From: an uncultured Gammaproteobacteria bacterium
Lineage (GTDB): Bacteria; Cyanobacteriota; Vampirovibrionia; LMEP-6097
Assembly (NCBI GenBank): GCA_964444015.1
Contig: CAYUFH010000003.1
Span: 9,180-41,073, forward strand
Direction of reading: 5' to 3'
DNA length: 31,894 nt
Shown: one piece after another, positions 1 to 31,894 of the stretch
Layout of the letters: every line of letters starts with the position of its first letter
How positions within the stretch are numbered: the stretch's first letter is position 1
Position numbers and translations under genes: made by a program
Notes under the pieces: generated by a model
The model's database searches: none
What the model was told of the DNA's origin: nothing
What the model saw: only the letters and a program-made list of their open reading frames with translations

Positions 1-706
1 GATTCTCTAGTGTAGCTATGGTTACTGGTTCTGCTGATTTTGCTTCAATATCTGCTTTTAGTGAAAGTAAGAGATTGGACTTGCCTTGAGCTGCAGGTTC
101 AGTAATAATAACTAGGCGTTTAGCTAAATTAGCAAGCAGATCAGGATCCGCTCCAAGACTAGCTTTGCCCATAGACTTAGCTAGGTAATTGATTATAGTA
201 CTGGTGTTGCGTGTAACCTCATCGGTGCTACCTGACTTAGATATAAGAATAAAGGCAGTTTTATCCAGCTCACCCGCTACATCCAATTTAACTAAACGTG
301 CTTTAAGGCTACTAGGGTCTAAATTGTTTTGAACTATAATTTTTAGGCTTTGAGTTCCGGTTGCAAAACTACCAGCTGAAGATGCGGTAAATTCTTGAAG
401 GGCATTTTGCAAAACTAATGAATTGATTCCAGAGCCGCCCATACCCACCACTAGTGCAGTGCGTAGTCCACGTTTTTTGATATCCTGAGCCAAAGCTTTA
501 GTGCTTGGATTAATAGCCTTAAGGTAAGCAAAATCTAGCCATTTAAAATACTCAAGTTTAGAGTTGCTACTATTAGCCTCACTCAATGCTGTGCGTAATT
601 CACTAAACTTAGGGGCTAATTTCTCTTTATATTCCTGTAAATCCTTGCCAAAGTTTTGTTCTAAAGCCTCAATATTCGTCCTAATTAATGTCTCAGTTTT
701 AACCAT
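1..706 (-). CDS. pgi: Glucose-6-phosphate isomerase, N-terminal part (runs off the left edge; absent from the ORF track)
   Basis: My translation from ATG at 706 is open to base 1: MVKTETLIRTN...ALVVGMGGSGINS...QNNLDP...ILISKSGSTDE. These match the SIS-domain PGI motifs GxGGS, NxDP and SKSGxTxE. Confidence 0.85.
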   Translation of the reverse strand, partial: MVKTETLIRTNIEALEQNFGKDLQEYKEKLAPKFSELRTALSEANSSNSKLEYFKWLDFAYLKAINPSTKALAQDIKKRGLRTALVVGMGGSGINSLVLQNALQEFTASSAGSFATGTQSLKIIVQNNLDPSSLKARLVKLDVAGELDKTAFILISKSGSTDEVTRNTSTIINYLAKSMGKASLGADPDLLANLAKRLVIITEPAAQGKSNLLLSLKADIEAKSAEPVTIATLEN

Positions 707-841
707 AATCTAGCCCAATATTAGCAGCAATTTAGGCATGAAATCAGCTAAATAACCTAGTTTATTATCTAGAAGATAATACTTTTGACTGGAAGATAAG
801 ACTCTTAATTTGGGCTTAACTTGAGGGTATTATGATAAGTA

Positions 842-893
842 ATACACACCCCCCTCATTAGGAGCGGTCTGCCTACTCGGACCGCTCTTTTTT
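842..893 (+). ncRNA. Candidate ~50-nt small RNA with a C-rich 5' segment
   Basis: TATGAT at 831-836, then ATACACACCCCCCTCATTAG, then a + strand hairpin with a U-tract. No + strand ORF precedes it. Confidence 0.3.
862..893 (+). terminator. Intrinsic terminator-like hairpin
   Basis: GAGCGGTC (862-869) pairs with GACCGCTC (880-887), followed by T6 on the + strand only. Confidence 0.65.
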
Positions 894-1617
894 ATTTAGT
901 TGATTTTTTCATCATAAATATTCCAGCGGCAGCCAGGCCAAGCCCAATCAAATTAGTAAATTTGAGGAATTGACCTTTAATTAGATTAAGCGCTAGGGTC
1001 CCTAGACCAAGTACAGTTGCAATAATTCCAGCCCAAGGTTTTGATTTTGTTTCTGCTTTAGGAATATTAGTATCAGTATTTATTTTGCCTGTTTCAACTC
1101 CTTGTGCAAGGATTCTTGCTGCGGTGGTAGTTGGTCTTGTTACAGAGTCCTTAAGAGTTTGTACTTTGTAGCCTAAAGTTTGTAGCTGACTAATGAAATT
1201 AAGTAGGGCATCGCAACTTTGTTGATTCTGTAGAAGCCCCATCATTTGCTGGATAGAAGCTCCGCTGACGAAGAACTTTCCAGACTCATCACTGAAGTGC
1301 TTGCTGAAGTTTTCGATACTGAAAGGGAAAGAACTAGCTTTAGCCATCTCCGCTATCTTGCCAAGATTGTTGTCTTTGGCTGCAGTTTCAAGAATTGAAT
1401 GCAGTTCTTTTAAAAAATAAACTGAAACAGATTTGAGAATTTTTTCATTGTTACGTCCTAGTTGATTAAAATCTTCATCAACAGTGCTAGATTTAGTATC
1501 AATAGGGTTGTCAATTTGTTCTATAAATTTACGGGCCTCGGCAGCACTCTTATTGAGGACCTGAGCTAAAACGTTAATTACAGAGTCTGCGATTTGCACT
1601 GAATTAAATGGTATCAC
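892..1617 (-). CDS. Hypothetical protein with a C-terminal two-helix hydrophobic hairpin
   Basis: 241-aa ORF. C-terminus: WAGIIATVLGLGTLALNLI-KGQFLKFTN-LIGLGLAAAGIFMM-KK. No family recognised. Confidence 0.7.
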   Translation of the reverse strand: MIPFNSVQIADSVINVLAQVLNKSAAEARKFIEQIDNPIDTKSSTVDEDFNQLGRNNEKILKSVSVYFLKELHSILETAAKDNNLGKIAEMAKASSFPFSIENFSKHFSDESGKFFVSGASIQQMMGLLQNQQSCDALLNFISQLQTLGYKVQTLKDSVTRPTTTAARILAQGVETGKINTDTNIPKAETKSKPWAGIIATVLGLGTLALNLIKGQFLKFTNLIGLGLAAAGIFMMKKSTK

Positions 1618-1679
1618 AGTATATATACGTATTGCAAGTTTACCTGTAAATCAGCTCTAGTAGAGCAATTCACGATATT

Positions 1680-2546
1680 TTAGTTGTAATGTACCAAATC
1701 CCGTGACACCCTAAAGCTTAGTAAAGTCGCAAGCAGAACCACTAAAAACAAAACCCAAGCTAGGGCGGAAGCGTAGCCCATTCTAAAATCATCAAAAGCT
1801 ACTTGGTAAGCATAAAGTGAATAAAACATAGTTGCGCCTTGTGGTCCACCAGAAGTCATCACATAAGCTGGAACGAAATATTGGAAAACTTGAATCAAGC
1901 CAACGGTGACATTAAAAAAAATCGTCGGTGATAGCATCGGTAATGTAATATGCCAGAGTTTGGTAAGAACTCCTGCACCATCAAGCTCAGCAGCCTCGTA
2001 CATAGATTGAGGAATATTTTGCAAGCCAGCCAGATAAATAACTATAGGATTACCTAAGGACCAAAAACTCATGATGATCAGCGCAGGTAGGGCCCAATGC
2101 GGGTCGGCAAGCCACATTGGTGAATTCATACCTAGAAGCTTATACAAAGGTGCCAGCAGATTATTCAGCAAACCAGTTTCATCAGCCTTAAATACCCAAG
2201 ACCAAACTACGCTAGAAGCAACTATAGGAATAATAGTAGGTAGATAAATGAGGCTACGATAAGTACTTTGTCCTATAACTTTTTGATTCAGAGCAATTGC
2301 AACTGCAATTGCAAATAGTGTTCCTAGAGGTAAAGCCACTACTGCAAAACTCAAGGTCACCTTAAGAGAGTTCCAAAACATTGGATCACGACTCAGCATT
2401 TCAGTATAATTAGCAAGACCAAGCCATTGAGGTGCATTTAAGCCATCAAAGCTAGTCAGCGAGAGCCAAAGACTAGCAAGTATAGGTCCAAGTAGAAACA
2501 GAGTAAAACTGATCAGCCAGGGAATAAGAAATGCTATAGCTATCAT
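1680..2546 (-). CDS. Carbohydrate ABC transporter permease (CUT1, MalF/UgpA-like)
   Basis: Multiple TM helices, EAA loop YEAAELDGAG, and TSGGP motif. Start overlaps the sdhB stop (TAATG). Confidence 0.9.
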   Translation of the reverse strand: MIAIAFLIPWLISFTLFLLGPILASLWLSLTSFDGLNAPQWLGLANYTEMLSRDPMFWNSLKVTLSFAVVALPLGTLFAIAVAIALNQKVIGQSTYRSLIYLPTIIPIVASSVVWSWVFKADETGLLNNLLAPLYKLLGMNSPMWLADPHWALPALIIMSFWSLGNPIVIYLAGLQNIPQSMYEAAELDGAGVLTKLWHITLPMLSPTIFFNVTVGLIQVFQYFVPAYVMTSGGPQGATMFYSLYAYQVAFDDFRMGYASALAWVLFLVVLLATLLSFRVSRDLVHYN

Positions 2547-3289
2547 TACTTAGACAAGAAACTAGTAACTGCGTGTACTGTAGCTTCACGATTAGCACGC
2601 GCAATACTTTCGGTAAGAGGAATTTCTTTAGGACAGGCTTTGACGCACTCTTGAGCATTACCACAATCGTTAAGACCATTGTCTATTAATGCTTGGATAC
2701 GATTAGCTTTATCGCTCTCGCCATTAGGATGGCTATTGAATAGTACTGCCTGTGATATCGCTTGCGCACCGATAAAACTATTTTCGTAAGTCCACTGCGG
2801 GCAAACTTCCAAGCAGCAACCACAAGTCATACAACGACTAAGAATATAGTTCTGTTCTTGCACGCTAGGCATCACAGTTGGACCTTCGCCTAAATCATAG
2901 ATGCCATCTACATTGATCCATGCTTTTACTTTTTTGAGATTCTCGAACATTATTGATCTATCTACTACTAGATCACGTTTAACTGGAAACTTAGACATTG
3001 GTTCAAGTTTGATTGGTTGCTCGAATTGATGAACTAGAGCCGTGCAAGCTTGGCGAACTTTACCGTTGATAACCATGGTGCAGGCACCACAAACTTCTTC
3101 TAAACAACTAGATTCAAAACAAACTGGAGTCGTCGCTTTACCATCTGTGGTTTGCGGATAAGCCCGAGTTGCCATCAAAAGAGAAATGACATTCATGCTT
3201 GGCTCAAGTGGCACCTCGAAGTTGTCATAATATGATGCACCATCAGGAGTATCTTGTCTTTTAACCTTAAACTTAACCGTTTCTGCCAT
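2546..3289 (-). CDS. sdhB: Succinate dehydrogenase/fumarate reductase iron-sulfur subunit (Bacillus SdhB-like)
   Basis: Cys clusters CLEEVCGACTM...C, CMTCGCCLEVCP and CGNAQECVKACPK. Confidence 0.93.
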   Translation of the reverse strand: MAETVKFKVKRQDTPDGASYYDNFEVPLEPSMNVISLLMATRAYPQTTDGKATTPVCFESSCLEEVCGACTMVINGKVRQACTALVHQFEQPIKLEPMSKFPVKRDLVVDRSIMFENLKKVKAWINVDGIYDLGEGPTVMPSVQEQNYILSRCMTCGCCLEVCPQWTYENSFIGAQAISQAVLFNSHPNGESDKANRIQALIDNGLNDCGNAQECVKACPKEIPLTESIARANREATVHAVTSFLSK

Positions 3290-3297
3290 ATATAGTA

Positions 3298-3303
3298 ATC
3301 ATA
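3298..3303 (-). promoter_or_regulatory. Putative -10 box (TATGAT), 8 nt before the sdhB ATG
   Basis: Minus strand reads TATGAT-tactatat-ATG; no Shine-Dalgarno. Confidence 0.5.
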
Positions 3304-3320
3304 CCCTGAGCCAACTCTAT

Positions 3321-3414
3321 TGTCATCGCGAGCGGTAAAGCAGCGTGGCGATTCATTTAATGGATTGCTTCGCTGCGCTCGCAATGACAGAAGCTACGCT
3401 CCTTACAATGACAG
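3321..3414. repeat. Palindromic REP-like element, family A (full hairpin plus a degenerate extra arm)
   Basis: GTCATCGCGAG (3322-3332) ... TGGATTGCTTCGCTGCGCTCGCAATGAC (3361-3388), then CTTACAATGAC (3402-3412). Lies between divergent sdhB and smpB. Confidence 0.85.
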
Positions 3415-3419
3415 ATAGA

Positions 3420-3425
3420 TATAAT
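3420..3425 (+). promoter_or_regulatory. Putative -10 box (TATAAT), 8 nt before the smpB ATG
   Basis: TATAAT-aagtaaat-ATG; no Shine-Dalgarno. Confidence 0.55.
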
Positions 3426-3433
3426 AAGTAAAT

Positions 3434-3943
3434 ATGGGCCGCGCCAAACAACAAAAGAAACTTAAAGAAATGCGTGCCGCAGCAACTAAGAGCGGCAAGG
3501 CTACCGTTGCCCAAAACCGTAAAGCAGCTTTCGACTATAAATTAGGCAAAGAAATAATCGCAGGTATAGTCTTGCAAGGCACAGAGGTTAAATCTGTACG
3601 TCTAGGACAAGTTCAACTTAAGGGCTGCTACGCCAAAATTATCGACAATGAAGCTTGGTTGTTTAACTGCCAAATCGCGGAGTATAGTCATGGCTCATAT
3701 AAGCATGACCCCGCGCGTGCCAAAAAACTACTACTCAAGCGCGCAGAATTAGAGCGCATAGAGTTTGAGCTAGCCACTACTAATAAGACCCTAGTCGCTA
3801 CTAAGGTATTTTTCAGAGGTAACTACGCCAAAGTCAACCTAAGTCTAGCTGAAGGTAAAAAGCAGCACGATAAACGTGACACGCTTAAACGCAAAGCGCA
3901 GCAGCGAGACATAGACAGAGAAGTGTCAAAGTATAATCGTTAG
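3434..3943 (+). CDS. smpB: SsrA-binding protein SmpB
   Basis: NRKAAFDY, AGIVLQGTEVKSVR, RAKKLLL and KKQHDKRDTLK motifs. Confidence 0.97.
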   Translation: MGRAKQQKKLKEMRAAATKSGKATVAQNRKAAFDYKLGKEIIAGIVLQGTEVKSVRLGQVQLKGCYAKIIDNEAWLFNCQIAEYSHGSYKHDPARAKKLLLKRAELERIEFELATTNKTLVATKVFFRGNYAKVNLSLAEGKKQHDKRDTLKRKAQQRDIDREVSKYNR

Positions 3944-4479
3944 GAAATAAACTGCAAGCCATCTAGATACTGAGAAAATACTTTTTGTAGATGCTCGATC
4001 ACTTTCGGGTGACCATGACTTTCTGCATCGCCATCATTATGTAACCAGATCAAGCCTTCAGCAAAACTAGTGCGCATTTTAAATAGAATGCCGCCTTTTT
4101 GTCTTTGTTCTTGGCTGATCTCATCACCATTCTTCGCAAACCAATAGGTAAGTTTGTCACCATTGGTTTTGAGCTCTACTACTTTCTCAAGAATTTTACT
4201 TGCATCGAATAAATAAATATATTCGGTGCCGTCTGGTTTAAACTCATGCATTGCTGGCAAGCCTTTAGAGTCTTTCTCCATATGAAAAATCTTGGTTCCA
4301 TCTGGACAATGCTCGATAGCAACTTCAATACCTTCAAGATCCTTAGTGAAAACCACATTGTTGCCGTTAGCTTGTTTATTAAAGCCAAGCATTTGACCTT
4401 CAGCATCACTGATATAGCTAACATTAGCCATAGATTGTTTGAAAATGAATTTGTTCTCGATTTCTTTTACTTGAAGCAT
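3940..4479 (-). CDS. Hypothetical protein with ~23-aa beta-hairpin-like repeats
   Basis: 179 aa with periodic xPDG/xNG turns. SD-like GAGGGA upstream of the ATG. Confidence 0.7.
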   Translation of the reverse strand: MLQVKEIENKFIFKQSMANVSYISDAEGQMLGFNKQANGNNVVFTKDLEGIEVAIEHCPDGTKIFHMEKDSKGLPAMHEFKPDGTEYIYLFDASKILEKVVELKTNGDKLTYWFAKNGDEISQEQRQKGGILFKMRTSFAEGLIWLHNDGDAESHGHPKVIEHLQKVFSQYLDGLQFIS

Positions 4480-4560
4480 AATTGTTTAGGTCCCTCGTTG
4501 TGAGTATATAAGGTCGATCTCCAGAGAGGTTTGATAGTCTCAAAACTAAATATTTTTAAG

Positions 4561-4588
4561 CTAAAAGCTTGTATTACAAGCCTTTTAG
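4561..4588. promoter_or_regulatory. 28-bp near-perfect palindrome (operator or terminator-like)
   Basis: CTAAAAGCTTGTA-T-TACAAG(C)CTTTTAG, between the exonuclease stop and the 4479 promoter region. Confidence 0.35.
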
Positions 4589-4627
4589 GGGTTTTTACGG
4601 GTTATTTGGGGCTAAGGTTAAGAGCTC

Positions 4628-5371
4628 TTAACTTGCTGGCTGTTTTAGTTGAGAGAGAATCTCATTAATAAAGCGACGCTCAGAAACCGTAGTGTCATCT
4701 AAACCATTGATCCATTTGAGGTAACCATCGTGCACTAGTGAGACTTTTTCAGCTTTATGTTTGCCTTGCTTAAAATAGGTGGCTTGGTCTTCTTTAACTT
4801 CAAACCATTTACCAAGTACAGAGGTACTCCCAATAGTCTCGCGTTCTACATGCTCATAACCGTGGCTAAAAAGTTCTGGGTATTTGATTTCTTGCTGCTC
4901 TAATATCTCACGAGTCGCACGAATATCGACAATAGCATTGTGAGCATTCTCTAGTGGTTTACCAGTGTAGTAATGATAAGCGTTACTAAGATTATGCGGA
5001 AACATTTTACGGAAAATCTTATAAGGATCTATAAAAGTATAATTACGTTCATTAAGATCGAACCCTATACTGCGATTCAACTCTGACTGCAAAAACTGAA
5101 AATCAAAAATCCCATTATAGGCAACGAAAGCCTCAGCTGCGGTTAGCATATCGCGAACCCGCTCAGCTACTTCACCAAACTTAGGTGCATCTTTGACCAT
5201 GGCATTAGTAATGCCGTGAATAGCAGTTGCTTCATCAGGAATTACTCGCTCTGGATTAATAAGCGAAGAAAATTCTGTACCATCGATATTGATGATAGCG
5301 ATTTGACAAATACGGTCTTTAACAGCGTCTACGCCAGTAGTCTCTAAATCTATAAAAAGTTTTTTAGTCAT
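4628..5371 (-). CDS. DEDDh 3'-5' exonuclease (DnaQ/ExoX-like)
   Basis: Exo I DLETTG, Exo II YNGIFD, Exo III HNAIVD; extra C-terminal FKQGKHK...DGYLKW segment. Confidence 0.88.
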   Translation of the reverse strand: MTKKLFIDLETTGVDAVKDRICQIAIINIDGTEFSSLINPERVIPDEATAIHGITNAMVKDAPKFGEVAERVRDMLTAAEAFVAYNGIFDFQFLQSELNRSIGFDLNERNYTFIDPYKIFRKMFPHNLSNAYHYYTGKPLENAHNAIVDIRATREILEQQEIKYPELFSHGYEHVERETIGSTSVLGKWFEVKEDQATYFKQGKHKAEKVSLVHDGYLKWINGLDDTTVSERRFINEILSQLKQPAS

Positions 5372-5394
5372 ATTGTTAGCTCGATTCTATCACG

Positions 5395-5431
5395 GTCATT
5401 AAATGGATTGCTTCGCTACGCTCGCAATGAC
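5395..5431. repeat. Family A REP-like half element overlapping the bioF 3' end
   Basis: TGGATTGCTTCGCTACGCTCGCAATGAC (5404-5431), the exact reverse complement of the copy at 17710-17737. Contains the bioF stop codon. Confidence 0.85.
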
Positions 5432-6597
5432 GAGATTAATTTATCGATCTGTTCGTGATTATGCCTAGAGCTCATAGATATGCGCAATCGTGCTTGCTTA
5501 ACAGTAGGCGGGCGTATGGGTGTAACGAAGATACCAGCTTTGCGCAGCTTAGCAGCTACCGACATCGTCCTATCAGTATCACCAACGAAAACTGCAAATA
5601 TTGCTGTCATATCGTTATAGACTTTGGGTTTAGTATCCTCTGAAGCAATGGGGCTCGCTGATTTGTAGATAGTAAAACCTTTGGCGTTAATAGCTTGGCG
5701 AAAATATTCAATATTATCGACTAGCTTATCTCTGCGTCCAGCTAGCTCACCATCATAAAGCCTAGTAATGCGCTCATAAGCTTCAGCAATAACAATGGGA
5801 GCAGCAGCAGTGCTGTATATAAAAGTCCTAGCTTTATTGCGCAAATAAGTAATTAACTCTGCTGAGCCAGCAATATAAGCGCCTTCAAGTCCAATAGCTT
5901 TAGAGAAAGTGCCCATTTGCACTTCAACATCACCGACCTTAAGTAAACCCTCATCCATCAGCTCTTCCACTAGGCCAGCTCCGCGTGCGCCCAGCACCCC
6001 AGCTCCATGAGCCTCATCTACATAGAGGCTTGCATTGTATTTGTTAGCTAAAGCTGAGATCTCAACTAAGGGCGCTCTATCACCATCCATGCTAAAAACA
6101 GAATCAGTGATAATCAGCGCTTTAGCTCCTTCACAGCGAGATTTAACTAATAGCTCTTCAAGATGTTTATAATCATTGTGACGAAAAATACATTTACGTG
6201 TCTTGCTAAGCCTAATACCATCATAAATACAAGCATGCGCCACTTCATCAACAAAAACTATGTCACGCGAATCTAGTAGAACACTAATAGCACCAAGATT
6301 AGCCATATAACCACTACTGAATAATATTGCCGCTTCGGTTTTTTTCCAACGTGCGATAAGCTTCTCTAGATCAAGGTGTATCTGATGAGTACCAGTGGTT
6401 AGCCTAGAACCAGTACTGCCGAAACCATCTCTGTGACCTGCATTGATAGCGTAGCGTTCATTAGCTAGCCCTAAATAATCATTACCACTAAAACTTATTT
6501 CACTTGCAGTAATAACTTTATCTTCAATATTACGAAAAAGATTAGTATTTTTGAGTTCTTGATTAACTTTGGTTAGGAACTCACTAAGACTCTGCAT
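5416..6597 (-). CDS. bioF: 8-amino-7-oxononanoate synthase (PLP-dependent)
   Basis: FSGNDYLGL, GSTGSRL, FSSGYMAN, DSVFSMDGD, VDEAHG, GTFSKA (PLP lysine) and IRPPTV motifs. Confidence 0.9.
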   Translation of the reverse strand: MQSLSEFLTKVNQELKNTNLFRNIEDKVITASEISFSGNDYLGLANERYAINAGHRDGFGSTGSRLTTGTHQIHLDLEKLIARWKKTEAAILFSSGYMANLGAISVLLDSRDIVFVDEVAHACIYDGIRLSKTRKCIFRHNDYKHLEELLVKSRCEGAKALIITDSVFSMDGDRAPLVEISALANKYNASLYVDEAHGAGVLGARGAGLVEELMDEGLLKVGDVEVQMGTFSKAIGLEGAYIAGSAELITYLRNKARTFIYSTAAAPIVIAEAYERITRLYDGELAGRRDKLVDNIEYFRQAINAKGFTIYKSASPIASEDTKPKVYNDMTAIFAVFVGDTDRTMSVAAKLRKAGIFVTPIRPPTVKQARLRISMSSRHNHEQIDKLISSLRA

Positions 6598-7249
6598 AAA
6601 GCTTATTATAGCTAGTCCAGCGTGTGAATAATTCGTGATCTAATCCGAAGGCATCTAAAGTTTTACCTAAAACAAAATTAACTTGATCTTCGATAGTTTG
6701 AGGGTGCTGGTAGAAACCTGGCGCTGCTGGCAGCACTATAGCTCCGATCTCACTAAGCGTAAGCATATTGCGCAAATGAATAGTGCTTAGCGGAGTCTCT
6801 CTCGCTACTAGAATTAACTTGCGTCTCTCTTTAAGCACCACATCAGCAGCTCTTGCAATTAGGTTATTGCTGGTACCCGCTGCAATATTAGCAATAGTAC
6901 CCATGCTGGCTGGAGCAATAATCATGCCTTGGGTCCTATATGAGCCACTAGAAATACTTGCTGCTATATTACGGTGATGCCAAAGATTTAAATTAGTAGC
7001 TAGTTTGCCATCAAGAGCATTACCGCGTTTAATTTGAAACCATTTGGCGATTTGTGTTTTAAATTCATTATCATCAAGTCCGCGCAAATCTATGCCTAGT
7101 TCATGGTAGGCAACCTCACGAGCGTTCTCTGAGTAAACCAGCTCTACTTGAAAATCATGAGCAAGTAAAAATTCTAATAGACCCAGTCCATAAACCGCGC
7201 CACTGGCACCAGTTACACCGAGAACTATAGGGAGCTTAGCTTCTTGCAT
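6584..7249 (-). CDS. ubiX: Flavin prenyltransferase UbiX
   Basis: GVTGASGA, ASISSGS, PASMGT, RAADVVLKERR and RETPL motifs. Confidence 0.94.
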   Translation of the reverse strand: MQEAKLPIVLGVTGASGAVYGLGLLEFLLAHDFQVELVYSENAREVAYHELGIDLRGLDDNEFKTQIAKWFQIKRGNALDGKLATNLNLWHHRNIAASISSGSYRTQGMIIAPASMGTIANIAAGTSNNLIARAADVVLKERRKLILVARETPLSTIHLRNMLTLSEIGAIVLPAAPGFYQHPQTIEDQVNFVLGKTLDAFGLDHELFTRWTSYNKLYAES

Positions 7250-7257
7250 CTCTATTA

Positions 7258-7278
7258 ATTCTAGCGTATTGGTATAAT
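7258..7278. promoter_or_regulatory. Back-to-back -10 boxes in a 37-bp divergent gap
   Basis: Minus strand TAGAAT (7263-7258) is 8 nt before the ubiX ATG. Plus strand TG-G-TATAAT (7270-7278) is 8 nt before the TTG at 7287. Confidence 0.55.
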
Positions 7279-7286
7279 TTACAGCC

Positions 7287-8255
7287 TTGAGCGCTCCTTA
7301 TCTCACATTGAATCAATACCTCAAACAACGCTTTGGCGGCGGGGTTCAGCGTGTCACTCTAGAGGGTGGTTTTACTTGTCCTAATCGTGATGGTACTAAG
7401 GCTATTGGTGGTTGCACATTTTGTACAGATGAGGGCTCTAGCTCGTTAGCGCAAAATGCTACTGATACTATTCGTGCTCAACTATTACAAGGCATAGAAG
7501 AGCAAGGCAAGCGTTTCGGTGTTGATAAATTTATTGCTTATTTCCAGTCTTTTAGTAATACCTACGCGCCGGTAGACGAATTGCGTAGACTCTACGATCA
7601 AGCGATAGATCATCCTGCGGTGCGCGTGCTAGCTATAGGTACTAGGCCGGATTGTGTTGGTGATGATGTCTTAGGATTATTGAACGAGTATGCAGGTTTA
7701 GTGCGTGATGGGCAAGAGCCGTTAGAACTATGGGTAGACATTGGTGTTCAAACTAGCCACAACATCACTCAAGAGCGCATTAATCGTGCCCATACTTATG
7801 AAGATTTTGTCGATGCTGTTCAGCGACTAGCTGCTCTCAAGAATCCGCATCTTAAGATTTGCACTCATCTAATCTTGGGCTTGCCTGGTGAAACGCGTGC
7901 AATGATGCTAGAGACTGCCGAGCGCCTCGCGACGCTACCCATAGATCATCTTAAAATCCACCAGCTCTGCATCTTTAAAGGTACGCCGATGGAGATTGAT
8001 TACCTCAATGGCGAGCTTACAGTTTTTGAAGAGCAAGAATATATAGAATTACTAGCTGAGTTTCTAGCACGCATACCAGCACACTGGGTAATACAGCGGG
8101 TTATGGGCGAGGGTCCGCGCGGAGAATTGATTGCACCAGAATGGGCGATGAGCGGGAAGAAGCAGCAGTTTCTGAGTCATTTACACAATTACTGTCAGGA
8201 GAAGAATTTAAGTCAAGGCTGTCATTGCAAGCAGTCTTCGTCATTGCGAGTGTAG
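7287..8255 (+). CDS. Radical SAM protein, YhcC/TIGR01212-like
   Basis: CPNRDGTKAIGGCTFC (Cx12Cx2C), YFQSFSNTY, IGTRPDC and HLILGLPGET motifs. Confidence 0.9.
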   Translation: MSAPYLTLNQYLKQRFGGGVQRVTLEGGFTCPNRDGTKAIGGCTFCTDEGSSSLAQNATDTIRAQLLQGIEEQGKRFGVDKFIAYFQSFSNTYAPVDELRRLYDQAIDHPAVRVLAIGTRPDCVGDDVLGLLNEYAGLVRDGQEPLELWVDIGVQTSHNITQERINRAHTYEDFVDAVQRLAALKNPHLKICTHLILGLPGETRAMMLETAERLATLPIDHLKIHQLCIFKGTPMEIDYLNGELTVFEEQEYIELLAEFLARIPAHWVIQRVMGEGPRGELIAPEWAMSGKKQQFLSHLHNYCQEKNLSQGCHCKQSSSLRV

Positions 8256-8260
8256 CAATC
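8221..8260. repeat. Two degenerate family A arms forming the radical SAM C-terminus
   Basis: GTCATTGCAAG (8221-8231) and GTCATTGCGAGTGTAGCAATC (8240-8260); the latter contains the TAG stop. Confidence 0.7.
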
Positions 8261-8302
8261 AATTAACAGCAAAACTTAGATTCTGCACTCATGGTTGATA
8301 GC

Positions 8303-8332
8303 GCAAAAACGTGACGCCGGTCACGTTTTTGC
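8303..8332. terminator. Bidirectional intrinsic terminator between convergent genes
   Basis: AAAAA-CGTGAC-GCCG-GTCACG-TTTTT within a perfect 13-bp inverted repeat; one arm overlaps the last nadA codons and stop. Confidence 0.75.
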
Positions 8333-9310
8333 TATGCTAGGCCCAGTCCAAATCTTCTTGCGATTACTGATTTCCATCATCCTCTCTATAGTCGCTCTAG
8401 CAGGAGCCGCGATACGCTCAGGGATATTAATTTCAGTAAACTCTTGATCAATAGCGTCATAAAGATTTTCAAGACTGTGATATTTCATATTCGGACAGAG
8501 AGGTAGAGGAAATACAGTAGTAATGATTTTCTCTGGCATATCAGCTTGCATGCGCGCGACGAGACCTTGCTCAGAAAGTATCACGAAGTTCTTACTAGGA
8601 TTCTCCTCAACGAATTTATAAATCTGCGAAGTGCTACCAACGAAATCCGCCTTACGCCAAACCTCTGGATCACACTCAGGATGGGCAATAATCACCGCTT
8701 CAGGATATTCTTCACGCTGCTTGTCAACTTCGGCTGCTGTAATCTGCCAGTGGGTAGGACAGAAACCATCATAGATATGTAGTTTCTTGTCGGGGACTTG
8801 TTCTTGTACCCACTCACCGAGTCCCTTATCAGGAACGAAAATCACTTCACGAGCATCAAGTGAGCGCACTATATCTACAGCGTTAGTACTGGTACAACAG
8901 ATGTCCGATTCAGATTTAACCGCTGCAGAGCTATTGATATAACAGACTACCGGCGCACCTTCATGACTAGCCTTAAATAAACGCAAATCATCGACATTGA
9001 TCATATCTGCCATTGGACAGCCTGATTGTATATCTGGTAATAGGACTTTCTTGGATGGGCTGAGTAGCTTAGCAGTCTCAGCCATAAAATGCACACCACA
9101 AAATGCAATAATATCTGCGTCAGTTTCTGCTGCACTCTTAGAGAGCATCAAAGAATCACCGACGAAATCTGCAACGCGCTGTACTTCTAAGCGCTGATAA
9201 ATATGCGTAAGAATAACGGCGTTCTTAGTCTTAGCCAGCTCACGCACCCTATTAAATAACTCTTGCTTTTCTGCAGTCTTATCGACTACAGACCTTGCCA
9301 TTAAAGTCAT
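8321..9310 (-). CDS. nadA: Quinolinate synthase NadA
   Basis: DFVGDS, FCGVHFMAETAK, GCPMA, YINSSA, CPTH, HPEC and CPNMK motifs. The start could be 9310 or the nearby ATG at 9301. Confidence 0.95.
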   Translation of the reverse strand: MTLMARSVVDKTAEKQELFNRVRELAKTKNAVILTHIYQRLEVQRVADFVGDSLMLSKSAAETDADIIAFCGVHFMAETAKLLSPSKKVLLPDIQSGCPMADMINVDDLRLFKASHEGAPVVCYINSSAAVKSESDICCTSTNAVDIVRSLDAREVIFVPDKGLGEWVQEQVPDKKLHIYDGFCPTHWQITAAEVDKQREEYPEAVIIAHPECDPEVWRKADFVGSTSQIYKFVEENPSKNFVILSEQGLVARMQADMPEKIITTVFPLPLCPNMKYHSLENLYDAIDQEFTEINIPERIAAPARATIERMMEISNRKKIWTGPSIAKT

Positions 9311-9331
9311 AGTCTGGATAATTGTAGCGCA

Positions 9332-9997
9332 TTATATAGCTCCAGTATGATCACCATCATCGTCGGGACGAGGGAAGCTTGCAGGTTTTGGCTTTTGGAT
9401 TCTAAAAATTTTATCCATGATTGCACATATTTGCTCGTAAGATAAAGTTCCTGGGACATGTAAGGCATTGATGAGCTCGCCACGTCCAGTAGTAGTACTG
9501 TACTCAAGTGGTTTCAAAGCATCTATAGCGTCAGTCTTCTTGCTGTTCTCAAAAATAAGATATTGAGATCTTTGTTTACTAAAATTTCTTTCTAGGCATT
9601 CTCTTATTAAATTTTCGTCTTGAGCATCAGCAATAGTAAGTTGGATAGATCCAAGTTGTTTAGATTTTAAAAAAGCTCTTGCTCTTTCGAGGCGCTGATG
9701 GTCTTTAAAGTGAAAGTCCTTACTTGCCACGGCTAAAGGTTTTGGTGGTTCTAAATGAGAATCAAGTAATTTTGTTATAGCCTCATCAGTGATTGGTAGA
9801 CCATTGCTTGGTAGACCCGATACTTCTACAAGATGTTCAAGCAATAAGGATACATGGGTTAACCTTCCATCTTTAACAGCTGCAACTAAATAATCCGTTA
9901 AACGAGTTTGCAAGGGTGTTAAAACTCTTTCCGGACAACGGGTTCTTAATATTGCAAGTGATATGGCTGGATATTGCGATGTTGAGCTACTATGCAT
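9332..9997 (-). CDS. Hypothetical protein (ORFan-like, Ser-rich N-terminus)
   Basis: 221-aa ORF fills the gap; TATTAT is 10 nt upstream; no family recognised. Confidence 0.6.
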   Translation of the reverse strand: MHSSSTSQYPAISLAILRTRCPERVLTPLQTRLTDYLVAAVKDGRLTHVSLLLEHLVEVSGLPSNGLPITDEAITKLLDSHLEPPKPLAVASKDFHFKDHQRLERARAFLKSKQLGSIQLTIADAQDENLIRECLERNFSKQRSQYLIFENSKKTDAIDALKPLEYSTTTGRGELINALHVPGTLSYEQICAIMDKIFRIQKPKPASFPRPDDDGDHTGAI

Positions 9998-10197
9998 ACT
10001 TTAATAGATAATACTCTAGATTATCTGATTAATATTATATATGTATATCGAATTAAGTTTATCTAAATAATAATTACAAGTCCTAAATTATGCTTTAAGC
10101 TGAGCAGCAGCTGACTATTTATATTGCCTTAATCAAGCCCAATATAGCTGCATGTTAGAATCTAAGCCTGTCCTACGGGACATTAAGGCTCAAAACC

Positions 10198-10398
10198 ATG
10201 CCAGTACCTAAGAAGAATCATAGTCATCACCGTCAAGCAATCCGCAGGGCCAATTGGAAAGGCGTTTTGCCGACATTGGTAGCTTGCAAGAACTGTGGTG
10301 AGAAGCATAAACCACATAATATTTGTGAAGCTTGTGGTTATTACAATGGTCGCCAATACAGAGAAGTGGCTCTAACGGGTCCTGAAGCTCAAAACTAA
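10198..10398 (+). CDS. rpmF: 50S ribosomal protein L32 (Zn-ribbon form)
   Basis: MPVPKK...RRANWK plus CKNC...HNICEACGYY. Extended -10 TG-T-TAGAAT at 10153-10161. Confidence 0.93.
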   Translation: MPVPKKNHSHHRQAIRRANWKGVLPTLVACKNCGEKHKPHNICEACGYYNGRQYREVALTGPEAQN

Positions 10399-10415
10399 GT
10401 TATAAATATTAATAG

Positions 10416-11330
10416 GTGTTTTGTTTCGTTACGAAAAAACTAACTATATTACTATTGACACTCTTTATAACAGTGAGTGCTAGTTTCTTTTTGCTGCGCA
10501 TACTACCAGGCAGCCCATTCGATCAAGATAGAGCAATTGCTCCTGAAATTAAAGCCAATCTAGAGCGCCAATATGGGCTTGATAAACCACTTAGTCATCA
10601 ATATTTTAAATACATTCAAGGTGCAATCAAGGGAGATCTGGGACCTAGTCTTAAATACACTAGTCGCTCAGTGCAAGACATTATTGGAGCTGCTCTACCG
10701 ATATCATTAACCCTTGGATTCTTCGCTTTAGTGCTTAGCTTAGCTGTTGGACTTAGTGCAGGTATTGCAGCAGCTCTTAAGCCAAGATCAATAATAGGTT
10801 CTACGGTCTTAACTCTTGCAACGCTAGCAATGTCCTTACCCAGTTTCGTGATGGCAGCATTGCTGGTTACTGTTTTCGCTCTTAAATTGCACTGGCTGCC
10901 GGTAGCTTTACTAGAAGGTCCAGAGTATTTTATATTGCCGCTAATTACTTTATCGCTAGCTCCGACGGCTTATATCATTCGTATCACGCGATCAGCTCTA
11001 CTAGAGACTTTAGGGCAAGACTATATACGAACAGCGCTTGCTAAAGGACTAAGTAATAGAGAAGTGCTTATCAAGCATGCTTTGCGTAACAGTTTGATAC
11101 CGATACTAACAGTAGTTGGACCCTTGGCAGCAATATTAATAACCGGAAGTTTTGTGGTTGAATATGTGTTTGCAATCCCAGGTATGGGTAAATATTTTGT
11201 AACGGCATTTATTAACCGTGATTATTTTTTGGTTTCGGGAGTTGTTTTGGTTTTTGCGCTAATACTCTTGATAATAAATATGCTAGTTGAGTTGAGTTTT
11301 CCTCTGTTGAATCCTAAACTTAAGTCTTAA
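10416..11330 (+). CDS. oppB: Oligopeptide/dipeptide ABC permease OppB/DppB-like
   Basis: PGSPF, YGLDKPL, GDLGPS, DYIRTALAKGL (EAA-like), KHALRN and VEYVFAIPGMG motifs. Confidence 0.9.
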   Translation: MFCFVTKKLTILLLTLFITVSASFFLLRILPGSPFDQDRAIAPEIKANLERQYGLDKPLSHQYFKYIQGAIKGDLGPSLKYTSRSVQDIIGAALPISLTLGFFALVLSLAVGLSAGIAAALKPRSIIGSTVLTLATLAMSLPSFVMAALLVTVFALKLHWLPVALLEGPEYFILPLITLSLAPTAYIIRITRSALLETLGQDYIRTALAKGLSNREVLIKHALRNSLIPILTVVGPLAAILITGSFVVEYVFAIPGMGKYFVTAFINRDYFLVSGVVLVFALILLIINMLVELSFPLLNPKLKS

Positions 11331-11340
11331 ATGTCTTGGA

Positions 11341-11462
11341 TGGATTGCTTCGTCGCGATGCTCCTCGCAATGACGGACTCGGCTCGCGACGATGGACTAG
11401 ACTTGGCTCGCAATGACGGACTCGGCTCGCGATGATGGACTAGACTCGGCTCGCAATGACGG
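11341..11462. repeat. Family A arm followed by a tandem amplification with 43-nt period
   Basis: CTCGCAATGAC at 11364, 11407 and 11450, with variant cores CTCGCGAYGAT at 11383 and 11426. Confidence 0.9.
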
Positions 11463-11491
11463 AGAGCTGATTTCATATTAGAATGGTATGT

Positions 11492-11914
11492 ATGGCTGAC
11501 GAAAAAGTTGCACCCAAGGCTCTAGCATGGTTATTCATACTACGCTGGACTATCGCATTAATATTTTTTCTCAACGCATACCCTAAGTTCTCTGACCCAA
11601 GTTTTGGAGCAGCGGCTCATGATTATTTTTCTACATTAAGTGATGATATTTTGATGCGCGGGCATAATCCCTATACGAAAATTTTTCATACTTTGATACT
11701 TCCTAATGCTTATATCTTTGCTTGGTTGGTTAAACATGCTGAGATTTTTATTGCAGGAGCCTTTTTTATCGGTTTCCCTATGCGCATGGCTACATGGCTT
11801 GCTGTATTCTTGCATGCCAATTATTTTATGGTTGCAAGCATGCCTTCACTAATGTACCTAAATATTATTATGGTCGTAGCTGAGTTAGCGTGTTTGGCAA
11901 GTAAGGAAGGATAG
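11492..11914 (+). CDS. DoxX/DoxD-like membrane protein (track start 11483; 11492 preferred)
   Basis: Four hydrophobic segments with LRWTIALIFF...KF and AEIFIAGAFFIGFPMR. TAGAAT (11479-11484) is 7 nt before the ATG at 11492. Confidence 0.7.
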   Translation: MADEKVAPKALAWLFILRWTIALIFFLNAYPKFSDPSFGAAAHDYFSTLSDDILMRGHNPYTKIFHTLILPNAYIFAWLVKHAEIFIAGAFFIGFPMRMATWLAVFLHANYFMVASMPSLMYLNIIMVVAELACLASKEG

Positions 11915-13692
11915 TGATTCCACCGTCATTGCGAGCGAAGCGAAGCAATCCATTGTGGCATTACTTGTCTTTGGCTTGGTTCATTTCCCTTGCAATGACA
12001 ACGTTAACTCTGCTTCCCGCCAAAGCCACTGATTACTTGGTGAGCGATGCTGCTCCAGGGCGTTTCGGCGGGGTGCTGCGACTGACACATAGCGGACAGG
12101 ATCCTAAGACTTTAAATCCATGGATAGCAAATGATGCAACTAGTAGTTTTTATGCTGATATTTTATTTGAGGGTTTATTTACTCGTGACCCAGATACGGA
12201 TGAACCGCTACCGCGCTTAGCTAAATCATATTTAGTGAATGGTAAAACTATCACTGTGGTTTTGCGCCGCAATCTTCAATGGTCAGATGGACAGCCTATA
12301 ACAGTAGATGATGTTCTTTATACTTGGAATACTTTACTTAGAGACGGTGTCGCACAGAGCTCACTAAAAGATATCTTGATGGTTGAAGGTAAATTTCCTC
12401 GTTTAATTCGAGTTAATGACTATACTTTGCGTTTTGAAACTGATGAAGTTTTTGCGCCCTTCCTCAAAAATTTAAGTTTTGCAGTGGCACCGAAACATGA
12501 TATCGAAGCTTTCTTTAAGCGTCGAGGAGCGCGCACACACGCCCAGCAGCAAACAGCCTTCAATCAATATCTAGCTTTAGACACTGCTCCAAACGTGATA
12601 GTGAGTAGTGGTGCCTTCAAGCTATTACGTATCAAAAGCGGTGAGCGTATCGAGTTCAGCCGTAACCCCAATTACTATATAACGAATAAACTAGGCAAAA
12701 AGTTGCCTTATGTCGATCGCATAGTATTTAGCTATGTGCAGGATGATGGCGCTGATACTTTTAAATTCTTAGCTGGAGAATCCTATGAACTAAAAGTTAG
12801 TCCGAATAATGCTGCTCTAATTAAAAGCCTAGAAAAAAAATACAAATTCAAACTCTATGACTTAGGTCCTAGTAGCGGTACAAATTTTATTTGGTTTAAT
12901 ATGAGTCCAGCTTTAGTAGAGCCTCAGCGTTCTTGGTTTAACTCGACAGATTTTCGCAAGGCTATTAGTTATGCTCTTGATAGAGATAGTATGGTTGCTA
13001 ATGTATTTCAAGGTTTAGCAGCCCCATTATTTACCGCAGAATCTCTGCAATCTCCTTTCGTGCATCTTGATATTAAACATAAGCGCGATCTTAAATATGC
13101 GCGCGACTTACTAGCGAAGGCTGGCTTCAAACTTAGATCCCAAAGGAGTTCTAAGCCCATACTCTATGATAATAAGGGACATAAAGTAGAATTCAGCCTC
13201 TATACTAATGCTGGCAATCATGAGCGCGAGATGATGGCAAGTATTATCGCTGCTAACCTAGAAGATATAGGTATAACTGTTTACGTTAAAGCTCTAGAAT
13301 TTAATAATTTGGTTGCGCGTATTAGTGCTGGCAAGAACTACGAAATGGGTTTGATAGGACTCACTGGTTCTAGTGAGCCTAATGGTGGTGCTAATGTCTG
13401 GCGTAGTGATGGCAGATTACATATCTTCGATCAACGTGGCGAAACTAAAAGTCCTCTGCGCTCTTGGGAAAAAGAAATAGATAAATTATTCACGGCAGCA
13501 GTGCGCACTATGGATTTTAGTAGACGCCAGCAATACTATAATCAATTCCAAGAAATCATTTACAATGAGAATCCTCTTATATTTTTGGTTTCACCGCGCA
13601 TACTGATAGCTGGCTCAGACCGGGTTGGTAATCTAAGACCAAGCCGCTATCAAGGGATAATGCCTTATCTCTATGAGGTTTATATTAAATAG
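11914..13692 (+). CDS. ABC transporter substrate-binding protein, family 5 (OppA/DppA-like)
   Basis: DPKTLNP, LFEGL, WSDGQPITVDDVLYT, SSGAF, RNPNYY and YALDR motifs. N-terminal signal peptide ending AKA. Confidence 0.9.
   Translation: MIPPSLRAKRSNPLWHYLSLAWFISLAMTTLTLLPAKATDYLVSDAAPGRFGGVLRLTHSGQDPKTLNPWIANDATSSFYADILFEGLFTRDPDTDEPLPRLAKSYLVNGKTITVVLRRNLQWSDGQPITVDDVLYTWNTLLRDGVAQSSLKDILMVEGKFPRLIRVNDYTLRFETDEVFAPFLKNLSFAVAPKHDIEAFFKRRGARTHAQQQTAFNQYLALDTAPNVIVSSGAFKLLRIKSGERIEFSRNPNYYITNKLGKKLPYVDRIVFSYVQDDGADTFKFLAGESYELKVSPNNAALIKSLEKKYKFKLYDLGPSSGTNFIWFNMSPALVEPQRSWFNSTDFRKAISYALDRDSMVANVFQGLAAPLFTAESLQSPFVHLDIKHKRDLKYARDLLAKAGFKLRSQRSSKPILYDNKGHKVEFSLYTNAGNHEREMMASIIAANLEDIGITVYVKALEFNNLVARISAGKNYEMGLIGLTGSSEPNGGANVWRSDGRLHIFDQRGETKSPLRSWEKEIDKLFTAAVRTMDFSRRQQYYNQFQEIIYNENPLIFLVSPRILIAGSDRVGNLRPSRYQGIMPYLYEVYIK
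11925..11999. repeat. Complete family A element in frame inside the signal-peptide coding region
   Basis: Left arm GTCATTGCGAGCGAAGCGAAGCAATCCA (11925-11952) matches the 17710 copy at 27/28. Degenerate right arm ends TTGCAATGAC (11990-11999). Confidence 0.8.
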
Positions 13693-13767
13693 CTTTTAGG
13701 GGCTAAAATGCCCCCAAATCAAGGAACCTAGGGCTAATATGTTAATATATAATACTGCGAGCCCCAA

Positions 13768-14541
13768 ATGGCTCGTTATTTAGCTATGGCTATAGGTAAT
13801 AACCTAATTTCGAACGCCGTCCAAGCTGTTAAGGCCATGGTCTCTCAGACCGCAGCCCCTGTTGGGTTGCGCGAAATTATTACTAGACAATTCCCTGGTG
13901 CGCAAACCGCGGTAGATTCTGTTATTACGTTTTTTGATAAGATGCGCGAACTTAACCGTGCAGGTAAGGCTAAAACTGATAGTAATACCCTTGATAAAGG
14001 TGAGTTTTATGATGAAGTCAAAAATCTCAAAAAGACTTTTGCCGTTTCTCTCAACCCATTTCACTATATCTGGTCTTTTGCTAAATATGTTTTAGGTTTT
14101 GGGACTAAAACTGAAACTAGAGTGCAAGAGTTGGAGCGTTTCGGTGGCTTAGCTTCTATGCCTTATGGTCCGAATATATATGCTGTTGAAGCTTGTGAAA
14201 CCTTAATCAAAATCATTCACGATAGACAGCGCTATAAACAAAACCTACTTTCACGATTATTCTTCCCTAATAAACTTGCTACTGATCCTGTACTGAAAGC
14301 CGCTCAAGGAGCAATGAAAAGCTGGATTCCTAAAATTGCTAATCTAGAACAATTAAAAATTATTGCCAATAGACTTAAATATGATATGCCTGACTATATT
14401 TCAGAGGATCTAGGCAACTTTGCTCAGCGTCGCGTCAAAGAAGCTACTGAAGAGCTTGCTAGGCTTCGCCAGGGACCAGCGAGTAGCTCTAGTCCAGCTT
14501 CGACAGCTAGACCAGAAGCCATGCACAAAGCAGCACATTAA
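13768..14541 (+). CDS. Hypothetical protein (ORFan-like)
   Basis: 257 aa, Ser/Pro/Ala-rich C-tail, TATAAT at 13748-13753. Stop overlaps the rnpA stop (TTAA). Confidence 0.65.
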   Translation: MARYLAMAIGNNLISNAVQAVKAMVSQTAAPVGLREIITRQFPGAQTAVDSVITFFDKMRELNRAGKAKTDSNTLDKGEFYDEVKNLKKTFAVSLNPFHYIWSFAKYVLGFGTKTETRVQELERFGGLASMPYGPNIYAVEACETLIKIIHDRQRYKQNLLSRLFFPNKLATDPVLKAAQGAMKSWIPKIANLEQLKIIANRLKYDMPDYISEDLGNFAQRRVKEATEELARLRQGPASSSSPASTARPEAMHKAAH

Positions 14542-14930
14542 GAGAGCATCTTATTAAGCAAGCCCAACAACTGCTGTTCTAGACTTTTATAAGACCATTT
14601 ACTTGCTTCTTCTGGATTCTTAGGATCAGTAATAGAACCGCGCACGGCAATCACCAATAAACCTATTTTATAAAGTTGTTCTTGCTTCGTTGTATCCAAG
14701 CGATAAAGCCTATAAATCTCTCTTAATCTGCGTTTGACTTGATTGCGCAGTACGGCTTTCTTGGAGAATTTCTTAGATACGCTAAAACCAACGAAAGGTA
14801 AGCGTTCGGCACAGTCAGCACGTGTCGGCGTAAAATTGATAAGTAAATTAGCTGAACTAAGCTTCTTGCCTTTTTCGTAAGCCTGCAAAAACAAACCACG
14901 ATACTTTAGGCGTTCGGATTTGCTTAACAT
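14538..14930 (-). CDS. rnpA: Ribonuclease P protein component
   Basis: MLSKSERLK, VGFSVSKK and AVLRNQVKRRLRE (RNR motif); directly downstream of rpmH. Confidence 0.92.
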   Translation of the reverse strand: MLSKSERLKYRGLFLQAYEKGKKLSSANLLINFTPTRADCAERLPFVGFSVSKKFSKKAVLRNQVKRRLREIYRLYRLDTTKQEQLYKIGLLVIAVRGSITDPKNPEEASKWSYKSLEQQLLGLLNKMLS

Positions 14931-14942
14931 AAATAAAAACTA

Positions 14943-15077
14943 TTAAAGAGCGATTTTGTGACGACCTCTAGCGCGGCGACGGCTAAGGACTTTGCGGCCA
15001 CCAGGGGCGCTCATGCGTGCTCTAAAGCCGCTAGTTCTGTTTCTTTTGCGTGTGGTGCCTCTAAGTGTGCGTTTCAT
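14943..15077 (-). CDS. rpmH: 50S ribosomal protein L34 (missing from the ORF track)
   Basis: My translation: [44 protein letters not shown] (44 aa). TATAAT is 10 nt upstream. Confidence 0.95.
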
Positions 15078-15155
15078 GACTCGATTGATTATAACCTATA
15101 TGGACGGGTTGAGCGATTGTATCATTATATTGATATAATTTTCTAGAGTTAATAC

Positions 15156-16277
15156 ATGATACGTGACCTTAAACTAACCCAAATAATGCTGCAATCACTG
15201 AAGCGTGAGCCGAGTTTGTATAGCGCAGAAGATTGGGTGCATGCTGGTGATTTTGCTGTAGAACTTCGATTCTATCCCCATGCCTTTAACTGTTATCAGA
15301 ACGCATTAGCACTATCTAAGACTCAAGAAATTGCAGAGAAACTTAATGACATAGTCGATAAAGTTACTAATGTACTAGAAGTTTTACCTACAGAACTAGC
15401 CTTGCATATAGATGAGTTTAGGCTCAACAACCCTCTAGATCCAGAAAAATGGTTAGAGCTTTCAAATAAACTACTTAAACAAAATACTGAGTTCGTCGAT
15501 GGCTTCGATGCTAATCGCTATAACTCAGCGCGCATCGCTTTAGCCATGACCGCCTATTGCACTTTAAGATTAGGCGAGGATGTGACAGCGATCAACCATG
15601 TGCTCTCACAATTAATAGCTAAAGTAGACGCTAGCAATTTCAAAAGCCCCGTTATAGAATTCAAAGCTCAAGATCCAAGTAAAGCCCTTAAGGTAGTAGC
15701 TTACGGTGATCAAGTAACCTTAGGCTTGCAACCAGGATGGGAACTGCGCTTCGAAGAAACCTATCACTACCTCTGGTCGCATGATTCAGCGCTCAAAATT
15801 AATTTAGCTAATTGTGGTACCTCTGGTGCCTCTGCCTTAGATGCATTGCTTTACCTTAAACGTGATGTGCTTAATTACAAACCTGATATCACCATGATTT
15901 CTTTTGGACTTAATGATGCCTGGTTGGGGCATGCAGCTTTATTACCTTTCGAAGTTATAATGACGGCTGTTGTAGAACTGCTCAAGCCCCATACGCAAGT
16001 TCTATTACTTAGCCCAATTCCACAGATAGTAAGTGCTTGTCCGATTGAAGAAAAACCAACGAATGTCGATCTTAAAGAAGTTGAGATTCCTGCTTGGACC
16101 AATGCTCTTAAACGAGTAGCAATGCATACTGGTGTAGCGCTGGCTGATGTGACCGCAGAATTCCCTCAAGACTTAGAGCTGCGTCGTGCTTATTTGAGTA
16201 ATGCCTATAATCAAGTCAATCTCGCTGGGCATCAACTGATCAAGCGTGCTATAGATAAGGTATTGGTGCTCTCATGA
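15156..16277 (+). CDS. TPR-like N-terminus plus SGNH/GDSL-fold domain lacking catalytic residues
   Basis: TPR-like helices (W..AGDFAVEL..YPHA..CYQNAL). SGNH blocks AYGDQVT, GTSG, SFGLND and YNQVNLAGH. Extended -10 TG-A-TATAAT at 15131-15139. Confidence 0.75.
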   Translation: MIRDLKLTQIMLQSLKREPSLYSAEDWVHAGDFAVELRFYPHAFNCYQNALALSKTQEIAEKLNDIVDKVTNVLEVLPTELALHIDEFRLNNPLDPEKWLELSNKLLKQNTEFVDGFDANRYNSARIALAMTAYCTLRLGEDVTAINHVLSQLIAKVDASNFKSPVIEFKAQDPSKALKVVAYGDQVTLGLQPGWELRFEETYHYLWSHDSALKINLANCGTSGASALDALLYLKRDVLNYKPDITMISFGLNDAWLGHAALLPFEVIMTAVVELLKPHTQVLLLSPIPQIVSACPIEEKPTNVDLKEVEIPAWTNALKRVAMHTGVALADVTAEFPQDLELRRAYLSNAYNQVNLAGHQLIKRAIDKVLVLS

Positions 16278-17710
16278 CTTTAACCTCTTCTGGCATAACT
16301 TTAGATATAGAATGTATGGCACATGGTGCACATGCTGTTGCACACCTAGATGATGGCTTAGTAGTTTTTGTAGAGAATGCTTGTCCTGGTGATAAGGTGC
16401 AGGCTCATATCTATGATCATAGACGCAGTTTTGCCTATGCTGAGATTGATGAATTAACTAAAGCTAGTGATCTTAGAATGCTTAATCCACCTTGTAAGCT
16501 ACATAAAATCTGTGGTGGTTGTCAGTGGCAGCATATTAATTATGAAGAACAACTTGAGTTTAAGCGCCAGAACGTAATCGATTTTATTCGCAAAGCAGAA
16601 ATTAAAAGCACCCTACCTCTGCACATGCTGGTAGCACCAGTAATTGCCATGGAAGACCCTTGGCGTTATCGCAATAAAATAACTTACCCAGTTGAAACAG
16701 TAGAATCTAGTCAGAGACTGCTTGCAGGCTATTATAAGCGCAATACTCATGAGCTAGTTAATGTTAAATATTGCCCAGTGCAATACGAAGTCTTCGACGC
16801 TATTATCGAAGATGTCAAAGAATTATGCTCGCAAAAATACATCAGCAAACCACTATTGCGCCATATTAATTTGCGTGCGAATCATGATCAGTCTGAAGTC
16901 TTATTAACATTGATCGTACGTGAGCGTGAGCTAGCGCGTCCTGAAAACAGTGCTGTTAAAGTACGCTTGGAAGAATGTTTCGATATCTTAATGACGAAAT
17001 ATCCTCAGCTTAAAGGTTGTTGCCTAAATTATAATGATGGTTCCACCAATGTTATTTTCGGTGAGCGTACTATAGTAGTGCGCGGTCAAGGGTTAATCGA
17101 AGATAAGCTAGGTAACTTACGTTTCAAAATCTCACCAAATAGTTTCTTTCAGATTAACAACTCGCAGTTCCACAAAATTATGGAAGTGATTCGCGGTCAA
17201 GTTCAATCCCTGATTGATTCTGAAGAGATGAGTGCTACTGGTGCTGAGGTTTTGGATGCTTATGCTGGTATCGGTACTATAGCTTTATCATTAGCCGCCA
17301 GTTATCCTTTGATGCAAATCACTGCTATAGAGCAGGTGGATGCAGCCGTGCGCAATGGTATTGCTAATGCTGAGCTTAATAAAATTAACAGTGTGGAATT
17401 CAAAACGGGCGATGTTGAAGAGCATATTGAAGAGTTCGTAGCGCGCGCTCAGTTCCGCAGTGATAAAACTACCCTAGATTTAGTGGTGCTTAACCCTCCG
17501 CGCAAAGGTTGTACTAATAAAGTTTTAGATGCCTTAGGTAAAATTGCTCCACCGCATATTATTTATGTGAGCTGTAATCCTGTAACTCTTAGTCGCGATA
17601 TTAAAGAGCTAGAGAAGTTTGGTTATGAAGTTCAGACTATTCAACCGGTTGATATGTTTCCGCATACTTATCATGTGGAGACGGTCGCCAGATTGAAACG
17701 TGTCTCCTAG
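16274..17710 (+). CDS. rlmD: 23S rRNA m5U1939 methyltransferase RlmD
   Basis: TRAM domain, CKLHKICGGCQWQH Fe-S motif, YRNK, SPNSFFQIN, DAYAGIG, NPPR, YVSCNP and DMFPHTYHVE. Confidence 0.92.
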   Translation: MTLTSSGITLDIECMAHGAHAVAHLDDGLVVFVENACPGDKVQAHIYDHRRSFAYAEIDELTKASDLRMLNPPCKLHKICGGCQWQHINYEEQLEFKRQNVIDFIRKAEIKSTLPLHMLVAPVIAMEDPWRYRNKITYPVETVESSQRLLAGYYKRNTHELVNVKYCPVQYEVFDAIIEDVKELCSQKYISKPLLRHINLRANHDQSEVLLTLIVRERELARPENSAVKVRLEECFDILMTKYPQLKGCCLNYNDGSTNVIFGERTIVVRGQGLIEDKLGNLRFKISPNSFFQINNSQFHKIMEVIRGQVQSLIDSEEMSATGAEVLDAYAGIGTIALSLAASYPLMQITAIEQVDAAVRNGIANAELNKINSVEFKTGDVEEHIEEFVARAQFRSDKTTLDLVVLNPPRKGCTNKVLDALGKIAPPHIIYVSCNPVTLSRDIKELEKFGYEVQTIQPVDMFPHTYHVETVARLKRVS

Positions 17711-17737
17711 TCATTGCGAGCGTAGCGAAGCAATCCA
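17710..17737. repeat. Family A half element immediately after the rlmD stop
   Basis: GTCATTGCGAGCGTAGCGAAGCAATCCA; lies between convergent rlmD and tsaD. Confidence 0.85.
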
Positions 17738-17777
17738 TAATTTGCACTCTTGATTTAGAGAAGTTATTGTTCAAAAA

Positions 17778-18752
17778 TTAACGGGAGAAAACCTCAAAAC
17801 TCAAACCTGATTTAACAGGATTAAAATGTGCCGCCGCCGCAATCATCGCAGCATTATCAGTACATAATTTCAGTGGAGGATAATATATATTAGTAAAACC
17901 ATCGCTGAAACGCTTTCTAATAGTAGAGTTGGCAGCCACACCGCCAGCGATTATTATATTATTATAACCTGTTACTAGGCTAGCTTTAGCAAGCTTAGCG
18001 AAGAGAAACTCCGCTACAGTATTTTGAAAGGCGTAAGCAATAGCTGCTTGATCACGCTGCCAAATTTCAGCACTAAGTTTTTCTTTGAGTCTTAGCACGG
18101 CGGTTTTAAGTCCACTAAAACTAAAATTTAAATCTGGCATATCTGGGATTTTAAAATCGTAGCGATGGATTGCTTCGCCCTGACAAGACTGCGCCAATTT
18201 ATCTAGGTGCGGACCACCTGGATAAGGCAGATCAAGAAGTCTTGCAACTTTATCGAAGGCTTCACCAGCAGCATCATCTACAGTCTCACCAATCACTTCT
18301 ATACTTGTATAAGAGTCGACACGAATAATTTGTGTGTGCCCGCCACTGACTAGCAAGCATAATAAAGGTGGCTCTATATCTGTGCCTATATAGTTAGCAG
18401 CTATGTGTCCAGCAAGATGGTTGACTGGAATAATAGGTTTGGAATATAACCAAGATAAAGTTTTAGCAGCGTTGGCGCCAACTAATAAGGAACCAGTCAA
18501 TCCAGGTCCTTGAGTAACAGCAATAGCATCTATATCTGTTTGAATATTACAATTAGCCGCCTTTAGACAATCTTGAACCACCTGCTCTATGAGTTCTAGG
18601 TGAAATCTAGAAGCCATTTCAGGAATTACCCCACCCCATTTTTGGTGTTTTTCAATTTGCGAGACGACTATACTAGATAGCAAGTCACGGCCGTCTTTAA
18701 CTATCGCAGCTGCAGTTTCGTCACAACTTGTTTCTATCCCGAGTATAAGCAT
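17778..18752 (-). CDS. tsaD: tRNA N6-threonylcarbamoyltransferase TsaD
   Basis: ILGIETSCDET, HxxxH (HLAGH), LVSGGHT, DDAAGEAFDK, GGVAAN and CTDNAAMI motifs. Confidence 0.95.
   Translation of the reverse strand: MLILGIETSCDETAAAIVKDGRDLLSSIVVSQIEKHQKWGGVIPEMASRFHLELIEQVVQDCLKAANCNIQTDIDAIAVTQGPGLTGSLLVGANAAKTLSWLYSKPIIPVNHLAGHIAANYIGTDIEPPLLCLLVSGGHTQIIRVDSYTSIEVIGETVDDAAGEAFDKVARLLDLPYPGGPHLDKLAQSCQGEAIHRYDFKIPDMPDLNFSFSGLKTAVLRLKEKLSAEIWQRDQAAIAYAFQNTVAEFLFAKLAKASLVTGYNNIIIAGGVAANSTIRKRFSDGFTNIYYPPLKLCTDNAAMIAAAAHFNPVKSGLSFEVFSR
18165..18189. repeat. Degenerate family A remnant inside tsaD
   Basis: 14-nt exact match ATGGATTGCTTCGC (18165-18178) plus partial similarity out to 18189. Confidence 0.45.
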
Positions 18753-18805
18753 AAATCTCTATTAAGCAGGCTTGGCATGAATAAGTCTAATGTAGAATAT
18801 AAGAG

Positions 18806-19582
18806 ATGAGCAATATTAAAGCAGTAATACTAGATAAAGATGGGGTATTTGTCGACTTTCATAAACTCTGGCTAAGAGTGATTGCCTATCGTGCTCAGTT
18901 AATTGCAGAAACTAGCACTGGTACTTGGGATCAGTTTAATTTAGTGCGCACTGCTTGTATTAGAGCTATGGGCGTGGATGAGGAAGAAGAAACTATAGAT
19001 GCCTATGCACCTTGTTCAATGCCAGCTTCGGACGTTAAGCTAGCGCTTAAAGTTGCAACTTATTTAACTGTAAATGCTTGGGATCCAAGTTTTGATTTTA
19101 AGCGTGCTTCAGATATTGTCGAACAATGTTTTGCTGATACTATTGAACAACTTGATTTTGCTGAGATGGCAGAACCTATAACTGGTGCAATTGAAAAAAT
19201 TAACGAACTATCTGAAGCTGGCTTTAAGCTCGGAGTATTTAGCTCTGATTCGACTATGAATATTAATATTGCCCTTGATAAGTTTTCGCTTAAATCAAAA
19301 ATATCAGTGATACAGGGCGATCATTTCAAAAGCTCAGAACTATATACCAAGCTTTGCAAAACGCTTCAACTAGATCCTTCGGAAACCATTATGGTATCTG
19401 ATTCACCGCATGATTTAAGTATCGCTAAAGCTGCTGGTGCTAAGACTATTGGAGTGCTAACAGGGGTGGTTAGTAAAGAGAATATAGGTTTGCTCAAAGT
19501 CGTTGCCGATGAAGTGTTAGGCTCTTTATCTGAGCTTAAAGTTTCTAAGCTTGGTGATAACAAGAAAAAGGCTAAAACCTAG
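18806..19582 (+). CDS. HAD-superfamily hydrolase
   Basis: Motif I ILDKDG, motif II FSSD, motif IV VSDSPHD. TAGAAT is 7 nt upstream of the ATG. Confidence 0.85.
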   Translation: MSNIKAVILDKDGVFVDFHKLWLRVIAYRAQLIAETSTGTWDQFNLVRTACIRAMGVDEEEETIDAYAPCSMPASDVKLALKVATYLTVNAWDPSFDFKRASDIVEQCFADTIEQLDFAEMAEPITGAIEKINELSEAGFKLGVFSSDSTMNINIALDKFSLKSKISVIQGDHFKSSELYTKLCKTLQLDPSETIMVSDSPHDLSIAKAAGAKTIGVLTGVVSKENIGLLKVVADEVLGSLSELKVSKLGDNKKKAKT

Positions 19583-19974
19583 TGATCTCAATGTACAGTG
19601 ATGGCGCTTGCCGCGGCAACCCTGGTGAATCAGCAATAGGTGTAGTCTTTTATGATGAAAATCATAAAGAGATCGCTAGTTTATCTGAAGCTATTGGTGT
19701 AGCAACTAATAATGTCGCTGAATATTCTGCTTTAATTTATGGACTAGAATATGCTGTTAAGAAGGGCTACAAGAAACTTGCAGTTCATGCTGATAGTGAA
19801 CTGATGATCAAACAGCTCAAAGGCGAGTATAAAGTTAAAAATGAAAATATTAAACCCCTATTCCTTAAAGCAAAAACCTTAATTGCTAAATTAGAATTAG
19901 TAACTTACAAGCATGTTTTGCGTGAACTTAATAAGAGAGCAGATAAGCTTGCTAATATAGCGCTAGATATGTAA
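19582..19974 (+). CDS. rnhA: Ribonuclease HI-like protein (short type)
   Basis: YSDGACRGNPG, TNNVAEY, DSEL and NKRADKLAN acidic active-site residues. Start overlaps the HAD stop. Confidence 0.88.
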   Translation: MISMYSDGACRGNPGESAIGVVFYDENHKEIASLSEAIGVATNNVAEYSALIYGLEYAVKKGYKKLAVHADSELMIKQLKGEYKVKNENIKPLFLKAKTLIAKLELVTYKHVLRELNKRADKLANIALDM

Positions 19975-19978
19975 TTGT

Positions 19979-20103
19979 GAGACCCAGGATAGCAGCCTGA
20001 GAGCAAGGCGCATGAGACCGACGCACCGGAGTTGACTTATTTCGTCAATGAGGATGCGGAGGGCGAAATGCAACGCAGTTATCAGGCTGCTACACTGGGT
20101 CTC
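19979..20103. ncRNA. Candidate 125-nt structured RNA (long rod-like hairpin); strand unknown
   Basis: Closing stems GAGACCCAG/CTGGGTCTC (9 bp) and TAGCAGCCTGA/TCAGGCTGCTA (11 bp); inner pairings GCAT/ATGC, CGCA/TGCG and TTGAC/GTCAA. Fills the whole intergenic gap. Confidence 0.45.
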
Positions 20104-20107
20104 TCTC

Positions 20108-21007
20108 TTATGGCATTGGACTGCCGTAGTTGTAGTAGTAGTTAGCCCTATCAGCAAACTGAGGATGATTCTCGCCGAAGGCTTGCGGCATTGGAGACAT
20201 GCGTATCATATTAGGGTCTGGACTAATAGGATTGCTAGGCTCTTGATTGTTATACATTTGTACTGGAAACTCGACGTACTCGGGGATTGCGCTATTGTTA
20301 GCATCATATAATTCTCGCTGCTTTTTAGCCTCGCGCATCTCTAAAGCCAGACCACCAGCATGTGGAAGCACACCAAGAGCGTAAGCTGTTGGCACGCCTA
20401 CTGAATCAAAAGTACCAGGATAGTTAAATGGAGTAACGGTATCAATAGGGAAAAAGCTCAAGAATTGAAATAAAGTATCTTTTCTAGATGGCGCGACTTT
20501 CTCGCGATTATATCCCCAGCCTGGAGCTAAGGCTTGATAATTACGCTTAGAACTTGGTGGTGCATAACTACGGTAAGGATCTCTAAGACCACCGACTGTA
20601 TAACCAGTTTGGTGCCAATCTGGGTTTGGTGTAACTTCTTCAGCGGGAGGTCTCTTGATAGCAGTCTGTTCTATGTATGGATAAGCATAAGCAGCTGGGC
20701 TTACTCCAAGGTCACGCAAGAAGCTGCCATCTCGGTGGTACATTCCGGTGTAACCGCTTGGGTGCCTTAATATAACTCTATCAGCATCTGTTTGATCTAT
20801 ATACCTATGCCATTGTGGTGAAAACTCAACTTCTACTACATTAACTTCACCCATGCTTTGGCGAATTGCTGGGCTTAATTGGTTATAACCAACACCAACG
20901 ACTAGTAGAGTAATTTTTTTATCACGGTCATCTTCAGCGAAGACAGGCGTCATTAATAGCAACATTAATGCAAGTATAATTTTGGCCTTAGTGATGAGCT
21001 GCTGCAC
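20108..21007 (-). CDS. Hypothetical secreted protein coupled to fliR
   Basis: Sec-type signal KAKIILALMLLLMTPVFA|EDD; Tyr/Pro-rich body; GTG start overlaps the fliR TAG by 1 nt. Confidence 0.75.
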   Translation of the reverse strand: MQQLITKAKIILALMLLLMTPVFAEDDRDKKITLLVVGVGYNQLSPAIRQSMGEVNVVEVEFSPQWHRYIDQTDADRVILRHPSGYTGMYHRDGSFLRDLGVSPAAYAYPYIEQTAIKRPPAEEVTPNPDWHQTGYTVGGLRDPYRSYAPPSSKRNYQALAPGWGYNREKVAPSRKDTLFQFLSFFPIDTVTPFNYPGTFDSVGVPTAYALGVLPHAGGLALEMREAKKQRELYDANNSAIPEYVEFPVQMYNNQEPSNPISPDPNMIRMSPMPQAFGENHPQFADRANYYYNYGSPMP

Positions 21008-21789
21008 TAATTGAATCCTAATAATCTTCCGCTATTACCGAAAAAATTAAAGAGTCCCATAAAGAATAACGGCATTATTAGTAAAAACACTATAACTCCG
21101 ATACTTGGTTTTATGGTGTAGCTGATCTGGAAGGCGTTAATCTGCGGAGAAGCCCGTGAAATCAAGCCTAAAATGATGTCACCGACCATAATTGTAAGTA
21201 TAATCGGGCTGACTATGATGAAACCCATGGAGATGATATCACCTACTAGGTGCACTATCCTTAAAGCATCCACGCTAAAACTTGGAGCATAAATATTTAC
21301 TGACGAGAAGCTTTTATAGAGAGATTCTATAAGACGCTCTGGTCCATGTACGAAAAAAAACACCACTATGGCAAGCGAAGACATAAACTTACCCATAATT
21401 GTGGTTTGTGCACCTGAGTGAGGATCAAAAGTTTGTGCTGAAGAAAAACCCATCGAAGAGTCCATCATCTCTCCACCACTCACTACTGTTTCAAACATTA
21501 ACTTAGCAACAAAACCAATTAATAAACCCAAAGATACATTAACGAGAACCGCCCACGGTAAATAATAACCAGCACTAGGCGGAGAAGGAAGATCAATACT
21601 GTTAAGTATGATCATGGTAAGAAAAATACTAAGCCCAATTCGCGTTAATAAACTAATTCCCTTGTGACCAAATATTGGAGCCATATGTAAGAAAGCTAAG
21701 ATTCTTACAAGTACCAATGATGAAGCGATAACATATTCGTTAGCCGAGCTTAACGCCGCTTGCCTAAAAAATCCTGCAAGTAGTTCCAT
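21007..21789 (-). CDS. fliR: Type III export gate protein FliR/SctT
   Basis: VRILAFLHMAPIFG, GEMMDSSMGFS and GLISRASPQINAF motifs; hydrophobic, 260 aa. Confidence 0.9.
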   Translation of the reverse strand: MELLAGFFRQAALSSANEYVIASSLVLVRILAFLHMAPIFGHKGISLLTRIGLSIFLTMIILNSIDLPSPPSAGYYLPWAVLVNVSLGLLIGFVAKLMFETVVSGGEMMDSSMGFSSAQTFDPHSGAQTTIMGKFMSSLAIVVFFFVHGPERLIESLYKSFSSVNIYAPSFSVDALRIVHLVGDIISMGFIIVSPIILTIMVGDIILGLISRASPQINAFQISYTIKPSIGVIVFLLIMPLFFMGLFNFFGNSGRLLGFN

Positions 21790-21791
21790 AA

Positions 21792-22793
21792 CTACTCAGC
21801 CGTAGCCGCTCCTTCTTCGGTTTTCACTTCATCTATGGAAGATTTAATTCGAGCAAGTGCAGCGCGTGCTCGACTACGACTTGCTTCAAGCTCTTGATTG
21901 CGAGGCGCAGCATTAACAACTATAGGTGCTGGTTCTTCAATAGGACTTGGTTCTATTACTCTAACTGGTTTGGCTGCTGCTCTTGGCGTAGAAATTGGAG
22001 CTGGTCTGCTAGCAGCTGGAGCACTAGCTCTAGTTACTGGTGCTGTAGCTGGGCGAGTCGCTATAGGTCTAGTGGCTACTGGTGCAGTTGTGGTGGCTGG
22101 ACGACTTACTGGAGCTGTAGTGGTCGGACGAGTCGTGGCAGTAGGACGTGGCTGCGTAGCAGCTACTGGAGCTCTAGTCGTGGCAGCTGGGCGAGCAGGC
22201 TCAGGTTTCTCTTCTTCAGTGGTCGCAGCCTCATCACCATTCTCTGGTGCTAGCTGTTCTATGACAGCTTCCCTAAGTCCGCTAGGCGGTCTAAGTAAAT
22301 AGTTAATTACGGGTAATTTATCTGTAACTGGTTCTGGAGGTACTTCTACAACTTCAGCATCCTCAGGTATATTTTCTTCGCCGCCCATAGCTTTAGTTTC
22401 AGCACCGCCGCCAGCAGCAGGAGCTGTCTCAGCTAATTCTTCAGGCGAGAACAAAGGATGATCAGTTTCATCATCAGTCTTCAGTGGTTGTTTTAATAAT
22501 TTTTTAGGTGGTAGTGGATGCGAGCTAAGACCTGGTACTAAATTAAAAGCACGACTAATGGTCTGCGAAGTATATTGCTTCAAGTACTGGAACATATAGA
22601 AACCAAAAACTATTAAAGCTAAGAAGACGCCAAGTATCTTCACTGCTGAACCTAAGGTTTGTTCTTGAACTTGAGTAGCCGCTTGAATAATACCTATAAC
22701 TAAACCCAGAGCCGCCGCTAGTAAAACCAGCGGACCCGAGATAAAGAGTACGGTAAAAATACCGTCTCTAATTGCTTGAGGCATCCAATCCAT
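21792..22793 (-). CDS. fliQ: Type III export gate protein FliQ/SctS with a ~245-aa C-terminal low-complexity extension
   Basis: First ~90 aa: GPLVLLAAALGLVIGIIQAATQVQEQTL. Then acidic and Pro/Ala/Thr/Arg-rich segments; 333 aa in total. Confidence 0.88.
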   Translation of the reverse strand: MDWMPQAIRDGIFTVLFISGPLVLLAAALGLVIGIIQAATQVQEQTLGSAVKILGVFLALIVFGFYMFQYLKQYTSQTISRAFNLVPGLSSHPLPPKKLLKQPLKTDDETDHPLFSPEELAETAPAAGGGAETKAMGGEENIPEDAEVVEVPPEPVTDKLPVINYLLRPPSGLREAVIEQLAPENGDEAATTEEEKPEPARPAATTRAPVAATQPRPTATTRPTTTAPVSRPATTTAPVATRPIATRPATAPVTRASAPAASRPAPISTPRAAAKPVRVIEPSPIEEPAPIVVNAAPRNQELEASRSRARAALARIKSSIDEVKTEEGAATAE

Positions 22794-22795
22794 TT

Positions 22796-23449
22796 TTAAT
22801 TAAAGCTCTGAGCAAGACCTTTGACTATCAAATCCCAACCATCTATCGCAACGAAGATCATAATCTTAAACGGCAGCGATACAATAGTTGGCGAGAGCAT
22901 TATCATACCCAGCGCTAAGAGTATATTAGCAACGATTAGGTCAATCACCAAGAAGGGAATGAAAACTAAAAATCCAATCTGGAAAGCTTTGCGCATTTCA
23001 CCTAATAAATAGGCAGCTGATAGCTCTCTAGTCTTGACATCAACCGGTTTTTTAGGTAGTTCCTCACGGCTGAGTTTATAAAAGAACTTAAGATCTTTAC
23101 TATCAACGTTGCGTAGCATATGTTGCTTTAAAGGTTCGTAAGTACGGGACAGTGCTTCAGGTAAAGCGATTTGATTATTAGCCAGCGGTACTATTGCAGT
23201 TTTATTAATAATATCGACTTCTGGTCCCAGGACATAAGTAGTAAGCACCAAAGCTAAACCTATTAAAACCATGTTGGGTGGCGAGTTCTGAGTACCTAGT
23301 GCTTGCCTGATTAATGACATCACCATGATGATACGTAAGAAAGGTGTCATCGACACTACGATGATAGGTATAAAACTTAAAAGGAAAAGCAGGCCTACAA
23401 TCTGTAAGCTCGGTTCTAAATCAGGAAGTAGTCTACTAAGATCTTCCAT
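22796..23449 (-). CDS. fliP: Type III export gate protein FliP/SctR
   Basis: MTPFLRII, RQALGTQNSPPN, FQIGFLVFIPFLVIDL and LGMIMLSP...SLPFK...DGW motifs; 217 aa, no signal peptide. Confidence 0.93.
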   Translation of the reverse strand: MEDLSRLLPDLEPSLQIVGLLFLLSFIPIIVVSMTPFLRIIMVMSLIRQALGTQNSPPNMVLIGLALVLTTYVLGPEVDIINKTAIVPLANNQIALPEALSRTYEPLKQHMLRNVDSKDLKFFYKLSREELPKKPVDVKTRELSAAYLLGEMRKAFQIGFLVFIPFLVIDLIVANILLALGMIMLSPTIVSLPFKIMIFVAIDGWDLIVKGLAQSFN

Positions 23450-23483
23450 AGCTAGCGTTTTATATAGACGCTAATAGCTTTAT

Positions 23484-24347
23484 TCACAGTTTTGGCTTAG
23501 ATCTTGCTGGTTTCAAGATAAGAAACTTGGATCTTAGCTCATCGTGAAGCTTAGACATAGCATATTCTCTGGCTGTTTTATTTCCACGATGTATTTTATA
23601 GATATCTATGTAATTTGTTGCTTTTTTAAGAAACTGGTTAATTAACTTTTTACTACCTAGTCTAGTGACTTCTAGTTTTACAAATTTTGGTTTCTCATCT
23701 TGAAAAAAGAATTTTTTCAATAATGCGATAAGAAATCTTGGTACTTTCACTTGTTCTTTTAGGCTTTTATGCAAATGATCAACTAAAGTATCATCCCGAA
23801 AGTATTTTACTAAGTGATCTAAGAAAAACCATCCTGTGCTTCCTGTAGCGGTCACATCACACATGGCGATATCATCTTTATCTTCTTTGACTTTTTTACC
23901 TGTTTTGATTGCTTTTACCTTCTTAGGCATTAAAGGTATTGCTAGTAGTTTTGGTGCTGAGGAGCAATGACTATAGCGTCCTGATATAAGCTTAATTGCT
24001 TTTCTAAATCTTTCTTGAACACGAGTAACTGCAAGAGTTCTTCTTGTTGGGTTGCTTGTAAGTTCTTTCTCAACTTTGCTTAATTCTAAATATGTAGCAT
24101 TGACTACTTTTGTCCAGTTTCGTTTCTGACCCACATCAAATTTACTAACAGCTTCAACTTGTTCTTCTGTTAGACAATTCTTAACGCCTAGTAGTTTACA
24201 AATATTCCTTAAGAGAGCTGTGTGGGAGCCTGCAAGTTCATTTCTAAAACTGACAATTCTTCGTCCGGAAACATCTGCAGCGACGGCTAGACCAAAACTA
24301 TGTGGTTGCCCTGTACGGGCCTGTGAAACTAACGCACTGTTATACAC
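23484..24347 (-). CDS. Hypothetical Lys/Arg-rich protein upstream of fliP
   Basis: 287-aa ORF ending 34 nt before fliP. Extended -10 TG-T-TAAGAT (24363-24355) is 7 nt before the GTG. Confidence 0.7.
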   Translation of the reverse strand: MYNSALVSQARTGQPHSFGLAVAADVSGRRIVSFRNELAGSHTALLRNICKLLGVKNCLTEEQVEAVSKFDVGQKRNWTKVVNATYLELSKVEKELTSNPTRRTLAVTRVQERFRKAIKLISGRYSHCSSAPKLLAIPLMPKKVKAIKTGKKVKEDKDDIAMCDVTATGSTGWFFLDHLVKYFRDDTLVDHLHKSLKEQVKVPRFLIALLKKFFFQDEKPKFVKLEVTRLGSKKLINQFLKKATNYIDIYKIHRGNKTAREYAMSKLHDELRSKFLILKPARSKPKL

Positions 24348-24367
24348 AGAACTTATCTTAACACATC

Positions 24368-25942
24368 TTATCTAAGCTTGATACTTATCACTGAAGGTCT
24401 CGGATACTTATGCTCTTTGGATCGCGGCCAGGTTCCACTAGGGTGCTGCACCGATAAGAACAGTGTCCGTCCATCATCACTAAACCATGGTCCAGTAAGT
24501 TCAGCACCTATTGGTGCTGATGCGAAGCGCCTAGGAATTCCAGCTTGTTCACCACTTAGTGCAATAACATAAAGACCATTATTACCATAGAGCTGACGTT
24601 GATGCGGCAGCATAAATTCTGGAGACGCGTCTGTGGTCACCCAAAGATTACCAAGCCCATCGAAAGCTAAATTATCCGGACAAGCAAAACCTGAATCAAT
24701 AGAGCCAACTACAAAATTATTATAAGTAAATTTTAGAGCCTCATGGTTATTACCATCTTCTAGCAAGCGAACTATCGAACCAAAAGTATTAGCGCGACTA
24801 AGATTTTTAGTGAGCGAGACATAGATGGAACCATCATGAGGACTGACTTCTAGATCTTCTGGTCTATCTAGCGCACTAGCATCTATGAGTTTAGCTGATT
24901 CGCGAGTATGAATTAACATCTCGGAATCATTGCGATAGCGGCGCGCGATACGTTTATCTTCGCGACTGATGGGCAGCCATTCGCCGACACCTTGCTCGCT
25001 AGGATCTAAGCTTGGGCTAATAGTTTCTCCATTAGAGGCATCATAGAATCTAGCTACATAAAGCTGACCTTCAGAGAGTAAGTTGCTAAAGCCATCAACT
25101 ATATCGCTGTACTCGTGCAGCTTAATTTTGCTATGTGGTTTAGTGAAGCTACGTGCAGAAACGAATTTATAAATATGTTCATTCTCTTTATCATCACCCA
25201 TATAAATCACAACCTTATCGTTGCGTGAGATGGTGATAGCGGCATTCTCGTGAGCAAAACGCCCTAATAGACTATGTTTGCGTGGGGTGAATTTAGGATT
25301 GTAAGGGTTAATCTCAGTTACCCAGCCATAGTGTTTGCGTTTAAAATTCTTCCATTTATACTTTTCGTTGAAGTCATGAAAATTCTCTTCGCAAGTGAGT
25401 ACAGTACCCCATGGCGTGCGTCCACCGCTACAATTCGCTAGCGTGCCTTTAACTTCTTCACGGAAGCGAAGAGGACCTGTGAATTCAACAGGACTATTAG
25501 CATCGATGCGGCGATTATAACTAGTTTCGTCGCTATGATCATAAATCCACTCGCCATCAGCATTACGTTTAATTTTAATAATAGATCCACCAACACTACG
25601 GCGCTGTTCTTCTATATCTGGAATATATTTAGGATCTACTGATTCGTGGTTCACCCATAATAAGGCCTCATCAGATTTTTCTAAAGGGAAAAAACAAGTG
25701 AAGTCGTTATTGAACCCAAATTTTTTATCGGTGCCAATGCTATCTTGCCAGCTGCGTACTATACGATAACTAAATCCACGCGGCAAAACCACCTCGTCTC
25801 TTAAGCTTGCAGCTATGGGCTCAAAACCTAGTTCTGGATTAGGTTTTATTAAAGGCGGCAAAGGCTTTAGATTACAAGAACTTAAACCAAGACCCATAGA
25901 GCCGATTCCTAATAATTTAAGAAAACGTCTGCGATCAAGCAT
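24368..25942 (-). CDS. phoX: PhoX-family alkaline phosphatase with Tat signal and lipobox
   Basis: RRRFLK twin-arginine motif; LSSC lipobox; NCSGGRTPWGTVLTCEEN, GRFAHE, RPED, PDN and QHP motifs. Confidence 0.9.
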   Translation of the reverse strand: MLDRRRFLKLLGIGSMGLGLSSCNLKPLPPLIKPNPELGFEPIAASLRDEVVLPRGFSYRIVRSWQDSIGTDKKFGFNNDFTCFFPLEKSDEALLWVNHESVDPKYIPDIEEQRRSVGGSIIKIKRNADGEWIYDHSDETSYNRRIDANSPVEFTGPLRFREEVKGTLANCSGGRTPWGTVLTCEENFHDFNEKYKWKNFKRKHYGWVTEINPYNPKFTPRKHSLLGRFAHENAAITISRNDKVVIYMGDDKENEHIYKFVSARSFTKPHSKIKLHEYSDIVDGFSNLLSEGQLYVARFYDASNGETISPSLDPSEQGVGEWLPISREDKRIARRYRNDSEMLIHTRESAKLIDASALDRPEDLEVSPHDGSIYVSLTKNLSRANTFGSIVRLLEDGNNHEALKFTYNNFVVGSIDSGFACPDNLAFDGLGNLWVTTDASPEFMLPHQRQLYGNNGLYVIALSGEQAGIPRRFASAPIGAELTGPWFSDDGRTLFLSVQHPSGTWPRSKEHKYPRPSVISIKLR

Positions 25943-28091
25943 ATAGTTTTTTGTAGGTCCAATAGTTGGCTAGAACCTTTTTGACGTAATTGCGAGTTTC
26001 GCTGTATGGAATATCTTCGATAAATAAATCCATATCAGTAGCACCTTTATTCATCCATTGAGCTACGGCTGTTGGTCCAGCATTGTATGAAGCGACGGCG
26101 CAAACCATATTGTTAGAAAATCTCTCGAACACATCCTCCATATATCTAATACCAAGCTTGATATTAATTGCCGGGTCTTTAAGTGCATTAATATCTGGTG
26201 AACTGATACTTAATCTGCGTGCTAGATCACGCGCTGTAAACGGCATCACTTGCATTAAACCTACTGCTCCAGCTTTACTGTTGATGTCAGGTCTATAGTG
26301 AGACTCTTGTTTGATCAAAGCTTGTGCCAGCATTGGATCTACTAAGCGACGCTTACCAGCTTCATCAGCGATTAAATCTGCGTATGGTAGTGGGTAAGCG
26401 AAGAATAACCTCTTATCGCTAACATCGATATTACCCTTCATATGTTCTACCGCCATATGTCCGGTTTTGATAGCTGAATAAGTGTCGCCAGCCTGAGCAT
26501 ATAACCACATCTTGAGATTCTCATCGAGCTTGTATTGATTAGCTTCACCGTCAGAATCTAATAAAGCACTATATTGTTCAATCGCAATTAATTCAGCAAC
26601 TTCATTACCGTAACGTTCTTGCAACTCATCTTCAGTAGCTATATCTGGCCAACGCCAATTAGGGTAAGAGCTAAACTCGTTAACTCCCGGTAGTAGATAC
26701 CATTTATTCTTCTTAGCAAGAACTTGCTCAGCCCTGAAACGATAGTAATCAAGCGGGTGTTCTTCAATGATATTTTGCAAAGTAGCATTCGCCATATTGT
26801 TATCACCCTGCTGCTGCCAGAGTTTAGCTGCCCAAAACGCGACGAAAGCATGAGATTTAGACTCTGGATATCTTTCCCAATGTTGCTTAGCTATAGCCAG
26901 AGCATTATGATTAGCTCCGCGCTTATACTCTTTCCAGAACACAGTCGCCATGCTCTCTGGAGCGTAGAAACTATCAGGATAGCCCTCGTAAATAGCTTGA
27001 TAATCCTCTTTGATTTTGGAGAGTTCAGCGATATGCCACAAGACTTTATCGCGATGTTTCTGCATGCGTGGGGCAAGAGTACGCAGCTGATTTATGCTTG
27101 CTGTTTCTGAACTGAGACCTAAGAGATACTCAATAGCATTCTTAGCAACTTCATCATTAGCCTCGCCTGGTATACGTCTATAAAGTAGCGCTAGTGCTTC
27201 TTGTCTTTTGCCAGCCTTAGCAAGAGCGGTAGCGTGTTCTAGTAATGGTGAGCCATTGGCGTTGAAATAACTTAGGGCTTTACTGTAATCACCATGACTG
27301 TAATAACTTAGCCCCAGTTCTTTATGCAAGTCTGCAAATTGTTTACGCTCGGCATCAGTCATGCCCGCAACTTCATCGGCGACTAAACTAGCTAAATTTC
27401 CCATAGGACTTTTAACTAAGTAGTTACGCAGATAAGCTATCTTGCATTCTCTATCATCAGCACCACAAAGATTCGCTAAATAGTAATTAGAACCAATAGC
27501 AAAATCAGACTCGGGAGCACTAGCCTGCACTGCCATAAACTTGTCGCGCGCCTTTTCGACTGCGTTTTGGCGTAAATATGATTTAGCCAGTTCGTAGCTA
27601 TAACGCGGGTCCTTAGAGAATTTCTGCGCTAGATTTTCGTAGATTTCTGTCGCCAGGCGTTCAAGCCCGATGCGCTCTGCCATCTTAGCGAGCTTGTAAC
27701 TAGCGAAACGCGGCAAATAATCTCTATCTATAAGGTAGTAATAATGGAAGGCTAAAGCTTCTTCACCCATTTTTTCATAGATGGCAGCGAGCAAGACATT
27801 ACGTCTATTCTCAAGTTTAGTTGGCAAGCCACTAAAACTATCTAATTGACTTGTACCTAATTTAGCGTCAGTTTTAGCTAGAGTATAAGCTGTGCGAATT
27901 TTGGCTTCAAGTGCTTTAAATTCAGCATCACTTACTCTTGGTCCACTGCTAGAAATATCAGTATAAAAATATACAGCGAAGGCAACCGCGAGAGCAGCAA
28001 CTGCCGCGTACACTATGCGTAATTTTGAAGATTTGAAATTGCCTGATTTTAGTCCTGGTAATTTGATATCAGGGATTCGTAGTTTCGCCAC
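25935..28091 (-). CDS. slt: Slt-type lytic transglycosylase with N-terminal TM anchor and TPR-like helices (track start 28130; GTG at 28091 preferred)
   Basis: IKQESHY, AGAVGLMQVMP, SYNAGP and IPYSETRNYVKKV motifs. TATAAT (28104-28099) is 7 nt before GTG 28091; the track start lies inside a repeat. Confidence 0.88.
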   Translation of the reverse strand: MAKLRIPDIKLPGLKSGNFKSSKLRIVYAAVAALAVAFAVYFYTDISSSGPRVSDAEFKALEAKIRTAYTLAKTDAKLGTSQLDSFSGLPTKLENRRNVLLAAIYEKMGEEALAFHYYYLIDRDYLPRFASYKLAKMAERIGLERLATEIYENLAQKFSKDPRYSYELAKSYLRQNAVEKARDKFMAVQASAPESDFAIGSNYYLANLCGADDRECKIAYLRNYLVKSPMGNLASLVADEVAGMTDAERKQFADLHKELGLSYYSHGDYSKALSYFNANGSPLLEHATALAKAGKRQEALALLYRRIPGEANDEVAKNAIEYLLGLSSETASINQLRTLAPRMQKHRDKVLWHIAELSKIKEDYQAIYEGYPDSFYAPESMATVFWKEYKRGANHNALAIAKQHWERYPESKSHAFVAFWAAKLWQQQGDNNMANATLQNIIEEHPLDYYRFRAEQVLAKKNKWYLLPGVNEFSSYPNWRWPDIATEDELQERYGNEVAELIAIEQYSALLDSDGEANQYKLDENLKMWLYAQAGDTYSAIKTGHMAVEHMKGNIDVSDKRLFFAYPLPYADLIADEAGKRRLVDPMLAQALIKQESHYRPDINSKAGAVGLMQVMPFTARDLARRLSISSPDINALKDPAINIKLGIRYMEDVFERFSNNMVCAVASYNAGPTAVAQWMNKGATDMDLFIEDIPYSETRNYVKKVLANYWTYKKLYA

Positions 28092-28116
28092 AATCAATAT
28101 TATATATGTAGTACTT

Positions 28117-28187
28117 GTCATCCTGAGCACGAAGTGCGAAGGATCACCGTGCGCTATCTAGAGATCCTTCGCTGTGCTCAGGATGAC
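28117..28187. repeat. Palindromic REP-like element, family B
   Basis: GTCATCCTGAGCAC/GTGCTCAGGATGAC (14 bp) plus GCGAAGGATC/GATCCTTCGC (10 bp), with a 17-nt loop. Confidence 0.85.
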
Positions 28188-28195
28188 GCTACGCG

Positions 28196-29266
28196 TCACT
28201 TATTTGCCAACTGTCCGCAGGCTGCGTCGATATCATGTCCTCGTTCTCTGCGTGTAGTTACAGTTTTATTACGACTTGCTGTCTCTAAGGTCTGAGCGAA
28301 AGCCCTAATAGTCGTGTCTGATGATCTTTGGAATGGATCGGTCACATCAGTGGTGTTGTAAGGAATTAAATTGATATTGCAATGTAAGTGTTGTACTAGT
28401 TTACCTAGCGATTCTGCTTTAGCTTGCGAATCGTTACGATCACGCAGCATCGCATATTCTATAGTCACACGGCGATTAGTTTTATCGACGTAATTCTGCA
28501 AAGCAGCGATCACTTCTTTAACCGGCCACTTCTTGTTAATCGGTACTAAGTAATCTCTATCGGCATCATCAGGATCGTGCAGACTCAAAGCAAGATTTAC
28601 TTGCATTCCTTCTTCAGCAAGTTTCAGCATCGCTGGCACCACACCACTGGTAGAAACAGTAATATGACGCACGCCGATTCCAACTAGATGACGAAATTTA
28701 TTAATCGAAGAGACCACATTATCGTAGTTATTGAGCGGCTCTCCCTGCCCCATGAATACTAGGTTATCGATGCGCTCACCAGTAATATGCTGCATCAATA
28801 GAACTTGCTCTATGATCTCATCAGCACTTAGATTACGTTTGAAACCTACAGTACCCGTCGCACAGAATGGACATTTCACCGCGCAACCAACTTGTGAGCT
28901 GATGCAGGCTGTGATTCGCGTTTTAGGATCCTCGTCTTCATTGAGCGGTACATTAGTCATCGGCATAAATACCGACTCTATAGTGTCACCATGCAAAGTT
29001 GCGAATAAAAATTTCTGAGTGCCGTCTTGGCTGATCTGATGTTTAGCTATGCTCAGTGATCCGATAGGATTAGCGGCGAGTAACTCGCGTGCCTTCGGTG
29101 AAAGATCCGTCATCTTAGTCGGGTCACGCTCTGATTTAGAATATATCCATTTAAAGATTTGCTTAGCTCTGAATTTCTCTAAGCCTAGGCTTAGAACGTG
29201 GGTTTCTAGCTCAGTCATGTCCATGCCGATTAGGGGTTTATAAGTAGTAGTGGCGTCTGCAGGCAC
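28196..29266 (-). CDS. rlmN: Dual-specificity RNA methyltransferase RlmN
   Basis: CISSQVGCAVKCPFCATG, MGQGEP, STSG and IDAACGQL motifs. Extended -10 TG-C-TAAAAT is 9 nt before the GTG. Confidence 0.95.
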   Translation of the reverse strand: MPADATTTYKPLIGMDMTELETHVLSLGLEKFRAKQIFKWIYSKSERDPTKMTDLSPKARELLAANPIGSLSIAKHQISQDGTQKFLFATLHGDTIESVFMPMTNVPLNEDEDPKTRITACISSQVGCAVKCPFCATGTVGFKRNLSADEIIEQVLLMQHITGERIDNLVFMGQGEPLNNYDNVVSSINKFRHLVGIGVRHITVSTSGVVPAMLKLAEEGMQVNLALSLHDPDDADRDYLVPINKKWPVKEVIAALQNYVDKTNRRVTIEYAMLRDRNDSQAKAESLGKLVQHLHCNINLIPYNTTDVTDPFQRSSDTTIRAFAQTLETASRNKTVTTRRERGHDIDAACGQLANK

Positions 29267-29327
29267 GGAAGGCTGATTTTAGCATATTTGTGATACTTAT
29301 TAATTGCAGCGTAATTCTGATATATGC

Positions 29328-29642
29328 ATGTCAAAATTACGGACTAAAAGCCTTGTCCTGAGCCAATTTATATGAATAGTTAGCAAAATAAGCCTGATAT
29401 GTATTGAACTAATGGTTAAGCGAATACGTGCGATAAAACCTAGAGTGATAGTTTTACCTGAAGATGGTGTGGGTACAGGGATTGCTAATTTACCATTGGG
29501 CGCTCCGGCAACTTTTGCTGCACTCAATGAAATTTTAAAACAAGAAATTGGTGTAGCTATGCAGCTTACAAATAGAGGTTGGCGCTTTGAGGCTGCTCTT
29601 AATACTAGGCCTGCCAATGAAGAGTTAGCTCTCGCAGCTTAA
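29328..29642 (+). pseudogene. Small ORF (29412-29642, 76 aa), possibly the remnant of a longer frame broken by one TGA
   Basis: ATG 29328 is in frame with ATG 29412, with a single TGA at 29373-29375. Contains VLPEDGVGTGIANLP and ends ANEELALAA. Confidence 0.35.
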
Positions 29643-29679
29643 GCCCCGCGCAAGAATAATTCTTTAGCAATAATCAATC
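29638..29679. repeat. Direct repeat copy 1 (displaced 3' end of the acyl-CoA dehydrogenase; att-like)
   Basis: 39/42 identical to 31133-31174; the minus strand encodes [12 protein letters not shown]. Confidence 0.85.
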
Positions 29680-31132
29680 CAGAATGCCCTTACTTAAATA
29701 TGAGTATAAATTAATCTTACCCCACCCGTCTGCTTGCTATTATATATGTAAGGGTTAATTTGGCATGGATTACACAAACCAGCTGGATATTGCTATTTAT
29801 GAGGCTAAGGACGGGCAACTTGCTATTGACGTCAAACTTGAGAATGACACGGTTTGGCTTAGCCAGAAGCAAATGTCTCAACTCTTTAAGAAGGATGTAA
29901 GGACGATAAATGAGCATATACAGAATGTTTATAACGAAGAAGAATTAGATCCTATTCCAACTATCCGGAATTTCCGGATAGTTCAAAATGAAGGTAATAG
30001 AGAGATTTCGCGGGAGCTCGATTTTTATAATCTTGACGTCGTTATTTCCGTTGGTTACCGTGTTAAATCAAAAGAAGGCATCCAATTTAGGATCTGGGCA
30101 ACCAAGATTCTGCGTGAACACCTCGTCCAGGGTTTTACTATCAACCAGAAGCAATTACAAACTAAAGGTCTTAAGGAATTTGAGAATGCTGTTGCTTTAA
30201 TCAGAAATGTAATTTCTAATACGGAGCTAACCAATGATCAAAGTCTTGGTTTGCTTGACGTAGTTACCAAATACGCTAGCTCCTGGGCTCTATTGCAGCA
30301 ATATGACGACAATAAATTAATCCAACCCAAAAATTCGTCAAAGCCAATCTTCGCTCTGGACTATAGTGAAGCTCAAAATGCCATTGCTATTTTAAAGAAT
30401 CAGTTGCTTCAAAGCAATAAATTTATAAGTCTTTTTGGCAAAGAAAGAGATGAAATGTTTGCAGCTGTAATGGGTAACATTTATCAAACTTTTGATCGTG
30501 ACGAACTATACCCCAACATTGAATCTAAAGCTGCTCACCTACTGTATTTCATAATAAAAGACCACCCCTTCTTTGATGGCAACAAACGAATAGCATCTCT
30601 TTTATTTATTGTATTCTTGGCAAAAAATAATTATTTGTTAGATGTTAAGGGTGAGCGTAAATTTAATGACAATGCACTTGTTGCATTAGCTCTATTGGTG
30701 GCAGAAAGTGATCCAAAACAAAAGGAAATTATGATTTTGTTGATTATGAATTTAATAGCGGGAGGTTTTTAATGGAGCAAGGTAAATATCACGAATTAAA
30801 CGAGGTTGAAGAGTGGCTTAAATCTCAAGCTTATATATCAGGGCTTGATGAGTGTGAATGCTCAAATCTACTTAGAGGCTGGTTTAAGTATGATGGTTTG
30901 CGCGAGAGAGTACTATCAAAACTAAATCTAAAAGAAGCCGAGAAGAATAACAAAAATAAGAAGACAGTAGCTCTTATAGGTTCTATCCTCGGGGAACTAG
31001 AAGATATTTTACGTGAGGAATTATGGGACTACGCTCATACTCTTGAAACGAGCAGAGAAAAAGTTCAGGAGTTTGTCCTAGGACTAGGTATAGGCCACTA
31101 CTTAAGAGCAGGATCAAGTCCGAAGGCTAAAT
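29680..31132. mobile_element. ~1.45-kb genomic islet inserted at the acyl-CoA dehydrogenase 3' end; no integrase inside
   Basis: Bounded by the 42-bp direct repeats; carries a RhuM-Fic gene and an ORFan. Confidence 0.75.
29765..30772 (+). CDS. RhuM-family N-terminal domain plus Fic/Doc domain protein
   Basis: TVWLSQKQM, YNLDVVISVGYRVKS and QFRIWAT (RhuM-like); HPFFDGNKR (Fic/Doc motif). Confidence 0.88.
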   Translation: MDYTNQLDIAIYEAKDGQLAIDVKLENDTVWLSQKQMSQLFKKDVRTINEHIQNVYNEEELDPIPTIRNFRIVQNEGNREISRELDFYNLDVVISVGYRVKSKEGIQFRIWATKILREHLVQGFTINQKQLQTKGLKEFENAVALIRNVISNTELTNDQSLGLLDVVTKYASSWALLQQYDDNKLIQPKNSSKPIFALDYSEAQNAIAILKNQLLQSNKFISLFGKERDEMFAAVMGNIYQTFDRDELYPNIESKAAHLLYFIIKDHPFFDGNKRIASLLFIVFLAKNNYLLDVKGERKFNDNALVALALLVAESDPKQKEIMILLIMNLIAGGF

Positions 31133-31137
31133 CTTAA
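30772..31137 (+). CDS. Hypothetical protein coupled to RhuM-Fic
   Basis: 121 aa; TAATG overlap with the upstream gene; stop overlaps the dehydrogenase stop. Confidence 0.65.
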
Positions 31138-31174
31138 GCTCCACGCAAGAACAATTCTTTAGCAATAATCAATC
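31133..31174. repeat. Direct repeat copy 2 (functional 3' end of the acyl-CoA dehydrogenase; att-like)
   Basis: 39/42 identical to 29638-29679. Confidence 0.85.
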
Positions 31175-31894
31175 TCTGTATCTGTGAAGTACCTTCATAG
31201 ATTTGATAGATCTTCGCGTCGCGCATTAATTTTTCAACAGGATACTCGCGAGAATAACCATAACCACCGAATATTTGCACTGCGTTAGTTGAGTGTTTCA
31301 TCGCAGCATCGGCAGCGAAACCTTTAGCGAAGCTAGCGAACTTAGTATTACGCACGCCGCTATCGATCATGCAAGCAGATTTCCAAGTAAGTAATCTAGC
31401 TGCTTCATAATCCATCGCCATGTCAGCAACCATAAAACTTATAGCTTGGTGCATCGCGATTGGCACACCAAAAGAAGTTCTTTCCATAGCGTACTGTTTA
31501 GAGTTCTCTAATGATGCGCGGATAATAGAGGTCGCACCAGCTGCTACAGTAGGACGAGTTCTATCAAAAGCACCCATAGTGAATTTGAAGCCATCACCTT
31601 CAGCACCAAGACGATTCGCTGCTGGAATTTTTACATTCTCGAAACTTACAGCATGAGTAGAGCTTGCGCGCTGACCCATCATATCTTCTTTTTTCTGCAC
31701 GGTTACACCTGGCAGATCTGCTGGCACTACAAAGCTTGAAAGTCCTTTGTGACCTGCGTTAGGATCAGTTACCGCTAGTACATAGAACCATTTAGCGTAC
31801 TTAGCACCAGTGATCCATTGTTTGTTACCGTTGATAATATACTCGTCACCAACTTTCTTAGCAGTAGTCTTCACGCCCGCCACGTCAGAACCGC
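31134..31894 (-). CDS. Acyl-CoA dehydrogenase, C-terminal part (runs off the right edge)
   Basis: The frame extends past the track start as GSDVAG. Motifs [38 protein letters not shown] and [10 protein letters not shown]. Confidence 0.95.

Follow-up and report, generated by a model that had tools for sequence, protein, structure and literature searches.

Introduction

Palindromic repeats that lie in frame within genes have been known since the Rickettsia palindromic elements (RPEs). In-frame intragenic palindromic repeats and MITEs have since been reviewed (PMC10969869). Di Nocera et al. 2013 (PMC3733652), a paper on CGTC-tagged REPs, refers to Ogata et al. 2002 and to Claverie & Ogata 2003 for RPEs, equates RPE-4 and RPE-6 with CGTC families, reports CGTC REPs from alphaproteobacteria including Novosphingobium and warns that a REP annotated within an N-terminal coding region is often in fact extragenic and misannotated. 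Repeats found in frame at N-termini are usually dismissed as errors in the choice of start codon. We found no paper that describes a REP, RPE or MITE as a signal peptide, and a literature search on “small dispersed repeats” in cyanobacteria gave no relevant open paper. Here we analyse a repeat situated at the very beginning of a gene for a periplasmic binding protein, and consider it probable that this tail-to-tail REP-like pair of 75 nt, confined to the first 29 codons, forms a translated part of a Sec signal peptide.

Results

The window, i.e. the whole stretch of 31,894 nt that was analysed, belongs to a MAG of a freshwater member of Caenarcaniphilales (Melainabacteria), designated G000 (1.49 Mb, 83% complete). 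Positions of the relevant features are collected in Table 1. The product of the main gene matches Pfam PF00496 over residues 98–489 (1.6e-66, 225 bits at a curated cut-off of 32.4) and is thereby assigned to SBP_bac_5; 39 out of 40 related genomes contain an orthologue, and 780 homologues had E ≤ 1e-100. The match of the upstream open reading frame to PF07681 (E 4.6e-4) is under the curated cut-off. The stop codon TAG of this frame (11912–11914) shares its last base with the GTG from which the binding-protein gene is proposed to start, an arrangement that is typical of translational coupling.

Table 1. Features at the 5′ end of the binding-protein gene (positions in the window)
Feature	Positions	Strand	Remarks
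Membrane-protein ORF upstream of the binding-protein gene	11483..11914	+	143 aa; weak DoxX-like Pfam match
Shine-Dalgarno-like TAAGGAAGGA	11902..11911	+	AAGG from −11 and −7 before GTG 11914
Proposed GTG start, TAGTG stop/start overlap	11914..11916	+	same position as the TAATG start of P0004/L017
SBP_bac_5 (OppA/DppA-like) periplasmic solute-binding protein gene	11914..13692	+	592 aa, frame intact
Left REP-like unit (CGTC tag, core, CCA tail)	11924..11952	+	encodes S-L-R-A-K-R-S-N-P, net +3, n-region
Spacer of 19 nt, apical part of the hairpin	11953..11971	+	encodes L-W-H-Y-L-S, start of the h-region
Right inverted REP-like unit	11972..11999	+	encodes A-W-F-I-S-L-A-M-T, h-region core
Internal ATG, from the GCAATGAC end of the right unit	11995..11997	+	leader from here of 11 residues
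End of the h-region and c-region (TLTLLPAKA)	12000..12027	+	predicted signal-peptidase I site after A-K-A

The initial annotation had placed a complete 75-nt palindromic element in frame at this N-terminus, and this proved to be correct: positions 11925–11999 (25 codons, within codons 4–29) comprise two units, the right one inverted, with 19 nt of spacer between them. The left unit (11925–11952) agrees in every base with the variant of the 27-nt core that is most frequent in the genome, and the base at 11924 is C, completing its CGTC tag. Differences from the consensus number six in the right arm against none in the left one. The right arm was recognised by its ungapped identity with an exact inverted copy (22 of 28 positions) and by the genome-wide background of such matches, of which about 0.5 is expected by chance; a right-arm-only profile run in the forward direction did not find this arm. 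The profile built from 30 two-armed copies matches the site 11925–11999 with 39.4 bits (E 6.6e-10). As annotated, the right arm reads (A)WFISLAMT where the copy at 3360–3388 reads (D)CFAALAMT. Of the six bases in which it departs from a perfect inverted copy, two are synonymous and the others replace D by A, C by W and A by I (the last by 2 nt); together the changes drop the aspartate from the h-region, raising its peak hydropathy from 1.62 to 1.98. The entire element folds into a rod-like hairpin (−32.7 kcal/mol, z = −5.1). The Rfam scan of positions 11200–12200 at E ≤ 1 gave no match, and comparison of 11914–11924 with 12000–12010 revealed no visible flanking duplication.

The open frame of the left arm was originally ascribed to a change of TAG into AAG. 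The copies at 5405–5430 and 17711–17736 do carry T where the copy at 11925 has A, and would read TAG in the frame of the binding protein. However, this base is the variable position of the family (A 26, T 17, C 15 and G 3 in otherwise exact copies), and since A is its commonest state a frame-opening mutation, which is not demonstrable, need not be invoked.

Four matches to the core pattern were found in the window, against none in 100 shuffles, and 102–113 in the whole 1.49-Mb genome, where 30 copies are two-armed and 71 are single. The length of the units is 27–34 nt and that of the pairs 65–93 nt, the spacers of the 30 two-armed copies varying both in length and in sequence. Of 89 copies, 52 have C and 25 have T immediately ahead of GTC, so that a CGTC or TGTC tag is present in 77 of them; the CCA tail was registered in 88 of 89, and the stem, ATTGC...GCAAT, begins with AT. 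Folded as DNA, a single unit gives 5 bp and an inner GC-GNA-GC mini-hairpin of 2 bp and 3 nt (−2.7 kcal/mol, z 0.13). The energy of this half-unit fold is no better than that of shuffles, and a stem of 8–9 bp with a loop of 4–5 nt fits only if G-A mismatches are counted. A search of the 83%-complete genome for RAYT / Y1 transposase (PF01797) gave no match. Near-identical units occur on plasmids of Novosphingobium, Methylobacterium, Methylosinus, Legionella, Aulosira and Calothrix. As for placement relative to genes, 26 of 158 unit heads lie from −1 to +9 nt past the stop codon of a same-strand open reading frame of at least 150 aa, at about 0.6 expected, the distance being 10 nt for the binding-protein copy and about 7 nt for the copy in the related contig L016. 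UvrC, MutL and a Mur ligase also contain in-frame units; several of the possible frames are used, and intact Pfam domains flank the units on both sides.

The alternative leaders were characterised by hand-made features, namely charge, hydropathy and uncharged stretches. Read from GTG 11914, the leader has 38 aa and a net charge of +3 (R, K, R), and all these basic residues are supplied by the left unit, just as had been noticed for its product SLRAKRSNP; its h-region contains 26 uncharged residues, and the above value of 1.98 is the peak over 10 residues. This is below the 2.6–3.6 of the orthologues, and the leader is longer than the 18–25 residues of the nearest ones. The predicted mature protein begins with TDYLVSD at 12028 (T39). 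The closest orthologues preserve this N-terminus as T[DE]YLVSDA, each with a small-x-small motif before it, and the small residues at −3 and −1, A-K-A here, have their equivalents in VKA, SAA, AAS or VHA preceding T[DE]YL or SPSE. Two other kinds of signal were considered and rejected: residues 1–40 contain neither an RR motif of the twin-arginine type nor a Cys lipobox. The leader starting from ATG 11995, MTTLTLLPAKA, has 9 uncharged residues and a peak hydropathy of 0.75, and with its 11 residues is too short for a signal peptide, as the initial annotation had supposed. For leaders from TTG 11953 or later starts the net charge is 0.

Judging by the predicted leaders, every start that would give a usable hydrophobic core is inside the element or upstream of it. 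In-frame TTG codons at 11929, 11953, 11965 and 11971 are all within the element, the second and third of them in the spacer and the last beginning at its final base. On the comparative evidence, at least a part of the REP pair would have to be translated for the binding protein to keep a signal peptide. If synthesis starts from GTG 11914, residues 2–13 of the product are IPPSLRAKRSNP. The Shine-Dalgarno-like motif before this codon lies within SKEG, the last codons of the upstream gene, and is also constrained as their coding sequence; in the relative L017 it is found before the ATG start as well. Motifs of this type peak from −15 to −11 before starts in G000, a range that takes in the AAGG at −11 of GTG 11914; they are seen for only about 15–20% of genes in this genome. 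The hairpin, which begins 12 nt into the frame, might interfere with initiation at this GTG.

It is possible, if rather unlikely, that translation starts instead at one of the internal TTG codons (11953, 11965 or 11971). The left unit would then remain an untranslated REP in the intercistronic RNA, where its hairpin might serve for stabilisation or attenuation, and the spacer with the right unit would alone contribute to an uncharged hydrophobic leader of 19–25 residues. Leaders from these three codons retain 17–23 uncharged residues together with A-K-A, and most genes of G000 have no Shine-Dalgarno motif. The M23 peptidase of the same-genus genome G001 has a leader, MQLILILLLVFSAPAHA, free of K and R; a basic n-region is therefore not obligatory in the lineage, which leaves room for the internal starts. 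The corresponding M23 gene of G000, tried as a further case of an in-frame N-terminal repeat, was rejected because the G001 orthologue makes the ATG after the repeats the most likely true start, so that here the repeats are most simply placed upstream of the gene, in line with the often extragenic nature of REPs at annotated N-termini pointed out in PMC3733652. On the other hand, TTG is a weak start, none of the three codons is preceded by a Shine-Dalgarno-like motif and all of them are inside the predicted hairpin, while GTG 11914 has such a motif, a stop/start overlap and the same position as the ATG of a relative. Furthermore, in the related contig L019 there is no in-frame ATG, GTG or TTG between the equivalent repeat and the h-region, and no canonical start can skip it. 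Among the sequencing runs searched for the locus, no RNA run contains it.

The binding-protein gene of G001 (78% identity) is devoid of the repeat. Between TAGTG and CTTGCAATGAC it has 8 unrelated nucleotides versus 72 in G000, and the net difference of 64 nt, being 1 mod 3, puts the retained GTG of G001 out of frame. Its leader is short and plain, plain leaders without the repeat were found also in G006, P0003 and P0004, and all these N-termini differ from that of G000, in agreement with what the initial annotation implied. The identification of the right arm as a repeat is upheld by the 22 matching positions but requires a reservation as to its end: the last 11 nt of the unit (CTTGCAATGAC, the LAMT codons) are present in the repeat-free orthologue from G001 as well, which reads ALLLAMT in this place, and similarity of G006 to this end is confined to FLAMP and GCAATG. 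Because of this shared LAMT, part of the sequence taken as repeat may be ancestral gene sequence or else a remnant left in the relative. The long-form right arm scores 7.7 bits in G001 (E 9.6 per 1.5 Mb), which is not significant genome-wide and, for one pre-specified site, suggestive of a remnant. On the tree of the closest orthologues, (G006,(G000,(G001, L016, (P0003, P0004)))), two gains are about as parsimonious as one gain plus loss(es), and the element may have been gained here or lost in the relative. In the sister lineage L016/L019 the corresponding junction is occupied by different units of the family, read in an identical frame (SLRAK/SLRVK), and the h-regions of L016 and L019 differ by 5 synonymous and 2 conservative changes.

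These observations bear also on the assumption that the insertion simply damaged the gene, which now would start at ATG 11995 or nowhere and give no exported protein, being a young pseudogene or a merely tolerated one. The insufficient length of the ATG 11995 leader, the strong hairpin over the 5′ end and the small genome (1.49 Mb at 83% completeness), which may be losing functions, speak for it. Nevertheless, we hold such damage to be quite improbable, as the frame of 592 aa is intact and has a full SBP_bac_5 match, the same junction with 0–2 differences came from two other studies, changes in the right arm go in the direction expected of a hydrophobic core, and the sister lineage keeps its frame open across its own repeats. 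Finally, an assembly artefact, i.e. a contig chimera or collapse at the repeat that made an apparent in-frame element, is hardly conceivable: breaks and misjoins at repeats are common in MAG contigs, and Logan contigs from the source sample do break within the left arm, but the same junction is present in contigs of two other studies, one of which, from a nematode metagenome, covers the whole element (11892–12089, 2 differences, more than 31 nt on each side) and the others, from drinking water, span 11626–11948 and 11941–12099 without differences, and the order of the upstream gene and the binding-protein gene is kept in G001 and in contigs L016, L017 and L019.

Discussion

From the described anatomy we infer initiation at GTG 11914 and a working export of the binding protein. 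Translation from this codon would be coupled to termination of the upstream gene at TAGTG and aided by TAAGGAAGGA. The basic n-region would then come from the left unit in its second reading frame, the first two thirds of the hydrophobic core from the spacer together with the right unit, and the remaining core and the cleavage site from ancestral sequence, so that the mature protein would begin as in the relatives. The location of the repeat may be accounted for by a positional rule. Units of the family presumably settle with their tagged end 0–9 nt past stop codons, and since the binding-protein gene starts on a stop codon, a unit in its usual place falls within coding sequence, where it would survive only with an open frame and a functional leader.

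The initial annotation, according to which the repeat was exapted as a secretion signal, went too far. A Sec or lipoprotein signal is present in all orthologues, and for this reason the signal is to be regarded as remodelled, not new: the repeat apparently took the place of the n-region and extended the h-region of a leader that was already there, and did not invent export. A broader generalisation, that REP-type units are portable leader cassettes recurrently recruited in Melainabacteria to rebuild n- and h-regions of signal peptides and even start codons, appears doubtful at present. Depending on the frame, the units give basic sequences (SLRAKRSNP, HCERSEAIH) or hydrophobic ones with an ATG (MDCFA-LAMT), and landing within about 10 nt past stops could repeatedly bring them to the 5′ ends of closely packed genes or of genes under translational coupling. 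There are three candidate instances: the binding protein, the lineage L016/L019 and a presumably exported protein from another contig (C44) of the same genome. In the latter a unit reading RHCERSKAIH stands between the only usable starts and the h-region, and its G001 orthologue has a plain leader of 16 residues. In-frame units were compared with orthologues in three cases, those of the binding protein, C44 protein and M23 peptidase.

If confirmed, the case would make signal peptides a permissive landing zone that turns selfish repeats into coding sequence, give annotators a concrete criterion for choosing start codons beside REPs and extend the phenomenon of CGTC-type REPs to non-photosynthetic relatives of cyanobacteria. 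Understanding of secretion itself is left unchanged.

Most likely the binding-protein case is a REP/RPE-like in-frame insertion, that is a selfish repeat tolerated as protein, which is not unprecedented. Like RPEs, the family consists of dispersed palindromic repeats that lie in frame within genes of apparently functional proteins. Compared by size and placement, RPEs are larger (about 100–150 nt against units and pairs of the lengths given above) and reside on the surface of folded proteins, whereas the copy considered here is in a cleaved signal peptide and its host is a non-photosynthetic cyanobacterial relative. With the CGTC-tagged REPs, as PMC3733652 describes them, the family shares the CGTC/TGTC tag, the CCA tail, the stem beginning with AT, frequent inverted pairs with variable spacers, the position just past the 3′ ends of open reading frames and the lack of a RAYT match; this likeness is one of description. 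In that paper Cyanobacteria/Melainabacteria are not among the hosts listed, the stem is of 8–9 bp with a loop of 4–5 nt against a 5-bp Watson-Crick stem with a mini-hairpin here, and head-to-head pairs are the described norm, while ours are tail-to-tail. The conserved core and target-site duplication of MITEs are not a feature of these elements: their arms are inverted repeats, but the spacers of different copies are unrelated. As for signal peptides, more distant orthologues have lipoprotein (Cys) signals instead of the Sec/SPI type. The proposed binding-protein leader has in common with ordinary Sec/SPI signals of binding proteins a basic n-region, an uncharged core, small residues at −3 and −1 and the conserved mature N-terminus directly after them, and differs from these in that about two thirds of it would come from a mobile or repetitive element.

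A REP pair in the probable leader of the binding protein

An inverted pair of REP units at 11925-11999 is rather probably translated from GTG 11914; a predicted Sec signal would then owe its n-region and the greater part of its h-region to this pair. This GTG overlaps the TAG stop of the preceding 143-aa membrane-protein ORF (TAGTG). Within these 75 nt a spacer of 19 nt separates a left unit from an inverted right one, and in the binding-protein frame the two units read SLRAKRSNP and AWFISLAMT. The left unit is an exact copy of the commonest family variant, and the right one is identical to a perfect inverted copy in 22/28 positions (about 0.5 chance matches of >=22/28 are expected genome-wide from an extrapolated background). 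With a profile of the 30 other two-armed copies the whole element aligned at 39.4 bits (E 6.6e-10). It folds as a rod hairpin (-32.7 kcal/mol, z = -5.1). The 27-nt core GTCATTGCGAGCG-N-AGCGAAGCAATCC was registered four times in the window versus none in 100 shuffles, and 102-113 times across the genome.

The initial annotation of 11914-12027 was accurate in its sequence statements, among them those on the two arms, the frame and the internal ATG. Its suggestion that a TAG to AAG change had opened the frame need not be invoked: this base is the variable position of the family with A as the commonest state (26 otherwise exact copies, versus 17 with T, 15 with C and 3 with G), and we take it to occupy the centre of a GC-GNA-GC mini-hairpin loop.

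The in-frame element is not an assembly artefact. Comparison of public-run contigs with positions 11450-12450 revealed that 11892-12089 is spanned, with two differences, by a 216-nt contig of a nematode metagenome from another study. Drinking-water contigs from two samples of a third study covered 11626-11948 and 11941-12099 with zero differences. Among the public sequencing runs searched, the locus was absent from all RNA runs.

A perfect inverted copy would read L-D-C-F-A-S-L-A-M-T in this frame, whereas the actual right unit reads L-A-W-F-I-S-L-A-M-T. Of the six nucleotide differences two are synonymous; the others replace Asp by Ala, Cys by Trp and, through two changes, Ala by Ile. Asp is lost from the core and peak hydropathy rises from 1.62 to 1.98. 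All six are in the right arm and none in the left (two-sided p ~0.03, assuming both arms equally free to change), and two of them still pair, as G-U. Such changes are at most suggestive of adaptation to the signal core; a greater age of the right arm would be an alternative explanation.

Features of the locus and REP units inside other genes (positions without contig name refer to the window)
Feature	Position	Strand	Remarks
ABC permease gene	10416-11330		upstream of binding-protein ORF
Membrane-protein ORF, 143 aa	11483-11914		upstream of binding-protein ORF; weak DoxX-like match
TAAGGAAGGA	11902-11911		precedes GTG 11914
Binding-protein ORF	11914-13692	+	592 aa, SBP_bac_5 (OppA/DppA-like), PF00496 at 1.6e-66
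Second palindrome	8296-8330		many further genome copies, e.g. C28, C49, C50, C69, C120
UvrC (L031)	C35:4696-6663	-	unit LSLRAQRSNP, residue 497, in RNase H-like domain match
MutL (L033)	C35:12449-14494	+	unit SHCEAHSAEAIH, residue 209, between ATPase and transducer domains
Mur ligase (L034)	C117:294-1901	-	unit at residue 249
SBP_bac_1 protein (L026)	C49:3-638	-	REP unit RHCERSEAIY and second-family unit SRNVTDVTILRS
356-aa ORF (L025/L039)	C44:865-1935	+	second leader case; exported protein, no Pfam family

Choice of the start codon

AAGG is located at -11 of GTG 11914, where SD-type motifs of this genome peak, such motifs being present in only ~15-20% of its genes, and the position of the GTG is identical to that of the ATG of the orthologue P0004. 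The main rival, which we consider unlikely, places the start at an internal TTG, so that the left unit stays untranslated; even then the hydrophobic core would be encoded by the spacer and right unit. It draws on the existence in the genus of leaders that lack basic residues, such as that of the M23 peptidase of the same-genus relative G001, and on the M23 gene of the present genome, for which the simplest reading is that the N-terminal repeats are extragenic. The latter is an instance of the misannotation problem raised in PMC3733652, namely that REPs annotated within N-terminal coding sequence often lie outside the gene. However, TTG 11929, 11953, 11965 and 11971 have no SD-like motifs and lie within the hairpin, and the AAGG, the stop/start overlap and the P0004 position all favor GTG 11914. 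The internal ATG 11995, as already stated initially, is too short a start, leaving an 11-residue leader (9 uncharged residues, peak hydropathy 0.75).

The junction in related genomes

The order of the upstream membrane gene and the binding protein is kept in all relatives. In the genome of the window (G000) TAGTG is followed by 72 nt with most of the element and then by CTTGCAATGAC, giving a 38-aa leader from GTG 11914, and in G001 (78% identity) by 8 unrelated nt and CTTGCAATGAC, with leader MLVKKASALLLAMT..QAAS. The net length difference of 64 nt is 1 mod 3, which puts the GTG retained in G001 out of frame. The G001 leader can plausibly start only at a TTG located 22 nt within the 3' part of the upstream gene (L002:1465-1560); this reflects either a genuine shift of the start codon following a 64-nt deletion or a 1-nt MAG error. 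Orthologues P0003 and P0004 (contig L017) start with ATG in a TAATG overlap and have 25-aa plain leaders, repeat-free G006 has a plain one of 18 aa, and more distant family members, also devoid of the repeat, carry lipoprotein signals. G001 shares the final 11 nt of the right arm while lacking the rest of the element, which qualifies the assignment of this whole arm to the repeat.

Two JGI freshwater contigs of a sister lineage (L016, L019) have at this junction TAA, 6 nt, a truncated short unit and a long-form unit in the same frame (SLRAK / SLRVK). No in-frame ATG, GTG or TTG was found in L019 downstream of the repeat and ahead of the hydrophobic core, and any start at a canonical codon therefore makes the repeat part of the translation product. 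Between L016 and L019 the core shows five synonymous changes and two conservative ones, the pattern expected of coding sequence. Among the closest relatives, G001, P0003 and L016 share the mature N-terminus T[DE]YLVSDA, in place of which P0004 has TDYLSSDAP.

The tree, computed from an alignment without the first 60 residues, was (G006,(G000,(G001, L016, (P0003, P0004)))), on which two gains are roughly as parsimonious as one gain plus loss. An ancestral element may have been partly deleted in G001, as hinted by the 11-mer in common and by a weak match there (7.7 bits) that resembles the right arm. The proposed exaptation of a repeat as secretion signal is narrowed: the repeat is likely translated in the leader, but since repeat-free relatives have leaders, an existing signal was remodelled rather than secretion created.

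The repeat family and its placement

The MAG (1.49 Mb, 144 contigs, 40.7% G+C; window C3:9180-41073) was placed via named relatives in Melainabacteria (Vampirovibrionia), order Caenarcaniphilales. Its REP units carry a CGTC or TGTC tag (77/89), a CCA tail (88/89) and a stem starting with AT; about 30 inverted pairs, with spacers unrelated in sequence and length, coexist with ~71 single units. Most left arms are of the short form (27 nt); most right arms, and the second unit of L016/L019, are of the long form (roughly 33 nt). A search of the genome found no Y1 (RAYT) transposase. There are 99 copies here, 22 in G001, and 65 and 75 in the relatives G008 and G024; none were found in G006 or most other genera, and the distribution among Caenarcaniphilales genomes is patchy. 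Plasmids of Novosphingobium (one 1.76-Mb replicon has at least 40 sites), Methylobacterium, Methylosinus, Legionella (L. lytica), Aulosira and Calothrix carry near-identical units of ~30 nt (records H1-H12). Plasmid occurrence together with patchiness suggests horizontal spread or a shared host mechanism.

Counted genome-wide against same-strand ORFs of at least 150 aa, 26/158 unit heads lie at -1 to +9 nt from the stop (mode 3 nt; expected ~0.6), which implies homing to, or selective retention at, the first bases past gene ends. The element probably lies inside the binding-protein gene because REPs settle just past stops and this gene starts on a stop, so that a unit would fall into it.

A single long-form unit at 11341-11374 directly follows the permease stop (11328-11330) and is succeeded by ~2.5 tandem copies of a 43-nt repeat reusing the CTCGCAATGAC terminus (11364-11449); the antisense 49-aa ORF 11327-11476 is probably spurious. 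A second dispersed, terminator-like palindrome, AAAAACGTGAC-4 to 5 nt-GTCACGTTTTTGC, frequently adjoins REP units and translates as NVTDVTFLR on read-through.

Units inside other genes and comparison with known repeats

In-frame REP units were also registered in the bona fide genes of UvrC, MutL, a Mur ligase and an SBP_bac_1 protein, in the last case just after the signal peptide, before the mature domain, where a unit of a second repeat family is in frame as well. In the C44 ORF the ancestral ATG, conserved with G001, is followed by two in-frame units (the second RHCERSKAIH) and a leader hydrophobic core ending A-Q-A before LDLDDY; the sole start downstream of the repeats leaves 10 residues, and the G001 orthologue (L040) has a plain 16-residue leader.

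No description of a REP, RPE or MITE as signal peptide was found in the literature searched. In-frame repeat insertions as such are already well known. In their tag, stem start with AT, CCA tail and frequent inverted pairing the units agree with the CGTC-tagged REPs described by Di Nocera et al., which, according to that paper (PMC3733652), include Rickettsia RPE-4 and RPE-6. Heads close behind gene ends are likewise as described for REPs, and the family behaves like RPEs, since its units sit in frame within bona fide genes, including the housekeeping genes of UvrC, MutL and Mur ligase.

Follow-up and report, generated by a model that had tools for sequence, protein, structure and literature searches.

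FliQ of the flagellum and SctS of the injectisome are the smallest and among the most constrained parts of every such machine. Canonical members consist of a two-helix hairpin with a conserved loop, their gene lies between fliP and fliR and, by homology, about four copies take part in each FliP5Q4R1 gate. Kuhlen et al. 2020 (PMC7064499) placed four FliQ in each gate, with FlhB bound and the conserved FliQ loop at the cytoplasm-facing base; in the same account the FlhB membrane domain starts and ends in the cytoplasm, the hairpins of FliQ and FlhB point in opposite directions, and FliR ends in the periplasm. Among Melainabacteria, Di Rienzi 2013 described MEL.A1 as devoid of filament, cap, junction and L/P rings and interpreted this as genome reduction. 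Earlier Melainabacteria genome papers pooled as "flagellar genes" what we describe below as two sets, and searches of the open-access literature turned up neither an extended FliQ nor a pair of paralogous sets in this group.

The window (i.e. the whole stretch of 31,894 nucleotides analysed here) belongs to contig C3 of a metagenome-assembled genome of 1.49 Mb (144 contigs, 83% complete). It carries a fliQ gene (21792..22793, minus strand) that shares the hairpin, the loop and the gene position of canonical FliQ/SctS. Canonical matches in the same search measured 83-94 aa and ended just after helix 2, whereas this gene is a single ORF of 333 aa (335-aa open frame), from an ATG start to a TAG stop. 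The FliQ core therefore does run without a stop into 245 further residues, as an earlier note on this DNA had claimed. Upstream, fliP of what is hereafter called the second system (22796..23449, minus strand, 217 aa) ends 2 nt before the fliQ ATG (TAA-AA-ATG); downstream, fliR of the same system (21007..21789, minus strand, 260 aa) starts at ATG 21789, again 2 nt past the long stop (TAG-TT-ATG), confirming the earlier view that the extended gene remains translationally coupled to fliR.

The Pfam Bac_export_3 model (PF01313) matched aa 7-75 with an E-value of 1.1e-19 and 70.6 bits, against a gathering cut-off of 25. The protein scored below the NCBIfam equivalog cut-offs both for fliQ (TIGR01402, 63.8 vs 88.9 bits) and for SctS (TIGR01403, 53.8 vs 76.5 bits). 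It is a FliQ at the domain level, outside both the flagellar and the injectisome equivalogs.

Five segments were delimited along the protein. The core hairpin (aa 1-85; 22539..22793, minus strand) was defined by the PF01313 match, the AlphaFold2 helices (aa 6-39 and 47-85, predicted from a 60-sequence alignment) and the invariant alignment columns. The loop between the two helices, Q37-A-A-T-Q-x-Q-E-Q-T46, is invariant; residues identical in all 60 sequences were Q37, A38, A39, T40, Q41, Q43, E44, Q45, T46, A50 and K52. A motif of conserved columns follows (aa 82-101; 22491..22550, minus strand), and a short basic stretch lies directly after the core, ahead of an acidic disordered block (aa 106-197; 22203..22478, minus strand) recognised by composition, short motifs and AlphaFold2, with 24 D+E and a net charge of -19. 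Next comes a basic spacer rich in Pro, Ala and Thr (aa 198-297; 21903..22202, minus strand), distinguished by composition and dN/dS, which holds 22 Pro, 25 Ala, 17 Thr and 4 acidic residues for a net charge of +8. The protein closes with a predicted terminal helix or tip (aa 300-327; 21813..21896, minus strand; pLDDT 83-88), whose hydrophobic residues L302, A309, L313, I316, I320 and V323 show heptad-like spacing.

AlphaFold2 left aa 86-299 unstructured (pLDDT about 43-63), in agreement with the disorder suggested earlier. Three other features announced in the earlier note held only in part. The charge segmentation is real, with an acidic block followed by a basic one, but the Pro/Ala/Thr block, described as free of acidic residues, is only nearly so. 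The xTRP-like repeats exist in degenerate form at the protein level, and not as a tandem repeat in the DNA, where Tandem Repeats Finder detected no array over the tail. The terminal amphipathic helix is predicted as a helix, but its helical hydrophobic moment did not single it out, and we therefore term it a predicted helix with heptad-like spacing rather than a strongly amphipathic one. Within the tail, no transmembrane segment was detected (maximum KD19 0.58) and no Pfam domain matched, including TonB_C (PF03544 / PF13103) and TolA. Two antisense ORFs lie inside the tail on the plus strand (21894-22253, 119 aa, and 21898-22302, 134 aa); both are rich in Gly, Ser, Trp and Arg and are almost certainly mirror images of the Pro/Ala/Thr codons rather than genes.

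The tail was confirmed as a real coding sequence under constraint. A search for FliQ proteins longer than 200 aa, proposed in the earlier note and run as a word-indexed protein search, retrieved 110 homologues of 220-344 aa, whose named sources were Melainabacteria or Cyanobacteriota MAGs. HMMER was also run exhaustively against 1.84 billion cluster representatives and yielded 796 matches; among the best 87 of these, 84 exceeded 110 aa (median 237 aa), and the next 63 had a median of 89 aa. Compared with the same-genus orthologue, dN/dS was 0.05 in the core, 0.18 in the acidic block, 0.37 in the Pro/Ala/Thr block and 0.10 in the tip helix, values that are only approximate as dS was saturated. 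All indels relative to this orthologue were in frame, and the Pro/Ala/Thr block, the least constrained part of the protein and one whose length varies between relatives, retained 38% identity between congeners. A C-terminal helix motif (hydrophobic-x-polar-[LI]-[KRQ]) occurred within the last 35 residues of 104 of the 110 long FliQs, vs 42 of 388 linker control windows (11%); together with the dN/dS contrast between tip and spacer, this bears out the expectation of a conserved tip on a variable linker.

Assembly data pointed the same way. A Logan contig from freshwater metagenome run X3, which is probably the source sample, spans 21700-22900 with 0 differences although built by a different assembler, and an identical 248-nt piece of the tail was present in a run of a different study. 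The assembly data thus gave no sign of a lost stop near codon 90, and a FliQ of about 90 aa beside a separate tail ORF, the other arrangement that would have spoken against the earlier note, was not found in relatives at this locus. A co-occurring relative has 442 nt in place of 559 nt of the tail, making it 39 codons shorter and leaving it in frame. This shorter-tailed relative (differing over window 22091-22651; runs X1 and X3) is the more abundant of the two in that freshwater sample, with a contig depth of about 41-43 vs about 8.

The genome encodes a second FliQ, of canonical size, on contig C21 (92-aa ORF, 94-aa open frame), beside a FliP with a signal peptide. This flagellar FliP measures 251 aa (L001:1737-2492, minus strand), whereas its second-system counterpart, of 217 aa in this genome and 213-220 aa in other families, lacks a signal peptide and opens directly on the first membrane helix. 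FlhA, FlhB, FliF-like and FliR genes were each found twice in the genome, FliG_C and FlgI once. Partner genes of the set to which the window belongs were located on several contigs, i.e. fliE, fliF, a 123-aa ORF in the fliG position and fliH on C17, fliJ, a fliK-like gene and an flgE/F/G-like gene on C61, a 423-aa FliN-like protein on C16, FlhA on C110 and FlhB on C84. Parts of this second set scored better on flagellar models than on Sct models. The ORF in the fliG position lies between fliF2 and fliH2 (C17:15038-15409, minus strand, equivalent to L018:2039-2410); its counterpart in genome G151 has 336 aa (L008:10130-11140, minus strand). Both gave a weak MgtE_N-like match and no FliG_C match, and may represent a cut-down FliG lacking the torque helix.

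A scaffold gap (run of N, C17:13630-13884) lies just downstream of fliH2, at the low-coordinate end, which makes the downstream context of this cluster uncertain. The end of contig C10 yielded a third FliP match, which was considered as a possible third system and rejected, as this contig end repeats the slt-phoX-orf-fliP segment of the window almost letter for letter. Proteins of C10:22492-27719 (L021) are near-identical to those of window 23449-28130, with an ORF of 258 vs 287 aa between phoX and fliP, and this copy probably stems from another strain that was binned with this MAG.

The distribution of the two FliQ types was assessed in 200 genomes of the same class, Vampirovibrionia (Melainabacteria), whose families are designated f1, f2 and so on. 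The short and the long FliQ occurred together in five families plus the single sampled f2 genome; a third FliQ match was seen in f2 and in a few others. FliQ was present in f6 (49/49), f7 (8/9) and f8 (11/12), as a single copy in nearly all cases, and wherever it was read there it was extended (162 aa in f6, 259-386 in f7, 186-287 in f8). These three families amount to 70 genomes keeping the second set only. The FliQ of the second system bears a C-terminal extension in every lineage where it was read.

Flagellin_N was found in every genome of the two-FliQ families (28/28, 1/1, 2/2, 19/19, 25/25 and 5/5) and FliG_C in nearly all (26/28, 1/1, 2/2, 19/19, 24/25 and 5/5, mostly as one copy). In f6, f7 and f8, many genomes of which are 99% complete, Flagellin_N was absent (0/49, 0/9 and 0/12) and FliG_C gave a single match, below the cut-off, in f7 (0/49, 1/9 and 0/12). 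FlgI occurred once in each of three two-system genomes and in neither of two single-system genomes. In the families that have this FliQ type alone, the long FliQ was therefore encountered without the marks of a system that builds a flagellum (Flagellin_N 0/70, FliG_C above cut-off 0/70, FlgI 0/2), absence here meaning no match to the Pfam models at E<=0.001, which highly divergent versions could escape.

The complete, flagellin-less genome G151 shows the second set in three groups: (i) fliE, fliF, the 336-aa ORF, fliH and flhA; (ii) a FliN-like gene followed by fliO, fliP, fliQ (162 aa) and fliR; (iii) a FliK-like gene, an FlgE/F/G-like gene, a sigma factor and flhB. When its proteins were compared by tblastn with the second vs the first set of the present genome, identities were 48 vs 36% for FlhA, 43 vs 37% for FlhB, 46 vs 25% for FliQ and 34 vs 26% for FliR. 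An FlhB tree (unrooted, no outgroup) separated two clades with 99/98 support and placed the single-system genomes G151 and G019 in the clade of the window type, with f1 and f7 as sisters. In the FlhA tree, the copy from the end of contig C71 had an extremely long branch owing to poor extraction of its ORF, and we relied on the FlhB tree and the remaining FlhA rows. The identities and the FlhB tree indicate that the long FliQ is part of an old paralogous system and not of the flagellum. One or more secretins were found per genome, none of them near these loci; they may be PilQ.

The reading that we favour, and consider fairly probable, is that the long FliQ is a subunit of another export apparatus, paralogous to that of the flagellum, of flagellar origin and present class-wide, whose tails serve as periplasmic tethers. 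In the absence of flagellin, of the FliG C-terminal torque domain and of the P ring, the machine would probably be non-rotating and filament-less. From the canonical core and the solved FliPQR-FlhB structures, we infer that the tail starts in the periplasm, so that about four tails would project from each gate. The conserved 20-residue segment after helix 2 would probably pack on the gate or the MS ring; beyond it, the charge-segmented, proline-rich disordered spacer, TonB-like and bearing short conserved motifs, would lead to a lineage-specific tip, here a helix of 28 residues, whose docking partner could lie in the periplasm or the outer envelope. The tails might thereby hold gate and docking partner together, or bring the partner to the gate. 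In a rotating rotor, gate tethers with their far ends fixed to a static envelope component would be wound up, an incompatibility that fits the restriction of the tails to a system without the FliG torque domain; this is an argument rather than a test.

We regard as unlikely that the tail instead stays within the basal body and stops short of the outer envelope, serving in assembly as an adaptor or filler that bridges the gate and the second-system MS ring, for example by keeping the gate in the ring or by replacing FliO. Within the extension, conservation peaks at aa 82-101, the sole part common to all families: A82 and F83 are invariant, P87, L89 and P95 reach at least 90% conservation, and the segment as a whole, nearly core-like in conservation, occurs in all long FliQs (more weakly in f5, f6, f10 and f7) and is absent from the canonical FliQ of about 89 aa. 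In published structures the FliQ C-terminus starts inside the ring. Furthermore, fliO lies upstream of fliP in f6, f10 and f7 and not in the family of the window, and tblastn with FliO of G151 and G017 detected none in this genome. All this would suit a role close to the gate. Yet four tails of 245 residues would represent about 100 kDa by rough estimate, a large mass for the tight gap that separates gate from ring; extended spacers typically show such a proline-rich, charge-segmented composition; outside the core, constraint is strongest at the far tip; and FliO is cytoplasmic and bitopic, which the tail is not.

Comparison of the tails between families bears on another possibility, namely a tolerated low-complexity expansion, i.e. 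a generic disordered "bristle" binding nothing specific. Tails range from about 30 to about 300 residues and cannot be aligned between families, the Pro/Ala/Thr block is poorly conserved even between congeners, and no Pfam domain was recognised, all of which would be expected of such a bristle. Nevertheless, the extension is kept in every second-system lineage and never occurs in the flagellar paralogue, and dN/dS stays between 0.10 and 0.37 along the tail. The acidic block carries internal short motifs, i.e. EP[DE] near aa 145, LxxPxxQ near aa 160-167 and xK+Q near aa 176-180, and the tails of other families, unrelated in sequence, each have their own conserved tip: ...[ST]W[LI][NDQ] in f8, ...NKILG[RW] in f6 and, at the very C-terminus, ...DxLxPP...W[WFY] in the f7-like tails. 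In the sister group P0143-P0199 (L013:6646-7431, minus strand), proteins of 227-376 aa with tails rich in Ser, Asn and Pro end almost without exception in W-W, W-F or W-Y after D-x-L-x-P-P, which may constitute a C-terminal aromatic recognition signal. A single design thus recurs across families, with a conserved stub, a variable proline-rich spacer and a conserved tip, and we judge a non-specific bristle to be improbable.

A cytoplasmic tail contacting FlhA, FlhB-C or the FliH/I/J ATPase complex would agree with the positive-inside rule, which, taken alone, favours the cytoplasm in view of K72, R81, K97, K98 and K101 after helix 2; the core is canonical, however, and the solved FliPQR-FlhB complexes put its loop at the cytoplasmic base and both termini in the periplasm, so that this topology appears very improbable. 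An assembly or sequencing artefact, in which a lost stop or frameshift near codon 90 fused a FliQ of the canonical length of about 89 aa to downstream sequence in a metagenome-assembled genome of 144 contigs, can be practically dismissed in view of the 110 long homologues from many assemblies, the 84 extended proteins among the best 87 cluster representatives, the identical Logan assembly over 21700-22900, the in-frame indels and dN/dS below 1 against the orthologue, and the same gene order in five further loci.

Returning to the tethered second apparatus, candidate partners were sought among the neighbouring genes. Four loci share the order rlmN, SLT (TPR), fliP, fliQ, fliR, an ORF of about 290 aa, rnhA, HAD and tsaD. 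The SLT gene encodes a TPR/superhelical lytic transglycosylase with an N-terminal membrane anchor (25935..28130, minus strand), upstream of fliP; it directly precedes fliP in L017, L023 and L024, and in the window and its closest locus, L015, phoX and an ORF of 285-287 aa lie between the two. It could be a dedicated peptidoglycan-lytic enzyme of the second system or a syntenic housekeeping Slt. Downstream of fliR, whose stop it overlaps with its start, ORF299 (20108..21007, minus strand) encodes a Sec-signal protein of an unnamed family and is a candidate operon partner. Its invariant motifs are GWGYN, P-x-D-x-V-x-P-x-NYPG, LG-x-x-PH-x-GG and NP...DPN. Only an alpha/beta domain (aa 30-101) was predicted with confidence; Foldseek gave nothing at E<=0.001 in the PDB (best 0.029), and the ESM Atlas provided no usable match.

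The N-domain of ORF299 was found in f1 (27/28), f2 (1/1), f7 (8/9) and f8 (10/12) and in none of f3, f5, f6, f10 and f11, i.e. it is confined to families with long FliQ tails. In f7 and f8 the gene carrying this domain is not adjacent to fliQ and, as f1 and f7 are sisters, the co-occurrence of tail and domain may reflect a single evolutionary event. Modelling the tail (aa 86-333) in complex with mature ORF299 gave a score of 0.00 with low confidence in both chains, and is uninformative on binding.

At the least, the extended FliQ provides a simple sequence marker separating two paralogous systems in Melainabacteria, which changes how "partial flagellar gene sets" are to be understood in non-motile members, those of the gut included: gut lineages thought to keep only flagellar leftovers are among those with the second, flagellin-less set. 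A conserved periplasmic tail present four times per gate would be a new link between the T3SS core and the cell envelope. More tentatively, we put forward as a possibility that the long-tailed FliQ marks an unrecognised, class-wide and non-rotating type III machine, derived from the flagellum independently of injectisomes, whose four tails link the inner-membrane gate to an outer component. If this were true, the flagellar "decay" of non-motile gut Gastranaerophilales would in fact be a working secretion or envelope-spanning apparatus.

With respect to known systems, the long FliQ resembles TonB and TolA in its membrane-anchored N-terminus, its proline-rich, acidic-then-basic spacer and its C-terminal docking element; the spacer of E. 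coli TonB is made of Glu-Pro then Lys-Pro. It differs in having no TonB_C or TolA domain, in being anchored by a T3SS gate subunit and not by an ExbBD or TolQR partner, and in ending in a single helix or short aromatic motif rather than a folded domain, so that the resemblance concerns a possible way of working and not membership. Another parallel is offered by secretin S-domains docking on pilotins (e.g. PulD-PulS, MxiD-MxiM), in which a disordered linker bears a short C-terminal helix thought to fold on its envelope partner. The FliQ tail is likewise a disordered linker ending in a short helix, but its carrier is an inner-membrane gate subunit and not an outer-membrane secretin.

As regards whole machines, the second system shares with injectisomes a T3SS core without flagellin or motor and a FliP without signal peptide, as in SctR. 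It differs from them in keeping FliE, FliK-like, FlgE/F/G-like, FliH, FliJ and FliO components, and no dedicated secretin was seen beside its genes. A basal-body and export set kept without flagellin is also the condition of the filament-less basal bodies of Buchnera and of the gene subsets of gut Melainabacteria. These subsets were read as flagellum decay, whereas the set described here is a paralogous system distinct from the flagellum; other families possess it together with a complete flagellum, and it has a hallmark of its own, the extended FliQ.

Follow-up and report, generated by a model that had tools for sequence, protein, structure and literature searches.

An acyl-CoA dehydrogenase (ACAD) gene of an uncultured freshwater Melainabacterium (Caenarcaniphilales, non-photosynthetic Cyanobacteriota) has at its very end a 1.45-kb islet, which is a two-gene toxin/defence-type cassette; small islets of this kind, which lack a recombinase, are known. 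The islet was inserted at this place, the old 3' end of the gene was displaced by it, and both empty and occupied alleles of the site were found in relatives. From these traces we tentatively infer that the islet was joined to the gene by homology-driven recombination across a copy of the ACAD tail that was borne by the incoming element, with no dedicated integrase. The DNA that was analyzed, called the window below, is a stretch of 31,894 nucleotides from a metagenome-assembled genome (MAG) of this organism (G000:C3:9180-41073).

The islet, its flanks and the direct repeats

Contig C3 terminates (nt 41073) within the ACAD gene, of which the C-terminal 252 codons lie on the minus strand at 31134-31894 (Pfam Acyl-CoA_dh_1 and Acyl-CoA_dh_M), and the reading frame next to the islet is intact. 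The conserved left flank of the variable gap is rlmN (28196-29266, minus strand; Pfam RlmN_N and Radical_SAM), which codes for a radical-SAM 23S rRNA/tRNA methyltransferase, and the synteny ACAD-RlmN-Slt recurs across Caenarcaniphilales loci. Between rlmN and the islet is a 76-aa ORF (29412-29642, plus strand) that is convergent with ACAD and belongs to the ancestral site before the insertion. Its TAA lies within a CTTAAG that also contains the stop codon of the left repeat; its match to the C-terminal part of DUF7831 in Pfam is weak and sub-threshold, and its identity to the C-terminal end of a convergent 299-aa gene in L009 is 32%. The earlier note had proposed a comparison of GC content and codon usage, and the GC part of it gave a mildly low value for the islet, 37.0% against 40.7% for the genome, which is in the lowest 5% among genome stretches of the same size. 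Scans of 29200-31300 with Rfam and for terminators and promoters gave nothing above chance.

The islet is bounded by two direct repeats of 42 nt, at 29638-29679 and 31133-31174, which are identical at 39/42 positions and are 1495 bp apart from start to start. When read on the minus strand, each of the two copies codes for the same 12 residues and a stop, and the three differences (TTA/TTG, CGC/CGT, GGG/GGA) are in third positions and synonymous in the ACAD frame. Thus, the claim of the earlier note that the last 12 codons of the dehydrogenase are duplicated was confirmed in its match, its spacing and its synonymous differences. The copy at 31133-31174 (minus strand) is continuous with the ACAD frame, is the functional one and has an attR-like position, while the copy at 29638-29679 (minus strand; 2 nt, 12 codons, the stop and 1 nt) has an attL-like position. 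When the ACAD tail was aligned locally to all of the downstream sequence the alignment had a z of 21.6 against shuffles, and no further direct repeat longer than 21 nt was found in 27000-31894. Within the repeat no inverted-repeat core of the usual type with a 6-8-bp spacer was evident; the relic copy has a 13-nt palindrome, AAGAAT-A-ATTCTT, with one mismatch in the functional copy. Searches with tblastn and blastn-short and the full ACAD as query found no ACAD similarity beyond the last 12 residues in 29267-31132, and so the relic is not a piece of a larger degraded dehydrogenase duplication, which the earlier note had named as an observation that would speak against its reading.

Three random substitutions would all be synonymous with a probability of 0.012 if all types are equally likely and of 0.085 if only transitions are allowed, which is suggestive but not decisive as a sign that the copies stem from two functional tail alleles. 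The TTG of the functional copy is found in the islet-bearing L039 and L040 and also in the empty L131 and L133, and the TTA of the relic is found only in the empty-site alleles C10, L134, and L009. Since both copies resemble functional tail alleles, it is plausible that the incoming copy came from a diverged allele, as had been suggested. Within the MAG there are three occurrences of the tail 42-mer: the two repeat copies and the ACAD tail of contig C10.

Empty and occupied alleles in relatives

If the islet is an insertion, as the earlier note had proposed, then alleles without it should exist, and an empty site was indeed found in four related Caenarcaniphilales contigs (C10/L003, L131, L133, and L134), in which a small convergent ORF ends on the ACAD stop. 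In C10, L131, and L133 these ORFs are 78-90 aa long and the stop is that of the real ACAD, and L131 has the GCAGCTTAAG junction with the convergent ORF as it is in the window. On the strength of these sequence comparisons we regard the insertion at the end of ACAD as real. The relic holds the position of the true ACAD tail in the empty sites, which identifies it as the displaced old tail of ACAD, now untranslated.

Two further contigs, L040 and L039, have an islet at the same junction. L040 is 93% identical to the window in its ACAD part and has the same cassette and the same orf121/ACAD junction. Its islet (RhuM-Fic 91% and orf121 70% identical in amino acids, 84% in nucleotides overall) has diverged about as much as the host genes have, and its toxin gene is broken by an in-frame stop just before the Fic motif, which would be compatible with a gene that is costly to its host. 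The presence of the islet is patchy, because over the final 263 nt of ACAD the occupied L040 is 96.6% identical to L131 and L133, which are both empty. In L039 the junction is occupied by another defence candidate (AAA_14/DUF4143, PDC-S01) without RhuM-Fic, and the relic is decayed. The best tail-like alignment in 6.3 kb of L039 is just past the stop of the convergent ORF, which is the homologous position. Against the tail of L039 itself this relic is weak (z = 1.5), and it is convincing just by its position and against the tail of the window, where the score is 37 and the maximum of 300 shuffles, made for the alignment to L039's own tail, is 26. At 24 other Caenarcaniphilales ACAD loci no relic was found (z at most 2.6).

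In the L039 relic there are some twelve substitutions and two indels, and the window relic has no peptide-changing difference; therefore, the window relic looks younger, and this difference in age may be pointing to repeated events at one place. The relics cover tail positions -42 to +3 in L039 and -38 to +4 in the window, so that their boundaries, for two relics only, agree within ~4 nt. This agreement would fit one shared event and would also fit a joint that was guided by homology or by a site.

One ancient event is the basis of an alternative that we consider improbable. In it, linear DNA anchored in the body of ACAD would have had its far end joined 42 nt before the recipient's stop by homology-facilitated illegitimate recombination. 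The islet would then have been inherited vertically, deleted in some lineages through the repeats and remodelled in its cargo, and the window relic would have stayed intact by gene conversion or by chance. That the L040 islet has diverged like host genes fits such an old residence; moreover, the old ACAD 3' end was moved downstream of incoming DNA without a recombinase, the relic is at the tail position of the empty sites, and the ACAD alleles of the genus are visibly mosaic. However, the mosaic structure could not be used as a sign that the islet had arrived together with ~230 nt of ACAD: a maximum chi-square test gave p = 0.026, yet once L131, L133, and L134 were added the signal proved to lie in the histories of C10 and L039, so that the apparent breakpoint gives no support. 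In addition, if the relics are orthologous and neutral, ~12 or more changes on the L039 branch stand against at most 3, for which a binomial calculated by hand gives ~0.02; the window relic is without non-synonymous change; and conversion between 42-bp repeats 1.5 kb apart would itself be a homology-driven event. Displaced 3' ends are a known scar in T6SS effector-immunity and Rhs/CDI arrays, in which a new 3' end is brought in and the old one is shifted downstream as an orphan, and homologous plus illegitimate recombination after DNA uptake has been proposed for them (PMC5361080). The islet resembles these arrays in that the incoming module has its 3' end, the old end lies downstream and there is no integrase, but there the ends encode differing toxin domains and diversify the gene, whereas here the same 12 residues are encoded and the gain lies beyond the gene.

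It is hardly credible that the arrangement is an assembly artefact in which two strains were joined chimerically through the shared tail sequence. The bin is indeed a mixture of two related populations, with synteny between C3 and C10 at 75-89% identity and with dprA present twice, and the contig ends inside ACAD. Still, before the repeat could serve for such a join, one copy of the tail would already have to stand in front of the islet. Moreover, L040 and L039 come from other samples and have the same right junction, and the L039 relic is at the same left position. Both junctions are also bridged, at 100% identity, by Logan contigs of run X1 (record 2, 29312-30157; record 6, 31079-31273), although run X1 is perhaps from the window's own assembly sample and these contigs thus give no independent support.

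Within this Caenarcaniphilales genus, accessory or defence genes have a small hot spot in the gap between ACAD and rlmN. Defence hot spots that are flanked by core genes are flexible islets between conserved genes, and the gap is like them in having ACAD and rlmN as conserved flanks and, in relatives, PDC-S23, PDC-S01 or nothing between them; it is unlike them in that the joint of the islet is still marked by an exactly duplicated gene end. Gain and loss of defence-type genes in the streamlined, uncultured Caenarcaniphilales have left an unusually clean record at this locus, where the target gene is intact, the displaced tail is synonymous, and of the alleles in relatives four are empty and two are differently loaded.

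The RhuM-Doc/Fic gene and orf121

Only a RhuM-Doc/Fic fusion gene and a 121-aa gene, orf121, lie between the repeats. The left end of the islet (29680-29764, plus strand) contains a promoter/leader motif at 29735-29755 that is common to other RhuM-Fic cassettes. Similarity to L036, L037, and L038 starts at 29735; the motif precedes RhuM-Fic in L036 and L038, and in L039 it comes immediately before the orf121 homologue. The cassettes in L036 have short promoter and 3' linker segments in common.

The RhuM-Fic gene (29765-30772, plus strand) codes for a protein of 335 aa with a RhuM N-terminal domain and a Doc-type Fic domain (PF13310 at residues 66-150, E 2.5e-26; PF02661 at residues 220-285, E 9.4e-12). 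It is the phage-defence candidate PDC-S23 of PADLOC over its full length (residues 6-332, E 3.3e-132), its match in PHROG is a Doc-like toxin, and it has more than 8000 homologues across phyla. Residues 267-275 (nt 30563-30589) are HPFFDGNKR, which fits HxFxDGNKR, the variant of the Fic motif that we take to mark Doc-type enzymes. No Phd/YefM-type antitoxin gene is upstream, where there are 85 nt of non-coding DNA and the relic. A Phd-Doc type II toxin-antitoxin pair was rejected because of this, because the score against TIGR01550 (37.1) is below the cut-off of 38.65, and because orf121 matches no antitoxin family. Thus, the gene is like the RhuM/Fic/DOC family (PDC-S23) in its full-length match, its motif and the lack of a Phd-like antitoxin upstream, and it differs in being translationally coupled to the downstream gene for a 121-aa protein of a rare phage-associated family.

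The ATG of orf121 (30772-31137, plus strand) overlaps the RhuM-Fic stop in TAATG, and its own stop is inside the repeat. The earlier note had called this gene an ORFan, which does not hold, because homologues at 60-86% identity were found and form a small phage-associated family of 25 cluster representatives among 1.84 billion proteins. Among them are those of L039 (84%), L040 (70%), and L038 (60%, just after the RhuM-Fic gene), and distant members lie in phage-like gene arrays beside DNA methyltransferases. In the species genomes no close relative was found, and matches in the Atlas were to unnamed clusters only (scores 0.87-0.88). The pairing of RhuM-Fic with orf121 was found only in the window, L038, and L040, and in a shortened form in L036, and orf121 is the constant neighbor of ACAD in all three occupied lineages. 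The protein, which had no match in Pfam, PHROG, PADLOC or NCBIfam, is predicted to be small and all-helical, with four helices in an AF2 model (pLDDT 85) for which no fold match in the PDB had E <1. From family membership, the cargo would be a Doc-type (kinase-like) toxin or defence candidate with a small translationally coupled partner, and the two proteins are a tractable candidate pair for tests of toxicity and phage defence.

Search for a recombinase and a parent element

No recombinase domain was found in the islet genes with Pfam, PADLOC or NCBIfam. The earlier description of the islet as one without a recombinase between its repeats is therefore right, but the suggestion that it had lost one is not supported, because in 23 family genomes the ACAD tail had no PF00589 match closer than 8 kb. 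The att-site reading of the earlier note is supported in so far as the islet is an insertion, but the att site itself stays putative: searches of IMG/VR and of one genome for each GTDB species found no integrase-bearing relative that has the tail sequence. The 42-mer, for which a search near integrases had been proposed, was found in the MAG only as the repeat copies and the C10 tail. A 29-mer of the tail matched four metagenome contigs, all of them true ACAD tails. In Logan contigs of runs X1, X4, X5, and X6, at 3-5x depth, there was no contig with the joint, the circle or the empty site.

These searches bear on an alternative that is possible but that we think unlikely, namely, that the 42-bp repeats are attL and attR of a tyrosine or serine integrase. 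This enzyme would be encoded on a related element (ICE, IME, prophage or satellite) with the 3' end of ACAD as its target, and the islet would be a decayed or cargo-only derivative for which the enzyme was supplied in trans, or in cis by accretion. The repeat identity extends from inside ACAD to 1 nt past the stop so that the gene is restored, which is the classical design of elements that target 3' ends; relics of different age are at the same position in two lineages; and the junction is constant while the cargo varies. There are precedents as well, since streptococcal cis-mobilizable elements (CIMEs) of 1.2-13 kb have direct repeats at the 3' end of fda, rpsI, rpmG or rplL, an intact target gene and no integrase or relaxase inside, and are by definition decayed ICEs or IMEs, with att sites on which a known integrase acts that comes from a resident or an incoming element (PMC7563491). 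Like them, the islet is cargo only, has its 42-nt repeats at the 3' end of a protein gene, leaves ACAD intact and has no mobility gene inside; unlike them, it has no parent element or integrase that was found for the ACAD site, its host is a Melainabacterium, its target is ACAD and its cargo is a defence candidate. In Prochlorococcus, tycheposons target tRNA/tmRNA genes and carry tyrosine recombinases, and partial-tRNA remnants have been documented in cyanobacterial islands (bioRxiv 10.1101/2020.12.28.424599). The islet and the tycheposon remnants are from the same phylum and have in common one attachment site with successive or decayed elements, split by partial copies of the target end, and adaptive or defensive cargo, but the islet targets a protein gene and has no linked recombinase. 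Elsewhere in the phylum, a RhuM-Fic islet (L143) is flanked by an exact 42-nt tRNA 3' end.

Each family genome has 2-11 tyrosine recombinases, and since the MAG is 83% complete and a mixture of two populations, an integrase acting in trans could have been missed. On the other hand, the one tyrosine recombinase of the MAG is Xer-like and there is no resolvase, and the repeat has just the 13-nt palindrome in the relic copy in place of the usual inverted-repeat core. Neither the 23 family genomes nor any of the loci that were compared had an integrase-bearing element at or near the ACAD tail. A 22-mer of the tail had 0 matches in IMG/VR viral contigs and 2, both unrelated, in one genome per GTDB species, and no element with the same att site was found in the genomes searched, among which the genus is thinly sampled. 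Should an integrase that acts in trans come to light, CIME-type elements would extend to a metabolic gene and to a new branch of the phylum.

Two other kinds of element were rejected. An integron gene cassette does not account for the islet, because the repeat is the coding end of ACAD and not an attC-type imperfect palindrome, and an integron integrase is absent from the MAG, in which integron models score far under their cut-offs with the Xer-like protein as best match. A transposon or insertion sequence with a target-site duplication was rejected because there is no transposase, there are no inverted repeats at 29680/31132, and the duplication is 42 nt long and non-identical.

Proposed route of insertion

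In the homology-driven route that we prefer, the donor DNA would have consisted of the promoter, the RhuM-Doc/Fic gene (PDC-S23), orf121 and a copy of the last 12 ACAD codons, and it would have recombined with the chromosomal ACAD tail in the lineage of the window. The incoming tail copy would now complete ACAD at 31133-31174, and the recipient's own tail would have been moved 1495 bp downstream and kept as the relic at 29638-29679 beside the old convergent ORF. The tail copy linked to the element would serve as a short homology arm, so that joining would take place without a dedicated integrase, either through one crossover with a circle or through two crossovers, with the tail copy as left arm and ACAD itself as right arm. 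RecA would catalyze the exchange after DNA uptake, and recombination between the repeats could later remove the islet and leave a perfect empty site behind. ComEC, DprA, and RecA are encoded in the MAG, and the mosaic ACAD alleles of the genus likewise speak for this route; the three proteins are common, however, and are no proof of competence. Against this route, a length of 42 bp at 93% identity is near the lower limit of RecA-dependent exchange (minimal efficient processing segments). It also speaks against it that a site-specific attL/attR pair would give exactly the same pattern, with identity from the crossover region to the end of the gene, and that homology alone is insufficient to explain how a tail copy was first created beside the islet. 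If ordinary recombination on a carried copy of 42 bp is the mechanism, then defence cassettes can circulate in lineages without integrases, plasmids or conjugation, and the repeat footprint would be usable for finding such cassettes systematically.

Direct repeats around cassettes across the phylum

In the phylum, direct repeats bracket 6/29 RhuM-Fic genes and 4/27 DUF4143 genes, compared to 0/65 ACAD genes and 2/150 random ORFs; pooled, this is 10/56 PDC-S23 and PDC-S01 genes against 2/215 controls (Fisher p = 3e-6). Direct repeats also bracket the RhuM genes in L036 and L029. Such counts could be expected if the RhuM domain mobilized its own gene as a self-inserting single-gene cassette that makes long target duplications, an alternative to which we give very little credence. 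The unrelated AAA_14/DUF4143 genes are bracketed at the same rate as RhuM-Fic (Fisher p = 0.73), and self-mobility specific to RhuM is largely refuted by this control. In addition, the L039 islet keeps the junction without RhuM-Fic, and the repeats vary in length and in kind (a tRNA end, a promoter plus first codons, a terminator-like sequence, a gene end). Since the rate of DUF4143 is like that of RhuM-Fic, the footprint is generic for accessory cassettes and not specific for RhuM.

The excess of bracketed genes over controls raises the homology-driven route from the reading of a single scar to a possible general one. It would be that the tail copy is a portable homology handle, and that small single-gene defence cassettes in Vampirovibrionia are spread and lost after DNA uptake by way of a 30-150-nt copy of the target beside the cassette, without a dedicated recombinase; as a general statement we think this rather doubtful. 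If it is so, orf121, which always adjoins the joint, could be a factor that favors or controls the event and not a partner of the toxin.

In G005, a decayed RhuM gene is surrounded by a 95-nt repeat, for which a tRNA/tmRNA end was considered and rejected, because ARAGORN and Rfam found no RNA gene in it. One of the two bracketed random-ORF controls is lptF/G on C32, and the motif that flanks it resembles an interspersed repeat and not a target duplication.

Duplication of the end of the acyl-CoA dehydrogenase gene

The 42-nt direct repeat described in the earlier note was confirmed: positions 29638-29679 and 31133-31174 are 1495 nt apart and identical at 39 of 42 positions, and no further direct repeat longer than 21 nt was found in the final 4.9 kb of the window. 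The second copy, the live tail, is the 3' end of the acyl-CoA dehydrogenase gene (ACAD; Pfam Acyl-CoA_dh_1 and Acyl-CoA_dh_M), which is on the minus strand and inside which the contig stops. The first copy, the relic, encodes the identical 12 residues and stop codon, and the three differences (TTA/TTG, CGC/CGT, and GGG/GGA) are all synonymous, for which the probability with random changes is 0.012 when every substitution type is allowed and 0.085 when only transitions are. Alignment of the ACAD tail to the downstream DNA scored 21.6 standard deviations over shuffles. The repeat begins 1 nt past the ACAD stop codon, which in both copies is embedded in the palindrome CTTAAG, and this palindrome doubles as the source of the TAA for a plus-strand ORF coming from the left, namely, the 76-aa orf76 (29412..29642) at the relic and orf121 (30772..31137) at the live tail. 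Since 29267-31132 contains no part of ACAD besides the relic, the relic is not part of a larger degraded duplication of this gene, a possibility that had been raised against an insertion.

ACAD loci with and without the islet

If the DNA between the repeats (the islet) had been inserted, relatives should have a small convergent ORF directly on the ACAD stop without it, and such empty sites were found. On C10, another contig of the same metagenome-assembled genome (MAG), a convergent ORF of 78 aa overlaps the ACAD stop, rlmN comes next, and the islet is absent. Three further empty loci (L131, L133, and L134) came from a search for the tail in metagenome contigs. In L131, whose RlmN and Slt are 95.5% and 94% identical in amino acid sequence to those of the window, the convergent ORF has 84 codons and terminates in GCAGCTTAAG at the true ACAD stop, the same junction as at the window's relic. 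The ACAD-rlmN-slt synteny is general across the order, with gaps of ~50 bp to 1.3 kb. These empty loci show that the relic occupies the former position of the ACAD end and that the inserted DNA consists of 29680-31132 and one copy of the repeat.

In L003 (the C10 locus), L005, L009, L013, L131, L133, and the window, the ACAD-rlmN gap holds a fast-evolving convergent gene of 76-90 aa up to 299-302 aa, which in L039 is split in two; it stops on or overlaps the ACAD stop in C10, L009, L131, L133, and at the window's relic. The window's version, orf76, has only a weak DUF7831-like C-terminus. A 32-nt near-palindrome 5' of orf76 (29310-29341), which looks like an operator, is single-copy in the MAG; at the corresponding position L131 and L133 each have two copies in tandem, and in L039 two copies are located between AAA_14 and orf121 instead.

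The MAG (1.49 Mb, 144 contigs, 83% complete) carries a second syntenic version of the region on C10, beside that of the window on C3, with 75-89% nucleotide identity in slt, rlmN, and ACAD, and it has two dprA genes (contigs C46 and C102). Despite a contamination estimate of 0.81%, this bin is probably a mix of two related populations. The nearest named ACAD loci are from Candidatus Caenarcanales/Melainabacteria/Vampirovibrionia.

Two occupied sites were found elsewhere. A 1019-bp JGI contig, L040, aligns with 30378-31396 at 84% identity (93% in the ACAD portion) and has the orf121/ACAD junction as in the window. Its RhuM-Fic (L040 1-395) is 91% identical in amino acid sequence to that of the window; a few codons short of the HPFFDGNKR motif, a Tyr codon is replaced by an in-frame stop, and orf121 remains open. 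In an 8.7-kb Logan contig, L039, the order is slt, rlmN, the split convergent gene, an AAA_14/DUF4143 gene on the minus strand, an orf121 homologue (84%), and ACAD. RhuM-Fic is absent from L039, a RhuM-Fic-type promoter motif is directly upstream of orf121, and the alternative cargo matches the PADLOC phage-defence candidate PDC-S01. Directly after the stop of its convergent gene is a decayed tail-like stretch (4590-4637), the best tail-like alignment in 6.3 kb; it scored 37 against the window's tail and the maximum in 300 shuffles, which were run on the alignment to L039's own tail, was 26. This relic spans tail positions -42 to +3 and that of the window -38 to +4. No relic was found at 24 other Caenarcaniphilales ACAD loci.

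Against all live tails sampled, the window relic shows no changes other than synonymous ones, and the L039 relic contains roughly twelve substitutions and two indels; if the two relics are orthologous and neutral, such asymmetry has a probability of ~0.02 by a hand binomial estimate. The window relic looks younger than the islet family. Its TTA also occurs in the empty-site alleles of C10, L134, and L009; the TTG of the live tail occurs in the islet-bearing alleles L039 and L040 as well as in L131 and L133. When the final 263 nt of ACAD are compared, the occupied L040 is 96.6% identical to the empty L131 and L133, and the window is 93-94% identical to each of these three. The ages of the relics combined with the patchy presence of the islet point to one position with repeated gain and loss of islets and turnover of cargo.

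Repeats bracketing accessory genes and the mechanism of joining

Genes in the phylum were surveyed for flanking direct repeats, one copy to the left and one to the right, that were 20 nt or longer and 85% or more identical. Bracketing repeats were present at 6 of 29 RhuM-Fic loci (L143, L146, L148, L151, L159, and L162) and 4 of 27 AAA_14/DUF4143 loci (L166, L168, L176, and L187), two rates that do not differ significantly (p = 0.73), and at none of 65 ACAD control loci and 2 of 150 random ORFs from the same genomes. Pooled, this is 10/56 accessory genes against 2/215 controls (Fisher p = 3e-6). The repeats at these single accessory genes of Vampirovibrionia genomes are 32-156 nt long and of several kinds: a tRNA 3' end (L143, 42 nt exact), a promoter together with the opening codons of the following gene (L159), a 70-mer that occupies one and the same locus in different genera and occurs just twice in each genome (L146, L151, and L162), and a terminator-like hairpin (L148). 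These rates and repeat kinds show that the footprint is a general trait of accessory cassettes and is not specific to RhuM; the window is a further instance, in which the target is the 3' end of a protein gene. The one random-ORF match that was examined, lptF/G on contig C32 of the MAG, has a GC-rich motif on either side (L196 1128-1175 and 2331-2378). This motif may belong to the interspersed palindromic repeats of the genome, and such motifs give rise to false bracketing repeats in a survey.

A 95-nt direct repeat of 88% identity in L029 (G005:C128; 514-607 and 2101-2194), which occurs nowhere else in that genome, lies on both sides of a decayed RhuM gene. The gene is broken into pieces of 132 and 124 aa and adjoins an IS3-type OrfA-like gene, as judged by eye. 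The end of this repeat resembles a tRNA/tmRNA 3' end; ARAGORN and Rfam call no RNA gene there.

Two mechanisms could have joined the islet to ACAD. The earlier note took the repeats for the att site of an element that had lost its recombinase; the insertion it proposed stands, and the repeats are as compatible with an attL/attR pair as with a homology-driven joint. The islet has no recombinase-like content, and the MAG has no resolvase and a single PF00589 match, a Xer-like gene flanked by oppC and ispD. The 8 kb on the tail side of ACAD contained no PF00589 match in any of 23 family genomes that carry an ACAD orthologue, and the tail sequence was absent from IMG/VR contigs and matched only two unrelated places in species genomes. 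No excision or circle joint was seen in public runs, where the locus is present as low-depth contigs only. The MAG encodes ComEC, DprA, and RecA, and ACAD alleles of the genus visibly recombine. Since no integrase element was found, ACAD alleles recombine, and the footprint occurs with unrelated cargo and diverse targets, we give a modest edge to a homology-driven joint.

The closest described systems are the CIMEs of streptococci, located at the 3' ends of genes (PMC7563491), Prochlorococcus tycheposon remnants with partial tRNAs (bioRxiv 10.1101/2020.12.28.424599), and the displaced 3' ends of T6SS and Rhs arrays (PMC5361080). The islet is of a known kind; its host and target are unusual and its anatomy is well preserved.

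Cargo of the islet

The 335-aa RhuM-Fic protein (29765..30772, plus strand) combines an N-terminal RhuM domain with a Fic/DOC domain, in which residues 267-275 form the Doc-type motif HPFFDGNKR. Along its whole length it matches the PADLOC candidate PDC-S23 (E 3e-132), and its homologues, spread over many phyla, number more than 8000. The start of orf121 overlaps the RhuM-Fic stop (TAATG), and in L038 orf121 recurs downstream of a RhuM-Fic that is 69% identical to that of the window. The orf121 family has 25 representatives among 1.84 billion proteins. Its AF2 model (pLDDT 85) predicts four helices, for which no PDB match was found. The GC content of the islet is 37.0% against 40.7% for the genome, within the lowest 5% of same-size stretches; its GC3 is not distinctive.

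Distant orf121 relatives (L041-L044 and L127-L130) are in packed, co-directional, phage-like arrays adjoining DNA methyltransferases. There the homologues lie 5' of N6/N4 or D12 DNA methyltransferases or a Mom-like gene, or else follow a Pnkp-like kinase-phosphatase-ligase, and one distant family member appears in 303 blocks of the contig collection.

Within RhuM-Fic, a 23-nt palindrome (29960-29982; 11-nt arms and one central base) encodes TIRNFRIV, and its DNA is 89-100% identical among RhuM genes whose proteins share only 35-55% identity. An intergenic region of L133 has a near copy, and many short groundwater contigs match just that stretch.

The first and last 141 nt of L036, an ENA k141 contig of 5108 nt, are identical, so it may represent a circular molecule of ~4967 bp. 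No Rep or integrase was recognised in L036, nor a Pfam match for its 135-aa gene; it holds only defence-type genes, namely, KilA-N, the 135-aa gene, RhuM-Fic (75% to that of the window), RhuM, and AAA_14/DUF4143. An exact 33-nt repeat (2365-2397 and 3475-3507) takes in the RhuM-Fic stop and the initial 7 codons of a gene resembling orf121, and a 56-nt segment comprising a promoter and first codons is common to two of its genes.
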